Notes: generated by a model not told the origin, from the sequence alone. A DNA stretch of 64,000 nucleotides from Escherichia coli (GCF_013315695.1 NZ_CP054353.1); one strand, 5' to 3'; shown: positions 1 through 64,000, counted from the first letter of the stretch. Made by a program: numbers and translations.

Positions 1-1749
1 GTCTCATATTTCATGAGAGCATCTTTCATCGCATGCAGAATATCCATATTGTCGGTCAGAAGCTGACGCGCACGATTATAGTTACGCTCAATCAGTGCTT
101 TTACTTCCTGGTCGATGATACGTGCAGTTTCATCAGACATATGTTTCGCTTTCGCTACGCTACGGCCGAGGAACACTTCACCTTCTTCTTCCGCGTACAG
201 CAGTGGACCCAATTTCTCAGAGAAGCCCCACTGAGTCACCATGTTACGTGCCAGGTTGGTCGCAACTTTAATATCGTTGGACGCACCGGTAGAAACATGT
301 TCCGGCCCGTAGATGATCTCTTCTGCCAGACGACCACCGTACAGCGTAGAAATCTGGCTTTCCAGTTTCTGACGGCTGGCGCTGATTGCGTCGCCCTCAG
401 GCAAGAAGAAAGTCACACCCAGCGCACGACCGCGTGGGATAATCGTCACTTTGTGCACCGGATCGTGTTCCGGCACCAGGCGACCGATAATCGCGTGACC
501 CGCTTCGTGGTAAGCCGTCGATTCTTTCTGCGCTTCCGTCATCACCATGGAGCGACGTTCCGCACCCATCATGATTTTGTCTTTCGCTTTCTCGAACTCA
601 ACCATCGACACAACGCGTTTGTTGCCACGAGCAGCGAACAGTGCCGCTTCGTTTACCAGGTTCGCCAGGTCAGCACCGGAGAAACCAGGAGTACCACGGG
701 CAATGATTGCCGCGTCGATATCGGGTGCCAAAGGTACGCGACGCATGTGAACTTTCAGGATCTGCTCACGACCACGAACATCTGGCAAGCCAACCACAAC
801 CTGACGGTCGAAACGGCCAGGACGCAGCAGGGCTGGGTCGAGAACGTCCGGACGGTTAGTCGCAGCGATAACGATGATACCTTCGTTACCTTCAAAACCA
901 TCCATCTCAACCAGCATCTGGTTCAGAGTCTGTTCACGTTCATCGTGACCACCGCCCAAGCCTGCGCCGCGCTGGCGGCCTACGGCGTCGATTTCATCGA
1001 TAAAGATGATGCACGGCGCCGCTTTCTTCGCCTGTTCGAACATGTCACGAACACGGGATGCACCCACACCGACGAACATTTCTACGAAGTCAGAACCGGA
1101 GATAGTAAAGAACGGAACTTTCGCTTCGCCTGCAATTGCTTTCGCCAGCAACGTTTTACCGGTACCCGGAGGACCTACCATCAGGACGCCTTTCGGGATC
1201 TTACCGCCGAGTTTCTGGAAGCGGCTCGGCTCGCGCAGATACTCAACCAGTTCAGCAACTTCTTCTTTTGCTTCGTCGCAGCCCGCAACGTCAGCAAAGG
1301 TGGTTTTGATCTGATCTTCCGTCAGCATGCGCGCTTTGCTCTTACCAAACGACATGGCACCTTTGCCACCGCCGCCCTGCATTTGACGCATGAAGAAGAT
1401 CCAGACACCAATCAGCAACAGCATCGGGAACCAGGAGATGAAGATAGAAGCCAGCAGGCTTGGTTCTTCAGGCGGTTCACCGACAACCTTGACGTTCTTG
1501 GTCAACAGGTTATCCAGTAATTTCGGATCCTGAACCGGAATGTAAGTGGTATAACGGTTACTATCTTTCTTGGTAACGTTGATTTCACGTCCGTTGATAC
1601 GCGCTTCACGAACCTGGTCGTTATTGACCTCTTGTAGGAAGGTAGAGTAATCCACCTTACGGCCATTAGACTCGCTGGGCCCAAAGCTCTGGAATACTGA
1701 CATCAGCACAACGGCAATGACCAGCCAGAGTATTAGGTTTTTCGCCATG
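1..1749 (-). CDS. ftsH: ATP-dependent zinc metalloprotease FtsH (partial, C-terminal end beyond window start)
   Basis: Minus-strand translation from ATG at 1749 gives [22 protein letters not shown]..., the FtsH N-terminus; runs off window at position 1. The 33..1520 plus-strand ORF in the track is antisense to it. Confidence 0.95.
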
Positions 1750-1847
1750 TCACTCAAGGGATTAACCTCTTATTACAACTGTGTTAAAAACAGCGTCAGG
1801 ATACTCTATATCCAGCATCTTTCAAACTTTCGTCTGAAATCTCCCGG

Positions 1848-2477
1848 TTAGGGTTTACGCCCGGTCGCTACAATATACACTTCCCGCGAACGTGCACGAG
1901 AAGAGTCCGGCTTACGAACTTTGACCTTCGTAAACAGGGAGCGAATTTCCCTTAGATACTCATCGAAACCTTCGCCCTGGAACACCTTCACAACAAAACT
2001 GCCACCTGGCGCCAATACATCACGACACATTTCTAGCGCCAGTTCCACCAGATACATGGCACGGGGGATATCCACCGCCGGTGTTCCGCTCATGTTTGGT
2101 GCCATATCGGACATGACAACCTGGACTTTGCTGTCGCCAACGCGCTCCAGCAGTGCTTTCATCACCAGTTCATCACGAAAATCGCCCTGAAGAAAGTCCA
2201 CACCAACGATAGGATCCATAGGTAAAAGATCGCAAGCGATGATGCGGCCTTTGCCGCCAATTTGGGTGACCACATATTGTGACCAACCACCCGGAGCAGC
2301 ACCAAGGTCGACAACCGTCATTCCCGGTTTAAAGAGTTTGTCACTTTGCTGTATTTCATCAAGTTTAAACCAGGCACGGGAACGTAACCCCTTTTTCTGT
2401 GCCTGTTGAACATATTTATCGCTAAAGTGTTCCTGAAGCCAGCGGCTGGAGCTGGCAGAACGCTTCTTACCTGTCAT
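1848..2477 (-). CDS. rlmE: 23S rRNA 2'-O-ribose U2552 methyltransferase RlmE (FtsJ)
   Basis: 209-aa [46 protein letters not shown]...; SAM-binding motif [13 protein letters not shown]; immediately upstream of ftsH as in the ftsJ-ftsH operon. Confidence 0.95.
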
Positions 2478-2602
2478 TTAACTTTCCCATTGGGATAACT
2501 CATCGTAACCAATTGCGTAAATTTTTACGCGCCTATTTGGTGATATATGGGAGATGGCGGTAGAATGACCCGTTTTCAATCCCAACGTAAGCAAAAAATA
2601 CG

Positions 2603-2896
2603 ATGAATCTGAGTACTAAACAAAAACAGCACCTGAAAGGTCTGGCACATCCGCTCAAGCCAGTTGTTCTGCTTGGCAGTAATGGTTTGACCGAAGGGGT
2701 GCTGGCCGAGATTGAACAAGCGTTAGAGCACCATGAACTCATCAAGGTGAAAATCGCCACCGAAGATCGCGAAACTAAAACCTTGATCGTGGAAGCTATC
2801 GTGCGCGAAACCGGCGCCTGTAATGTACAGGTCATCGGTAAAACGCTGGTGCTTTATCGCCCAACTAAAGAACGTAAAATCTCGCTGCCACGCTAA
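2603..2896 (+). CDS. yhbY: CRM-domain RNA-binding protein YhbY
   Basis: 97-aa ORF MNLSTKQKQHLKGLAHPLKPVVLLGSNGLTEGVLAEIEQALEHHELIKVKI...; divergent from rlmE as in K-12. Confidence 0.92.
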   Translation: MNLSTKQKQHLKGLAHPLKPVVLLGSNGLTEGVLAEIEQALEHHELIKVKIATEDRETKTLIVEAIVRETGACNVQVIGKTLVLYRPTKERKISLPR

Positions 2897-2973
2897 GATT
2901 ATCCTAAAGTTACACACATTTGCTGTGTAAAACGAGGGGTTTTCCGCAGGCAGGAGAGCAAAATGCCACGCTC

Positions 2974-2997
2974 TGTTCGTTGATAAAAGGCCGCATA
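2974..2997. terminator. Bidirectional intrinsic terminator between convergent yhbY and greA
   Basis: AAAA-GGCCGC-ata-GCGGCC-TTTTT: 6-bp GC stem flanked by A-run and T-run. Confidence 0.7.
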
Positions 2998-3051
2998 GCG
3001 GCCTTTTTCCTTTCTTTACAATACATCAACATCTTGAGTATTGGGTAATTC

Positions 3052-3528
<477 letters not shown>

Positions 3529-3622
3529 TTGTTATACCTCTTGAATATTCCTGATGGGGCAAGTCTTCACCCACCCCGGCTGTTCGGCCTGCCCGGCATA
3601 ACTCCTCACCGGGACCAGAAGC

Positions 3623-3656
3623 AAAAAAATACCGACCCGGGTACAGGTCCCAGGTC
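3623..3656 (-). terminator. Intrinsic terminator within the greA leader (GraL-type attenuator)
   Basis: Minus-strand RNA GACCUGGG-ACCUGUA-CCCGGGUC (8-bp stem with one G.U) followed by GGUAUUUUUUU; lies between the greA promoter region and the greA start codon. Confidence 0.6.
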
Positions 3657-3775
3657 AGCTACAATTCACATTTTGATAGTCATTTTACCCTGAAGTTCCC
3701 GAAGGGTCATCGTTTACTTTATAGGGCGTTGCGCCGTAGTATGACGGCTCGATTCCAGGTTGTTAGCGCGAGATT

Positions 3776-5209
3776 ATGCGATTTTCCAGATTTATCATCG
3801 GATTGACCAGCTGTATAGCGTTCAGTGTTCAGGCCGCAAATGTTGATGAGTACATTACTCAACTCCCCGCTGGTGCCAACCTTGCCCTGATGGTGCAAAA
3901 AGTCGGCGCGTCGGCCCCCGCTATTGATTACCACAGTCAGCAGATGGCGCTGCCCGCCAGCACGCAGAAAGTGATTACTGCGCTGGCGGCGTTGATTCAA
4001 CTCGGCCCCGATTTTCGTTTTACCACGACGCTTGAAACCAAAGGTAATGTGGAAAACGGTGTACTTAAGGGTGACTTAGTAGCGCGATTTGGTGCCGATC
4101 CGACGTTAAAACGTCAGGATATTCGCAATATGGTCGCGACTTTGAAAAAATCTGGCGTCAACCAAATCGATGGCAATGTGTTGATAGATACCTCCATTTT
4201 CGCCAGCCACGATAAAGCCCCCGGCTGGCCATGGAATGACATGACACAATGCTTTAGCGCTCCGCCTGCCGCCGCCATAGTTGACCGCAACTGTTTCTCC
4301 GTCTCGCTCTATAGTGCCCCAAAACCTGGTGATATGGCTTTTATACGCGTGGCATCTTATTACCCCGTTACGATGTTCAGCCAGGTACGCACCCTCCCCC
4401 GTGGTTCTGCCGAAGCGCAATACTGCGAGCTGGATGTGGTGCCAGGCGACCTGAACCGCTTTACGCTGACCGGATGCCTGCCACAACGTTCTGAGCCGCT
4501 CCCGTTGGCTTTTGCCGTGCAGGATGGTGCCAGCTATGCCGGGGCAATTCTGAAAGATGAGTTAAAACAGGCGGGTATCACCTGGAGTGGAACACTGCTG
4601 CGCCAGACTCAGGTTAACGAACCTGGAACGGTAGTTGCCAGTAAACAGTCGGCCCCGCTGCACGATCTGCTTAAGATTATGCTGAAAAAGTCAGACAACA
4701 TGATCGCCGATACGGTTTTCCGCATGATAGGCCATGCGCGCTTCAATGTGCCTGGAACATGGCGGGCCGGGTCGGACGCCGTGCGTCAGATCCTGCGCCA
4801 GCAAGCCGGTGTCGATATTGGAAATACCATTATTGCCGATGGTTCAGGGCTTTCGCGGCATAACCTGATTGCCCCCGCCACCATGATGCAGGTGCTGCAA
4901 TACATTGCCCAACACGACAATGAACTTAACTTTATCTCTATGCTGCCGCTGGCGGGCTATGACGGCTCTTTGCAGTACCGTGCAGGTCTGCATCAGGCGG
5001 GCGTGGATGGCAAAGTCTCAGCGAAAACCGGCTCGTTGCAGGGGGTATATAACCTGGCGGGATTCATTACCACGGCGAGCGGGCAACGAATGGCGTTTGT
5101 GCAATATCTTTCTGGCTATGCAGTAGAACCGGCGGATCAGCGTAATCGCCGTATTCCGTTGGTACGTTTTGAAAGCCGTTTGTATAAAGATATTTACCAG
5201 AACAATTAG
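3776..5209 (+). CDS. dacB: D-alanyl-D-alanine carboxypeptidase/endopeptidase PBP4
   Basis: 477-aa ORF MRFSRFIIGLTSCIAFSVQAANVDEYITQLPAGANLALMVQKVGASAPAIDYHSQQMALPASTQKVIT... (signal peptide plus active-site STQK). Confidence 0.95.
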   Translation: MRFSRFIIGLTSCIAFSVQAANVDEYITQLPAGANLALMVQKVGASAPAIDYHSQQMALPASTQKVITALAALIQLGPDFRFTTTLETKGNVENGVLKGDLVARFGADPTLKRQDIRNMVATLKKSGVNQIDGNVLIDTSIFASHDKAPGWPWNDMTQCFSAPPAAAIVDRNCFSVSLYSAPKPGDMAFIRVASYYPVTMFSQVRTLPRGSAEAQYCELDVVPGDLNRFTLTGCLPQRSEPLPLAFAVQDGASYAGAILKDELKQAGITWSGTLLRQTQVNEPGTVVASKQSAPLHDLLKIMLKKSDNMIADTVFRMIGHARFNVPGTWRAGSDAVRQILRQQAGVDIGNTIIADGSGLSRHNLIAPATMMQVLQYIAQHDNELNFISMLPLAGYDGSLQYRAGLHQAGVDGKVSAKTGSLQGVYNLAGFITTASGQRMAFVQYLSGYAVEPADQRNRRIPLVRFESRLYKDIYQNN

Positions 5210-5217
5210 TCTAAAGA

Positions 5218-5244
5218 GAAACCCCGGCGCATGGCCGGGGTTTT
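5218..5244. terminator. Intrinsic terminator between convergent dacB and obgE
   Basis: ACCCCGGC-gcat-GGCCGGGG followed by TTTT. Confidence 0.65.
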
Positions 5245-5249
5245 GCTGA

Positions 5250-6437
<1,188 letters not shown>

Positions 6438-7403
6438 TCATTCGCCTGCGCGGGGTTGCGATACCACCGTTGTATGCTTACGTAATCCGCCCCAAATACG
6501 ATGACCAATGGCGGAATACATCGCGCCCGCAACCACGACAAACGCACCGAGATAACCTAAAAGGTTTAACATCGGTCTGGCGAAGAAATCGGGCCAGGCC
6601 AGTGATAAAAGATCTGAAAAAAACAGCGTAAACAGTGGGGTGAGCGTGATGATCGCGCTCACCTGCGCTGCCTGCCAGCGAGCCATCGCTTCCGCCAGGG
6701 CGCCATATCCTACCAATGTATTCAGTCCGCAAAAAATTAAACATGCGAGCTGCCAGTGGCTAAGCTGCGCTATCACTCCAGGATTTGCCAGAGGGAAGAG
6801 CGCAATTGTACATAAAGTGTACAGCAAAAACAGGATCTGCGGTGAGGCCAGCCGACGCAATAAAACCTTTTGCGCCACGCCATAACTCACCCAAACCGTC
6901 GCCGCACCGACCCCAAAGATAACTCCCCAGGTGTAATCGGTGAGCTTTGTAAATATCTCGACCAAACTGGTGTTAAAAAACATCACCAGGCCGCTCAGGA
7001 GCATCAATGCCCCTACAACCTGAGTACTGCGCATTTTCTCTTTCAGGATAAATACGCTGGCAACCATCATGCCAACTGGCGAGAGTTGCCCAATCACCTG
7101 CGAAGCGGTCGGACTCAGGTATTGCAAGGATGAGCTGAACAGGATGAAGTTCCCAAACAGCCCGGCGGTCGCCACTGCCAACAAAATCAACCAGCGTGGC
7201 TTACGAAACACGCGTAATGGCGGCAACCGCTTCTTCACCGCAAGAATGGCACCAAGGCCAATACTCGCCATCAAGAAACGGTAAAACACGATTGTCGGAG
7301 GTTCCATCACCTCCAGCACCTGCTTCATTGCGATTGGCAACGCCCCCCAGCAAATTGCTGTGGTGAGCGCCAAAAGAATGCCAATGCCTGCCTGCTGCTT
7401 CAT
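6438..7403 (-). CDS. yhbE: EamA-family inner membrane transporter YhbE
   Basis: 321-aa hydrophobic ORF MKQQAGIGILLALTTAICWGALPIAMKQVLEVMEPPTIVFYRF...; sits between rpmA and obgE as in K-12. Confidence 0.9.
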   Translation of the reverse strand: MKQQAGIGILLALTTAICWGALPIAMKQVLEVMEPPTIVFYRFLMASIGLGAILAVKKRLPPLRVFRKPRWLILLAVATAGLFGNFILFSSSLQYLSPTASQVIGQLSPVGMMVASVFILKEKMRSTQVVGALMLLSGLVMFFNTSLVEIFTKLTDYTWGVIFGVGAATVWVSYGVAQKVLLRRLASPQILFLLYTLCTIALFPLANPGVIAQLSHWQLACLIFCGLNTLVGYGALAEAMARWQAAQVSAIITLTPLFTLFFSDLLSLAWPDFFARPMLNLLGYLGAFVVVAGAMYSAIGHRIWGGLRKHTTVVSQPRAGE

Positions 7404-7475
7404 ACCGTATTCCCTGCAAAGCGCATTTGCGGATTAACGTCGCACCATGCGCATTTTTACCGGTTATCGAATGTA

Positions 7476-7503
7476 AAAAGCCCCGCAACGTGTTGCGGGG
7501 CTT
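7476..7503 (-). terminator. Intrinsic terminator/attenuator downstream of rpmA
   Basis: Minus-strand RNA AAAGCCCCGCAAC-acg-GUUGCGGGGCUUUUU. Confidence 0.7.
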
Positions 7504-7529
7504 TCATCCGTTACCGGGACGCGAAAAAC

Positions 7530-8155
<626 letters not shown>

Positions 8156-8191
8156 TCAGAGTGCGCTATAAATATTCACAATAGGGCGCGA

Positions 8192-8220
8192 ATATTACGC
8201 AAAACGCACGCCTTTGACAA
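8192..8220 (-). promoter_or_regulatory. Candidate sigma70 promoter of the rplU-rpmA operon
   Basis: On minus strand TTGTCA (-35; plus 8215..8220), 17-nt spacer, TAATAT (-10; plus 8192..8197), about 70 nt upstream of rplU start. Confidence 0.5.
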
Positions 8221-8377
8221 GTGCTACAGTCAATACACGAAGAAAAAAAACACAACTTGTACGGTAACGTTTATCTGTGCCATTTTTTCAGTACAATCAC
8301 CCTATATTCCTAACCATAAACCCTAAGTTGCCTTTGTTCACAGTAAGGTAATCGGGGCGAAAAGCCCGGCTTTTGCG

Positions 8378-9349
8378 ATGAATTTAGAAAAAATCAATGA
8401 GTTAACCGCGCAAGATATGGCGGGTGTTAATGCGGCAATCCTTGAGCAGCTTAATTCCGACGTCCAACTGATCAATCAGTTAGGCTATTACATCGTCAGC
8501 GGCGGCGGTAAACGTATTCGTCCGATGATTGCTGTACTGGCTGCACGAGCTGTTGGCTATGAGGGAAATGCGCATGTCACCATTGCTGCCCTGATCGAGT
8601 TTATCCACACGGCGACTCTGCTGCACGACGACGTTGTGGATGAATCAGATATGCGCAGGGGTAAAGCTACCGCCAACGCCGCATTTGGCAATGCCGCCAG
8701 CGTGCTGGTAGGCGATTTTATTTATACCCGCGCGTTCCAGATGATGACCAGCCTCGGTTCGCTCAAAGTGCTGGAAGTCATGTCAGAAGCCGTAAACGTC
8801 ATCGCAGAAGGTGAAGTTCTGCAACTGATGAACGTTAACGATCCGGACATCACTGAAGAAAACTACATGCGCGTTATCTATAGCAAAACCGCGCGTCTGT
8901 TTGAGGCTGCCGCGCAGTGTTCCGGGATTCTGGCTGGCTGTACGCCGGAGGAGGAGAAAGGCCTGCAGGATTATGGGCGCTATCTCGGCACTGCTTTCCA
9001 GTTGATCGACGATTTACTCGATTACAATGCCGATGGCGAACAGTTAGGTAAAAACGTCGGCGACGATCTGAACGAAGGTAAACCGACGCTGCCGCTGCTG
9101 CATGCAATGCATCATGGCACACCAGAACAGGCACAGATGATTCGTACCGCCATCGAACAGGGTAACGGTCGCCATCTTCTGGAACCGGTTCTGGAAGCAA
9201 TGAACGCTTGTGGATCTCTTGAATGGACGCGTCAGCGTGCTGAGGAAGAAGCAGACAAAGCCATCGCAGCGTTACAGGTGCTCCCGGACACCCCTTGGCG
9301 AGAAGCACTCATCGGCCTCGCGCACATCGCTGTTCAACGCGATCGTTAA
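8378..9349 (+). CDS. ispB: Octaprenyl diphosphate synthase
   Basis: 323-aa ORF MNLEKINELTAQDMAGVNAAILEQLNSDVQLINQLGYYIVSGGGKRIRPMIAVLAARAVGY...; polyprenyl synthase DDxxD motifs (LLHDDVVDESDMRRG, IDDLLDYNADGEQLGK). Confidence 0.95.
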   Translation: MNLEKINELTAQDMAGVNAAILEQLNSDVQLINQLGYYIVSGGGKRIRPMIAVLAARAVGYEGNAHVTIAALIEFIHTATLLHDDVVDESDMRRGKATANAAFGNAASVLVGDFIYTRAFQMMTSLGSLKVLEVMSEAVNVIAEGEVLQLMNVNDPDITEENYMRVIYSKTARLFEAAAQCSGILAGCTPEEEKGLQDYGRYLGTAFQLIDDLLDYNADGEQLGKNVGDDLNEGKPTLPLLHAMHHGTPEQAQMIRTAIEQGNGRHLLEPVLEAMNACGSLEWTRQRAEEEADKAIAALQVLPDTPWREALIGLAHIAVQRDR

Positions 9350-9576
9350 TCCCCTCCCCTCATCCCGCGCAGCGCGCGGGATGAGTCCAGTAAATTCCAT
9401 AAAAACACTTATTCAGCTCTATAACACCTGAAAAATAGGGCTGTACATCTTTATATATTCTGAATATTCACACTCTTTACAGGAACTTTTTAGAGCAATA
9501 GGCCATCAGGAGTATAGTGATGCTCGACAGAAGAAGTGTTCTGAATGAAAGCGACTAACTTAAGGAGTGAGGAAAG

Positions 9577-9855
9577 ATGGAAAGTAATTTCATTGACTGG
9601 CATCCCGCTGACATCATTGCGGGTTTGCGCAAGAAGGGAACGTCAATGGCGGCGGAATCTCGCAGAAATGGTTTGAGTTCCTCAACGCTGGCGAACGCAT
9701 TATCGCGCCCCTGGCCGAAAGGAGAGATGATTATTGCGAAAGCCCTGGGAACTGACCCCTGGATTATCTGGCCATCTCGCTACCATGATCCGCAGACCCA
9801 TGAGTTTATCGATAGAACGCAGTTGATGCGTAGCTACACTAAACCGAAAAAATGA
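9577..9855 (+). CDS. sfsB: Ner-like DNA-binding regulator SfsB/Nlp
   Basis: 92-aa ORF MESNFIDWHPADIIAGLRKKGTSMAAESRRNGLSSSTLANALSRPWPKGEMIIAKALG... Confidence 0.9.
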   Translation: MESNFIDWHPADIIAGLRKKGTSMAAESRRNGLSSSTLANALSRPWPKGEMIIAKALGTDPWIIWPSRYHDPQTHEFIDRTQLMRSYTKPKK

Positions 9856-9902
9856 GTGGTCTGGCGGTAGCCCCGCGAACGGGGCTGCCAGCTCTCAGAC
9901 AA

Positions 9903-11162
<1,260 letters not shown>

Positions 11163-11216
11163 TTAGTTTGTTCTCAGTTAACAATTCATATCCGCTACCG
11201 ACGAATCGCCCATAGC

Positions 11217-11471
11217 TCAAAAGCCGTTCAGTTTGCGATCGCGCGCCCACTCCGCAGGGGTATACGCTTTGATCGACACAGCATGAATGCGGTTATCCGC
11301 AATATATTCCATCAGCGGGCCATAGACCGTCTGCTGTTTTTTAACCCGACTCATGCCGTCAAACAACTCACCCACGGCAATAACCTGAAAGTGGCTGCCA
11401 TCGCCGGAAACGTGGACTTCCTGGAGGGAGAGAGCGTTCATCAACACGCTCTGAATTTCATTATTTTCCAT
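11217..11471 (-). CDS. ibaG: BolA-family acid-stress protein IbaG (YrbA)
   Basis: Track ORF trimmed to [47 protein letters not shown]... (84 aa; cat at 11469..11471). Confidence 0.88.
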
Positions 11472-11630
11472 GGGATCTTCAATCATCAGTTAATAAATCA
11501 GCGAAACATCTTAGAGCAAAGTTGCGCTGGCATAAATAAGCAAAAAGCCTCGCTGATAAATCAGACAAGGCTCGACTTGCAGGCAGGTTTGCCGGACAGG
11601 CGGTTAACGCCATATCCGGCCTGAAAAAAT

Positions 11631-11923
11631 TTAACGAGGCAGAACATCAGCAGGCAAATTATACAATTTCGCCAGGGTATACACTTTGTCGTTTACCCCC
11701 TGAAGCGTCACATTGTTGCCCTGCTTTTTCGCCAGATCGATAAGATGGAGCAGCAGTGCCAGTCCACCCGTATCCACGCGAGACACACGGCTAAGATCGA
11801 TGCTGGTAATCCCCTTCACCGCTTCCTCACGTATTTCCCAAAGCGGTAGCAGAACGTCCTGATCCAGCTCTCCGGATAACGCCAGCGTGTCACCCGTCTG
11901 CATCCAGCTCAGTGACTCGCTCA

Positions 11924-11924
<1 letters not shown>
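11631..11924 (-). CDS. mlaB: Phospholipid transport STAS-domain protein MlaB
   Basis: Trimmed to MSESLSWMQTGDTLALSGELDQDVLLPLWEIREEAVKG... (97 aa); start ATG overlaps the mlaC stop as TAATG. Confidence 0.9.
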
Positions 11925-12577
<653 letters not shown>

Positions 12578-13129
12578 TTATTTCGTTGTACCCACAGGTT
12601 CAGTGGTTTCATTATTACCTGGCGCAGCAGCTGGCGCATCGCCACTATTCTTATTGTCATCGCCTTTACTACCGTAAAGGAACTGACCAATGAGATCTTC
12701 CAGCACCATCGCAGACTTGGTGTCCTGAATTGTATCGCCATCCTTCAGGATAGCAGTCCCCAGTTCCGGGTCTTCAAAACCGACGTTTAATGCCAGATAT
12801 TGTTCCCCCAGCAGGCCGGAAGTACGAATGCTCAGCGAACTGGTATCAGGAATGTGGTTATAACGTTGTTCAATTTCCAGCGTTACGCGCGGCAGATAGG
12901 TTTTCGGGTCCAGCGTAATATCCGCCACCCGGCCCACAACAACGCCACCAATGCTGACCGGAGAGCGCGCTTTCAGGCCGCCAATGTTATCGAACGTCGC
13001 ATAAAGCGTATAGGTCGGTTCAGTACGTATGGACGTCACGTTCGCCGCCTTCAGGCAAACAAACAGCGCCGCCAGTAGTGCTGCTAATAAAAAGATACCC
13101 ACCCAAATTTCATTTTTTTTCGTTTGCAT
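12578..13129 (-). CDS. mlaD: MCE-domain phospholipid transport protein MlaD
   Basis: Trimmed to MQTKKNEIWVGIFLLAALLAALFVCLKAANVTSIRTEPTYTLYATFDNIGGLKARSPV... (183 aa). Confidence 0.93.
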   Translation of the reverse strand: MQTKKNEIWVGIFLLAALLAALFVCLKAANVTSIRTEPTYTLYATFDNIGGLKARSPVSIGGVVVGRVADITLDPKTYLPRVTLEIEQRYNHIPDTSSLSIRTSGLLGEQYLALNVGFEDPELGTAILKDGDTIQDTKSAMVLEDLIGQFLYGSKGDDNKNSGDAPAAAPGNNETTEPVGTTK

Positions 13130-13133
13130 GAAC

Positions 13134-14733
<1,600 letters not shown>

Positions 14734-14942
14734 AATTCACCCTTCGTCTTGCGTTGATTTTCTAAGCATGGCGCTCAATTTAACCTTGAACCCAACATAT
14801 TTACAGAATATTACCCGCCGTGGTTAGCGAAAGCTGGCATTTGTTTTACTTTTTAGCCGCATAAAGTCAAAATTAAGAATCCGTTACGGCTTTCTGAAAA
14901 TCTTCAGCGGACCGGCGAGTATACCTGAAGAAAGGACGTTAG

Positions 14943-15920
14943 ATGCTTTTAGCTACGGCACTGTTAATTGTTGGTTTACTTTTGGTCGTTTACAGTGCCG
15001 ACCGCCTGGTTTTTGCCGCGTCTATTCTTTGCCGAACCTTTGGCATCCCGCCGCTAATCATCGGCATGACGGTGGTCAGTATTGGTACATCGTTACCAGA
15101 AATCATCGTCTCGCTTGCCGCGTCTCTGCACGAACAACGCGATTTAGCCGTTGGTACAGCCCTCGGCTCAAACATTATCAATATATTGCTGATCCTCGGT
15201 CTGGCTGCGCTGGTTCGTCCTTTTACCGTCCATTCTGATGTTCTACGCCGTGAATTACCCTTAATGTTGTTGGTCAGCGTGGTGGCCGGTTCCGTACTCT
15301 ATGACGGACAACTTAGTCGAAGCGATGGTATCTTTCTCCTCTTTCTGGCTGTGCTATGGCTGCTGTTCATTGTTAAACTTGCACGTCAGGCTGAACGTCA
15401 GGGGACTGACAGCCTGACCAGAGAGCAGCTTGCAGAGCTGCCGCGTGACGGCGGATTGCCCGTCGCGTTTTTATGGCTCGGCATTGCGCTTATCATCATG
15501 CCAGTGGCCACGCGGATGGTGGTTGATAACGCCACGGTGCTGGCGAATTACTTTGCCATCAGCGAGTTGACGATGGGTCTGACGGCAATTGCTATCGGAA
15601 CCAGCCTGCCGGAACTGGCAACCGCAATAGCGGGGGTTCGCAAAGGTGAAAACGACATTGCGGTCGGAAATATTATTGGCGCAAACATCTTTAATATTGT
15701 CATCGTGTTGGGTTTACCCGCGCTGATAACGCCAGGAGAGATTGATCCACTGGCGTACAGTCGTGACTACAGCGTGATGTTGCTGGTGAGCATTATTTTT
15801 GCGTTGCTGTGCTGGCGGCGCTCCCCGCAATCGGGCCGTGGTGTAGGGGTATTATTAACTGGCGGATTTATCGTATGGCTGGCGATGTTGTACTGGTTAT
15901 CGCCAATACTCGTTGAATAA
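14943..15920 (+). CDS. yrbG: CaCA-family Na+/Ca2+ exchanger-like inner membrane protein YrbG
   Basis: 325-aa ORF with two GTSLPE alpha-repeat motifs (SIGTSLPEIIVSLAAS and AIGTSLPELATAIAG). Confidence 0.92.
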   Translation: MLLATALLIVGLLLVVYSADRLVFAASILCRTFGIPPLIIGMTVVSIGTSLPEIIVSLAASLHEQRDLAVGTALGSNIINILLILGLAALVRPFTVHSDVLRRELPLMLLVSVVAGSVLYDGQLSRSDGIFLLFLAVLWLLFIVKLARQAERQGTDSLTREQLAELPRDGGLPVAFLWLGIALIIMPVATRMVVDNATVLANYFAISELTMGLTAIAIGTSLPELATAIAGVRKGENDIAVGNIIGANIFNIVIVLGLPALITPGEIDPLAYSRDYSVMLLVSIIFALLCWRRSPQSGRGVGVLLTGGFIVWLAMLYWLSPILVE

Positions 15921-15933
15921 CTGGAAACGCATT

Positions 15934-16920
15934 ATGTCGCACGTAGAGTTACAACCGGGTTTTGACTTTCAGCAAGCAGGTAAAGAAGTCCTGGCGATTG
16001 AACGTGAATGCCTGGCGGAGCTTGATCAATACATCAATCAGAATTTCACGCTTGCCTGTGAAAAGATGTTCTGGTGTAAAGGGAAAGTTGTCGTCATGGG
16101 GATGGGGAAATCGGGGCACATCGGGCGTAAAATGGCAGCAACGTTTGCCAGCACCGGTACACCTTCATTTTTCGTCCATCCTGGTGAAGCCGCGCATGGT
16201 GATTTAGGCATGGTCACCCCACAGGATGTGGTGATTGCTATCTCTAACTCAGGTGAATCCAGCGAAATCACGGCCTTAATTCCAGTGCTTAAGCGTCTTC
16301 ACGTACCGTTAATCTGCATCACCGGTCGCCCGGAGAGCAGCATGGCGCGCGCCGCAGATGTGCATCTGTGTGTTAAAGTAGCGAAAGAAGCCTGTCCGTT
16401 AGGGCTGGCACCGACCAGCAGCACCACCGCCACGCTGGTTATGGGCGATGCCCTCGCTGTCGCGCTGTTAAAAGCACGCGGCTTTACTGCTGAAGATTTT
16501 GCGCTCTCACACCCAGGCGGCGCACTGGGTCGTAAACTTCTGCTGCGCGTAAACGATATTATGCATACGGGCGATGAGATCCCGCATGTTAAGAAAACGG
16601 CCAGTCTGCGTGACGCATTGCTGGAAGTTACCCGCAAAAATCTTGGTATGACTGTCATTTGCGATGACAATATGATGATTGAAGGCATCTTTACCGACGG
16701 TGATTTACGCCGTGTCTTCGATATGGGCGTGGATGTTCGTCAGTTAAGTATTGCCGATGTGATGACGCCGGGGGGAATACGCGTGCGCCCTGGCATCCTG
16801 GCCGTTGAGGCACTGAACTTAATGCAGTCCCGTCATATCACCTCCGTGATGGTTGCCGATGGCGACCATTTACTCGGTGTGTTACATATGCATGATTTAC
16901 TGCGTGCAGGCGTAGTGTAA
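15934..16920 (+). CDS. kdsD: D-arabinose 5-phosphate isomerase KdsD
   Basis: Trimmed to MSHVELQPGFDFQQAGKEVLAIERECLAELDQYINQNF...; SIS domain followed by tandem CBS domains (328 aa). Confidence 0.94.
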   Translation: MSHVELQPGFDFQQAGKEVLAIERECLAELDQYINQNFTLACEKMFWCKGKVVVMGMGKSGHIGRKMAATFASTGTPSFFVHPGEAAHGDLGMVTPQDVVIAISNSGESSEITALIPVLKRLHVPLICITGRPESSMARAADVHLCVKVAKEACPLGLAPTSSTTATLVMGDALAVALLKARGFTAEDFALSHPGGALGRKLLLRVNDIMHTGDEIPHVKKTASLRDALLEVTRKNLGMTVICDDNMMIEGIFTDGDLRRVFDMGVDVRQLSIADVMTPGGIRVRPGILAVEALNLMQSRHITSVMVADGDHLLGVLHMHDLLRAGVV

Positions 16921-16940
16921 AGATTCAAGGATAAACAACA

Positions 16941-17507
16941 ATGAGCAAAGCAGGTGCGTCGCTTGCGACCTGTTACGGCCCTGTCAGCGCCGACGTTATG
17001 GCAAAAGCAGAGAACATTCGTCTGCTGATCCTCGATGTCGATGGCGTACTGTCAGATGGCCTGATTTATATGGGCAATAATGGCGAAGAGCTGAAAGCGT
17101 TCAATGTTCGTGACGGTTATGGCATTCGTTGTGCGCTCACCTCTGATATTGAAGTCGCTATCATTACCGGGCGAAAGGCTAAACTGGTAGAAGATCGTTG
17201 TGCCACATTGGGGATCACTCACTTGTATCAGGGGCAGTCAAACAAACTGATCGCCTTTAGCGATCTGCTGGAAAAACTGGCGATTGCCCCGGAAAATGTG
17301 GCTTATGTCGGCGATGATCTCATCGACTGGCCGGTAATGGAAAAAGTGGGTTTAAGCGTCGCCGTGGCCGATGCGCATCCACTGTTGATCCCGCGCGCCG
17401 ATTACGTGACGCGCATTGCTGGCGGTCGTGGCGCAGTGCGAGAAGTTTGCGACTTATTACTCCTGGCGCAGGGCAAACTGGATGAAGCCAAAGGGCAATC
17501 GATATGA
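16941..17507 (+). CDS. kdsC: KDO 8-phosphate phosphatase KdsC
   Basis: 188-aa ORF with HAD motif LLILDVDGVLSDG. Confidence 0.94.
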   Translation: MSKAGASLATCYGPVSADVMAKAENIRLLILDVDGVLSDGLIYMGNNGEELKAFNVRDGYGIRCALTSDIEVAIITGRKAKLVEDRCATLGITHLYQGQSNKLIAFSDLLEKLAIAPENVAYVGDDLIDWPVMEKVGLSVAVADAHPLLIPRADYVTRIAGGRGAVREVCDLLLLAQGKLDEAKGQSI

Positions 17508-18079
17508 GTAAAGCCAGACGTTGGGTTATCATTGTGCTATCACTGGCGGTTCTGGTGATGATCGGCATTAATATGGCCGAAAAAGACGATACCGCCCAGG
17601 TGGTCGTCAACAACAATGATCCCACCTATAAAAGCGAGCATACGGACACGCTCGTCTATAACCCAGAAGGGGCACTAAGCTATCGATTGATTGCTCAACA
17701 CGTTGAATATTATTCCGATCAGGCCGTTTCGTGGTTTACGCAGCCGGTACTTACCACGTTTGATAAGGATAAAATCCCGACATGGTCCGTAAAAGCAGAT
17801 AAAGCCAAGCTGACCAATGACCGGATGCTCTATTTATATGGACACGTTGAAGTCAACGCACTCGTGCCGGACTCTCAACTTCGCAGAATCACGACGGATA
17901 ACGCGCAGATCAATCTGGTGACGCAGGATGTTACCTCTGAAGACCTCGTCACGTTATACGGAACAACATTTAACTCCAGCGGTCTGAAAATGCGCGGCAA
18001 CTTACGCAGCAAGAACGCCGAGCTGATTGAAAAGGTTAGAACATCCTATGAAATTCAAAACAAACAAACTCAGCCTTAA
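17504..18079 (+). CDS. lptC: LPS export protein LptC
   Basis: 191-aa ORF MSKARRWVIIVLSLAVLVMIGINMAEKDDTAQVVVNNNDPTYKSEHTDTLVYNPEG...; start overlaps kdsC stop (ATGA). Confidence 0.94.
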   Translation: MSKARRWVIIVLSLAVLVMIGINMAEKDDTAQVVVNNNDPTYKSEHTDTLVYNPEGALSYRLIAQHVEYYSDQAVSWFTQPVLTTFDKDKIPTWSVKADKAKLTNDRMLYLYGHVEVNALVPDSQLRRITTDNAQINLVTQDVTSEDLVTLYGTTFNSSGLKMRGNLRSKNAELIEKVRTSYEIQNKQTQP

Positions 18080-18605
18080 TCTTGTGCTTGCCAGCTCACT
18101 TCTGGCCGCCAGCATTCCGGCATTTGCCGTAACCGGAGACACTGATCAGCCGATCCACATTGAATCGGACCAGCAATCTCTTGATATGCAAGGCAACGTG
18201 GTTACCTTTACCGGTAATGTCATCGTCACCCAGGGCACCATCAAAATTAATGCCGACAAAGTGGTCGTTACCCGTCCGGGCGGCGAACAAGGTAAAGAAG
18301 TGATTGACGGCTACGGTAAACCGGCAACGTTCTACCAGATGCAGGACAATGGTAAACCCGTTGAAGGTCACGCTTCCCAGATGCACTACGAACTGGCAAA
18401 AGATTTTGTCGTTCTGACGGGTAATGCTTATCTGCAGCAGGTCGATAGCAACATTAAGGGCGATAAGATCACTTACCTGGTGAAAGAGCAGAAAATGCAG
18501 GCTTTCAGCGACAAAGGTAAGCGCGTAACCACCGTTCTGGTGCCGTCGCAGCTGCAGGACAAAAACAACAAAGGCCAGACCCCGGCACAGAAGAAGGGTA
18601 ATTAA
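18048..18605 (+). CDS. lptA: Periplasmic LPS transport protein LptA
   Basis: Trimmed to MKFKTNKLSLNLVLASSLLAASIPAFAVTGDTDQPIHIESDQQSLDMQGN... (185 aa); overlaps lptC 3' end. Confidence 0.94.
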   Translation: MKFKTNKLSLNLVLASSLLAASIPAFAVTGDTDQPIHIESDQQSLDMQGNVVTFTGNVIVTQGTIKINADKVVVTRPGGEQGKEVIDGYGKPATFYQMQDNGKPVEGHASQMHYELAKDFVVLTGNAYLQQVDSNIKGDKITYLVKEQKMQAFSDKGKRVTTVLVPSQLQDKNNKGQTPAQKKGN

Positions 18606-18611
18606 TTCGTT

Positions 18612-19337
18612 ATGGCAACATTAACTGCAAAGAACCTTGCAAAAGCCTATAAAGGCCGTCGCGTGGTAGAAGACGTCAGCCTGACCGTCAACTCCGGGGA
18701 AATTGTCGGTCTGCTGGGGCCAAACGGTGCCGGTAAGACCACCACTTTCTACATGGTTGTAGGCATTGTGCCGCGCGATGCGGGCAACATCATTATTGAT
18801 GATGACGATATCAGTCTGCTGCCTCTGCATGCACGCGCGCGCCGCGGTATCGGCTATCTGCCACAGGAAGCCTCCATTTTCCGTCGCCTCAGCGTTTACG
18901 ATAACCTGATGGCGGTACTGCAAATTCGTGACGACTTGTCTGCTGAACAACGTGAAGACCGCGCGAACGAGCTGATGGAAGAGTTTCACATTGAGCACCT
19001 GCGTGACAGCATGGGGCAGTCACTCTCCGGGGGTGAACGTCGCCGTGTAGAAATTGCCCGCGCACTGGCTGCGAATCCGAAATTTATTCTGCTCGACGAA
19101 CCGTTTGCCGGGGTTGACCCGATCTCGGTTATCGACATTAAACGCATCATTGAACACCTGCGCGACAGCGGCCTGGGCGTACTGATCACTGACCACAACG
19201 TGCGTGAAACACTGGCGGTTTGTGAACGCGCTTATATCGTCAGTCAGGGGCATTTGATCGCCCACGGCACGCCTACAGAAATCTTACAAGACGAACACGT
19301 TAAGCGTGTATACCTTGGGGAAGACTTCAGACTCTGA
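18612..19337 (+). CDS. lptB: LPS export ABC transporter ATPase LptB
   Basis: 241-aa ORF with Walker [10 protein letters not shown], signature LSGGERRR, Walker B ILLDEP. Confidence 0.95.
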
Positions 19338-19384
19338 TAGGGTAGAAGTTTGCGACGTTTTAGCAGGAGAGTACGATTCTGAAC

Positions 19385-20818
19385 ATGAAGCAAGGTTTGC
19401 AACTCAGGCTTAGCCAACAACTGGCGATGACGCCACAGCTCCAACAGGCAATTCGTCTGTTGCAGTTGTCGACGCTGGAACTTCAGCAGGAGCTACAGCA
19501 GGCGCTGGAGAGTAATCCGCTGCTTGAGCAAATCGACACTCATGAAGAAATCGACACCCGCGAAACGCAAGACAGTGAAACGCTGGACACCGCCGACGCG
19601 CTCGAACAAAAAGAGATGCCGGAAGAGCTGCCGCTCGATGCCAGTTGGGACACCATTTACACCGCTGGTACACCCTCCGGCACCAGCGGTGACTACATTG
19701 ACGACGAGCTGCCGGTCTATCAGGGCGAAACGACGCAGACCTTGCAGGATTACCTGATGTGGCAGGTCGAGCTGACACCGTTTTCCGACACTGACCGCGC
19801 TATTGCTACCTCTATCGTCGATGCCGTTGATGACACCGGTTATCTGACTGTCCCGCTGGAAGATATTCTCGAAAGTATGGGCGATGAAGAGATCGACATC
19901 GACGAGGTTGAAGCCGTCCTTAAGCGGATCCAACGGTTTGATCCGGTCGGTGTGGCGGCAAAAGATCTGCGTGACTGCCTGCTGATCCAACTCTCCCAAT
20001 TCGATAAAACCACGCCGTGGCTGGAAGAGGCCAGACTGATTATTAGCGATCATCTCGATCTGTTAGCCAATCACGACTTCCGCACTTTAATGCGCGTCAC
20101 GCGTCTGAAAGAAGATGTGCTGAAAGAAGCCGTCAATCTGATCCAGTCGCTCGATCCGCGCCCCGGGCAGTCGATCCAGACTGGCGAACCTGAGTATGTC
20201 ATTCCAGATGTGCTGGTGCGTAAGCATAACGGTCACTGGACGGTAGAACTCAACAGTGACAGCATTCCGCGTCTGCAAATCAACCAGCACTACGCCTCGA
20301 TGTGCAATAACGCGCGCAACGATGGTGACAGCCAGTTTATCCGCAGCAATCTGCAGGATGCCAAATGGTTGATCAAGAGTCTGGAAAGCCGTAACGATAC
20401 GCTACTGCGCGTGAGTCGCTGTATCGTTGAACAGCAGCAAGCCTTCTTTGAGCAAGGTGAAGAATATATGAAACCGATGGTACTGGCCGATATCGCCCAG
20501 GCTGTCGAAATGCATGAATCGACGATATCTCGCGTGACCACGCAAAAATACCTGCATAGTCCACGAGGCATTTTTGAACTGAAGTATTTCTTTTCCAGTC
20601 ACGTCAATACCGAGGGCGGCGGCGAAGCTTCCTCCACGGCGATTCGTGCGCTGGTGAAGAAATTAATCGCGGCGGAAAACCCAGCGAAACCGTTGAGCGA
20701 CAGCAAGTTAACCTCTTTGCTGTCGGAACAAGGTATCATGGTGGCACGCCGCACTGTTGCGAAGTACCGAGAGTCTTTATCCATTCCGCCGTCAAACCAG
20801 CGTAAACAGCTCGTTTGA
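19385..20818 (+). CDS. rpoN: RNA polymerase sigma-54 factor RpoN
   Basis: 477-aa [52 protein letters not shown]...; C-terminal RpoN box [10 protein letters not shown]. Confidence 0.97.
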
Positions 20819-20840
20819 CCCAACCGATAAGGAAGACACT

Positions 20841-21128
20841 ATGCAGCTCAACATTACCGGAAATAACGTCGAGATCACCGAGGCACTGCGCGAATTTGTT
20901 ACAGCCAAATTTGCCAAACTTGAGCAATATTTTGACCGAATCAACCAGGTCTATGTTGTTCTGAAAGTGGAGAAAGTCACCCACACCTCAGATGCAACAC
21001 TGCATGTAAACGGTGGTGAAATTCATGCCAGCGCGGAAGGTCAGGACATGTACGCTGCCATTGATGGCTTAATTGATAAGCTGGCACGCCAGTTGACCAA
21101 ACATAAAGATAAACTGAAACAACACTAA
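20841..21128 (+). CDS. hpf: Ribosome hibernation promoting factor
   Basis: Trimmed to MQLNITGNNVEITEALREFVTAKFAKLEQYFDRINQVYVVLKVEK... (95 aa). Confidence 0.93.
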   Translation: MQLNITGNNVEITEALREFVTAKFAKLEQYFDRINQVYVVLKVEKVTHTSDATLHVNGGEIHASAEGQDMYAAIDGLIDKLARQLTKHKDKLKQH

Positions 21129-21245
21129 TTGTCCGGGCAATTAGCATGTGCATGGCGGCCTGTTGTGCGGCACAACGGGCCATTTGTACGGTTAATGCTC
21201 CGAGCCTGTTCCACTGTTTGAGTGGGCAGGTTCTTAGGTGAAATT

Positions 21246-21737
21246 ATGACAAATAATAATACAACTCTACAGCTTAGCAGTGTTCTTAACAGGGAATGTA
21301 CGCGAAGCCGCGTCCACTGTCAGAGCAAAAAACGCGCCCTGGAAATCATCAGCGAGCTGGCGGCGAAACAACTTAGCCTGCCGCCTCAGGTGGTTTTTGA
21401 AGCTATCCTGACGCGGGAAAAAATGGGCAGTACCGGTATCGGCAATGGTATTGCCATTCCGCATGGCAAACTGGAAGAAGATACTCTGCGCGCCGTTGGC
21501 GTTTTCGTTCAGCTCGAAACGCCTATAGCTTTCGATGCCATCGACAACCAACCGGTGGATTTACTTTTTGCCCTGCTGGTGCCGGCAGACCAAACTAAAA
21601 CGCACCTGCATACTCTGTCACTGGTGGCGAAACGTCTGGCGGACAAAACCATCTGCCGCCGTTTACGCGCAGCCCAGAGCGATGAAGAGCTGTATCAAAT
21701 CATTACGGATACCGAAGGTACTCCGGATGAAGCGTAG
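21246..21737 (+). CDS. ptsN: Nitrogen-related PTS EIIA(Ntr) PtsN
   Basis: Trimmed to MTNNNTTLQLSSVLNRECTRSRVHCQSKKRALEIISELAAKQL...; phosphorylatable His in GNGIAIPHGK. Confidence 0.94.
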   Translation: MTNNNTTLQLSSVLNRECTRSRVHCQSKKRALEIISELAAKQLSLPPQVVFEAILTREKMGSTGIGNGIAIPHGKLEEDTLRAVGVFVQLETPIAFDAIDNQPVDLLFALLVPADQTKTHLHTLSLVAKRLADKTICRRLRAAQSDEELYQIITDTEGTPDEA

Positions 21738-21782
21738 TTATTCGGTAATGTCTCTTTTAGACGTTGTGAGGAGAAACAGTAC

Positions 21783-22637
21783 ATGGTACTGATGATCGTC
21801 AGCGGACGTTCAGGTTCAGGTAAATCTGTCGCCCTGCGTGCGCTGGAAGATATGGGTTTTTACTGCGTGGATAACCTTCCCGTAGTGTTGTTACCCGATC
21901 TGGCTCGAACTCTGGCCGATCGCGAGATTTCTGCCGCCGTCAGCATTGATGTTCGTAATATGCCGGAGTCACCAGAAATATTCGAACAGGCGATGAGTAA
22001 CCTACCTGACGCTTTCTCACCGCAACTACTGTTCCTGGATGCCGACCGTAATACCTTAATTCGTCGTTACAGTGACACGCGCCGACTGCATCCGCTTTCC
22101 AGCAAAAACCTGTCGCTGGAAAGTGCTATCGACAAAGAAAGCGATTTGCTGGAGCCTCTGCGTTCGCGAGCGGATCTGATTGTCGATACCTCAGAAATGT
22201 CCGTTCACGAGCTGGCTGAAATGCTGCGTACCCGTCTGCTGGGTAAACGTGAACGCGAACTGACCATGGTCTTTGAGTCTTTTGGCTTCAAACACGGTAT
22301 CCCTATCGATGCAGATTACGTCTTTGACGTGCGCTTCTTGCCGAACCCGCACTGGGATCCGAAACTGCGTCCAATGACAGGTCTGGATAAGCCTGTCGCC
22401 GCATTCCTCGACCGCCACACAGAAGTACACAATTTTATCTACCAGACGCGAAGCTATCTTGAGCTATGGTTACCTATGCTGGAAACCAACAACCGTAGCT
22501 ACCTGACGGTCGCCATTGGTTGTACCGGCGGGAAGCACCGTTCGGTGTATATTGCAGAGCAACTGGCAGACTACTTCCGCTCGCGCGGTAAAAACGTCCA
22601 GTCACGCCATCGTACGCTGGAAAAACGTAAACCATGA
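21783..22637 (+). CDS. rapZ: RNase adapter protein RapZ (YhbJ)
   Basis: 284-aa [43 protein letters not shown]...; P-loop GRSGSGKS. Confidence 0.94.
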
Positions 22638-22906
22638 CCGTCAAGCAAACTGTTGAAATCACAAACAAGCTGGGCATGCATGCCCGGCCTGCAATGAAGC
22701 TGTTTGAATTAATGCAGGGTTTTGACGCTGAAGTGCTGTTACGTAATGACGAAGGCACCGAGGCTGAAGCCAACAGCGTTATTGCGCTGCTGATGTTGGA
22801 TTCTGCCAAAGGACGGCAGATTGAAGTTGAAGCGACCGGTCCGCAGGAAGAGGAAGCACTGGCCGCCGTTATCGCCCTTTTTAACTCTGGTTTTGATGAA
22901 GATTAA
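22634..22906 (+). CDS. npr: HPr-like phosphocarrier NPr (PtsO)
   Basis: 90-aa [58 protein letters not shown]...; HPr fold with active His in GMHARPA. Confidence 0.93.
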
Positions 22907-23051
22907 TCTTCATCACTTTGACATTCAAATCCCTTCAAGCTCCCCCGGCAATAAGAAAAGCGCGTACTGAAATCGTTATCAATCAACGTCAATTGTACAT
23001 TTCGTGCGCTTTTTACTTTCAGAAGAACCTTAAGAAAACCTTAAGAAGCAT

Positions 23052-23068
23052 TGTTTAGATTTCGTTTA
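23052..23068 (+). promoter_or_regulatory. Candidate PhoP box upstream of yrbL
   Basis: Direct hexamer repeat TGTTTA-gattt-CGTTTA (5-nt spacer) about 50 bp upstream of the yrbL ATG; fits the (T/G)GTTTA-N5-(T/G)GTTTA PhoP consensus. yrbL as a PhoP-regulated gene is from prior knowledge. Confidence 0.5.
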
Positions 23069-23118
23069 AGTTAATCGACCATACTGGAGATCGTCAGAAA
23101 ATATTTCCAGGAGATGGC

Positions 23119-23751
23119 ATGATTCGCTTATCTGAACAAAGTCCCCTGGGCACCGGAAGACATCGGAAATGTTATGCGCATCCGGAAGATGCCCAACGCT
23201 GTATCAAGATTGTCTACCATCGTGGCGATGGTGGCGATAAAGAGATCCGCCGTGAGTTAAAGTACTACGCGCATCTTGGTCGTCGGTTAAAAGACTGGAG
23301 TGGAATACCGCGCTATCACGGTACCGTTGAGACGGATTGCGGAACCGGTTATGTCTACGATGTGATTGCAGATTTTGACGGCAAACCCTCCATTACGCTG
23401 ACCGAATTTGCTGAACAATGCCGTTACGAAGAAGACATTGCACAACTGCGCCAGATACTGAAACAGCTGAAGCGTTATTTGCAGGATAACCGTATCGTGA
23501 CGATGTCGCTGAAGCCGCAGAATATCCTCTGTCACCGCATCAGTGAGTCAGAGGTTATCCCCGTCGTCTGCGACAACATTGGTGAAAGCATATTGATTCC
23601 ACTGGCGACCTGGTCGAAGTGGTGTTGTCTGCGTAAGCAAGAGCGGTTATGGAAACGATTTATCGCCCAACCGGCGCTGACTATTGCCCTGCAGAAAGAT
23701 CTGCAACCTCGTGAAAGCAAAACGCTGACCCTCACTTCGCGCGAAGCTTAA
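23119..23751 (+). CDS. yrbL: PhoP-regulated protein YrbL (function unknown)
   Basis: 210-aa [63 protein letters not shown]... Confidence 0.9.
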
Positions 23752-24476
23752 TCCAGCTGGTGTTGTTGCATAAACGACTCACCGCCTAACTGATACATCT
23801 GCCGTAAAATCCACGCCTGACGGCTACGCACGTAGCCCGATGGCGCGGAGACTTTGAAACGAAGTGGATTAGGTAATACAGCTGCCAGTAATGCAGCTTC
23901 CGACCGGGTAAGCTTGCTCGCGGGTTTGTGGAAATAACGTTGTGCCGCAGCTTCGACGCCAAACACACCGTCGCCAAATTCGGCGATATTCAGGTAAACC
24001 GTCAGGATACGCTTTTTGCTCCAGACCGTTTCTATCCCCAGTGTTAATCCAGCTTCCAGCCCTTTTCGAACCCAGCTACGCCCATCCCATAAAAAGAGAT
24101 TTTTGGCAGTCTGCTGAGAAATCGTTGAAGCACCGCGAATACGGTTTTCATTGCGCTCGTTGTGCGCCAGGGCTTTCTCAATGGAAGCGACATCAAAGCC
24201 CCAGTGCTCAGGAAATGTCTGATCTTCTGCGGCAATCACCGCCAGTCCCATCCACGGCGAGATTTGATCCATACTGACCCAGTCAGAATGTGCCACGTAA
24301 CGAAAATTGCCATGCAGCCAGGCGCTGACTTGCCGCTCAACCATTACCGCTGAGAAGGGAACAGGCGCAACGCTAAACAACGCGATGCTCCCGCCCCAGA
24401 AAACAGCGAGGACAACCATTAACCGCAGAAGAAAACGGCGAACGAAACTAAACACCGTTAAGCGGCTTTTACTCAT
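23748..24476 (-). CDS. mtgA: Monofunctional peptidoglycan glycosyltransferase MtgA
   Basis: 242-aa [39 protein letters not shown]...; transglycosylase motifs [15 protein letters not shown] and [10 protein letters not shown]; its 3' end overlaps yrbL convergently by 4 bp. Confidence 0.94.
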
Positions 24477-25126
24477 TCAGCCAGTACCAGCACGCGGGAA
24501 ACCAGCTTATCAATGCCGCTCGCCGCTTCTGCAATGTTCTGCGCCAGCATATATGCCGGGGTGGTGACAATCTTATTGTCTTCATCAACCACGATATCAT
24601 CGACAGGACACGGCACATGCTCCGCGCCCATCTCTTCCAGCACTTCTGCGGTATCGATATCAGTACCGATGGTCAAACGCAGCGGGAAATCGAAAATTTT
24701 CGGCAGCATCGCCGGGGCAATACACATAAAACCAAGCGGTTTTCCGGCCTGATGCATCGCTTGTGCCAGCGCCTTTAATTCACGGTCAACGGTGCATTCG
24801 CGACCAAGACTGGCAAAATTGCTTAAATTCTTCGCCGCGCCAAACCCCCCCGGCACAATCAACGCATCCAGTTCAGCGGCATCGGCCTGAGCCAGAGGAC
24901 GGATTTCACCGCGCATTATTCGTGCCGCTTCAATCAGCACATTGCGCGTTTCCGTCATCGCTTCGCCCGTTAAATGGTTGATAACATCAACCTGCTGCTT
25001 ATCCGGTGCAAAGCAGACCGCCTGCGCACCGCTGCGTGAAATAGCTAACAACGTCAACACCGCTTCATGAATTTCAGAACCGTCATAGACGCCGCATCCG
25101 CTCAGAATTACGCCAATTTTCTTCAT
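24473..25126 (-). CDS. elbB: DJ-1/PfpI-family glyoxalase-like protein ElbB (YhbL)
   Basis: Trimmed to [55 protein letters not shown]... (217 aa). Confidence 0.92.
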
Positions 25127-25243
25127 TGTGATCATCCTTTCGCAATTGACTGAAACACATTAATTTTTTTAATAAAAATGCTACGCATCACACATTTAAC
25201 TGATTCATGTAACAAATCATTTAAGTTTTGCTATCTTAACTGC

Positions 25244-25364
25244 GTGCGGCCTGAAAAACAGTGCTGTGCCCTTGTAACTCATCATAATAATTTACGGCGC
25301 AGCCAAGATTTCCCTGGTGTTGGCGCAGTATTCGCGCACCCCGGTATAGCCGGGGTCATTTTTT
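25244..25364 (+). ncRNA. arcZ: ArcZ small RNA (SraH/RyhA)
   Basis: Sequence GTGCGGCCTGAAAAACAGTGCTGTGCCCTTGTAACTCATCATAATAATTTACGGCGCAGCCAAGATTTCCCTGGTGTTGGCGCAGTATTCGCGCACCCCGGT.TAGCCGGGGTCATTTTTT recognised as ArcZ; ends in CCCCGG/CCGGGG hairpin plus U-tract; 3' end overlaps the arcB stop region convergently. Confidence 0.9.
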
Positions 25365-27692
25365 AGTGGCTTTTGCCACCCACGCTTTCAGTACTTCTAC
25401 GTCGTGACGCCACTCTTCTTTCATCTCTTCAATCCATTCACCGACGTTATCTTCCCAGGCGGGAAGGTCAGGAGACTGAATTTGCTGACCCAACTGTTGC
25501 AGATGGCGTAACCCCACTGACCCCGCCGCACCTTTAATTTTATGTCCTTCCTCAACAATGCCTTTTTTATCCTGCGCCGTCAGATTCGACTCCAGCACGC
25601 TAACATATCCCGGCATCATCTTCTCAAATACCGCTAACCCGTCGGTGATCAGCTTCGGTCCTACAAGTTCGAGATACTGTTCCAGCATGGGAATATCGAG
25701 CAATGCTTCTGATTTACTGTTCTCTTCTGTCGTCACCGTACTCTCCTCATCATCCTGGGTATCCCAGAATTTCTTGATCATCGCGGTTAGCGCCGGAACA
25801 GAAAGCGGCTTACTCAGCACATCATCCATTCCAGCATTGAGGTACTCTTGTTTGTCTTTCAGCACGTTAGCGGTTAAGGCCACCAGCGGTGGTAAATCCT
25901 CGCGCGGATAACGCTTCGTCAGTTCACGAGAGATATCCAGCCCGGTCATATCTGGCAACTGAATATCCAGCAACACTAGGTCGTATTCGCCCGGTTTAAA
26001 CATCTCCAGCGCCGCCTTGCCGGTCATGGCGACATCAACGCTGTTACCTAACTTTTCCAGCACAGAGCGCGCGACAATCACGTTCAGTTCAATGTCTTCC
26101 ACCAGCAGCACATTCAGCGCCGGTAAAGGCATATCGTCTTCATCAAACGCATCATCAACCTCTTCTGCTACCGACGGTGCGTGGATCGTCAACGTAAAGG
26201 TTGAACCTTTGCCCTGTTCGCTGGTAACCGTAATATCGCCGCCCATATTTTTCGCCAGACGACGAGAAACGGCCAGACCAATACCGGTACCGGTGGCAGG
26301 TTTACCACCATGACTGTCTTTCACCTGGTAATACATGGCGAAGATTTTATCCAGCTCATCCTGCGGAATGCCGATACCAGAGTCTTCCACTTCAAAATGC
26401 AGCATATCGCCTTCATCGTAGCGCACGCGCACGGTAACCTGGCCTTGCTGAGTGAATTTGACGGCGTTACTGATGAGGTTCCACAGGATCTGCCGTAAAC
26501 GCGTCCCGTCGGTAATGACCTGATGCGGTAATGGCAGCGTCGGCTCCAGATTAAAGCGCAATCCTTTTTGTTGCGCCTGCAAGGCGGAGAGATTTTCCAG
26601 ATCGGCAAGGAAACTGGTGAAATCAACCGGCTGATTATCAAGCTGGACCTTGCGCCGTTCCATCTTATCCATGTCGATAATATCGTTGAAGATATTCCCC
26701 AGCGTGACAGCCGATACATGGATGGTTTTGAGATATTTTTCCTGCTCGGCGGTGAGTTCAGTATCCAGCAGAATGCGGCTCAGGCCGACGATACCGTTCA
26801 GCGGTGTACGCAATTCGTGACTGATGGTGGAGATAAACGTCGTTTTGTCGCGGCTGGCGCGTTCAAGCGCATCCTGATACCGCTTACGCTCGGTAATGTC
26901 GCGACCAAAGCCCATCAAACCGTGACGTTTACCCACGCGGTCGTAGTACGGCACTTTACGAATTTCAAAGCAGGCTTTGCGTCCGTCGGGATAATCCAGC
27001 CACTGCTCATAGGTCAGTGACACATTATGACGGAACACTTTTTCATCGGTTTCAATGACTTTCGCAGCGGCTTCCGGTGAGTAAACATCAGCAGGTTTCA
27101 GGTGAACCAGTTGTTTTTCGCTTTTTCCGGTCAGCAGCTCCATCGCGCGGTTACAGCCGGAAAACTCTTTATCTTCGTTACGATAAAAAACCAGGTCGGG
27201 TGAAGCGTCAAGGAAGGAACGTAAGAATGAGGATTGCTGCTCGAGCTGAATTTGTGTCTCTTCGCGCTCTTTGATTTCAATTTTCAGTTGGCCGAAGGTT
27301 TCCTGCAGTTCTGCTTCCGCTTTTTCACGAACGGCGATTTCCTGATTTAGCTGGGCAATATTATCTTTTAACTGAACGTTGAGGCTCAAATCGCGCTCGC
27401 GCATCTCCTCCAGTTTTTGCACCAGTCGTGACAGACGTTGTCGTGACTCCTCCAGTTGCTCGACGACCACCGATAGAAAGTAGACCGCCCACGGCGTAAT
27501 CAGCAAACCAAAGAAGATAGAACGAATAACATCAATGCTTTCGACCTGGCCATGCAGCACCATGGTTACCGCCATTTGTACCACAATGGCAAGAACGACG
27601 AGGGCCAGCGCCAGCAACATTGAGAAGCGCACCAGACCTAACTTCATCATCAGGTCAACATAATACTGCGCCAGCAGACGAATTTGCTTCAT
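25356..27692 (-). CDS. arcB: Aerobic respiration control sensor kinase ArcB
   Basis: 778-aa ORF MKQIRLLAQYYVDLMMKLGLVRFSMLLALALVVLAIVVQMAV...; PAS, HisKA (ISHELRTPLNGI), receiver and HPt domains. Confidence 0.97.
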   Translation of the reverse strand: MKQIRLLAQYYVDLMMKLGLVRFSMLLALALVVLAIVVQMAVTMVLHGQVESIDVIRSIFFGLLITPWAVYFLSVVVEQLEESRQRLSRLVQKLEEMRERDLSLNVQLKDNIAQLNQEIAVREKAEAELQETFGQLKIEIKEREETQIQLEQQSSFLRSFLDASPDLVFYRNEDKEFSGCNRAMELLTGKSEKQLVHLKPADVYSPEAAAKVIETDEKVFRHNVSLTYEQWLDYPDGRKACFEIRKVPYYDRVGKRHGLMGFGRDITERKRYQDALERASRDKTTFISTISHELRTPLNGIVGLSRILLDTELTAEQEKYLKTIHVSAVTLGNIFNDIIDMDKMERRKVQLDNQPVDFTSFLADLENLSALQAQQKGLRFNLEPTLPLPHQVITDGTRLRQILWNLISNAVKFTQQGQVTVRVRYDEGDMLHFEVEDSGIGIPQDELDKIFAMYYQVKDSHGGKPATGTGIGLAVSRRLAKNMGGDITVTSEQGKGSTFTLTIHAPSVAEEVDDAFDEDDMPLPALNVLLVEDIELNVIVARSVLEKLGNSVDVAMTGKAALEMFKPGEYDLVLLDIQLPDMTGLDISRELTKRYPREDLPPLVALTANVLKDKQEYLNAGMDDVLSKPLSVPALTAMIKKFWDTQDDEESTVTTEENSKSEALLDIPMLEQYLELVGPKLITDGLAVFEKMMPGYVSVLESNLTAQDKKGIVEEGHKIKGAAGSVGLRHLQQLGQQIQSPDLPAWEDNVGEWIEEMKEEWRHDVEVLKAWVAKATKK

Positions 27693-27787
27693 TAGGGAAT
27701 TCCTTCACGACAACCTGCCCCAATAATACCCAATTCTGACAGTTACGTTATAAATTGTGTGAGAAATGCGGAATTCCCCTCAACGAC

Positions 27788-28717
27788 CTACTCCGTTGGA
27801 GGTAGCCACGGACGTCCCAGCGCCGATCCCTGTACGCCATGTTCATTCAGATAACGATCCAGCTCGACCATTCCCGTCCATCGATTTTCGCACCACAGCG
27901 GAGCAAGCAGCGTCGGGCGACGGGCGCTGGCGGAAATGCGGTGGTAGATCACTTCCGGTGGCGTATGGCGAATCATTTCTCCGGCAGTGAGCGTGTAATC
28001 CTCCAGTTCAATTCCGTTCAAACGCCCCGCTTCCCAGGCTTTCGCCATAATGCTGCCTTTCACAATATGCAGCGGATGCAGCTTTATGCCGTCCACGCCA
28101 GTTTCAACCACTCGCTCCAGCGTTTGCAAACATTCAGCCTGCCCTTCACCAGGCAGGCCGACAATTAAGTGAGAACACACCTTCAGCCCACGCTCACGCG
28201 CCAGCTGCGTCGTGCGCTGATAACAGGCAAAATCATGACCGCGATTGATGCGATGCAGCGTTTTGTCGTGGGCGGTTTGTAGCCCCAGCTCCAGCCACAC
28301 TTCGTAACCCTGGTCCTTATATTCGCAAAGCAGATCCAGCACCGCATCCGGCACGCAGTCCGGGCGGGTACCAACACACAAACCGACAATATTGGCCTGG
28401 CTCACCGCCTGCTGATACATAGAACGCAGCACCTGAACTTCCGCAAAGGTGCTGGTATACGCCTGAAAGTAGGCCAGATAGCGTTTAGCGCGGTTAACTA
28501 AATTCGCCTGGTGCGCCAGTTGCTCGGCAATGGAACGATGCTGCTGCGCTTCATCGGCAAACGAGGCCACATTACAGAATGTGCAGCCACCACGCCCGAT
28601 GGTACCGTCACGGTTAGGGCAGCTAAAACCGCCGTGCAGCGTCAGCTTATGCACCTTTTGCCCATAACGACGGGTGAGATCACCACCAAACATATTGACT
28701 AATTTCTGTAACTGCAT
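27788..28717 (-). CDS. yhcC: Radical SAM family protein YhcC
   Basis: Trimmed to MQLQKLVNMFGGDLTRRYGQKVHKLTLHGGFSCPNRDGTIGRGGCTFCN... (309 aa); Cys-rich radical-SAM-like motif. Confidence 0.9.
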   Translation of the reverse strand: MQLQKLVNMFGGDLTRRYGQKVHKLTLHGGFSCPNRDGTIGRGGCTFCNVASFADEAQQHRSIAEQLAHQANLVNRAKRYLAYFQAYTSTFAEVQVLRSMYQQAVSQANIVGLCVGTRPDCVPDAVLDLLCEYKDQGYEVWLELGLQTAHDKTLHRINRGHDFACYQRTTQLARERGLKVCSHLIVGLPGEGQAECLQTLERVVETGVDGIKLHPLHIVKGSIMAKAWEAGRLNGIELEDYTLTAGEMIRHTPPEVIYHRISASARRPTLLAPLWCENRWTGMVELDRYLNEHGVQGSALGRPWLPPTE

Positions 28718-29298
28718 AATCTGATAGACCGCGCCTTGAAAAGAGGCCAAAGCCTGCCATTTTTAGCCCAATTCGGCGATGACCTGGATCAATCGTCCCG
28801 GCCTGCTTTTATCAACTGCATAATCAATCAAAATTACCGAAATTTCATGCATAATCACATAAATCACTTTTGCTTATCTTGTGTCAGATTTTTTTATCTC
28901 CTTATGGATTTTAGGCAAAAACAGTAGCATGAAACGTCATTACCGATTAAGGCAGTATAAAATGCTGGCTTTCTCGTCAGTTCAAGGCAGGATAAGGGTT
29001 AACACGCCTTTATGACAGTCAGGAATTGGCTGTTTCTCTAACGACACCCCTTTTAGCCTTAATTAGAAAATCCATTTTAATTTCAGTCAATTAATAAAGA
29101 ATTTTGCGCTAAAGCACATTTCTGTACCAATAAGCTTGCCATTTGACCTGTATCAGCTTTCCCGATAAGTTGGAAATCCGCTGGAAGCTTTCTGGATGAG
29201 CAGCCTGCTCATCATATTTATGCAGTAATTGAGATCCCCTCTTCACCGTATTAACCGATGCGAAAAGGACAACAAGGGGGCGAATGCGAGGCGCGCGT

Positions 29299-32200
29299 AT
29301 GACACGCAAACCCCGTCGCCACGCTCTTTCTGTGCCCGTGCGCAGCGGTTCGGAAGTGGGGTTCCCGCAGAGCCTGGGGGAGGTTCACGATATGTTGTAC
29401 GATAATTCCCTTGAGAGGGATAACTGTGGTTTCGGCCTGATCGCCCACATAGAAGGCGAACCTAGCCACAAGGTAGTGCGTACTGCAATACACGCACTGG
29501 CCCGCATGCAGCACCGTGGCGCGATTCTCGCCGATGGTAAAACCGGTGACGGTTGCGGCTTGCTGTTACAAAAACCGGATCGCTTTTTTCGCATCGTTGC
29601 GCAGGAGCGCGGCTGGCGTTTAGCGAAAAACTACGCCGTCGGGATGCTATTCCTGAATAAAGATCCTGAACTCGCCGCTGCCGCACGCCGCATCGTTGAA
29701 GAAGAACTGCAACGCGAAACCTTGTCGATTGTGGGCTGGCGTGATGTCCCCACTAACGAAGGCGTGTTGGGTGAAATCGCCCTCTCCTCTCTGCCACGCA
29801 TTGAGCAAATTTTTGTGAACGCCCCGGCAGGCTGGCGTCCGCGCGATATGGAGCGCCGTCTGTTTATCGCCCGCCGCCGCATTGAAAAGCGTCTCGAAGC
29901 CGACAAAGACTTCTACGTCTGTAGCCTGTCGAATCTGGTGAACATCTATAAAGGTCTGTGTATGCCGGCGGATCTGCCGCGCTTTTATCTGGATCTTGCG
30001 GACCTGCGTCTGGAATCGGCCATTTGCCTGTTCCACCAGCGCTTTTCCACTAACACCGTACCGCGCTGGCCGCTGGCACAGCCGTTCCGCTACCTCGCGC
30101 ATAACGGTGAAATCAACACCATCACTGGTAACCGCCAATGGGCGCGTGCGCGTACCTATAAATTCCAGACGCCGCTGATCCCTGACCTGCACGACGCCGC
30201 ACCGTTCGTCAACGAAACCGGCTCTGACTCCAGTTCCATGGATAACATGCTGGAACTCCTGCTGGCAGGCGGGATGGATATCATCCGCGCCATGCGTCTG
30301 TTAGTACCACCCGCCTGGCAGAACAACCCGGATATGGACCCGGAACTGCGTGCCTTCTTTGACTTTAACTCCATGCATATGGAGCCGTGGGATGGCCCGG
30401 CGGGCATCGTGATGTCCGATGGTCGCTTCGCTGCCTGTAACCTCGACCGTAACGGTCTGCGTCCGGCACGCTACGTCATTACCAAAGATAAGCTCATCAC
30501 CTGCGCCTCTGAAGTCGGCATCTGGGATTATCAGCCTGACGAAGTGGTCGAAAAAGGCCGCGTCGGGCCAGGCGAACTGATGGTGATCGACACTCGCAGT
30601 GGGCGCATTCTGCACTCGGCAGAAACTGATGACGATCTGAAAAGCCGCCATCCATATAAAGAGTGGATGGAGAAAAACGTCCGCCGACTGGTACCGTTTG
30701 AAGATCTGCCCGATGAAGAAGTGGGTAGCCGCGAACTGGACGACGACACACTTGCCAGCTACCAGAAACAGTTTAACTACAGCGCGGAAGAGCTGGACTC
30801 CGTAATTCGCGTACTGGGTGAAAACGGTCAGGAAGCCGTCGGTTCGATGGGCGATGATACCCCATTCGCCGTGCTCTCCAGTCAGCCGCGCATTATTTAC
30901 GACTACTTCCGCCAGCAGTTTGCTCAGGTAACCAACCCGCCAATCGACCCGCTGCGTGAAGCGCATGTTATGTCGCTCGCCACCAGCATTGGCCGCGAAA
31001 TGAACGTCTTCTGCGAAGCTGAAGGCCAGGCGCACCGTTTAAGCTTTAAATCGCCGATTCTGCTCTATTCCGATTTCAAACAGCTCACGACGATGAAAGA
31101 GGAGCACTACCGCGCAGATACGCTGGATATCACCTTTGACGTCACTAAAACCACGCTCGAAGCGACGGTGAAAGAGCTGTGCGACAAAGCCGAAAAAATG
31201 GTACGTAGCGGCACCGTGCTGCTGGTGCTCTCCGACCGGAATATCGCTAAAGATCGCCTGCCGGTTCCGGCTCCGATGGCGGTTGGCGCGATCCAGACCC
31301 GTCTGGTCGATCAAAGCCTGCGTTGCGATGCCAACATCATCGTCGAAACCGCCAGCGCCCGCGATCCGCACCATTTCGCCGTGTTGCTGGGTTTCGGCGC
31401 GACGGCTATTTATCCGTACCTTGCCTATGAAACGCTGGGCCGCCTGGTAGACACCCACGCGATTGCCAAAGATTATCGTACCGTGATGCTCAACTACCGT
31501 AACGGCATCAACAAAGGCTTGTACAAAATCATGTCCAAAATGGGCATCTCCACCATCGCCTCTTACCGCTGCTCGAAACTGTTTGAAGCGGTCGGTCTGC
31601 ACGATGATGTCGTGGGCCTGTGCTTCCAGGGGGCGGTTAGCCGCATTGGTGGGGCAAGCTTTGAAGACTTCCAGCAGGATCTGCTGAATCTGTCGAAACG
31701 TGCCTGGCTGGCGCGTAAGCCCATCAGCCAGGGCGGCTTGCTGAAATACGTGCACGGTGGCGAATACCACGCCTACAACCCGGACGTTGTGCGCACACTG
31801 CAACAGGCGGTACAAAGCGGCGAGTACAGCGACTATCAGGAATACGCGAAGCTGGTTAATGAGCGCCCGGCAACCACGCTGCGCGATCTGCTGGCAATTA
31901 CGCCGGGTGAAAACGCAGTCAACATTGCCGATGTTGAACCGGCAAGCGAACTGTTTAAACGCTTCGATACCGCTGCGATGTCTATCGGCGCGTTAAGCCC
32001 GGAAGCCCACGAGGCGCTGGCGGAAGCGATGAACAGCATCGGCGGTAACTCAAACTCCGGCGAAGGCGGTGAAGACCCGGCGCGCTATGGCACTAACAAA
32101 GTGTCGCGCATCAAGCAGGTGGCGTCCGGTCGCTTCGGCGTTACTCCGGCGTACCTGGTCAATGCCGACGTCATTCAGATAAAAGTCGCCCAGGGCGCGA

Positions 32201-33852
32201 AGCCGGGTGAAGGTGGTCAGTTACCGGGTGATAAAGTCACTCCTTACATTGCCAAACTGCGCTATTCGGTGCCGGGCGTGACGCTGATCTCCCCGCCGCC
32301 GCACCACGATATCTACTCTATTGAGGATTTAGCGCAGCTGATTTTCGACCTCAAGCAGGTCAATCCAAAAGCGATGATCTCCGTGAAGCTGGTTTCCGAA
32401 CCGGGCGTAGGCACCATCGCGACTGGCGTGGCAAAAGCTTATGCCGATTTAATCACCATCGCAGGCTATGACGGCGGCACCGGCGCAAGTCCGCTTTCAT
32501 CGGTGAAATACGCAGGCTGTCCGTGGGAGCTGGGGCTTGTTGAAACCCAACAGGCGCTGGTTGCCAACGGCTTGCGTCACAAGATCCGTTTGCAGGTTGA
32601 TGGCGGCCTGAAAACCGGCGTTGATATCATCAAAGCGGCGATTCTCGGCGCAGAAAGCTTCGGCTTCGGCACTGGCCCGATGGTGGCGCTCGGCTGTAAA
32701 TATCTGCGTATTTGCCATCTGAACAACTGCGCGACGGGTGTTGCAACTCAGGATGACAAACTGCGTAAGAATCACTATCACGGCCTGCCGTTCAAGGTGA
32801 CTAATTACTTTGAGTTTATCGCACGTGAAACCCGCGAGCTGATGGCACAGCTGGGGGTAACGCGTCTGGTGGATCTGATTGGTCGCACCGACCTGCTGAA
32901 AGAGCTGGACGGTTTCACCGCCAAACAGCAGAAACTGGCGCTGTCGAAGCTGCTGGAAACTGCCGAGCCACATGCAGGTAAGGCACTCTACTGCACCGAA
33001 AACAACCCGCCGTTTGATAACGGCCTACTGAACGCGCAGTTGCTGCAACAGGCAAAACCGTTTGTCGATGAACGCCAGAGCAAAACCTTCTGGTTCGATA
33101 TCCGCAACACCGATCGTTCTGTCGGCGCGTCGCTTTCAGGCTATATCGCCCAGACGCACGGCGATCAGGGGCTGGCTGCCGATCCGATCAAAGCATACTT
33201 CAACGGCACCGCAGGCCAGAGCTTCGGTGTGTGGAACGCGGGCGGCGTGGAACTGTATCTGACCGGCGATGCTAACGACTATGTCGGTAAAGGCATGGCG
33301 GGCGGCTTAATTGCCATTCGTCCTCCGGTTGGCTCAGCCTTCCGCAGCCATGAAGCAAGCATTATCGGCAACACCTGCCTGTATGGCGCGACCGGAGGTC
33401 GTCTGTATGCCGCAGGCCGCGCGGGTGAACGTTTCGGCGTACGTAACTCCGGTGCTATCACCGTGGTAGAAGGCATTGGCGACAACGGCTGTGAATATAT
33501 GACGGGCGGTATTGTCTGTATTCTGGGTAAAACCGGCGTTAACTTCGGCGCGGGCATGACCGGCGGCTTCGCTTACGTTCTCGATGAAAGCGGCGATTTC
33601 CGCAAACGCGTTAACCCGGAACTGGTCGAGGTCTTAAGCGTTGACGATTTGGCGATCCATGAAGAGCATCTGCGTGGTCTTATCACCGAGCATGTGCAGC
33701 ATACCGGTTCCCAGCGCGGTGAAGAGATTCTGGCGAACTGGTCAACCTTCGCCACGAAATTCGCGCTGGTTAAACCGAAGTCCAGTGATGTAAAAGCACT
33801 GCTGGGTCACCGTAGTCGTAGCGCAGCAGAGTTGCGCGTGCAGGCGCAGTAA
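29299..33852 (+). CDS. gltB: Glutamate synthase (NADPH) large subunit
   Basis: 1517-codon ORF from second in-frame ATG ([20 protein letters not shown]...); Ntn amidotransferase start ...[14 protein letters not shown] and Fe-S domains. Track ORF begins 5 codons upstream at 29284; exact start uncertain. Confidence 0.95.
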
Positions 33853-35283
<1,431 letters not shown>

Positions 35284-35466
35284 GCTCTGCCTCAGCGCCG
35301 CCTTCTCAGAAAAGAGTCGGCGCTGAAATTCTCCTTTCGTTCTGGAAAGCGCCTCGCATAATCTGAAGAAAACCAATGTAATACGCACATCTGGATTGTT
35401 ACCGGCAGATGCCCGGCGTATAGCTGATTCCATTATTCAACACTGCGCCATATGAAGGGACAGATA

Positions 35467-36566
35467 ATGGAATCGCTCTCAGAAGGAACCACAGCAGGCT
35501 ACCAGCAAATCCACGACGGCATTATTCATCTGGTCGATAGCGCCCGGACGGAAACGGTACGTAGTGTTAACGCGTTAATGACCGCCACATACTGGGAAAT
35601 TGGCCGACGAATTGTCGAATTTGAACAAGGTGGCGAGGCCAGGGCTGCGTATGGTGCGCAGCTAATCAAGCGACTATCAAAGGATTTACGTCTAAGGTAT
35701 AAGCGTGGGTTTTCCACCAGGAATTTATGGCAGTTTAAGAATTTTTATATTTGTTTTCAACGAATTGAAATTGTGCAGACACTGTCTGCACAATTCGCCA
35801 GACACTATCTGGCGAATCTTGCCATTTAGCGCAACTGGCCAAATCCTTCCCCCTGCCCTGGTCCACTTACGTCCGTTTGCTTTCTGTTAAAAACGCTGAC
35901 GCTCGTAGCTTTTATGAGAAAGAGACACTCCGCTGTGGCTGGTCTGCTCGTCAGCTCGAACGGCAAATTGCGACCCAATTTTATGAGCGGACACTACTGT
36001 CACATGACAAATCAGCCATGCTGCAACAACACGCTCCTGCCGAGACGCATATTCTTCCGCAACGGGCGATACGCGATCCCTTTGTGCTCGAATTTCTGGA
36101 ATTGAAAGATGAATATTCAGAATCCGATTTTGAGGAGGCGCTGATCAACCACCTGATGGATTTCATGCTGGAACTTGGGGATGATTTTGCCTTTGTTAGT
36201 CGACAGCGAAGGTTACGCATTGATGACAACTGGTTTCGTGTCGATCTGCTGTTTTTCCACCGCCGTTTACGCTGCCTGCTAATCGTCGATCTAAAAGTGG
36301 GCAAATTCAGCTATAGCGATGCCGGACAGATGAATATGTATCTCAACTACGCCAAAGAGCACTGGACGCTACCGGATGAAAATCCGCCCATCGGTCTGAT
36401 TCTCTGTGCAGAGAAAGGAGTCGGAGAAGCGCATTATGCACTGGCTGGTTTGCCTAACACCGTTCTGGCGAGTGAATATAAGATGCAACTACCTGATGAA
36501 AAACGACTCGCGGATGAACTCGTTCGAACACAGGCGGTGTTAGAGGAAGGCTATAGACGCCGTTAA
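35467..36566 (+). pseudogene. yhcG: yhcG (DUF1016 / PDDEXK-nuclease-like), apparently frameshifted into two ORFs
   Basis: N-terminal ORF (MESLSEGTTAGYQQIHDGIIHLVDSARTETVRS...) stops at TAG 35827..35829; C-terminal homologous frame (...WSTYVRLLSVKNADARSFYEKETLRCGWSARQLERQ...) is open from 35769 to TAA 36564..36566 in a different phase. The phase change falls inside tandem palindromes at 35770..35817. It may be a genuine strain pseudogene or a sequencing error. Confidence 0.6.
35770..35817. repeat. Tandem pair of 25-bp palindromes inside yhcG (copy A 35770..35794, copy B 35793..35817)
   Basis: A = ATTGTGCAGACA-C-TGTCTGCACAAT (perfect); B = ATTCGCCAGACA-C-TATCTGGCGAAT (one mismatch); copies overlap by 2 nt, period 23 bp. 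Confidence 0.85.
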
Positions 36567-36581
36567 TTTCAGCAGTTTCGA

Positions 36582-36606
36582 ATTCTCCAGACACTGTCTG
36601 GAGAAT
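36582..36606. repeat. Third member of the same palindrome family, between convergent yhcG and yhcH
   Basis: C = ATTCTCCAGACA-C-TGTCTGGAGAAT (perfect 12+1+12); same CAGACA-C-TGTCTG core and ATT/AAT ends as A and B, with complementary substitutions in the variable triplet. May double as a terminator hairpin but lacks a strong U-tract. Confidence 0.85.
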
Positions 36607-36625
36607 CTTTAAAACGAACTAAGTT

Positions 36626-37958
<1,333 letters not shown>

Positions 37959-37962
<4 letters not shown>

Positions 37963-38648
37963 AGCACCGCCTTTTTCATCGCTGTGTTGTACCACTGACA
38001 AATGTGTTCAAGACGCGTAATGGCAGAACCGACCGTCACCGCCCACGCGCCGTGGCGCATCGCATCCGCCGCCTGAGCAGGCGTGTTGTAACGCCCTTCG
38101 GCAATCACTCGACATCCGGCGTCGCTCAACGTTTTCACCAGCGCCAGATCCGGCTCTTCTGGCGTTTCAGGCGTGGTATAGCCAGAAAGCGTAGTGCCAA
38201 TAATTTCGGCTCCCAGCTTTTGGCATGCCAGGCCGTCTTCCGGCGTGGAACAGTCGGTCATCGCCAGTAAACCGTGATGGTGAATACGTGCCAGCAACGT
38301 TTCAACAGGCACCGGACGCGGGCGGTCGGTGCCGTCAATGGCGATAATGTCCGCGCCCGCCTGCGCCAGCGCATCAACATCTTCAATATAGGCCGTGATG
38401 CGTACCGGAGAATCCTCCAGATCTCGTTTCACAATCCCGATAATTGGCACGCTCACTACCGCACGCGTGGCTTGCAGATTTGCCACACCTTCGATGCGAA
38501 TGGCAACCGCGCCCGCCTGCTCTGCCGCTAATGCCATGGCTGCGACGATTTCGGGTTTATCGAGCGGGCTGTCAGGAACCGGCTGGCAGGAGACAATCAG
38601 GCCACCGTTAGCAGCGATTTTTTGATCCAGTTGTGCAAGTAACGACAT
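37959..38648 (-). CDS. nanE: N-acetylmannosamine-6-phosphate 2-epimerase
   Basis: Trimmed to [54 protein letters not shown]... (229 aa). Confidence 0.94.
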
Positions 38649-38695
38649 ACATCTTCCCTTAGCGAAAGGCCCGGTACAGAGACCGGGCAACAGGA

Positions 38696-40186
38696 TTAAC
38701 TTTTGGTTTTGACTAAATCGTTTTTGGCGCTGCCAAACGGCACGGCACCGCTAAATGGTTTGCCGTCGATAGCGTCATGAGTACGCAATGCTTCCGGGCG
38801 CAGCCAACGCTGAACGCGAGAAGGCATATCCAGACCAATCAGCAGGATCACCACAAACGTCAAACTGAACGAGAGCGATGCCAGCGCAGTACCCAGATCC
38901 AGACGTTGAGCGATCAACGCGCCGATGATTGGGGCCAGTGCGCCGCCCAATGCGCCAACGTTGTAGGTAAAGCCCAGGCCCGCTGCACGCTGGTCGGTAT
39001 CGAAATAACCGCCAATCAGTTTCGGTAAGATCCCGGCGATCCCTTGTCCAAGCATTTGCTGGAAGAACAGTAACAGACCGAGCACCCAGACGTTTGCGCC
39101 GCCAATCGCAAATACCGGAATAATCAGCAGCTGCGAGGCCAGCAGACTACAAACGTACGCTTTGCGGGTTCCCAGCCAGTCACCGAGGAAGCCACCGACG
39201 CAGCACCCCACCGCCGCGCCAAAGCCACTAAAGAACAGCACATTGGCGACAGTATGCGGGTCATAAGCCAGATCGGTTTTCAGATACGTTGGCAGCAGCG
39301 CCTGAATCGGCCATGAGTAGAGGAAAGCAAACAACACGACCACCATCAGCATTACGCCCGTTGGCCAGCGTTTGCCCGTACTCTGCACCATAAAGCTGAT
39401 AAAGATTGCGGCGCATAACAGCCCAAGAACAGCGACGATCGCGGCATTTTGCAGGTTACCGGCGAAGCAGAACCACAGCGCAGTAGCCGCCGCCAGTGTC
39501 ATTACGATATTGGCAATGCGATGTTCACCACGGTAGAGAATATCCACCATTGTGCGTACCGGTGCTTTACCCCCGTGTTTCTCTTTCCAGTCTTCCGCTT
39601 CCGGGATGTTTTTACGCAGCCAGAGAGCAAAGATGATTGGCAAAATGCCGATAAAGAACAGCGCGCGCCAGCCCCAGACCGGAACCACCAGACTATAGAC
39701 CTGAGCGGCAACGACGGCCCCCACTGAGAAGCCTGAAATCAGAAAACCACTGGCTTTGTTACGCAGATGCTTTGGCCAGCTTTCAATGACATAGGTGGCG
39801 CTGGAACCGTATTCACCCGCCATCCCCATGCCGATGACCAGACGAGCGATAAACATGGTGATGTAGCCTGGCGCAAAGCCGCAGGCCAGCGTCCCGGCCG
39901 AGAAGAGAACGATGCTGGTGACCATTGCCAGACGACGCCCGTAGCGGTCACCCATAGCGCCGAGCATCAGGCCGCCGAACCAGCGAGAGATAAAGGCTGC
40001 GGAGATCAGACTTGCCGCCTGCACCGTCGTGAGCCCGAATTCACCCTGTACTTCGGTGAGTACCAGGGCGATTAAAACGAAATCAAAACCGTCAAGCAGA
40101 TATCCCAACCAGGCAGCGGAAAATGCCCGCCATTGTGCGCGGTTAAGATGGCGATACCACGGGATATTCTGGGTTGTAGTACTCAT
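38696..40186 (-). CDS. nanT: Sialic acid (Neu5Ac) MFS transporter
   Basis: Trimmed to [50 protein letters not shown]... (496 aa). Confidence 0.95.
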
Positions 40187-40294
40187 TGTGAGTCTCCCGC
40201 GGTGGGCGATGCCCACACGCTTTGGTATGAAAATTGTAGGGTACAGATGCGTTTATTTCCCCTCACCCGGTAGGGGCGAGCGAGGGGAAAAAAC

Positions 40295-41188
40295 TCACCC
40301 GCGCTCTTGCATCAACTGCTGGGCCAGCGCCTTCAGTTCTGGCAGATATTTTTCATCTACCGGACCAAACGGTTTGCGGCACAGCGGCACAGAAACGACA
40401 TCCATATAATGGAGGACAGTTTTCAGGCCGCGGAATACGCCCGTTTTGATCAGTAAATCAATGACTTTATTGCACTCAGTTTGCAGTTTCTGCGCGGTCT
40501 GGATATCGCCTTCTTTCAGCGCCTTAACAATGCCCTGATAACGCCAGCCCATGATGTTGTAGGTACTACCGATACCACCATCAGCGCCCGCCAGAAGACC
40601 AGAGGCGAAGATTTCGTCGTAACCGTTGTAGAGCACCAGATCCGGATGTTCACGACGGATCTGCTCCATCTGATAGAGATCGCCAGAGGTCTGTTTCAGC
40701 GCGCCAACACCTGGCAACGTAACCAGAGTGTTGATCTGATCCAGGCTCAGTTTAACGCCACTTAACGCCGGAATGTTGTACACCACCATCGGCAAACCAT
40801 CCGCTGAATCAATAATTGCCCGATAGTGATCGCAGTGTTCTTCAAAGCTGAAAGGATAGTAGAACGGCGTAACGGCAGAGACGGCATCGAAGCCATAACG
40901 TTTAGCCGATGCCGCAAGTTGTTGGCTTTCAGCAGTGCTGACGCAACCTACGTGAGCGATGAGTTTAATCTTGCCTTTCGCCTCTTCGGCGACGATTTCC
41001 AGTACCTGTTCACGCTCGGAAAGGCTTTGTACAAAGGCTTCGCCGGTAGAACCACCCACGTATAAACCGTCGATGCCCTGCTGAATATTGAACTGAACCA
41101 GGCGACGCAGACTCGCTTTATCCAGTGCTTGTTGTTGATCAAAAGGAGTCAGGAGTGCGGCCATTACGCCACGTAAATTCGTTGCCAT
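40295..41188 (-). CDS. nanA: N-acetylneuraminate lyase
   Basis: 297-aa [58 protein letters not shown]... Confidence 0.96.
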
Positions 41189-41223
41189 AAATACCTCTGA
41201 AGTGATGCTTGTCTGATAAACGA

Positions 41224-41246
41224 TATACCTTTATACCTGTTATACC
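41224..41246 (-). promoter_or_regulatory. NanR operator (three GGTATA repeats) in the nanA promoter
   Basis: Plus-strand TATACC at 41224, 41232 and 41241 (GGTATA x3 on the nanA strand), 36-60 bp upstream of nanA start; matches the known NanR-binding GGTATA repeats. Confidence 0.65.
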
Positions 41247-41309
41247 AGATCAATTAAGCAACACCCCATACAGAAAGCTTATAATGCGATCTGCTTCACT
41301 AAAGTGGCA

Positions 41310-42101
41310 TTATTTCTTTTTGTTGGTGGTCTGACCGAAGGCGTGCCAGGTAGCAGAGACGCTGTTGAGATGCGATTGCAACGCGCGATCGGCTTCATCG
41401 GGATCGTGGCGGCGGATCGCGTCAACGATCGCAATATGCTGTTGATAGCTAACGTTGTTATGCTCGTGCAGAGCCTGATCAGCCACGGTTGGACGTGCGG
41501 CGATCAGCCAGTCGAGCAGGGCAACGTGGATCGCCATGAAGATTGGGTTACCGGGGATCTCCGCCAGCACGCGGTGGAAATCAACGTCTGAACGAATGAA
41601 TGCCGCGTTGTTATCCAGCGACTGACTGTTGATTTCCAGTGCTTTTGCCAGCAAATCGATTTGCTCATCGGTGGCGTGTTCAGCCGCATAGCGCACCAGG
41701 CTGGATTCAAAGAACAGACGTAATTGTTCGAAATGGGCAATCCCGCCAGGATGAGAAAGGAAATCTTTCGCCATGCCGGAAAGCTCGCCGATGATGGTGT
41801 CCGCAGAAGGACGTGAGACGCGAGCGCGTTCGCCGTTGTTTATCTGCACCAGACCTTTGCGTTTTAACGCTGCCAGCGCTTCACGCACCGAAGGACGCCC
41901 GACGTTAAAGAACGCCATCAGTTCGCGTTCAGACGGTAATTGTTCACCTTCGCCAAATTCACGACGGCGGATCATCTGTTCCAGCTCTTCTTCCACCATT
42001 TCGGAGAGTTTTTTACGCGCCAGCGGGCGGCTGCGTAAGTTGCGGCCAATTGCAGGTGAAGAATCTTCGGTTTGCGAATCAAATGCGTTCATAAGGCCCA
42101 T
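41310..42101 (-). CDS. nanR: GntR/FadR-family repressor of sialic acid catabolism NanR
   Basis: 263-aa [78 protein letters not shown]... Confidence 0.95.
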
Positions 42102-43648
42102 TCTGTAAGGTCAGTGTGATTAACATCATCAGTGACATCCTATCACAGGATTGAAAGTAGGGGGAAATGGCGGGGTTTTCTCTTTGTGCCTCATCATTAC
42201 TATAATTAACTGAATAATTAACTATTGCGAAAAATTAATGTAACGCAGATAAAAACATCCCGACTGAATTATTCATAAGACTATTAACAAGTATTATGAA
42301 TATTATGAATGTGTTCTTACAAAATAATCATAAGCGCATATTTTTTAATGAAAAATCACCTCATCTACAATTAAAAACACGACATCCGCACCATAAATAG
42401 CCTTGCAAAAAATATAACATCATTGTTTTCAATCTGCCGTTTATGGGATTGACCGTTTTCTTTTGACACGGAGTTCAACAATGTTCGGCATAATTATATC
42501 TGTCATCGTATTAATTACGATGGGCTATTTGATCCTGAAAAACTACAAACCTCAGGTGGTGCTGGCTGCCGCAGGTATCTTCCTGATGATGTGCGGTGTC
42601 TGGTTAGGGTTCGGTGGTGTGCTCGATCCCGCCAAAAGCAGCGGCTACTTGATCGTCGATATTTATAATGAAATCCTGCGCATGCTGTCCAACCGCATTG
42701 CCGGATTGGGGCTGTCGATTATGGCAGTGGGTGGTTATGCCCGCTATATGGAGCGCATAGGGGCCAGTCGCGCGATGGTGAGCTTGTTAAGCCGCCCGTT
42801 AAAACTCATTCGCTCGCCGTATATTATTCTGTCGGCAACTTACGTCATCGGCCAAATCATGGCGCAGTTTATTACCAGCGCCTCCGGTCTGGGTATGTTG
42901 CTGATGGTCACCTTATTTCCGACGCTGGTGAGTCTGGGAGTAAGTCGCCTCTCTGCGGTGGCGGTTATCGCAACCACGATGTCCATTGAGTGGGGGATTC
43001 TGGAAACGAACTCCATTTTTGCTGCCCAGGTCGCAGGAATGAAAATTGCCACTTACTTCTTCCACTACCAGCTTCCGGTCGCCTCTTGCGTCATTATCTC
43101 GGTGGCGATCTCCCACTTTTTCGTGCAACGCGCTTTCGACAAAAAAGATAAAAATATCAATCACGAACAGGCAGAGCAAAAAGCTCTCGATAATGTCCCG
43201 CCGCTCTATTACGCCATTTTACCGGTGATGCCGTTAATCCTGATGCTCGGCTCGCTGTTCCTTGCCCACGTCGGGCTGATGCAGTCAGAACTGCATCTGG
43301 TGGTGGTGATGTTACTGAGTTTGACGGTGACGATGTTTGTTGAGTTCTTCCACAAGCATAACTTGCGCGAAACAATGGACGATGTGCAGGCGTTTTTTGA
43401 CGGCATGGGTACGCAGTTTGCCAACGTGGTAACGCTGGTGGTCGCGGGTGAAATATTTGCGAAAGGCTTAACGACGATTGGCACTGTCGATGCGGTTATC
43501 AGGGGGGCGGAGCATTCTGGTCTGGGCGGTATTGGCGTGATGATTATTATGGCGCTGGTCATTGCCATTTGTGCCATTGTGATGGGCTCAGGCGGTGATG
43601 CTGCCAACTTACTGATTTAGTGTATGATGGTGTTTTTGAGGTGCTCCA

Positions 43649-43924
43649 GTGGCTTCTGTTTCTATCAGCTGTCCCTCCTGTTCAGCTACTGACGGGGTGG
43701 TGCGTAACGGCAAAAGCACCGCCGGACATCAGCGCTATCTCTGCTCTCACTGCCGTAAAACATGGCAACTGCAGTTCACTTACACCGCTTCTCAACCCGG
43801 TACGCACCAGAAAATCATTGATATGGCCATGAATGGCGTTGGATGCCGGGCAACAGCCCGCATTATGGGCGTTGGCCTCAACACGATTTTACGTCACTTA
43901 AAAAACTCAGGCCGCAGTCGGTAA
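43649..43924 (+). CDS. insA: IS1 InsA
   Basis: 91-aa [94 protein letters not shown]. Confidence 0.96.
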
Positions 43925-44346
43925 CCTCGCGCATACAGCCGGGCAGTGACGTCATCGTCTGCGCGGAAATGGACGAACAGTGGGGCTATGTCGGGGCTAA
44001 ATCGCGCCAGCGCTGGCTGTTTTACGCGTATGACAGGCTCCGGAAGACGGTTGTTGCGCACGTATTCGGTGAACGCACTATGGCGACGCTGGGGCGTCTT
44101 ATGAGCCTGCTGTCACCCTTTGACGTGGTGATATGGATGACGGATGGCTGGCCGCTGTATGAATCCCGCCTGAAGGGAAAGCTGCACGTAATCAGCAAGC
44201 GATATACGCAGCGAATTGAGCGGCATAACCTGAATCTGAGGCAGCACCTGGCACGGCTGGGACGGAAGTCGCTGTCGTTCTCAAAATCGGTGGAGCTGCA
44301 TGACAAAGTCATCGGGCATTATCTGAACATAAAACACTATCAATAA
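43843..44346 (+). CDS. insB: IS1 InsB (transposase made as InsAB' by -1 frameshift)
   Basis: 167-aa [67 protein letters not shown]...; overlaps insA in the -1 frame. Confidence 0.93.
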
Positions 44347-44637
44347 GTTGGAGTCATTACCCGCTCAGGCAATGCGCCGTTTATGTCATTTGCCAGTCTT
44401 ATTCCGAATATCGCAGCCGGACTACATGTACCAGCGGTTGTAATGATTATGCCGATGCATTTTGCCACGACGCTAGCGCGCGCTGTTTCGCCGATTACTG
44501 CGGTGGTGGTCGTTACGTCAGGAATTGCAGGCGTTTCGCCTTTTGCGGTAGTGAAGCGGACAGCGATCCCCATGGCAGTCGGTTTCGTGGTGAATATGAT
44601 TGCCACTATCACGCTATTTTATTAAGCGATTAAAAAG

Positions 44638-44664
44638 ACAAAACAGGCCGCCAGGGCCTGTTTT
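44638..44664. terminator. Bidirectional intrinsic terminator between convergent dcuD and sspB
   Basis: AAAA-CAGGCC-gccag-GGCCTG-TTTT. Confidence 0.7.
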
Positions 44665-44668
44665 AGTA

Positions 44669-45166
44669 TTACTTCACAACGCGTAATGCTGGTCGACCAC
44701 CGCGTGGTGGCTGCGGTGGTTCATCGTCAGGATGAGTGTCATCATCGTGATCTGGCTTGTCGCCATCAATAACCGACATAACGGTTTCGTTGTCTGCCGA
44801 TGCCTCTTCATCATTCATGATGCTGGCATCTTCATCGTAGGCAGCTTCAGGTTCAAACATCGTGCCTGCGCCATTTTCACGGGCGTAGATAGCCAGCACG
44901 GCAGCCAGCGGCACAGAAACCTGACGCGGAATGCCACCAAAGCGCGCGTTAAAGCGCACCTCATCATTCGCCAGTTCCAGATTGCCGACAGCTCGCGGCG
45001 CAATGTTGAGTACGATTTGCCCGTCACGCGCATATTCCATAGGAACCTGCACGCCAGGGAGCGTCACATCCACCACCAAGTGCGGCGTGAGCTGGTTATC
45101 CAGCAACCACTCATAGAATGCACGCAGCAGATAGGGACGACGTGGTGTTAGCTGTGACAAATCCAT
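44669..45166 (-). CDS. sspB: ClpXP specificity-enhancing adaptor SspB
   Basis: 165-aa ORF MDLSQLTPRRPYLLRAFYEWLLDNQLTPHLVVDVTLPGVQVPMEYARDGQIVLNIAP...; C-terminal ...GGRPALRVVK. Confidence 0.95.
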   Translation of the reverse strand: MDLSQLTPRRPYLLRAFYEWLLDNQLTPHLVVDVTLPGVQVPMEYARDGQIVLNIAPRAVGNLELANDEVRFNARFGGIPRQVSVPLAAVLAIYARENGAGTMFEPEAAYDEDASIMNDEEASADNETVMSVIDGDKPDHDDDTHPDDEPPQPPRGGRPALRVVK

Positions 45167-45171
45167 ACAGA

Positions 45172-45810
45172 TTAACTCCGGCCCAGACGCATTTCACGTT
45201 CAGCTTCAGTTAAAGAAGCAAGGAAAGAGTCACGCTCAAAGACGCGGGTCATATAGCCTTTCAGCTCTTTCGCACCCGGGCCGCTGAACTCGATGCCCAG
45301 TTGCGGCAAACGCCACAGCAGCGGAGCAAGGTAGCAATCGACCAGGCTGAACTCATCGCTCAGGAAGTACGGCTTCTGACCGAAGACCGGTGCAATCGCC
45401 AGCAGTTCTTCGCGCAGTTGCTTACGTGCGGCATCTGCTTCAGAAGCTGAACCGTTGATGATGGTGTTCATCAGCGTGTACCAGTCTTTTTCGATGCGAT
45501 GCATGTACAGACGGCTTTCACCGCGAGCTACCGGGTAAACAGGCATCAGTGGCGGATGCGGGAAACGCTCATCCAGATATTCCATAATGATGCGAGATTC
45601 CCACAGGGTCAGCTCACGATCCACCAGGGTCGGAACGCTCTGATTCGGGTTGAGGTCAATCAGATCCTGAGGCGGATTGTCCTTTTCCACGTGTTCGATC
45701 TCGAAACTTACACCTTTCTCAGCCAGCACAATGCGGACCTGATGGCTATAGATGTCAGTAGGACCGGAAAACAGCGTCATTACCGAACGTTTGTTGGCAG
45801 CGACAGCCAT
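45172..45810 (-). CDS. sspA: Stringent starvation protein A
   Basis: 212-aa GST-like ORF MAVAANKRSVMTLFSGPTDIYSHQVRIVLAEKGVSFEIEHVEKDNPPQDLIDLNP... Confidence 0.96.
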   Translation of the reverse strand: MAVAANKRSVMTLFSGPTDIYSHQVRIVLAEKGVSFEIEHVEKDNPPQDLIDLNPNQSVPTLVDRELTLWESRIIMEYLDERFPHPPLMPVYPVARGESRLYMHRIEKDWYTLMNTIINGSASEADAARKQLREELLAIAPVFGQKPYFLSDEFSLVDCYLAPLLWRLPQLGIEFSGPGAKELKGYMTRVFERDSFLASLTEAEREMRLGRS

Positions 45811-46144
45811 GAAAACCTCCAGGTATAGTCAGAATTTTTACTGCTACCAGCCACCAGGTGGCCAGTCAGAAGTTGTGTTACCCAGTAAGGAACGACTCTC
45901 TTTGTTCGAAAATCAAACAAAAAATGAGCAATACCCGACATTTGGGCAGAAAATTGGATGATAGTTTACCAGATTTTGCGACCTTTGTGGTGAGTCGATG
46001 CCGGAAATGGGGAAAAAGAGATGCGCTTTAGTCTGAAATAGTTGACTTAGTCCCTTATTGGCGATGTGGTTTTTGTTTTGCCTGTTGTCAGACGGCAGCA
46101 AAAAGCAACTTTCCATTTTTTACGCTGATTCAGAATTTAGCCAT

Positions 46145-46171
46145 AAAAAAACCCGCCGAAGCGGGTTTTTT
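46145..46171 (-). terminator. Intrinsic terminator downstream of rpsI
   Basis: AAAAAA-ACCCGC-cgaa-GCGGGT-TTTTT; stem flanked by A- and T-runs. Confidence 0.75.
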
Positions 46172-46203
46172 CGCAAATTGTTTTCTGCCGGAGCAGAAGC
46201 CAA

Positions 46204-46599
<396 letters not shown>

Positions 46600-46611
46600 C
46601 TATAATCCCGA

Positions 46612-47127
<516 letters not shown>

Positions 47128-47258
47128 CTACCCCTTCGAATAGCCTATGCCAGCACACAAAAAGTTTTGGGAAAAAAACTTTCTTGTAACGTGGGGTCGC
47201 AGGATTATAGAGAAGTCGGGGTCAAAGATCGACCCCTTTTTGTGATTTGTGGCAGGTT

Positions 47259-48386
47259 TTAACCCGCTAAATGCTCGCGCTTCAGATACTCTTCGCTTTG
47301 CATCTCTTGCAGACGTGACAGGCAACGCTGGAACTCAAATTTCAGCCGCTCGCCCTGATAAATGTCATATAGCGGCACTTCTGCACTCACCACTAATTTG
47401 ACATGGCGCTCGTAAAACTCATCCACCAGCGCAATAAAGCGCCGCGCTTCGCTCTCCATCAACCGCGTCATAACTGGTACATCAAACAACATGACCGTGT
47501 GAAAGAGGCGTGAGAGCGCAATATAGTCATGCTGACTGCGGGCGTCGACGCACAGCGTAGTAAAAGAGACCGCCAGCGTCTGGTTCTCGACGCCCATTGT
47601 CGCCAATGGCCGATGGTTGATTTCTAATGTCGGTGAATTTTCTCGTTTCGCCCCCGCCAGCGCCAACCATAGTTTATCCATTTGCGCCCGAGTTTCATCG
47701 TTGAGGGGCGAAAGCCACAGATGCGCCTGAGTGAGTGTACGCAGTCGATAATCAACACCAGCGTCCACGTTCATTACATCACAATGCTGTTTAATGGCAT
47801 CGATTGCAGGCAAAAAACGCGCACGTTGTAGGCCATTTCGATAAAGTTCGTCCGGCGGAATATTTGACGTCGCTACCAGGGTAATACCGCGGGCGAACAG
47901 GGCTTTCATCAGACCGCCAAGTAGCATGGCATCGGTAATATCAGAAACAAAAAATTCGTCAAAACAGAGCACGTCAGTTTCTGCTTTAAAGCGATCAGCA
48001 ATAATTTCCAGCGGATCGGTCTGCCCCTGTAAGGCAGTTAGCTCTTCATGCACCCGCAGCATAAAACGGTGAAAGTGCAGGCGCTGTTTCCGCTCTCCCG
48101 GCAGGCTTTGATAGAAAAGGTCCATCAGCCAGGTTTTCCCGCGTCCTACACCGCCCCACATATATAAGCCACGCACTGGCGTATGCTTTGTGTCTTCGCG
48201 TTTACCCCACAGCTTACCGACCCGCGCCATTAGCCCACTCGTCGTGGGGGCTGGAGGCGTGCTATTGATGAGTTCCTGATAAATAATTTCCAGGCGGCTG
48301 ACGGCCTCTTTTTGAACGTCGTCGGGTTGATGGCTGCCTTCATTGAGCGCCTTCAGGTATTGCGATGTTGGGGTAACGCTTTGCAT
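47259..48386 (-). CDS. zapE: Cell division ATPase ZapE (YhcM)
   Basis: 375-aa ORF MQSVTPTSQYLKALNEGSHQPDDVQKEAVSRLEIIYQEL...; Walker A GGVGRGKT. Confidence 0.93.
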   Translation of the reverse strand: MQSVTPTSQYLKALNEGSHQPDDVQKEAVSRLEIIYQELINSTPPAPTTSGLMARVGKLWGKREDTKHTPVRGLYMWGGVGRGKTWLMDLFYQSLPGERKQRLHFHRFMLRVHEELTALQGQTDPLEIIADRFKAETDVLCFDEFFVSDITDAMLLGGLMKALFARGITLVATSNIPPDELYRNGLQRARFLPAIDAIKQHCDVMNVDAGVDYRLRTLTQAHLWLSPLNDETRAQMDKLWLALAGAKRENSPTLEINHRPLATMGVENQTLAVSFTTLCVDARSQHDYIALSRLFHTVMLFDVPVMTRLMESEARRFIALVDEFYERHVKLVVSAEVPLYDIYQGERLKFEFQRCLSRLQEMQSEEYLKREHLAG

Positions 48387-48578
48387 GATCTTATTGTTAT
48401 TCCTTGAATAATCGGTGCGCCGTTGTTCACGGTTGACGAAAAAAGGCCGTTCTACACTACGCGATATGCAGTCGGGATTCCACTTCTGTGGAATTAACGG
48501 TTATAGTGGCATAATCAGCCGCAGGCATGGAGCCTGAAGCCAACACCCTACGGAAACAAAAGACAACGGGAGATGTTC

Positions 48579-48977
48579 ATGACCTGGGAATATGCGCTAA
48601 TTGGGTTAGTCGTCGGCATCATTATTGGTGCTGTGGCCATGCGTTTTGGTAATCGTAAACTACGCCAGCAACAGGCGTTGCAGTACGAACTGGAAAAGAA
48701 TAAAGCTGAACTGGACGAGTATCGCGAAGAGCTGGTTAGCCACTTTGCCCGCAGCGCGGAATTACTGGATACCATGGCGCACGACTATCGCCAGCTGTAT
48801 CAGCACATGGCGAAAAGCTCCAGTAGCCTGCTGCCGGAACTGTCTGCGGAAGCAAACCCGTTCCGTAATCGTCTGGCAGAGTCTGAAGCCAGCAACGATC
48901 AGGCACCGGTGCAGATGCCTCGCGACTATTCTGAAGGCGCATCCGGCCTGCTGCGTACTGGCGCGAAGCGCGACTAA
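48579..48977 (+). CDS. zapG: Inner membrane protein ZapG (YhcB)
   Basis: MTWEYALIGLVVGIIIGAVAMRFGNRKLRQQQALQYELEKNKAELDEYREELVSHFA...; start taken at second ATG (track ORF starts 2 codons upstream). Confidence 0.9.
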   Translation: MTWEYALIGLVVGIIIGAVAMRFGNRKLRQQQALQYELEKNKAELDEYREELVSHFARSAELLDTMAHDYRQLYQHMAKSSSSLLPELSAEANPFRNRLAESEASNDQAPVQMPRDYSEGASGLLRTGAKRD

Positions 48978-49130
48978 TTTATTTTTCGGGCGCAGCCATT
49001 GCGCCCTCCTCTTCTCTCCCTCCCCGACTATCATTTAATCTGGTGTCTCATTGTTAGCCGTCTGAAAATTCAATAACATCAAACTGTTTTGAATCTCTTT
49101 TCTTATCATTCAGGTACGAGAGCAGGAATA

Positions 49131-50498
49131 ATGAAAAAACAAACCCAGCTGTTGAGTGCATTAGCGTTAAGTGTCGGGTTAACTCTCTCGGCGTCATTTC
49201 AGGCCGTCGCGTCGATTCCAGGCCAGGTTGCCGATCAGGCCCCCCTCCCCAGTCTGGCTCCAATGCTGGAAAAAGTGCTTCCGGCAGTGGTGAGCGTACG
49301 GGTGGAAGGAACGGCCAGTCAGGGACAGAAAATCCCGGAAGAATTCAAAAAGTTTTTTGGTGATGATTTACCGGATCAACCTGCACAACCCTTCGAAGGT
49401 TTAGGCTCCGGTGTCATCATCAACGCCAGTAAAGGCTATGTACTGACCAACAACCATGTGATTAATCAGGCACAGAAAATCAGTATTCAGCTCAATGATG
49501 GGCGCGAGTTTGATGCAAAACTGATTGGTAGCGATGACCAGAGCGATATCGCCCTGTTACAAATTCAAAACCCGAGCAAATTAACGCAAATCGCTATTGC
49601 CGACTCCGATAAATTGCGCGTCGGTGATTTTGCCGTGGCGGTCGGTAACCCATTTGGCCTTGGGCAAACCGCCACCTCTGGCATTGTTTCCGCATTAGGC
49701 CGCAGCGGGTTGAATCTTGAAGGTCTGGAAAACTTTATCCAGACAGATGCTTCCATTAACCGCGGTAACTCCGGCGGAGCACTGTTAAACCTTAACGGTG
49801 AGTTAATTGGCATCAACACGGCAATCCTTGCGCCTGGCGGTGGGAGCGTCGGGATTGGATTTGCCATCCCCAGTAATATGGCGCGAACACTGGCGCAGCA
49901 GCTTATCGACTTCGGTGAAATCAAACGCGGTCTGTTAGGCATCAAAGGCACCGAGATGAGTGCCGATATCGCCAAAGCCTTCAACCTTGACGTGCAGCGT
50001 GGCGCGTTTGTCAGCGAAGTGTTGCCAGGTTCTGGCTCGGCAAAAGCGGGCATCAAAGCGGGCGATATTATTACCAGCCTCAACGGCAAACCGCTGAATA
50101 GCTTTGCTGAGTTGCGCTCTCGTATCGCGACCACCGAGCCGGGCACAAAAGTGAAACTTGGCCTGCTGCGTAACGGCAAACCACTGGAAGTAGAAGTGAC
50201 GCTCGATACCAGCACCTCTTCGTCGGCCAGCGCTGAAATGATCACGCCAGCGCTGGAAGGTGCAACGTTGAGCGATGGTCAGCTAAAAGATGGCGGCAAA
50301 GGTATTAAGATCGATGAGGTTGTCAAAGGAAGCCCAGCTGCTCAGGCTGGCTTGCAAAAAGACGATGTGATCATTGGCGTCAACCGCGATCGGGTGAACT
50401 CGATTGCTGAAATGCGTAAAGTGCTGGCGGCAAAACCGGCCATCATCGCCCTGCAAATTGTACGCGGCAATGAAAGCATCTATCTGCTGATGCGTTAA
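49131..50498 (+). CDS. degQ: Periplasmic serine endoprotease DegQ
   Basis: Trimmed to MKKQTQLLSALALSVGLTLSASFQAVA...; catalytic GNSGGAL motif and two PDZ domains (455 aa). Confidence 0.95.
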   Translation: MKKQTQLLSALALSVGLTLSASFQAVASIPGQVADQAPLPSLAPMLEKVLPAVVSVRVEGTASQGQKIPEEFKKFFGDDLPDQPAQPFEGLGSGVIINASKGYVLTNNHVINQAQKISIQLNDGREFDAKLIGSDDQSDIALLQIQNPSKLTQIAIADSDKLRVGDFAVAVGNPFGLGQTATSGIVSALGRSGLNLEGLENFIQTDASINRGNSGGALLNLNGELIGINTAILAPGGGSVGIGFAIPSNMARTLAQQLIDFGEIKRGLLGIKGTEMSADIAKAFNLDVQRGAFVSEVLPGSGSAKAGIKAGDIITSLNGKPLNSFAELRSRIATTEPGTKVKLGLLRNGKPLEVEVTLDTSTSSSASAEMITPALEGATLSDGQLKDGGKGIKIDEVVKGSPAAQAGLQKDDVIIGVNRDRVNSIAEMRKVLAAKPAIIALQIVRGNESIYLLMR

Positions 50499-50587
50499 TG
50501 TCGTAAACCGGGCATCAGGCTGACGTGTGATGTCCGGTTAACTCGTGGTATGCTGCTGCCGTTCCCTTTTTTAATGACGCCTCCATC

Positions 50588-51655
50588 ATGTTTGTGAAGC
50601 TCTTACGTTCCGTTGCGATTGGATTAATTGTCGGCGCTATTCTGCTGGTTGCCATGCCTTCGCTGCGCAGCCTTAACCCGCTTTCCACTCCGCAATTTGA
50701 CAGTACCGATGAGACGCCTGCCAGCTATAATCTGGCGGTTCGCCGCGCCGCACCAGCGGTGGTTAACGTTTACAACCGTGGTTTGAACACCAACTCTCAC
50801 AACCAGCTTGAGATCCGCACCCTGGGATCCGGTGTAATCATGGATCAACGCGGTTATATCATCACCAATAAACACGTCATCAACGACGCCGATCAGATCA
50901 TCGTCGCCTTACAAGATGGACGTGTATTTGAAGCATTGCTGGTGGGATCTGACTCTCTAACCGATCTGGCGGTACTTAAAATTAATGCCACTGGCGGTTT
51001 ACCTACCATTCCAATTAATGCACGTCGCGTACCGCACATTGGTGACGTGGTACTGGCGATCGGTAACCCGTACAACCTCGGGCAGACCATTACCCAGGGG
51101 ATTATTAGTGCCACGGGTCGAATTGGTCTGAACCCAACCGGGCGGCAAAACTTCCTGCAAACTGATGCTTCCATTAATCACGGTAACTCTGGCGGCGCGC
51201 TGGTGAACTCGCTGGGCGAACTGATGGGCATTAACACGCTATCGTTTGATAAGAGTAACGATGGCGAAACGCCGGAAGGTATCGGCTTTGCGATTCCTTT
51301 CCAGTTAGCAACCAAAATTATGGATAAACTGATCCGCGATGGTCGCGTGATCCGCGGCTACATTGGCATTGGTGGACGTGAGATCGCACCACTGCACGCG
51401 CAAGGCGGTGGTATAGATCAACTGCAAGGGATCGTGGTTAATGAAGTGTCACCTGACGGCCCGGCGGCGAATGCGGGTATTCAGGTCAATGATTTGATTA
51501 TTTCGGTGGATAACAAACCGGCCATCTCTGCTCTGGAGACGATGGATCAGGTGGCGGAAATTCGCCCTGGCTCGGTGATCCCGGTTGTAGTGATGCGTGA
51601 TGATAAGCAGTTAACGCTGCAGGTCACCATTCAGGAATATCCGGCAACCAATTAA
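50588..51655 (+). CDS. degS: Periplasmic serine endoprotease DegS
   Basis: 355-aa ORF MFVKLLRSVAIGLIVGAILLVAMPSLRSLNPL...; GNSGGAL motif and single PDZ domain. Confidence 0.95.
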   Translation: MFVKLLRSVAIGLIVGAILLVAMPSLRSLNPLSTPQFDSTDETPASYNLAVRRAAPAVVNVYNRGLNTNSHNQLEIRTLGSGVIMDQRGYIITNKHVINDADQIIVALQDGRVFEALLVGSDSLTDLAVLKINATGGLPTIPINARRVPHIGDVVLAIGNPYNLGQTITQGIISATGRIGLNPTGRQNFLQTDASINHGNSGGALVNSLGELMGINTLSFDKSNDGETPEGIGFAIPFQLATKIMDKLIRDGRVIRGYIGIGGREIAPLHAQGGGIDQLQGIVVNEVSPDGPAANAGIQVNDLIISVDNKPAISALETMDQVAEIRPGSVIPVVVMRDDKQLTLQVTIQEYPATN

Positions 51656-51670
51656 GTCGTGCGCTCAAAA

Positions 51671-51700
51671 CAAAAAACCGGAGTCTGTGCTCCGGTTTTT
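51671..51700. terminator. Bidirectional intrinsic terminator between convergent degS and mdh
   Basis: AAAAAA-CCGGAG-tctgtg-CTCCGG-TTTTTT. Confidence 0.75.
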
Positions 51701-51717
51701 TATTATCCGCTAATCAA

Positions 51718-52731
<1,014 letters not shown>

Positions 52732-53087
52732 TTACAATGACCACATCTCAAGAATGTGTAGTCACGCAAGTTTAGCGTTTATGCATTTAATTGCCGTAAT
52801 CAGGAACCTAACTTACGTAATTAACAGTCGCTTATGCATTAGCGCAACATTCCAACAGGTGGTGACAATATACCCTACCGTTCAGCCAAAACAACATCAA
52901 TTTGATAACAATTAATTTACTTTTAAGCAGAATTTGCATGCCGTGACGCAGGCATGTTTCTCAATAACGAAATTTGATAAAATCCCGCTCTTTCATAACA
53001 TTATTTCAGCCTTCTTCAGGGCTGACTGTTTGCATAAAAATTCATCTGTATGCACAATAATGTTGTATCAACCACCATATCGGGTGA

Positions 53088-53561
<474 letters not shown>

Positions 53562-53924
53562 TCTCTGCCCCGTCGCTTCTGGCGGCGGGGAAAATGTTGC
53601 TTATCCCTCTCAAACCCCTGCTTTCCCCTGCGATTAATTTAACGAATAGTGCGTTTTACTGCGACATATCATTCACACAATGAATGCATATAGTAAAAAA
53701 GCACATTATGCAAAATTCATTATCTAATTGAAAACACGATAATTAACAATAAATTATCGTGTTTTTAATTCTTTTTTGTTATTAAAATTCACATTTTTAA
53801 CACTTAGTATCAACTGAAACAGTTAGCGTGGTATTAATTAGTTCAATAATTAGTGTATACTTGATTTTGTGATATGGGTCACGAAACAAAGGCCCAGCTA
53901 AAAGATTATGTCGAGGTAAAAATC

Positions 53925-54188
53925 ATGAAAATCAAAACCACTGTTGCTGCATTAAGCGTACTTTCTGTTCTCTCTTTCGGTGCATTCGCTGCCGACTCCA
54001 TTGATGCTGCACAAGCACAAAATCGTGAAGCAATCGGGACCGTATCCGTAAGTGGTGTGGCGTCTTCGCCAATGGATATGCGTGAAATGCTGAACAAAAA
54101 AGCAGAAGAGAAAGGCGCAACGGCCTACCAGATTACTGAAGCTCGTAGCGGTGACACCTGGCACGCTACGGCTGAACTGTACAAATAA
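53925..54188 (+). CDS. yhcN: Periplasmic stress-induced protein YhcN (YdgH/BhsA/McbA family)
   Basis: Trimmed to MKIKTTVAALSVLSVLSFGAFAADSIDAAQAQNREAIGTVSVSGVASSPMDMREMLNKKAEEKGATAYQITEARSGDTWHATAELYK (87 aa; signal peptide). Confidence 0.9.
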   Translation: MKIKTTVAALSVLSVLSFGAFAADSIDAAQAQNREAIGTVSVSGVASSPMDMREMLNKKAEEKGATAYQITEARSGDTWHATAELYK

Positions 54189-54215
54189 ACCCTCATCATC
54201 TTGTCCGACGATATT

Positions 54216-54240
54216 GCCCCCGGTTCGGGGGCTTTTTTTT
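54216..54240. terminator. Intrinsic terminator between convergent yhcN and yhcO
   Basis: GCCCCCGG-ttcg-GGGGGC followed by TTTTTTTT. Confidence 0.75.
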
Positions 54241-54243
54241 GCG

Positions 54244-54516
54244 CTAATGACGAACATTAAAACGCAAATGCCCTTCCAGCTCTTCCTCTGCCTCATCAAA
54301 CAGCAATATTAACGCGCCAAAACGGCGACGCGTTTTCTCTCCCAGATGAACAAATTCAATCTCAAGTGGTAGCGGCAGGACATCGTTCATTAACACATCC
54401 CATAGAGAGTCGAGATCGCGTACTTTATCTTTTGCCAGACCAAAGGTTTGGCTGAAGTCGCGGTAAAAATCCTCCTGACTCTCAATCTCATCAAAATCAA
54501 AGGTATAAATATTCAT
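54244..54516 (-). CDS. yhcO: Barstar-like protein YhcO
   Basis: 90-aa [93 protein letters not shown]; barstar similarity is from prior knowledge of YhcO. Confidence 0.88.
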
Positions 54517-54607
54517 CTGTTGCCACCGTCACGTTTCGCGGCGAGTTCTGCCGTTCATTGCTAAGTATAGCCATGAAAAAACCGACGCTTTTGGCGTCGG
54601 TTTTGAC

Positions 54608-56575
54608 TTAACTATCGGTCAACGCATGTTGATACTTATGGAGCATACCCGTAAGCCGATGTACTGGTTCCGTCACCTGCGGTGGCGCTTGCCAGATGCG
54701 TAGCTTTTCCTGGTAGATTTCCAGTTCTTCCAGCAACTGGCCAAAGTACCGACGACGTTTATCATCGCTACGGGCAGATATCACATGGTCTGCTGTGCGG
54801 CGCATTTGCCGGTGAAATGCCGATAAATCCTCGTTAACCGGGATCGGCGCATCACGCAGGCGCTGGTGCGCGATAATCATCGTCAGTGCCAGGCGAAATT
54901 TCGGCAAATCCCCTGGGAACTTATTCATCAGCAAAAACAGCTGCTGATAAAGTGCCGGGAGGTGATTCTCTTTACGACGTGCCACATTGGTAGTCATCGC
55001 GGAAACAGCGGCAGAAACAAACTGATTAAGCAGTACACGTCCAGTCCTGTCGCGCGATTTATCCCGCACCAGCAAAATAACGGTGAACGCGAGCACACAG
55101 CCGACGATTTGCCCTAATGCGCTGTCGAGAAACTGACTGAAATGGAAAGTCATCGGGTTATCCAGCACGATAATATTTATGGTGCTGGCCAGCGCCCCCA
55201 TCGAGCCCAGTCGCCGTTTCTGTACTTCTATACCGAGGAAAAATCCCAGCACTGCCAGGCTAATACACAGCAATAACATGCTTTGTTGGGTATTAGGGAT
55301 AATCACCAAAAAGTAGAGCAGCCCTAACGGCAGCGCCGCCAGCGTCCCATAGATAAAGTCGATCGCCACCATGCGTGGATTCGGCAAACGCATTGCCAGT
55401 GACGTCACGACCGCAATCATCACCATTGCACCACTGCCGGAAGTCCAGCCCGTCCACAGCCAGAAAAGCGTGCCCAGAATGCAAGAAAGTGTGGTTCGCC
55501 AGAAGTTAACCATTGCATGATGACGTTCGGCTGACTCTACTTTTACTTCCGGTTCGCCTTGCAGGATCTCTTCTTCGGTGGCGTTAATTTTTGTGTTACT
55601 GATAACGCCGCGCTTGAGAAGCTGATAACGCGTTGCCGCCGCGACCCAGCTATAAATGGTAACAGGCGTTTCCCGTTCCCCGGTCCAGGCGATCACTCTC
55701 CGCAGGCGTTTGAGCTGCTTGTGGACGTCCTGCGCGGTTTCTACCGGCGTGTCAAAAAATTCGCGGAAAGTATCAGTGATCAATTCCGGGCGCGTATTCT
55801 GAATAAGATAAGTTTCGCAGGATTGTGTAATCAGCGTCAGCGATAGCGTATTGATCGCTTTTAAACGTCGATTGGCCCGCGCCCAGCGGGAAGATTCCAT
55901 ATTCAGGTTGCTGCGCATACCTTGTAACGCCGTAGTACGTCGCACCAGATCGCCCCAGGCTTTATCGACAACTTCACCATCGCCATGCTTGATACAGAGT
56001 TGCATTAATTGATATTGCGCGACCAGCAAACTTTCCAGCTCTCGATCCACTTCTTGTTTGATCGATCGCGGAGAAAAGAGCAAATCCGCCATAATTGCAC
56101 ACACAATACCGATAACGATCTCGCTACAACGTTCGACGGCAAACTGCGGCGTAAGCAATGGTTCCGGCTGAATGGTGATCACAATGATCAGCGCGGTATA
56201 ACCGGCCAGCCCCCACGCATACGAGTTTTCTATTCGTACCAGCGAGGATATCCAGGTACAAAAACCGGCCCAGATACAGCACACCAGAATCATCAATAAT
56301 GGTGCGCGGATCATCGCAATGATGATTACCAGTCCGGCAATACAGCCAATAAATGTGCCGATGATGCGCAAAAAGCCACGATAGCGAATGGCGCCAGAAT
56401 ACGGTTCACCTCCCGCAGCAAAGGCCGGACCGGCGGCAACAATCGCCGCTGTCAGTACCGCCCAGCGTGGCGTTTCCAGCTGGAAGTGAAAGCCAACAAA
56501 CAGCGCCAGTACAATGGCGGTCGCCAGTTTTACCGCAAAGCGAATATGTTGATTAGCAATGGACAAAATACCCAT
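54608..56575 (-). CDS. aaeB: p-Hydroxybenzoic acid efflux pump subunit AaeB
   Basis: 655-aa polytopic [52 protein letters not shown]... Confidence 0.94.
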
Positions 56576-56580
56576 CGTGA

Positions 56581-57513
56581 TTAACCAAACTCACGCAGGC
56601 GATGGGCCATTTTACGGAAGAACGAATCCTGGCTTTCGTCGCGATCTTGTTTGCCAGTGACCACCACTGTAGCAGTGGTGCCCGCAGGCCAGATGTTCTC
56701 TTGCTGGTTGTCGAGACGAATGCGTACCGGAACACGTTGCGCCAAACGTACCCATTCAAGGTTAGAGTCGATGGTCGCCATCCCTTTGTCGTCACGCGTG
56801 CTGCTGGCGTTGGTGACCCCTGCGGCAACACTATCAACAGTCCCTTTCAGCACTTTGTTACTGCCAAGCGGCGTGATCTCTGCACGATACCCAGGGCGCA
56901 CTCCTTCCAGCTTGGTTTCTTCCATATAGGCCAGTACATAGAAAGAGTTCTGTTTCACCAGCGCAACCGCCGTTGATCCACGGGTAATAAACTCACCGGT
57001 ATAGACGTTGAGGTTGGTCACCCAGCCATCTGCTGGCGCGCGGATCACCGTGCGTTCAAGATCCAGTTTTGCCAGATCGCGGGTCGCCTGCGCTTTCGCT
57101 AACTGATGCAGAACCGTTTGTAGTACGTTGTTGGCCTGATCGATCTCTTCGCGAGACATCGCCTGCACACCGAGACGGTTACGACGTCCGGCCTCCTGGC
57201 GTTTCTCCTGTGCCAGTACCTGATAATAAGCAACATCGGCTTGCGCTTCCTCAAGCGCCTTTTGATAGCGCGGCTGGTCGATGGTGAACAGTACCTGTCC
57301 TTTTTTCACCAGCTGGTTATCATGAACATTCACCTGGGTAATGAGTCCAGAAACGTCCGGCGCGATCGCAACGACGTCAGCGCTAAAGCGCGCGTCACGC
57401 GTCCACGGGGATTCGGTGTAATAGACCCAGGCATTAAAAATTGCGATGAAGGCCAGAATGACTAATACGACCGTGATGGCCGTACGGGAGAATTTTCTTA
57501 TTAGTGTTTTCAC
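56581..57513 (-). CDS. aaeA: p-Hydroxybenzoic acid efflux pump membrane-fusion subunit AaeA
   Basis: 310-aa [59 protein letters not shown]... Confidence 0.94.
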
Positions 57514-57520
57514 TTCAACC

Positions 57521-57724
57521 TCAAACGAACAGTCGCGATATCAAATAAAACAAGCAGCAATAGAGCGCGGTGTTGAACAACGCCGGATGCCAGACAAAGT
57601 CGTAGATACCTGTTGGCACAAGTACCCGGCGCACCAGCCAGAAAATCGCCAGTGATAAAAGCAATTCAAAAAATATCGGTGGAAAGGACAGCCCAAACAC
57701 CACGATAACGGGAAACAGACTCAT
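57521..57724 (-). CDS. aaeX: Small membrane protein AaeX
   Basis: Trimmed to [67 protein letters not shown] (67 aa). Confidence 0.9.
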
Positions 57725-57906
57725 GTTGACCTTGGTTGTATAGAGAGAGCAGGCGTTATTATTTTCAGCATCTGTCGCCGCAGAGAAGGGCATGGAAAGC
57801 CGGGCGAGAGCAACATTGCTGTAGATTGATATTTAATATATTAGCGTAACTGTTATGCTGTTATCTATATTATGTGATCTAAATCACTTTTAAGTCAGAG
57901 TGAATA

Positions 57907-58836
57907 ATGGAACGACTAAAACGCATGTCGGTGTTTGCCAAAGTAGTTGAATTTGGCTCTTTTACCGCCGCCGCCAGACAGCTACAGATGAGCGTTTCGT
58001 CCATCAGTCAGACGGTGTCAAAACTGGAAGATGAGTTACAGGTAAAGCTGTTAAACCGTAGTACACGCAGCATTGGCCTGACCGAAGCCGGTAGAATTTA
58101 CTACCAGGGCTGCCGTCGGATGCTCCATGAAGTGCAGGATGTTCATGAGCAACTGTATGCCTTCAATAACACCCCCATCGGGACGCTGCGCATTGGCTGT
58201 TCTTCAACTATGGCACAAAATGTTCTCGCCGGGCTGACAGCAAAAATGCTGAAAGAATACCCAGGTTTGAGCGTCAATCTGGTTACCGGAATTCCTGCCC
58301 CCGACCTGATTGCCGACGGTCTGGATGTGGTGATCCGCGTCGGCGCGTTGCAGGATTCCAGCCTGTTTTCCCGCCGTCTGGGCGCGATGCCAATGGTGGT
58401 GTGCGCCGCGAAAAGCTATCTCACACAATACGGCATACCGGAAAAACCCGCCGATTTAAGTAGTCATTCATGGCTTGAATACAGCGTGCGACCCGACAAT
58501 GAATTTGAACTGATCGCACCGGAAGGGATCTCGACTCGCCTGATCCCGCAAGGGAGATTTGTGACTAATGATCCGATGACGCTGGTGCGCTGGCTGACTG
58601 CAGGCGCTGGGATCGCCTACGTGCCGCTGATGTGGGTGATCAACGAGATTAATCGCGGGGAGCTGGAGATCCTGCTGCCACGTTACCAGTCAGATCCACG
58701 CCCGGTTTATGCGTTATATACCGAAAAAGATAAGCTGCCGCTGAAGGTACAAGTCGTGATCAACTCGCTAACGGATTATTTTGTTGAGGTCGGTAAATTG
58801 TTTCAGGAGATGCACGGGCGCGGGAAAGAGAAGTAA
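57907..58836 (+). CDS. aaeR: LysR-family activator of aaeXAB
   Basis: 309-aa ORF MERLKRMSVFAKVVEFGSFTAAARQLQMSVSSISQTVSKLEDELQVKLLNRSTRSIGLTEAG...; divergent from aaeX. Confidence 0.94.
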   Translation: MERLKRMSVFAKVVEFGSFTAAARQLQMSVSSISQTVSKLEDELQVKLLNRSTRSIGLTEAGRIYYQGCRRMLHEVQDVHEQLYAFNNTPIGTLRIGCSSTMAQNVLAGLTAKMLKEYPGLSVNLVTGIPAPDLIADGLDVVIRVGALQDSSLFSRRLGAMPMVVCAAKSYLTQYGIPEKPADLSSHSWLEYSVRPDNEFELIAPEGISTRLIPQGRFVTNDPMTLVRWLTAGAGIAYVPLMWVINEINRGELEILLPRYQSDPRPVYALYTEKDKLPLKVQVVINSLTDYFVEVGKLFQEMHGRGKEK

Positions 58837-58962
58837 TTAATATTGTACTGTTACGTTGTACAAACCTGTGCCAATGGGGTCCCCTCACCCTAATCCCAGA
58901 GGGCGAGGGGACCGTTCGTGCACGTAAAAGGATTAATTATCCTTCTGAAAATACTGAAATTA

Positions 58963-60423
<1,461 letters not shown>

Positions 60424-60455
60424 TTAGTTACTGCAGTAGAGGATTTTTTACGGCT

Positions 60456-60488
60456 GCCGGATGCGGCGTGAACGCCCTGTCCGGCCTA
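60456..60488. repeat. REP (repetitive extragenic palindrome) element between tldD and yhdP
   Basis: GCCGGATGCGGCGTGAACGCCCTGTCCGGCCTAC matches the E. coli REP consensus. Confidence 0.7.
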
Positions 60489-60563
60489 CGGTTATGTTCC
60501 GGCTCGTTGGCCTTTGGCAACGATTATCATATGAGATTGGGGCAATTACGCGCCCTCGTCAAA

Positions 60564-63500
60564 TCATTGCGCTTTTTCTTTACGCGGTTGGCGCAACACT
60601 TCGTTGATTTGCGGATCGTCCAGCGGACCCGAAATGTGATAGCGCAAAATGGAGACTTTGCTCCACAGCGGCCCCAGCACTTTACTGGCTGCAAACACTG
60701 CCGCGCCAACAATGGGGTTAACCGCAAAAGCCGCAGCCACGCCCACCGTCGCAGAAATCTCTGGTGCGACAACCGCTTCCATATTCAGGTCGCGACGCAC
60801 CAGATTTACCGACCCTTTCATGGCAATGTCCGCTTCCAGGCCATCCACCAGCGTGTCGTCGGTGTGCATAACGCCGTCTTTAATCCACGCGGTGCTGCGA
60901 ATGGAGTCAAAATAGAACCCTTCACCAAAGGTGTCTCTGAAATCAAAACGCAGCTTACGCATCAGGGCATCAACGCTCAATAAGCGCAGCAATTGCCCGG
61001 CATGTCCGGTATTGATTTCGGTAATTTCGCCTTTGCCCAGTTGAGTATGAATGATGCCATTCAACGTCGCCTCATCTGGTTGCCAGGGTGCTTTGCGCCA
61101 GTGTAAATCGTAATCCACATTAAATGACGACTGGCGTATGGGCGTCGTGACACCAAAAAATTCTGCGGCGGCATCAATTTTCTGCCCACGCAGTTTTCCT
61201 TTCAGCGAGGTGCGTTCATTTCCCGGATTGTTAACCCATTCACCATCGGCAGTAAGCCGCGAGAAACCAGTATCAATCAGTCCATTGGTCAGCGTTAATG
61301 TATTGCCAGAAATGGTGATATCACTGTCAATGCGCCCGAATTTTTGCCCCCAGAACCAGCACTCTGCGCATCGTATTTGGGCGTCCGGCCAGCCACGGAA
61401 GTTAATGCGCTCCGTTGTCGGGAAAGATGATGACTGTGTTGAATCACCACGAGTTTTCGCCACGCTCGGGTTGTAATAAAGATATTTGATATTCGCCAGC
61501 CACGGCGCGTTATTACGCATCGCCAGCGTGGCGTTGATTTCACGCCCTTGCGCCTCAACCAGGGTGCCATTTGCCGTCGGTTGCGAAACAATACTCAGGT
61601 TATTCCATTGCTGATTTCCCAGCGACAACATAGGCGTACGTAACGTTATGTGTTGTGGGAAACTCGCTGCACCACCGACACTCTCCGCCGCGCCTTTCTG
61701 GAACAGGGCCAGCCACTCGGCACCATTCATCGGCGGCATATTGAGTTCAACGCCACTTTGTTCCGGCAACGGCGGGAGCGTTTTACTGTCTGCCGCCCAA
61801 ATAGCACGATCGAGCGTCAGCTTTTGACCGAGCAACCAGCGGCTATTGAAATGGTTATCCGCACCTGCCTGTCCGGTTAATTCAAAGCTGTTGAGATTGC
61901 CATCAACCTTAACGTTTACCGGTAGTGGTTCACCCGCAGGTTTGGCTAACGGTGAAGGTAAGTGACTGCTCACATTCTTCAGATCGCCGTTCAGCTCTAC
62001 GTTATAGGTCGCGCCAGCATGATAAGGCAACTCAATGCCCACTTTACCATCCCACGCCACGCTGCCATTTAATGCTTCGTTCACCGCTTCAGGCAGAACG
62101 CCGGTTTTCGCTGGTTGCCAGTTACCGTTGAGATTCACCGCGACCTGGTAGGCTTTTGCCCCTTCTTTGGTGGAAAAATCCACGTTCAACGGCTGATTAA
62201 ACCAGCTTGCTGTCAGTGGTTCACTTTGCAGATCGCCATTAATAAAGCTGAATTTCCCGCTCAAATTTTTCAGGGTGCTGTCGAGTGGTTTGATAAACAG
62301 ACTGTTATTACGCAGCGTCACTTCACCTTTCGCGGTTACCAGTTCGCCGTTCAGCGGGATATCAAGATGTAAGCGAGCATTCACATCGCCGTCGAGCTGG
62401 AGTTCTTGCAGGGTCGCACCCAGAGAATCTTTCAGCGGTGTCTCATCAAAGTAAGGGCCGACGGCTTTACCCGGGCCTTTAATGTCAGCGTCAATCAGCA
62501 GTTTTTCTTTTGAGTAGTCAGGGATCACTGCGGTGAGATTACTCGCACGCACGCCGCCCAGATTAACGCCATCGGTTTTCATCCATAAACCGTCGTTAAT
62601 AAAGTCCAGTTCAATATCAAGGTTAGTTAATGCAGGCCAGTCCGGCTGGAAGGCAAACTTCGCGTTGCGCAGCGGCACCAGCACTTCAAACTGACCTTCA
62701 TTGTGTTTATAGGGGAAGAGTTGCGGATTGCCACCATAAACCAGCGTCGCGTTATCCGCTTCACCGCCCTGAATCGCGCCACTTAAGTAATCAACCAGGT
62801 CTTTACCCATCAAGTTTTCCGGGAAATAGCGCCAGGCTTGTGAACCATCATCGGTACTGATGCCAGCCAGAATACCCAGCCAGGGTTCATCGTTAGCAGG
62901 TTGCAGGTAACGAAAATCGCCGCGCGCATGGACGGCTTTGGCTTTAACGTCAATATTACGTCCATCCAGCTGGAAACCTTTGTCATTGTTCAGCCAGCTT
63001 ATCGTTGCCTGGCCGTCGGCGATTTCCAGTGGCGCGCGGAATACCGTTTCGTAAGGCATCTTTGCCTGCTTCATCGACGCAGTAAGCAAACCATTTTCTA
63101 CGCTGCCGGAAAGCGTCCCGGAGAAGTGTTCCGCACCCGGTAATAATTTCCATTGCTTCCAGGCCAGATCGCTCCACGATGCCTGAAAACGGGTCTTGTC
63201 TGCCGCCTGAAGCGGGATATCCAGCGCCAGAGTGTTAATCTTGCCGCTCGGTTGTGTGGAGCGCCAAACATCACCCAGTGCAGGTGAAAGTTTCGCGACC
63301 AGCGGGCGTACGCCCTCCAGGCCTGCCAGCTCCAGATTACTGGCGCGAATCCGGAGTTCGTCACTGCGTTTATTGTCTTTGCCTCTAACGTCCTGTTCCG
63401 GTATCCAGGCCAGCGTCAATGCTCCGCTCGGCCAGGGTTTGCCGTCCATCGTGATCCGTGTATCGGGAATAGAGAACTGCCATCCCGGATTTTCACGCGT

Positions 63501-64000
63501 AATATGCGCAGTCAGATTATCCACCGACAGCGTATGTGTTTCCTTCTCGCCCAACCAGCTGGCACCGCCCTGTTTCAGCCAGACGTCACCGCCGGTTACA
63601 TCGCCTTTGTCGATCGTCATCCAGCCTTCAAGGGAGAACTGTGCCGTTTCCAGCGCAATATTGTCCTGCATCCATTTACCGAGCCACGGCTTCAGGTCGA
63701 TGTCATCCGCCTGGAGCCAGACGCGACCATTGCTTAACAACCCCTCATCATCGCGCAAATCCATGCGCACCTGCATCACGCCGTGCTGTCCGGTAAGGCT
63801 GGAGAGGCTTACCAGGCCTTCCGCACGGTGTCGACGTGGATCGTTCAGCCAGGTGAGCTGTGGGATCGCCAGCTCGGCGCGCTGACCGGATAGCGTCAGG
63901 AAACTGACTTCACTGTCGCGGAGATCGAAATGGTCAAATTGACGAAGAAAAAGATCGCTGATGTGACTGGCTTCCAGGCTATCATTACCACCACCGCTGG
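60564..64000 (-). CDS. yhdP: AsmA-like bridge-type outer membrane biogenesis protein YhdP (partial, N-terminus beyond window end)
   Basis: Very long minus-strand frame ending ...VLGPLWSKVSILRYHISGPLDDPQINEVLRQPRKEKAQ at 60564; track ORF begins at an internal Met (63779) but the frame stays open to the window edge. Confidence 0.92.
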   Translation of the reverse strand, partial: SGGGNDSLEASHISDLFLRQFDHFDLRDSEVSFLTLSGQRAELAIPQLTWLNDPRRHRAEGLVSLSSLTGQHGVMQVRMDLRDDEGLLSNGRVWLQADDIDLKPWLGKWMQDNIALETAQFSLEGWMTIDKGDVTGGDVWLKQGGASWLGEKETHTLSVDNLTAHITRENPGWQFSIPDTRITMDGKPWPSGALTLAWIPEQDVRGKDNKRSDELRIRASNLELAGLEGVRPLVAKLSPALGDVWRSTQPSGKINTLALDIPLQAADKTRFQASWSDLAWKQWKLLPGAEHFSGTLSGSVENGLLTASMKQAKMPYETVFRAPLEIADGQATISWLNNDKGFQLDGRNIDVKAKAVHARGDFRYLQPANDEPWLGILAGISTDDGSQAWRYFPENLMGKDLVDYLSGAIQGGEADNATLVYGGNPQLFPYKHNEGQFEVLVPLRNAKFAFQPDWPALTNLDIELDFINDGLWMKTDGVNLGGVRASNLTAVIPDYSKEKLLIDADIKGPGKAVGPYFDETPLKDSLGATLQELQLDGDVNARLHLDIPLNGELVTAKGEVTLRNNSLFIKPLDSTLKNLSGKFSFINGDLQSEPLTASWFNQPLNVDFSTKEGAKAYQVAVNLNGNWQPAKTGVLPEAVNEALNGSVAWDGKVGIELPYHAGATYNVELNGDLKNVSSHLPSPLAKPAGEPLPVNVKVDGNLNSFELTGQAGADNHFNSRWLLGQKLTLDRAIWAADSKTLPPLPEQSGVELNMPPMNGAEWLALFQKGAAESVGGAASFPQHITLRTPMLSLGNQQWNNLSIVSQPTANGTLVEAQGREINATLAMRNNAPWLANIKYLYYNPSVAKTRGDSTQSSSFPTTERINFRGWPDAQIRCAECWFWGQKFGRIDSDITISGNTLTLTNGLIDTGFSRLTADGEWVNNPGNERTSLKGKLRGQKIDAAAEFFGVTTPIRQSSFNVDYDLHWRKAPWQPDEATLNGIIHTQLGKGEITEINTGHAGQLLRLLSVDALMRKLRFDFRDTFGEGFYFDSIRSTAWIKDGVMHTDDTLVDGLEADIAMKGSVNLVRRDLNMEAVVAPEISATVGVAAAFAVNPIVGAAVFAASKVLGPLWSKVSILRYHISGPLDDPQINEVLRQPRKEKAQ

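Follow-up and report, generated by a model that had tools for sequence, protein, structure and literature searches.

yhcO of Escherichia coli is probably the surviving immunity half of a lost barnase–barstar pair, a gene that has been maintained since the loss and that would encode a plug-type inhibitor of shifted specificity. In the history that we propose, an old, vertically inherited chromosomal operon just downstream of aaeXAB would have encoded an RNase of the barnase type, which was exported, and an inhibitor that stayed in the cytoplasm; synteny and phylogeny indicate that the barnase gene was deleted in the ancestor of Escherichia, Salmonella, Citrobacter, Enterobacter and Kosakonia and that the barstar gene stayed. 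The widowed yhcO has since been kept by purifying selection, and E. coli would transcribe it alone within the RpoS/acid-stress response. The case rests on a barnase partner at the yhcO locus, on living relatives that still have the pair, and on a widowed gene that is under selection with an altered interface. The initial annotation had described yhcO as an orphan barstar-like gene, either a remnant of a lost toxin-immunity pair or a guard against an RNase encoded elsewhere. The lost pair is strongly supported by barnase–barstar operons at the syntenic position downstream of aaeXAB in sister families, but the word remnant should not be read as decay, given the signs of purifying selection, the expression of the gene and its changed interface.

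The window, that is, the whole 64-kb stretch of E. coli chromosome that was analysed, has the gene order degS-mdh-argR-yhcN-yhcO-aaeB-aaeA-aaeX-aaeR, in which argR flanks yhcN and aaeB-aaeA-aaeX-aaeR flanks yhcO (Table 1). The ORFs lie at the coordinates first given, and the neighbours first named, a convergent yhcN and aaeXAB, are confirmed. The 55 bp between yhcN and yhcO include a GC hairpin with a T-run at 54216-54232. Both yhcN and yhcO are E. coli core genes, and the 1.2-kb locus that holds them was found in 5425 of 5426 complete E. coli genomes. One E. coli record, NZ_LT601384.1, has a match that breaks at query position 731, near window position 54230 in the yhcN–yhcO spacer, and resumes at a second place; such a break is suggestive of an insertion or rearrangement at this point in that strain.

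Table 1 Features of the yhcN–yhcO locus in window coordinates
Feature	Position	Strand	Description
yhcN CDS	53925..54188	+	87 aa; DUF1471/YdgH-BhsA family periplasmic stress protein
yhcN terminator	54216..54240	+	7-bp all-GC stem, loop of 3, T8; within the 55-bp gap between the convergent genes
yhcO CDS	54244..54516	-	Barstar-fold protein of 90 aa; stop codon TAG at 54246-54244
aaeB–yhcO spacer	54517..54607	-	91 bp; site of the barnase gene (often with an aldehyde dehydrogenase gene) in relatives
Candidate sigma-S-type -10 element, C(-13)+TATACT	54564..54570	-	Predicted; 48 nt upstream of the yhcO ATG
aaeB intrinsic-terminator-like hairpin	54576..54604	-	11-bp stem, 5-nt loop, U-run

That YhcO is a barstar homologue, as first stated, is borne out by a profile search, in which residues 1-81 of 90 score 37.6 bits (E 2.1e-9) with the Pfam family Barstar, PF01337, whose gathering score is 23.4, and by its 100% identity to PDB 2CX6; it is 77% identical to Salmonella 5F4C, and RefSeq annotates the locus as 'yhcO: barstar family protein'. 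Both PDB entries are titled 'ribonuclease inhibitor Barstar', a title that the depositors assigned by homology. The AF2 model of YhcO (pLDDT 96) has a TM score of 0.99 to 2CX6, of 0.80 to the barstar chain of 1BRS (rmsd 2.0 Å) and of 0.78-0.81 across the barstar chains of the barnase complexes 1BRS, 1B3S and 1BGS. YhcO shares with Bacillus amyloliquefaciens barstar (PF01337; 1BRS) the alpha/beta fold of three parallel strands and four helices at a similar length, and also the helix-2 LDxLWD motif and the equivalents of the helix-4 residues E76 and E80, at an identity of about 21%; in contrast to the Bacillus gene, yhcO has no adjoining barnase gene. The DxxxD acidic pair, which defines Imm-Barstar (PMC3482391), is present together with the Trp and the helix-4 glutamates, and its two members, D36 and D40 of YhcO (barstar D35 and D39), are invariant in our alignment of homologues, A1. 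The protein is acidic, with 21 D+E against 10 K+R. No NCBIfam model matches YhcO; the PADLOC library matches neither YhcO nor the Serratia barnase–barstar pair, and PHROG has no match for YhcO and weak ones only for the Serratia pair (E 6e-3 and 7e-4). The gene, its family assignment and its structure were already public, and the missing adjacent partner follows from the published genome.

The partner is found in other species. A HMMER library search returned 112 cluster representatives, of which the full-length ones were aligned as A1 and used to fetch at least 80 related loci from species-representative genomes, with incomplete sampling of the Enterobacteriaceae. With a Bacillus barnase query (checked against PDB 1A2P), phmmer placed a barnase gene immediately 5' of the barstar gene and co-oriented with it in 66 of the 80 related loci listed, so the view that homologues of yhcO consistently lack toxin partners clearly fails. 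Sixty-five of these barnase genes are intact and stop where the barstar gene starts; the remaining one is truncated by the edge of its contig. Among the six-frame ORFs of the 80 loci, the barnase homologues match the Bacillus enzyme with E-values of 1e-35 to 1e-43; they match PF00545, have a median identity of 54% to Bacillus barnase, and retain K27, E73, R83, R87 and H102 without exception (65/65). Each has an N-terminal hydrophobic, signal-like segment, which suggests that these enzymes are exported barnases. Independent gene calls with precomputed Pfam hits likewise give PF00545 followed by PF01337, and the source annotation of the enzymes is 'ribonuclease N/Ba'. Ten of the loci with the pair belong to Bacteroidota. 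Compared with B. amyloliquefaciens barnase, the enzymes of Enterobacterales and Bacteroidota show 49-60% identity, an unusually high value for different phyla, which suggests that the pair has spread horizontally.

The closest relatives of YhcO, at 50-57% identity, are the barstars, annotated 'barstar family protein', of the chromosomal barnase–barstar operons in Serratia, Yersinia, Rahnella, Hafnia and other Enterobacterales, whose C-terminal half is near-identical to that of YhcO (a stretch of 20 residues, sequence not shown). In the four genera named the pair lies downstream of aaeXAB, the position of yhcO in E. coli. Unlike the yhcO locus, these operons include an exported barnase gene that translationally abuts the barstar gene, and their barstars have the ancestral interface F-G-x-N-L-D-A. 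The gene orders at aaeB, which independent gene calls and precomputed Pfam hits confirm, are as follows: aaeA-aaeB-barnase-barstar in ten Serratia loci; aaeB-aldehyde dehydrogenase-barnase-barstar in Yersinia, Rahnella, Rouxiella and Edaphovirga; aaeB-aldehyde dehydrogenase-yhcO in Enterobacter, Lelliottia, Citrobacter amalonaticus, Kosakonia and Pseudenterobacter; and aaeB-yhcO in E. coli and Salmonella. No barnase gene lies upstream of yhcO in the 12 orphan loci. Since loci with and without barnase share this aaeB-linked position, the barnase gene has been removed cleanly from its conserved place downstream of aaeXAB. In a neighbour-joining tree of the barstars that included the 12 barnase-less (orphan) proteins, these form one clade in 199 of 200 bootstraps, and its sister is the group of aaeB-linked barstars of the Yersiniaceae type.

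Loss of the toxin can be seen elsewhere in the order. In Hafnia psychrotolerans, aaeB is followed by a barnase gene with an in-frame internal deletion of residues ~52-119, which takes out E73, R83 and R87, and then by an intact barstar gene; in Edwardsiella ictaluri, the last 49 barnase codons remain beside an intact barstar gene. Both barstars keep the ancestral interface residues of the partnered type. The two species appear to represent independent, recent barnase losses in the same direction of decay. As to the older loss, the yhcO of Erwinia mallotivora is of the orphan type and lies in the complete gene order of the Enterobacteriaceae, so that the timing of that loss is provisional and a transfer may have taken place. 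Other Erwinia (five loci) and Pantoea have more distant barnase–barstar pairs, and the 4 kb fetched upstream of these contain no aaeB. Either the pair has two lineages or there was a transfer event. An Enterobacteriaceae-type yhcO, 71% identical to that of E. coli, is also present on a 422-bp contig labelled Hydrogenophaga intermedia, and its place in a betaproteobacterial assembly is probably due to contamination. The aldehyde dehydrogenase gene (~485 aa, PF00171) stands between aaeB and the barnase or barstar gene in 13 loci and is absent from aaeB in E. coli, Salmonella and Serratia. In the Salmonella locus (L004, positions 3900-4000), a relic of ~45 bp of its 3' end remains, which points to a second deletion at the aaeB–yhcO locus.

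The widowed gene does not evolve as a decaying one. Among orphans the median Nei-Gojobori dN/dS is ~0.10 (23 usable pairs, 22 of 45 being unusable), and among the partnered barstars of Serratia, Yersinia and Rahnella it is 0.08-0.10; these values are approximate, because dS is saturated between genera. Orphan yhcO is thus under purifying selection of about the same strength as partnered barstars, and mean pairwise identity is 71% in both groups. The distribution of constraint differs between them: helices 3 and 4 are more conserved in orphans than in partnered barstars (entropy 0.11 vs 0.29), and the loop and helix 2 are somewhat less so (0.75 vs 0.48).

The binding surface has been altered in part. 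We compared the 12 orphans with 66 partnered barstars from Enterobacterales and Bacteroidota in barstar numbering, at positions that we take, from the 1BRS literature, to contact barnase. Orphans keep L34, D35, L37, W38, D39, E76 and E80, each in 12/12. The rest of the partnered-type interface (Y/F30, G31, N33, A36 and T42) is not retained. Four positions are the same in all 66 partnered barstars and replaced in orphans: position 30 is F in partnered barstars and K in all orphans, position 31 is G and V (12/12), position 33 is N and D (9/12), and position 36 is A and S (12/12). B. amyloliquefaciens barstar has Y30, G31, N33 and A36 where YhcO has K, V, D and S, and it also lacks the one-residue insertion after position 44, which is present in all 12 orphans and in 2 of the 66 partnered barstars. 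Position 42 is T in 56 of the 66 partnered barstars and variable in orphans. A divergent metagenome orphan with the same synteny reads Q-V-x-D-L-D-S over the motif. The PF01337 score is 57.8 bits for a Serratia barstar and 37.6 bits for YhcO. Given that four positions that never vary in partnered barstars have been replaced, the binding specificity of YhcO has probably shifted.

The spacer in which relatives have the toxin gene holds, in E. coli, only the aaeB terminator hairpin and a possible promoter. A tblastn search of the window and the orphan loci with 66 barnase homologues found no barnase remnant in the spacer or in those loci. Weak matches of locus L069 to L003, L010 and L012, considered as a possible remnant, proved to be the conserved 3' end of the aldehyde dehydrogenase gene in another frame. 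The aaeB hairpin (-19.2 kcal/mol, z -6.5) is not listed by a terminator consensus scan; by its predicted fold, it would set yhcO transcription apart from aaeXAB. Between this hairpin and the start codon lies the candidate C(-13)TATACT element, which is conserved only in the two Escherichia loci and which we take to resemble the sigma-S -10 consensus. The element is consistent with the RpoS dependence of yhcO, which belongs to the RpoS regulon of O157:H7 (PMC2907692). Moreover, yhcO and yhcN are among the genes induced by a rapid acid shift (PMC2270276), and yhcO is among the genes activated by LldR (PMC10272880). The two LldR-box-like sequences of the 'yhcO' gSELEX peak in that study correspond to 54364-54380 and 54429-54445, inside the yhcO CDS rather than upstream of it, and its promoter-proximal reading may need to be re-checked. 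A Rfam scan of 53000-55000 gave sub-threshold matches only; the best, to the enterobacterial sRNA STnc240 (26 bits, cutoff 55), covers 54570-54642 on the minus strand, over the aaeB stop codon and terminator hairpin, and most likely reflects the aaeB terminator only.

Since yhcO is conserved, expressed and altered at its binding surface, the lone gene is kept for some function. YhcO would be a small, very acidic cytoplasmic protein that presents the helix-2 Asp-x-x-x-Asp/Trp motif and the helix-4 glutamates, the same residues with which barstar would plug the basic active-site cleft of its RNase. We infer that it most likely still binds tightly, in a 1:1 ratio, to a basic cleft of an RNase or an RNA-binding protein and blocks it, and is so still an acidic, stoichiometric inhibitor of the plug type. 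Against retained inhibition, the four replaced positions may reflect a complete loss of RNase binding, with the fold put to another use; the literature that mentions yhcO consists of expression lists or unrelated work, and we found no interaction or phenotype data for YhcO there. The target is not an adjacent barnase; candidates would be toxins of the barnase type that competitors inject, or else a new partner within the cell.

The explanations on offer differ in what YhcO would now bind. The second proposal of the initial annotation, protection from an RNase whose gene lies elsewhere, found no support for an E. coli enzyme of the barnase type and is in that form very unlikely. Toxin and immunity genes can in principle be unlinked, and our searches fall short of an exhaustive profile scan of the proteome, but every search that we made argues against such an enzyme. 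No barnase or RNase Sa was detected in the window (tblastn, six frames; best E 0.3), in keeping with the initial statement that no RNase gene adjoins yhcO. The barnase part of a Serratia operon has no match in 5426 complete E. coli genomes (blastn, word size 11), and 72 bp of the 3' half of its barstar gene matched yhcO in the same search. Among 72,556 plasmids, a barnase tblastn matched Bacillus and Clostridium records and two Proteus records, none of them Escherichia or Salmonella, and the best 120 of 563 barnase homologues include none named Escherichia, Salmonella, Citrobacter or Enterobacter. As these searches miss divergent domains inside large toxins, the absence of barnase from E. coli is likely rather than proven. 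A non-functional relic drifting to loss, or a lone horizontal acquisition that was never partnered here, is more improbable still: the Pfam score below that of partnered relatives would fit it, but dN/dS equals that of partnered barstars, the ORF is intact across genera and near-universal in E. coli, expression is regulated, and the exact synteny with barnase–barstar operons and the nested phylogeny oppose a lone acquisition.

It is possible, although short of likely, that YhcO serves as an orphan immunity protein against external toxins of the barnase family, for instance Rhs or T6SS effectors that end in a microbial-RNase domain; this would be a special case of our best explanation, with the target specified. 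In Salmonella SPI-6, PAAR-RhsA-Ribonuclease effectors have been catalogued whose immunity genes encode a Barstar domain (PMC10469887), and Tox-Barnase with Imm-Barstar is a polymorphic-toxin module of T6SS, Rhs and PVC systems (PMC3482391). The energetic hot-spot D35, W38, D39 and E76 is retained in YhcO, RpoS-controlled expression fits a crowded stationary phase, and cross-inhibition is conceivable in that barnases of different phyla share the same barstar-binding residues without variation. However, immunity is normally specific to the cognate toxin, orphan immunity genes usually reside in variable islands whereas yhcO is core genome at near-100% prevalence, and the replaced positions include a Phe-to-Lys change beside the loop that faces the basic surface of barnase. 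These replacements would also fit a re-targeting of YhcO to a new endogenous, non-barnase partner (another basic RNase, a BECR-fold toxin-antitoxin RNase or an RNA-binding protein, for example) in a housekeeping or stress role in stationary phase, a rather doubtful reading as it stands. Because they were fixed and then conserved in all 12 orphans, they speak for a new constraint rather than drift, and the lower entropy of helices 3 and 4, the core-genome status of yhcO, its place in the RpoS, acid and LldR regulons and the lack of a detected barnase-family gene in E. coli point the same way, although continued barnase recognition would explain the retained DxxxD/Trp motif just as well. We suggest only tentatively that the K/V/D/S replacements and the loop insertion, on the face that formerly bound barnase, mark a new target and that YhcO is an RpoS-controlled stationary-phase inhibitor of another endogenous RNase or RNA-binding protein. 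If so, re-specialised YhcO would be an immunity protein recruited into host physiology.

As the probable surviving half of a lost pair, yhcO can be set beside known systems. With the Imm-Barstar proteins that serve polymorphic toxin systems (Zhang et al. 2012, PMC3482391) it shares family and DxxxD signature, and, as in orphan immunity genes in general, a cognate toxin gene is missing. In contrast to both, which lie in toxin cassette arrays or variable islands, yhcO lies in the conserved core genome, and where Imm-Barstar belongs to Rhs, CDI and T6SS modules, yhcO would instead descend from a simple two-gene pair. We did not find the syntenic reconstruction of barnase loss or the derived interface in the searchable literature; together they are an incremental addition and not a new kind of system. 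They turn the 'orphan' label of an E. coli y-gene with a solved structure into a defined evolutionary case, one that illustrates the expected asymmetry in the decay of toxin-immunity pairs, where the immunity gene outlasts its toxin, either as a leftover or in a new use.

The 3' side of yhcO differs between the two groups as well. yhcN is a convergent neighbour outside the barstar system: its product scores 150.3 bits (cutoff 125) with NF033776, the NCBIfam equivalog 'peroxide/acid stress response protein YhcN', and E 6.8e-23 with PF07338, and has a signal-like segment at the N-terminus. The gene stands next to yhcO in orphan loci only (L001-L010 and L081-L083; Enterobacteriaceae genera, one Erwinia species and metagenome contigs) and the 11 aaeA-aaeB-barnase loci examined, ten from Serratia and one from Yersinia, lack it on the 3' side of barstar. 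Two tandem yhcN paralogues are present in Salmonella, Enterobacter, Lelliottia, Pseudenterobacter and Erwinia mallotivora (among the orphan loci L004-L010 and L081-L083), whereas E. coli and Citrobacter amalonaticus have one copy each. In Yersiniaceae and Hafniaceae, the barstar gene is followed instead by darP(yjgA)-pmbA-cybC (at 4300-7100 in L013, L021, L034 and L049; also in L084), genes that lie far from aaeB in E. coli, whereas Enterobacteriaceae have yhcN-argR-mdh-degS there; the contrast places a chromosomal rearrangement breakpoint on the 3' side of yhcO. Finally, the argR–yhcN spacer of E. coli, ~360 bp and AT-rich, contains an AT-rich inverted repeat at 53726-53770 on the plus strand, ~150 bp upstream of yhcN. 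With a 19-pair stem and a 7-nt loop followed by a T-run, the repeat was flagged as terminator-like and may serve as a regulator site or as a terminator distal to argR.
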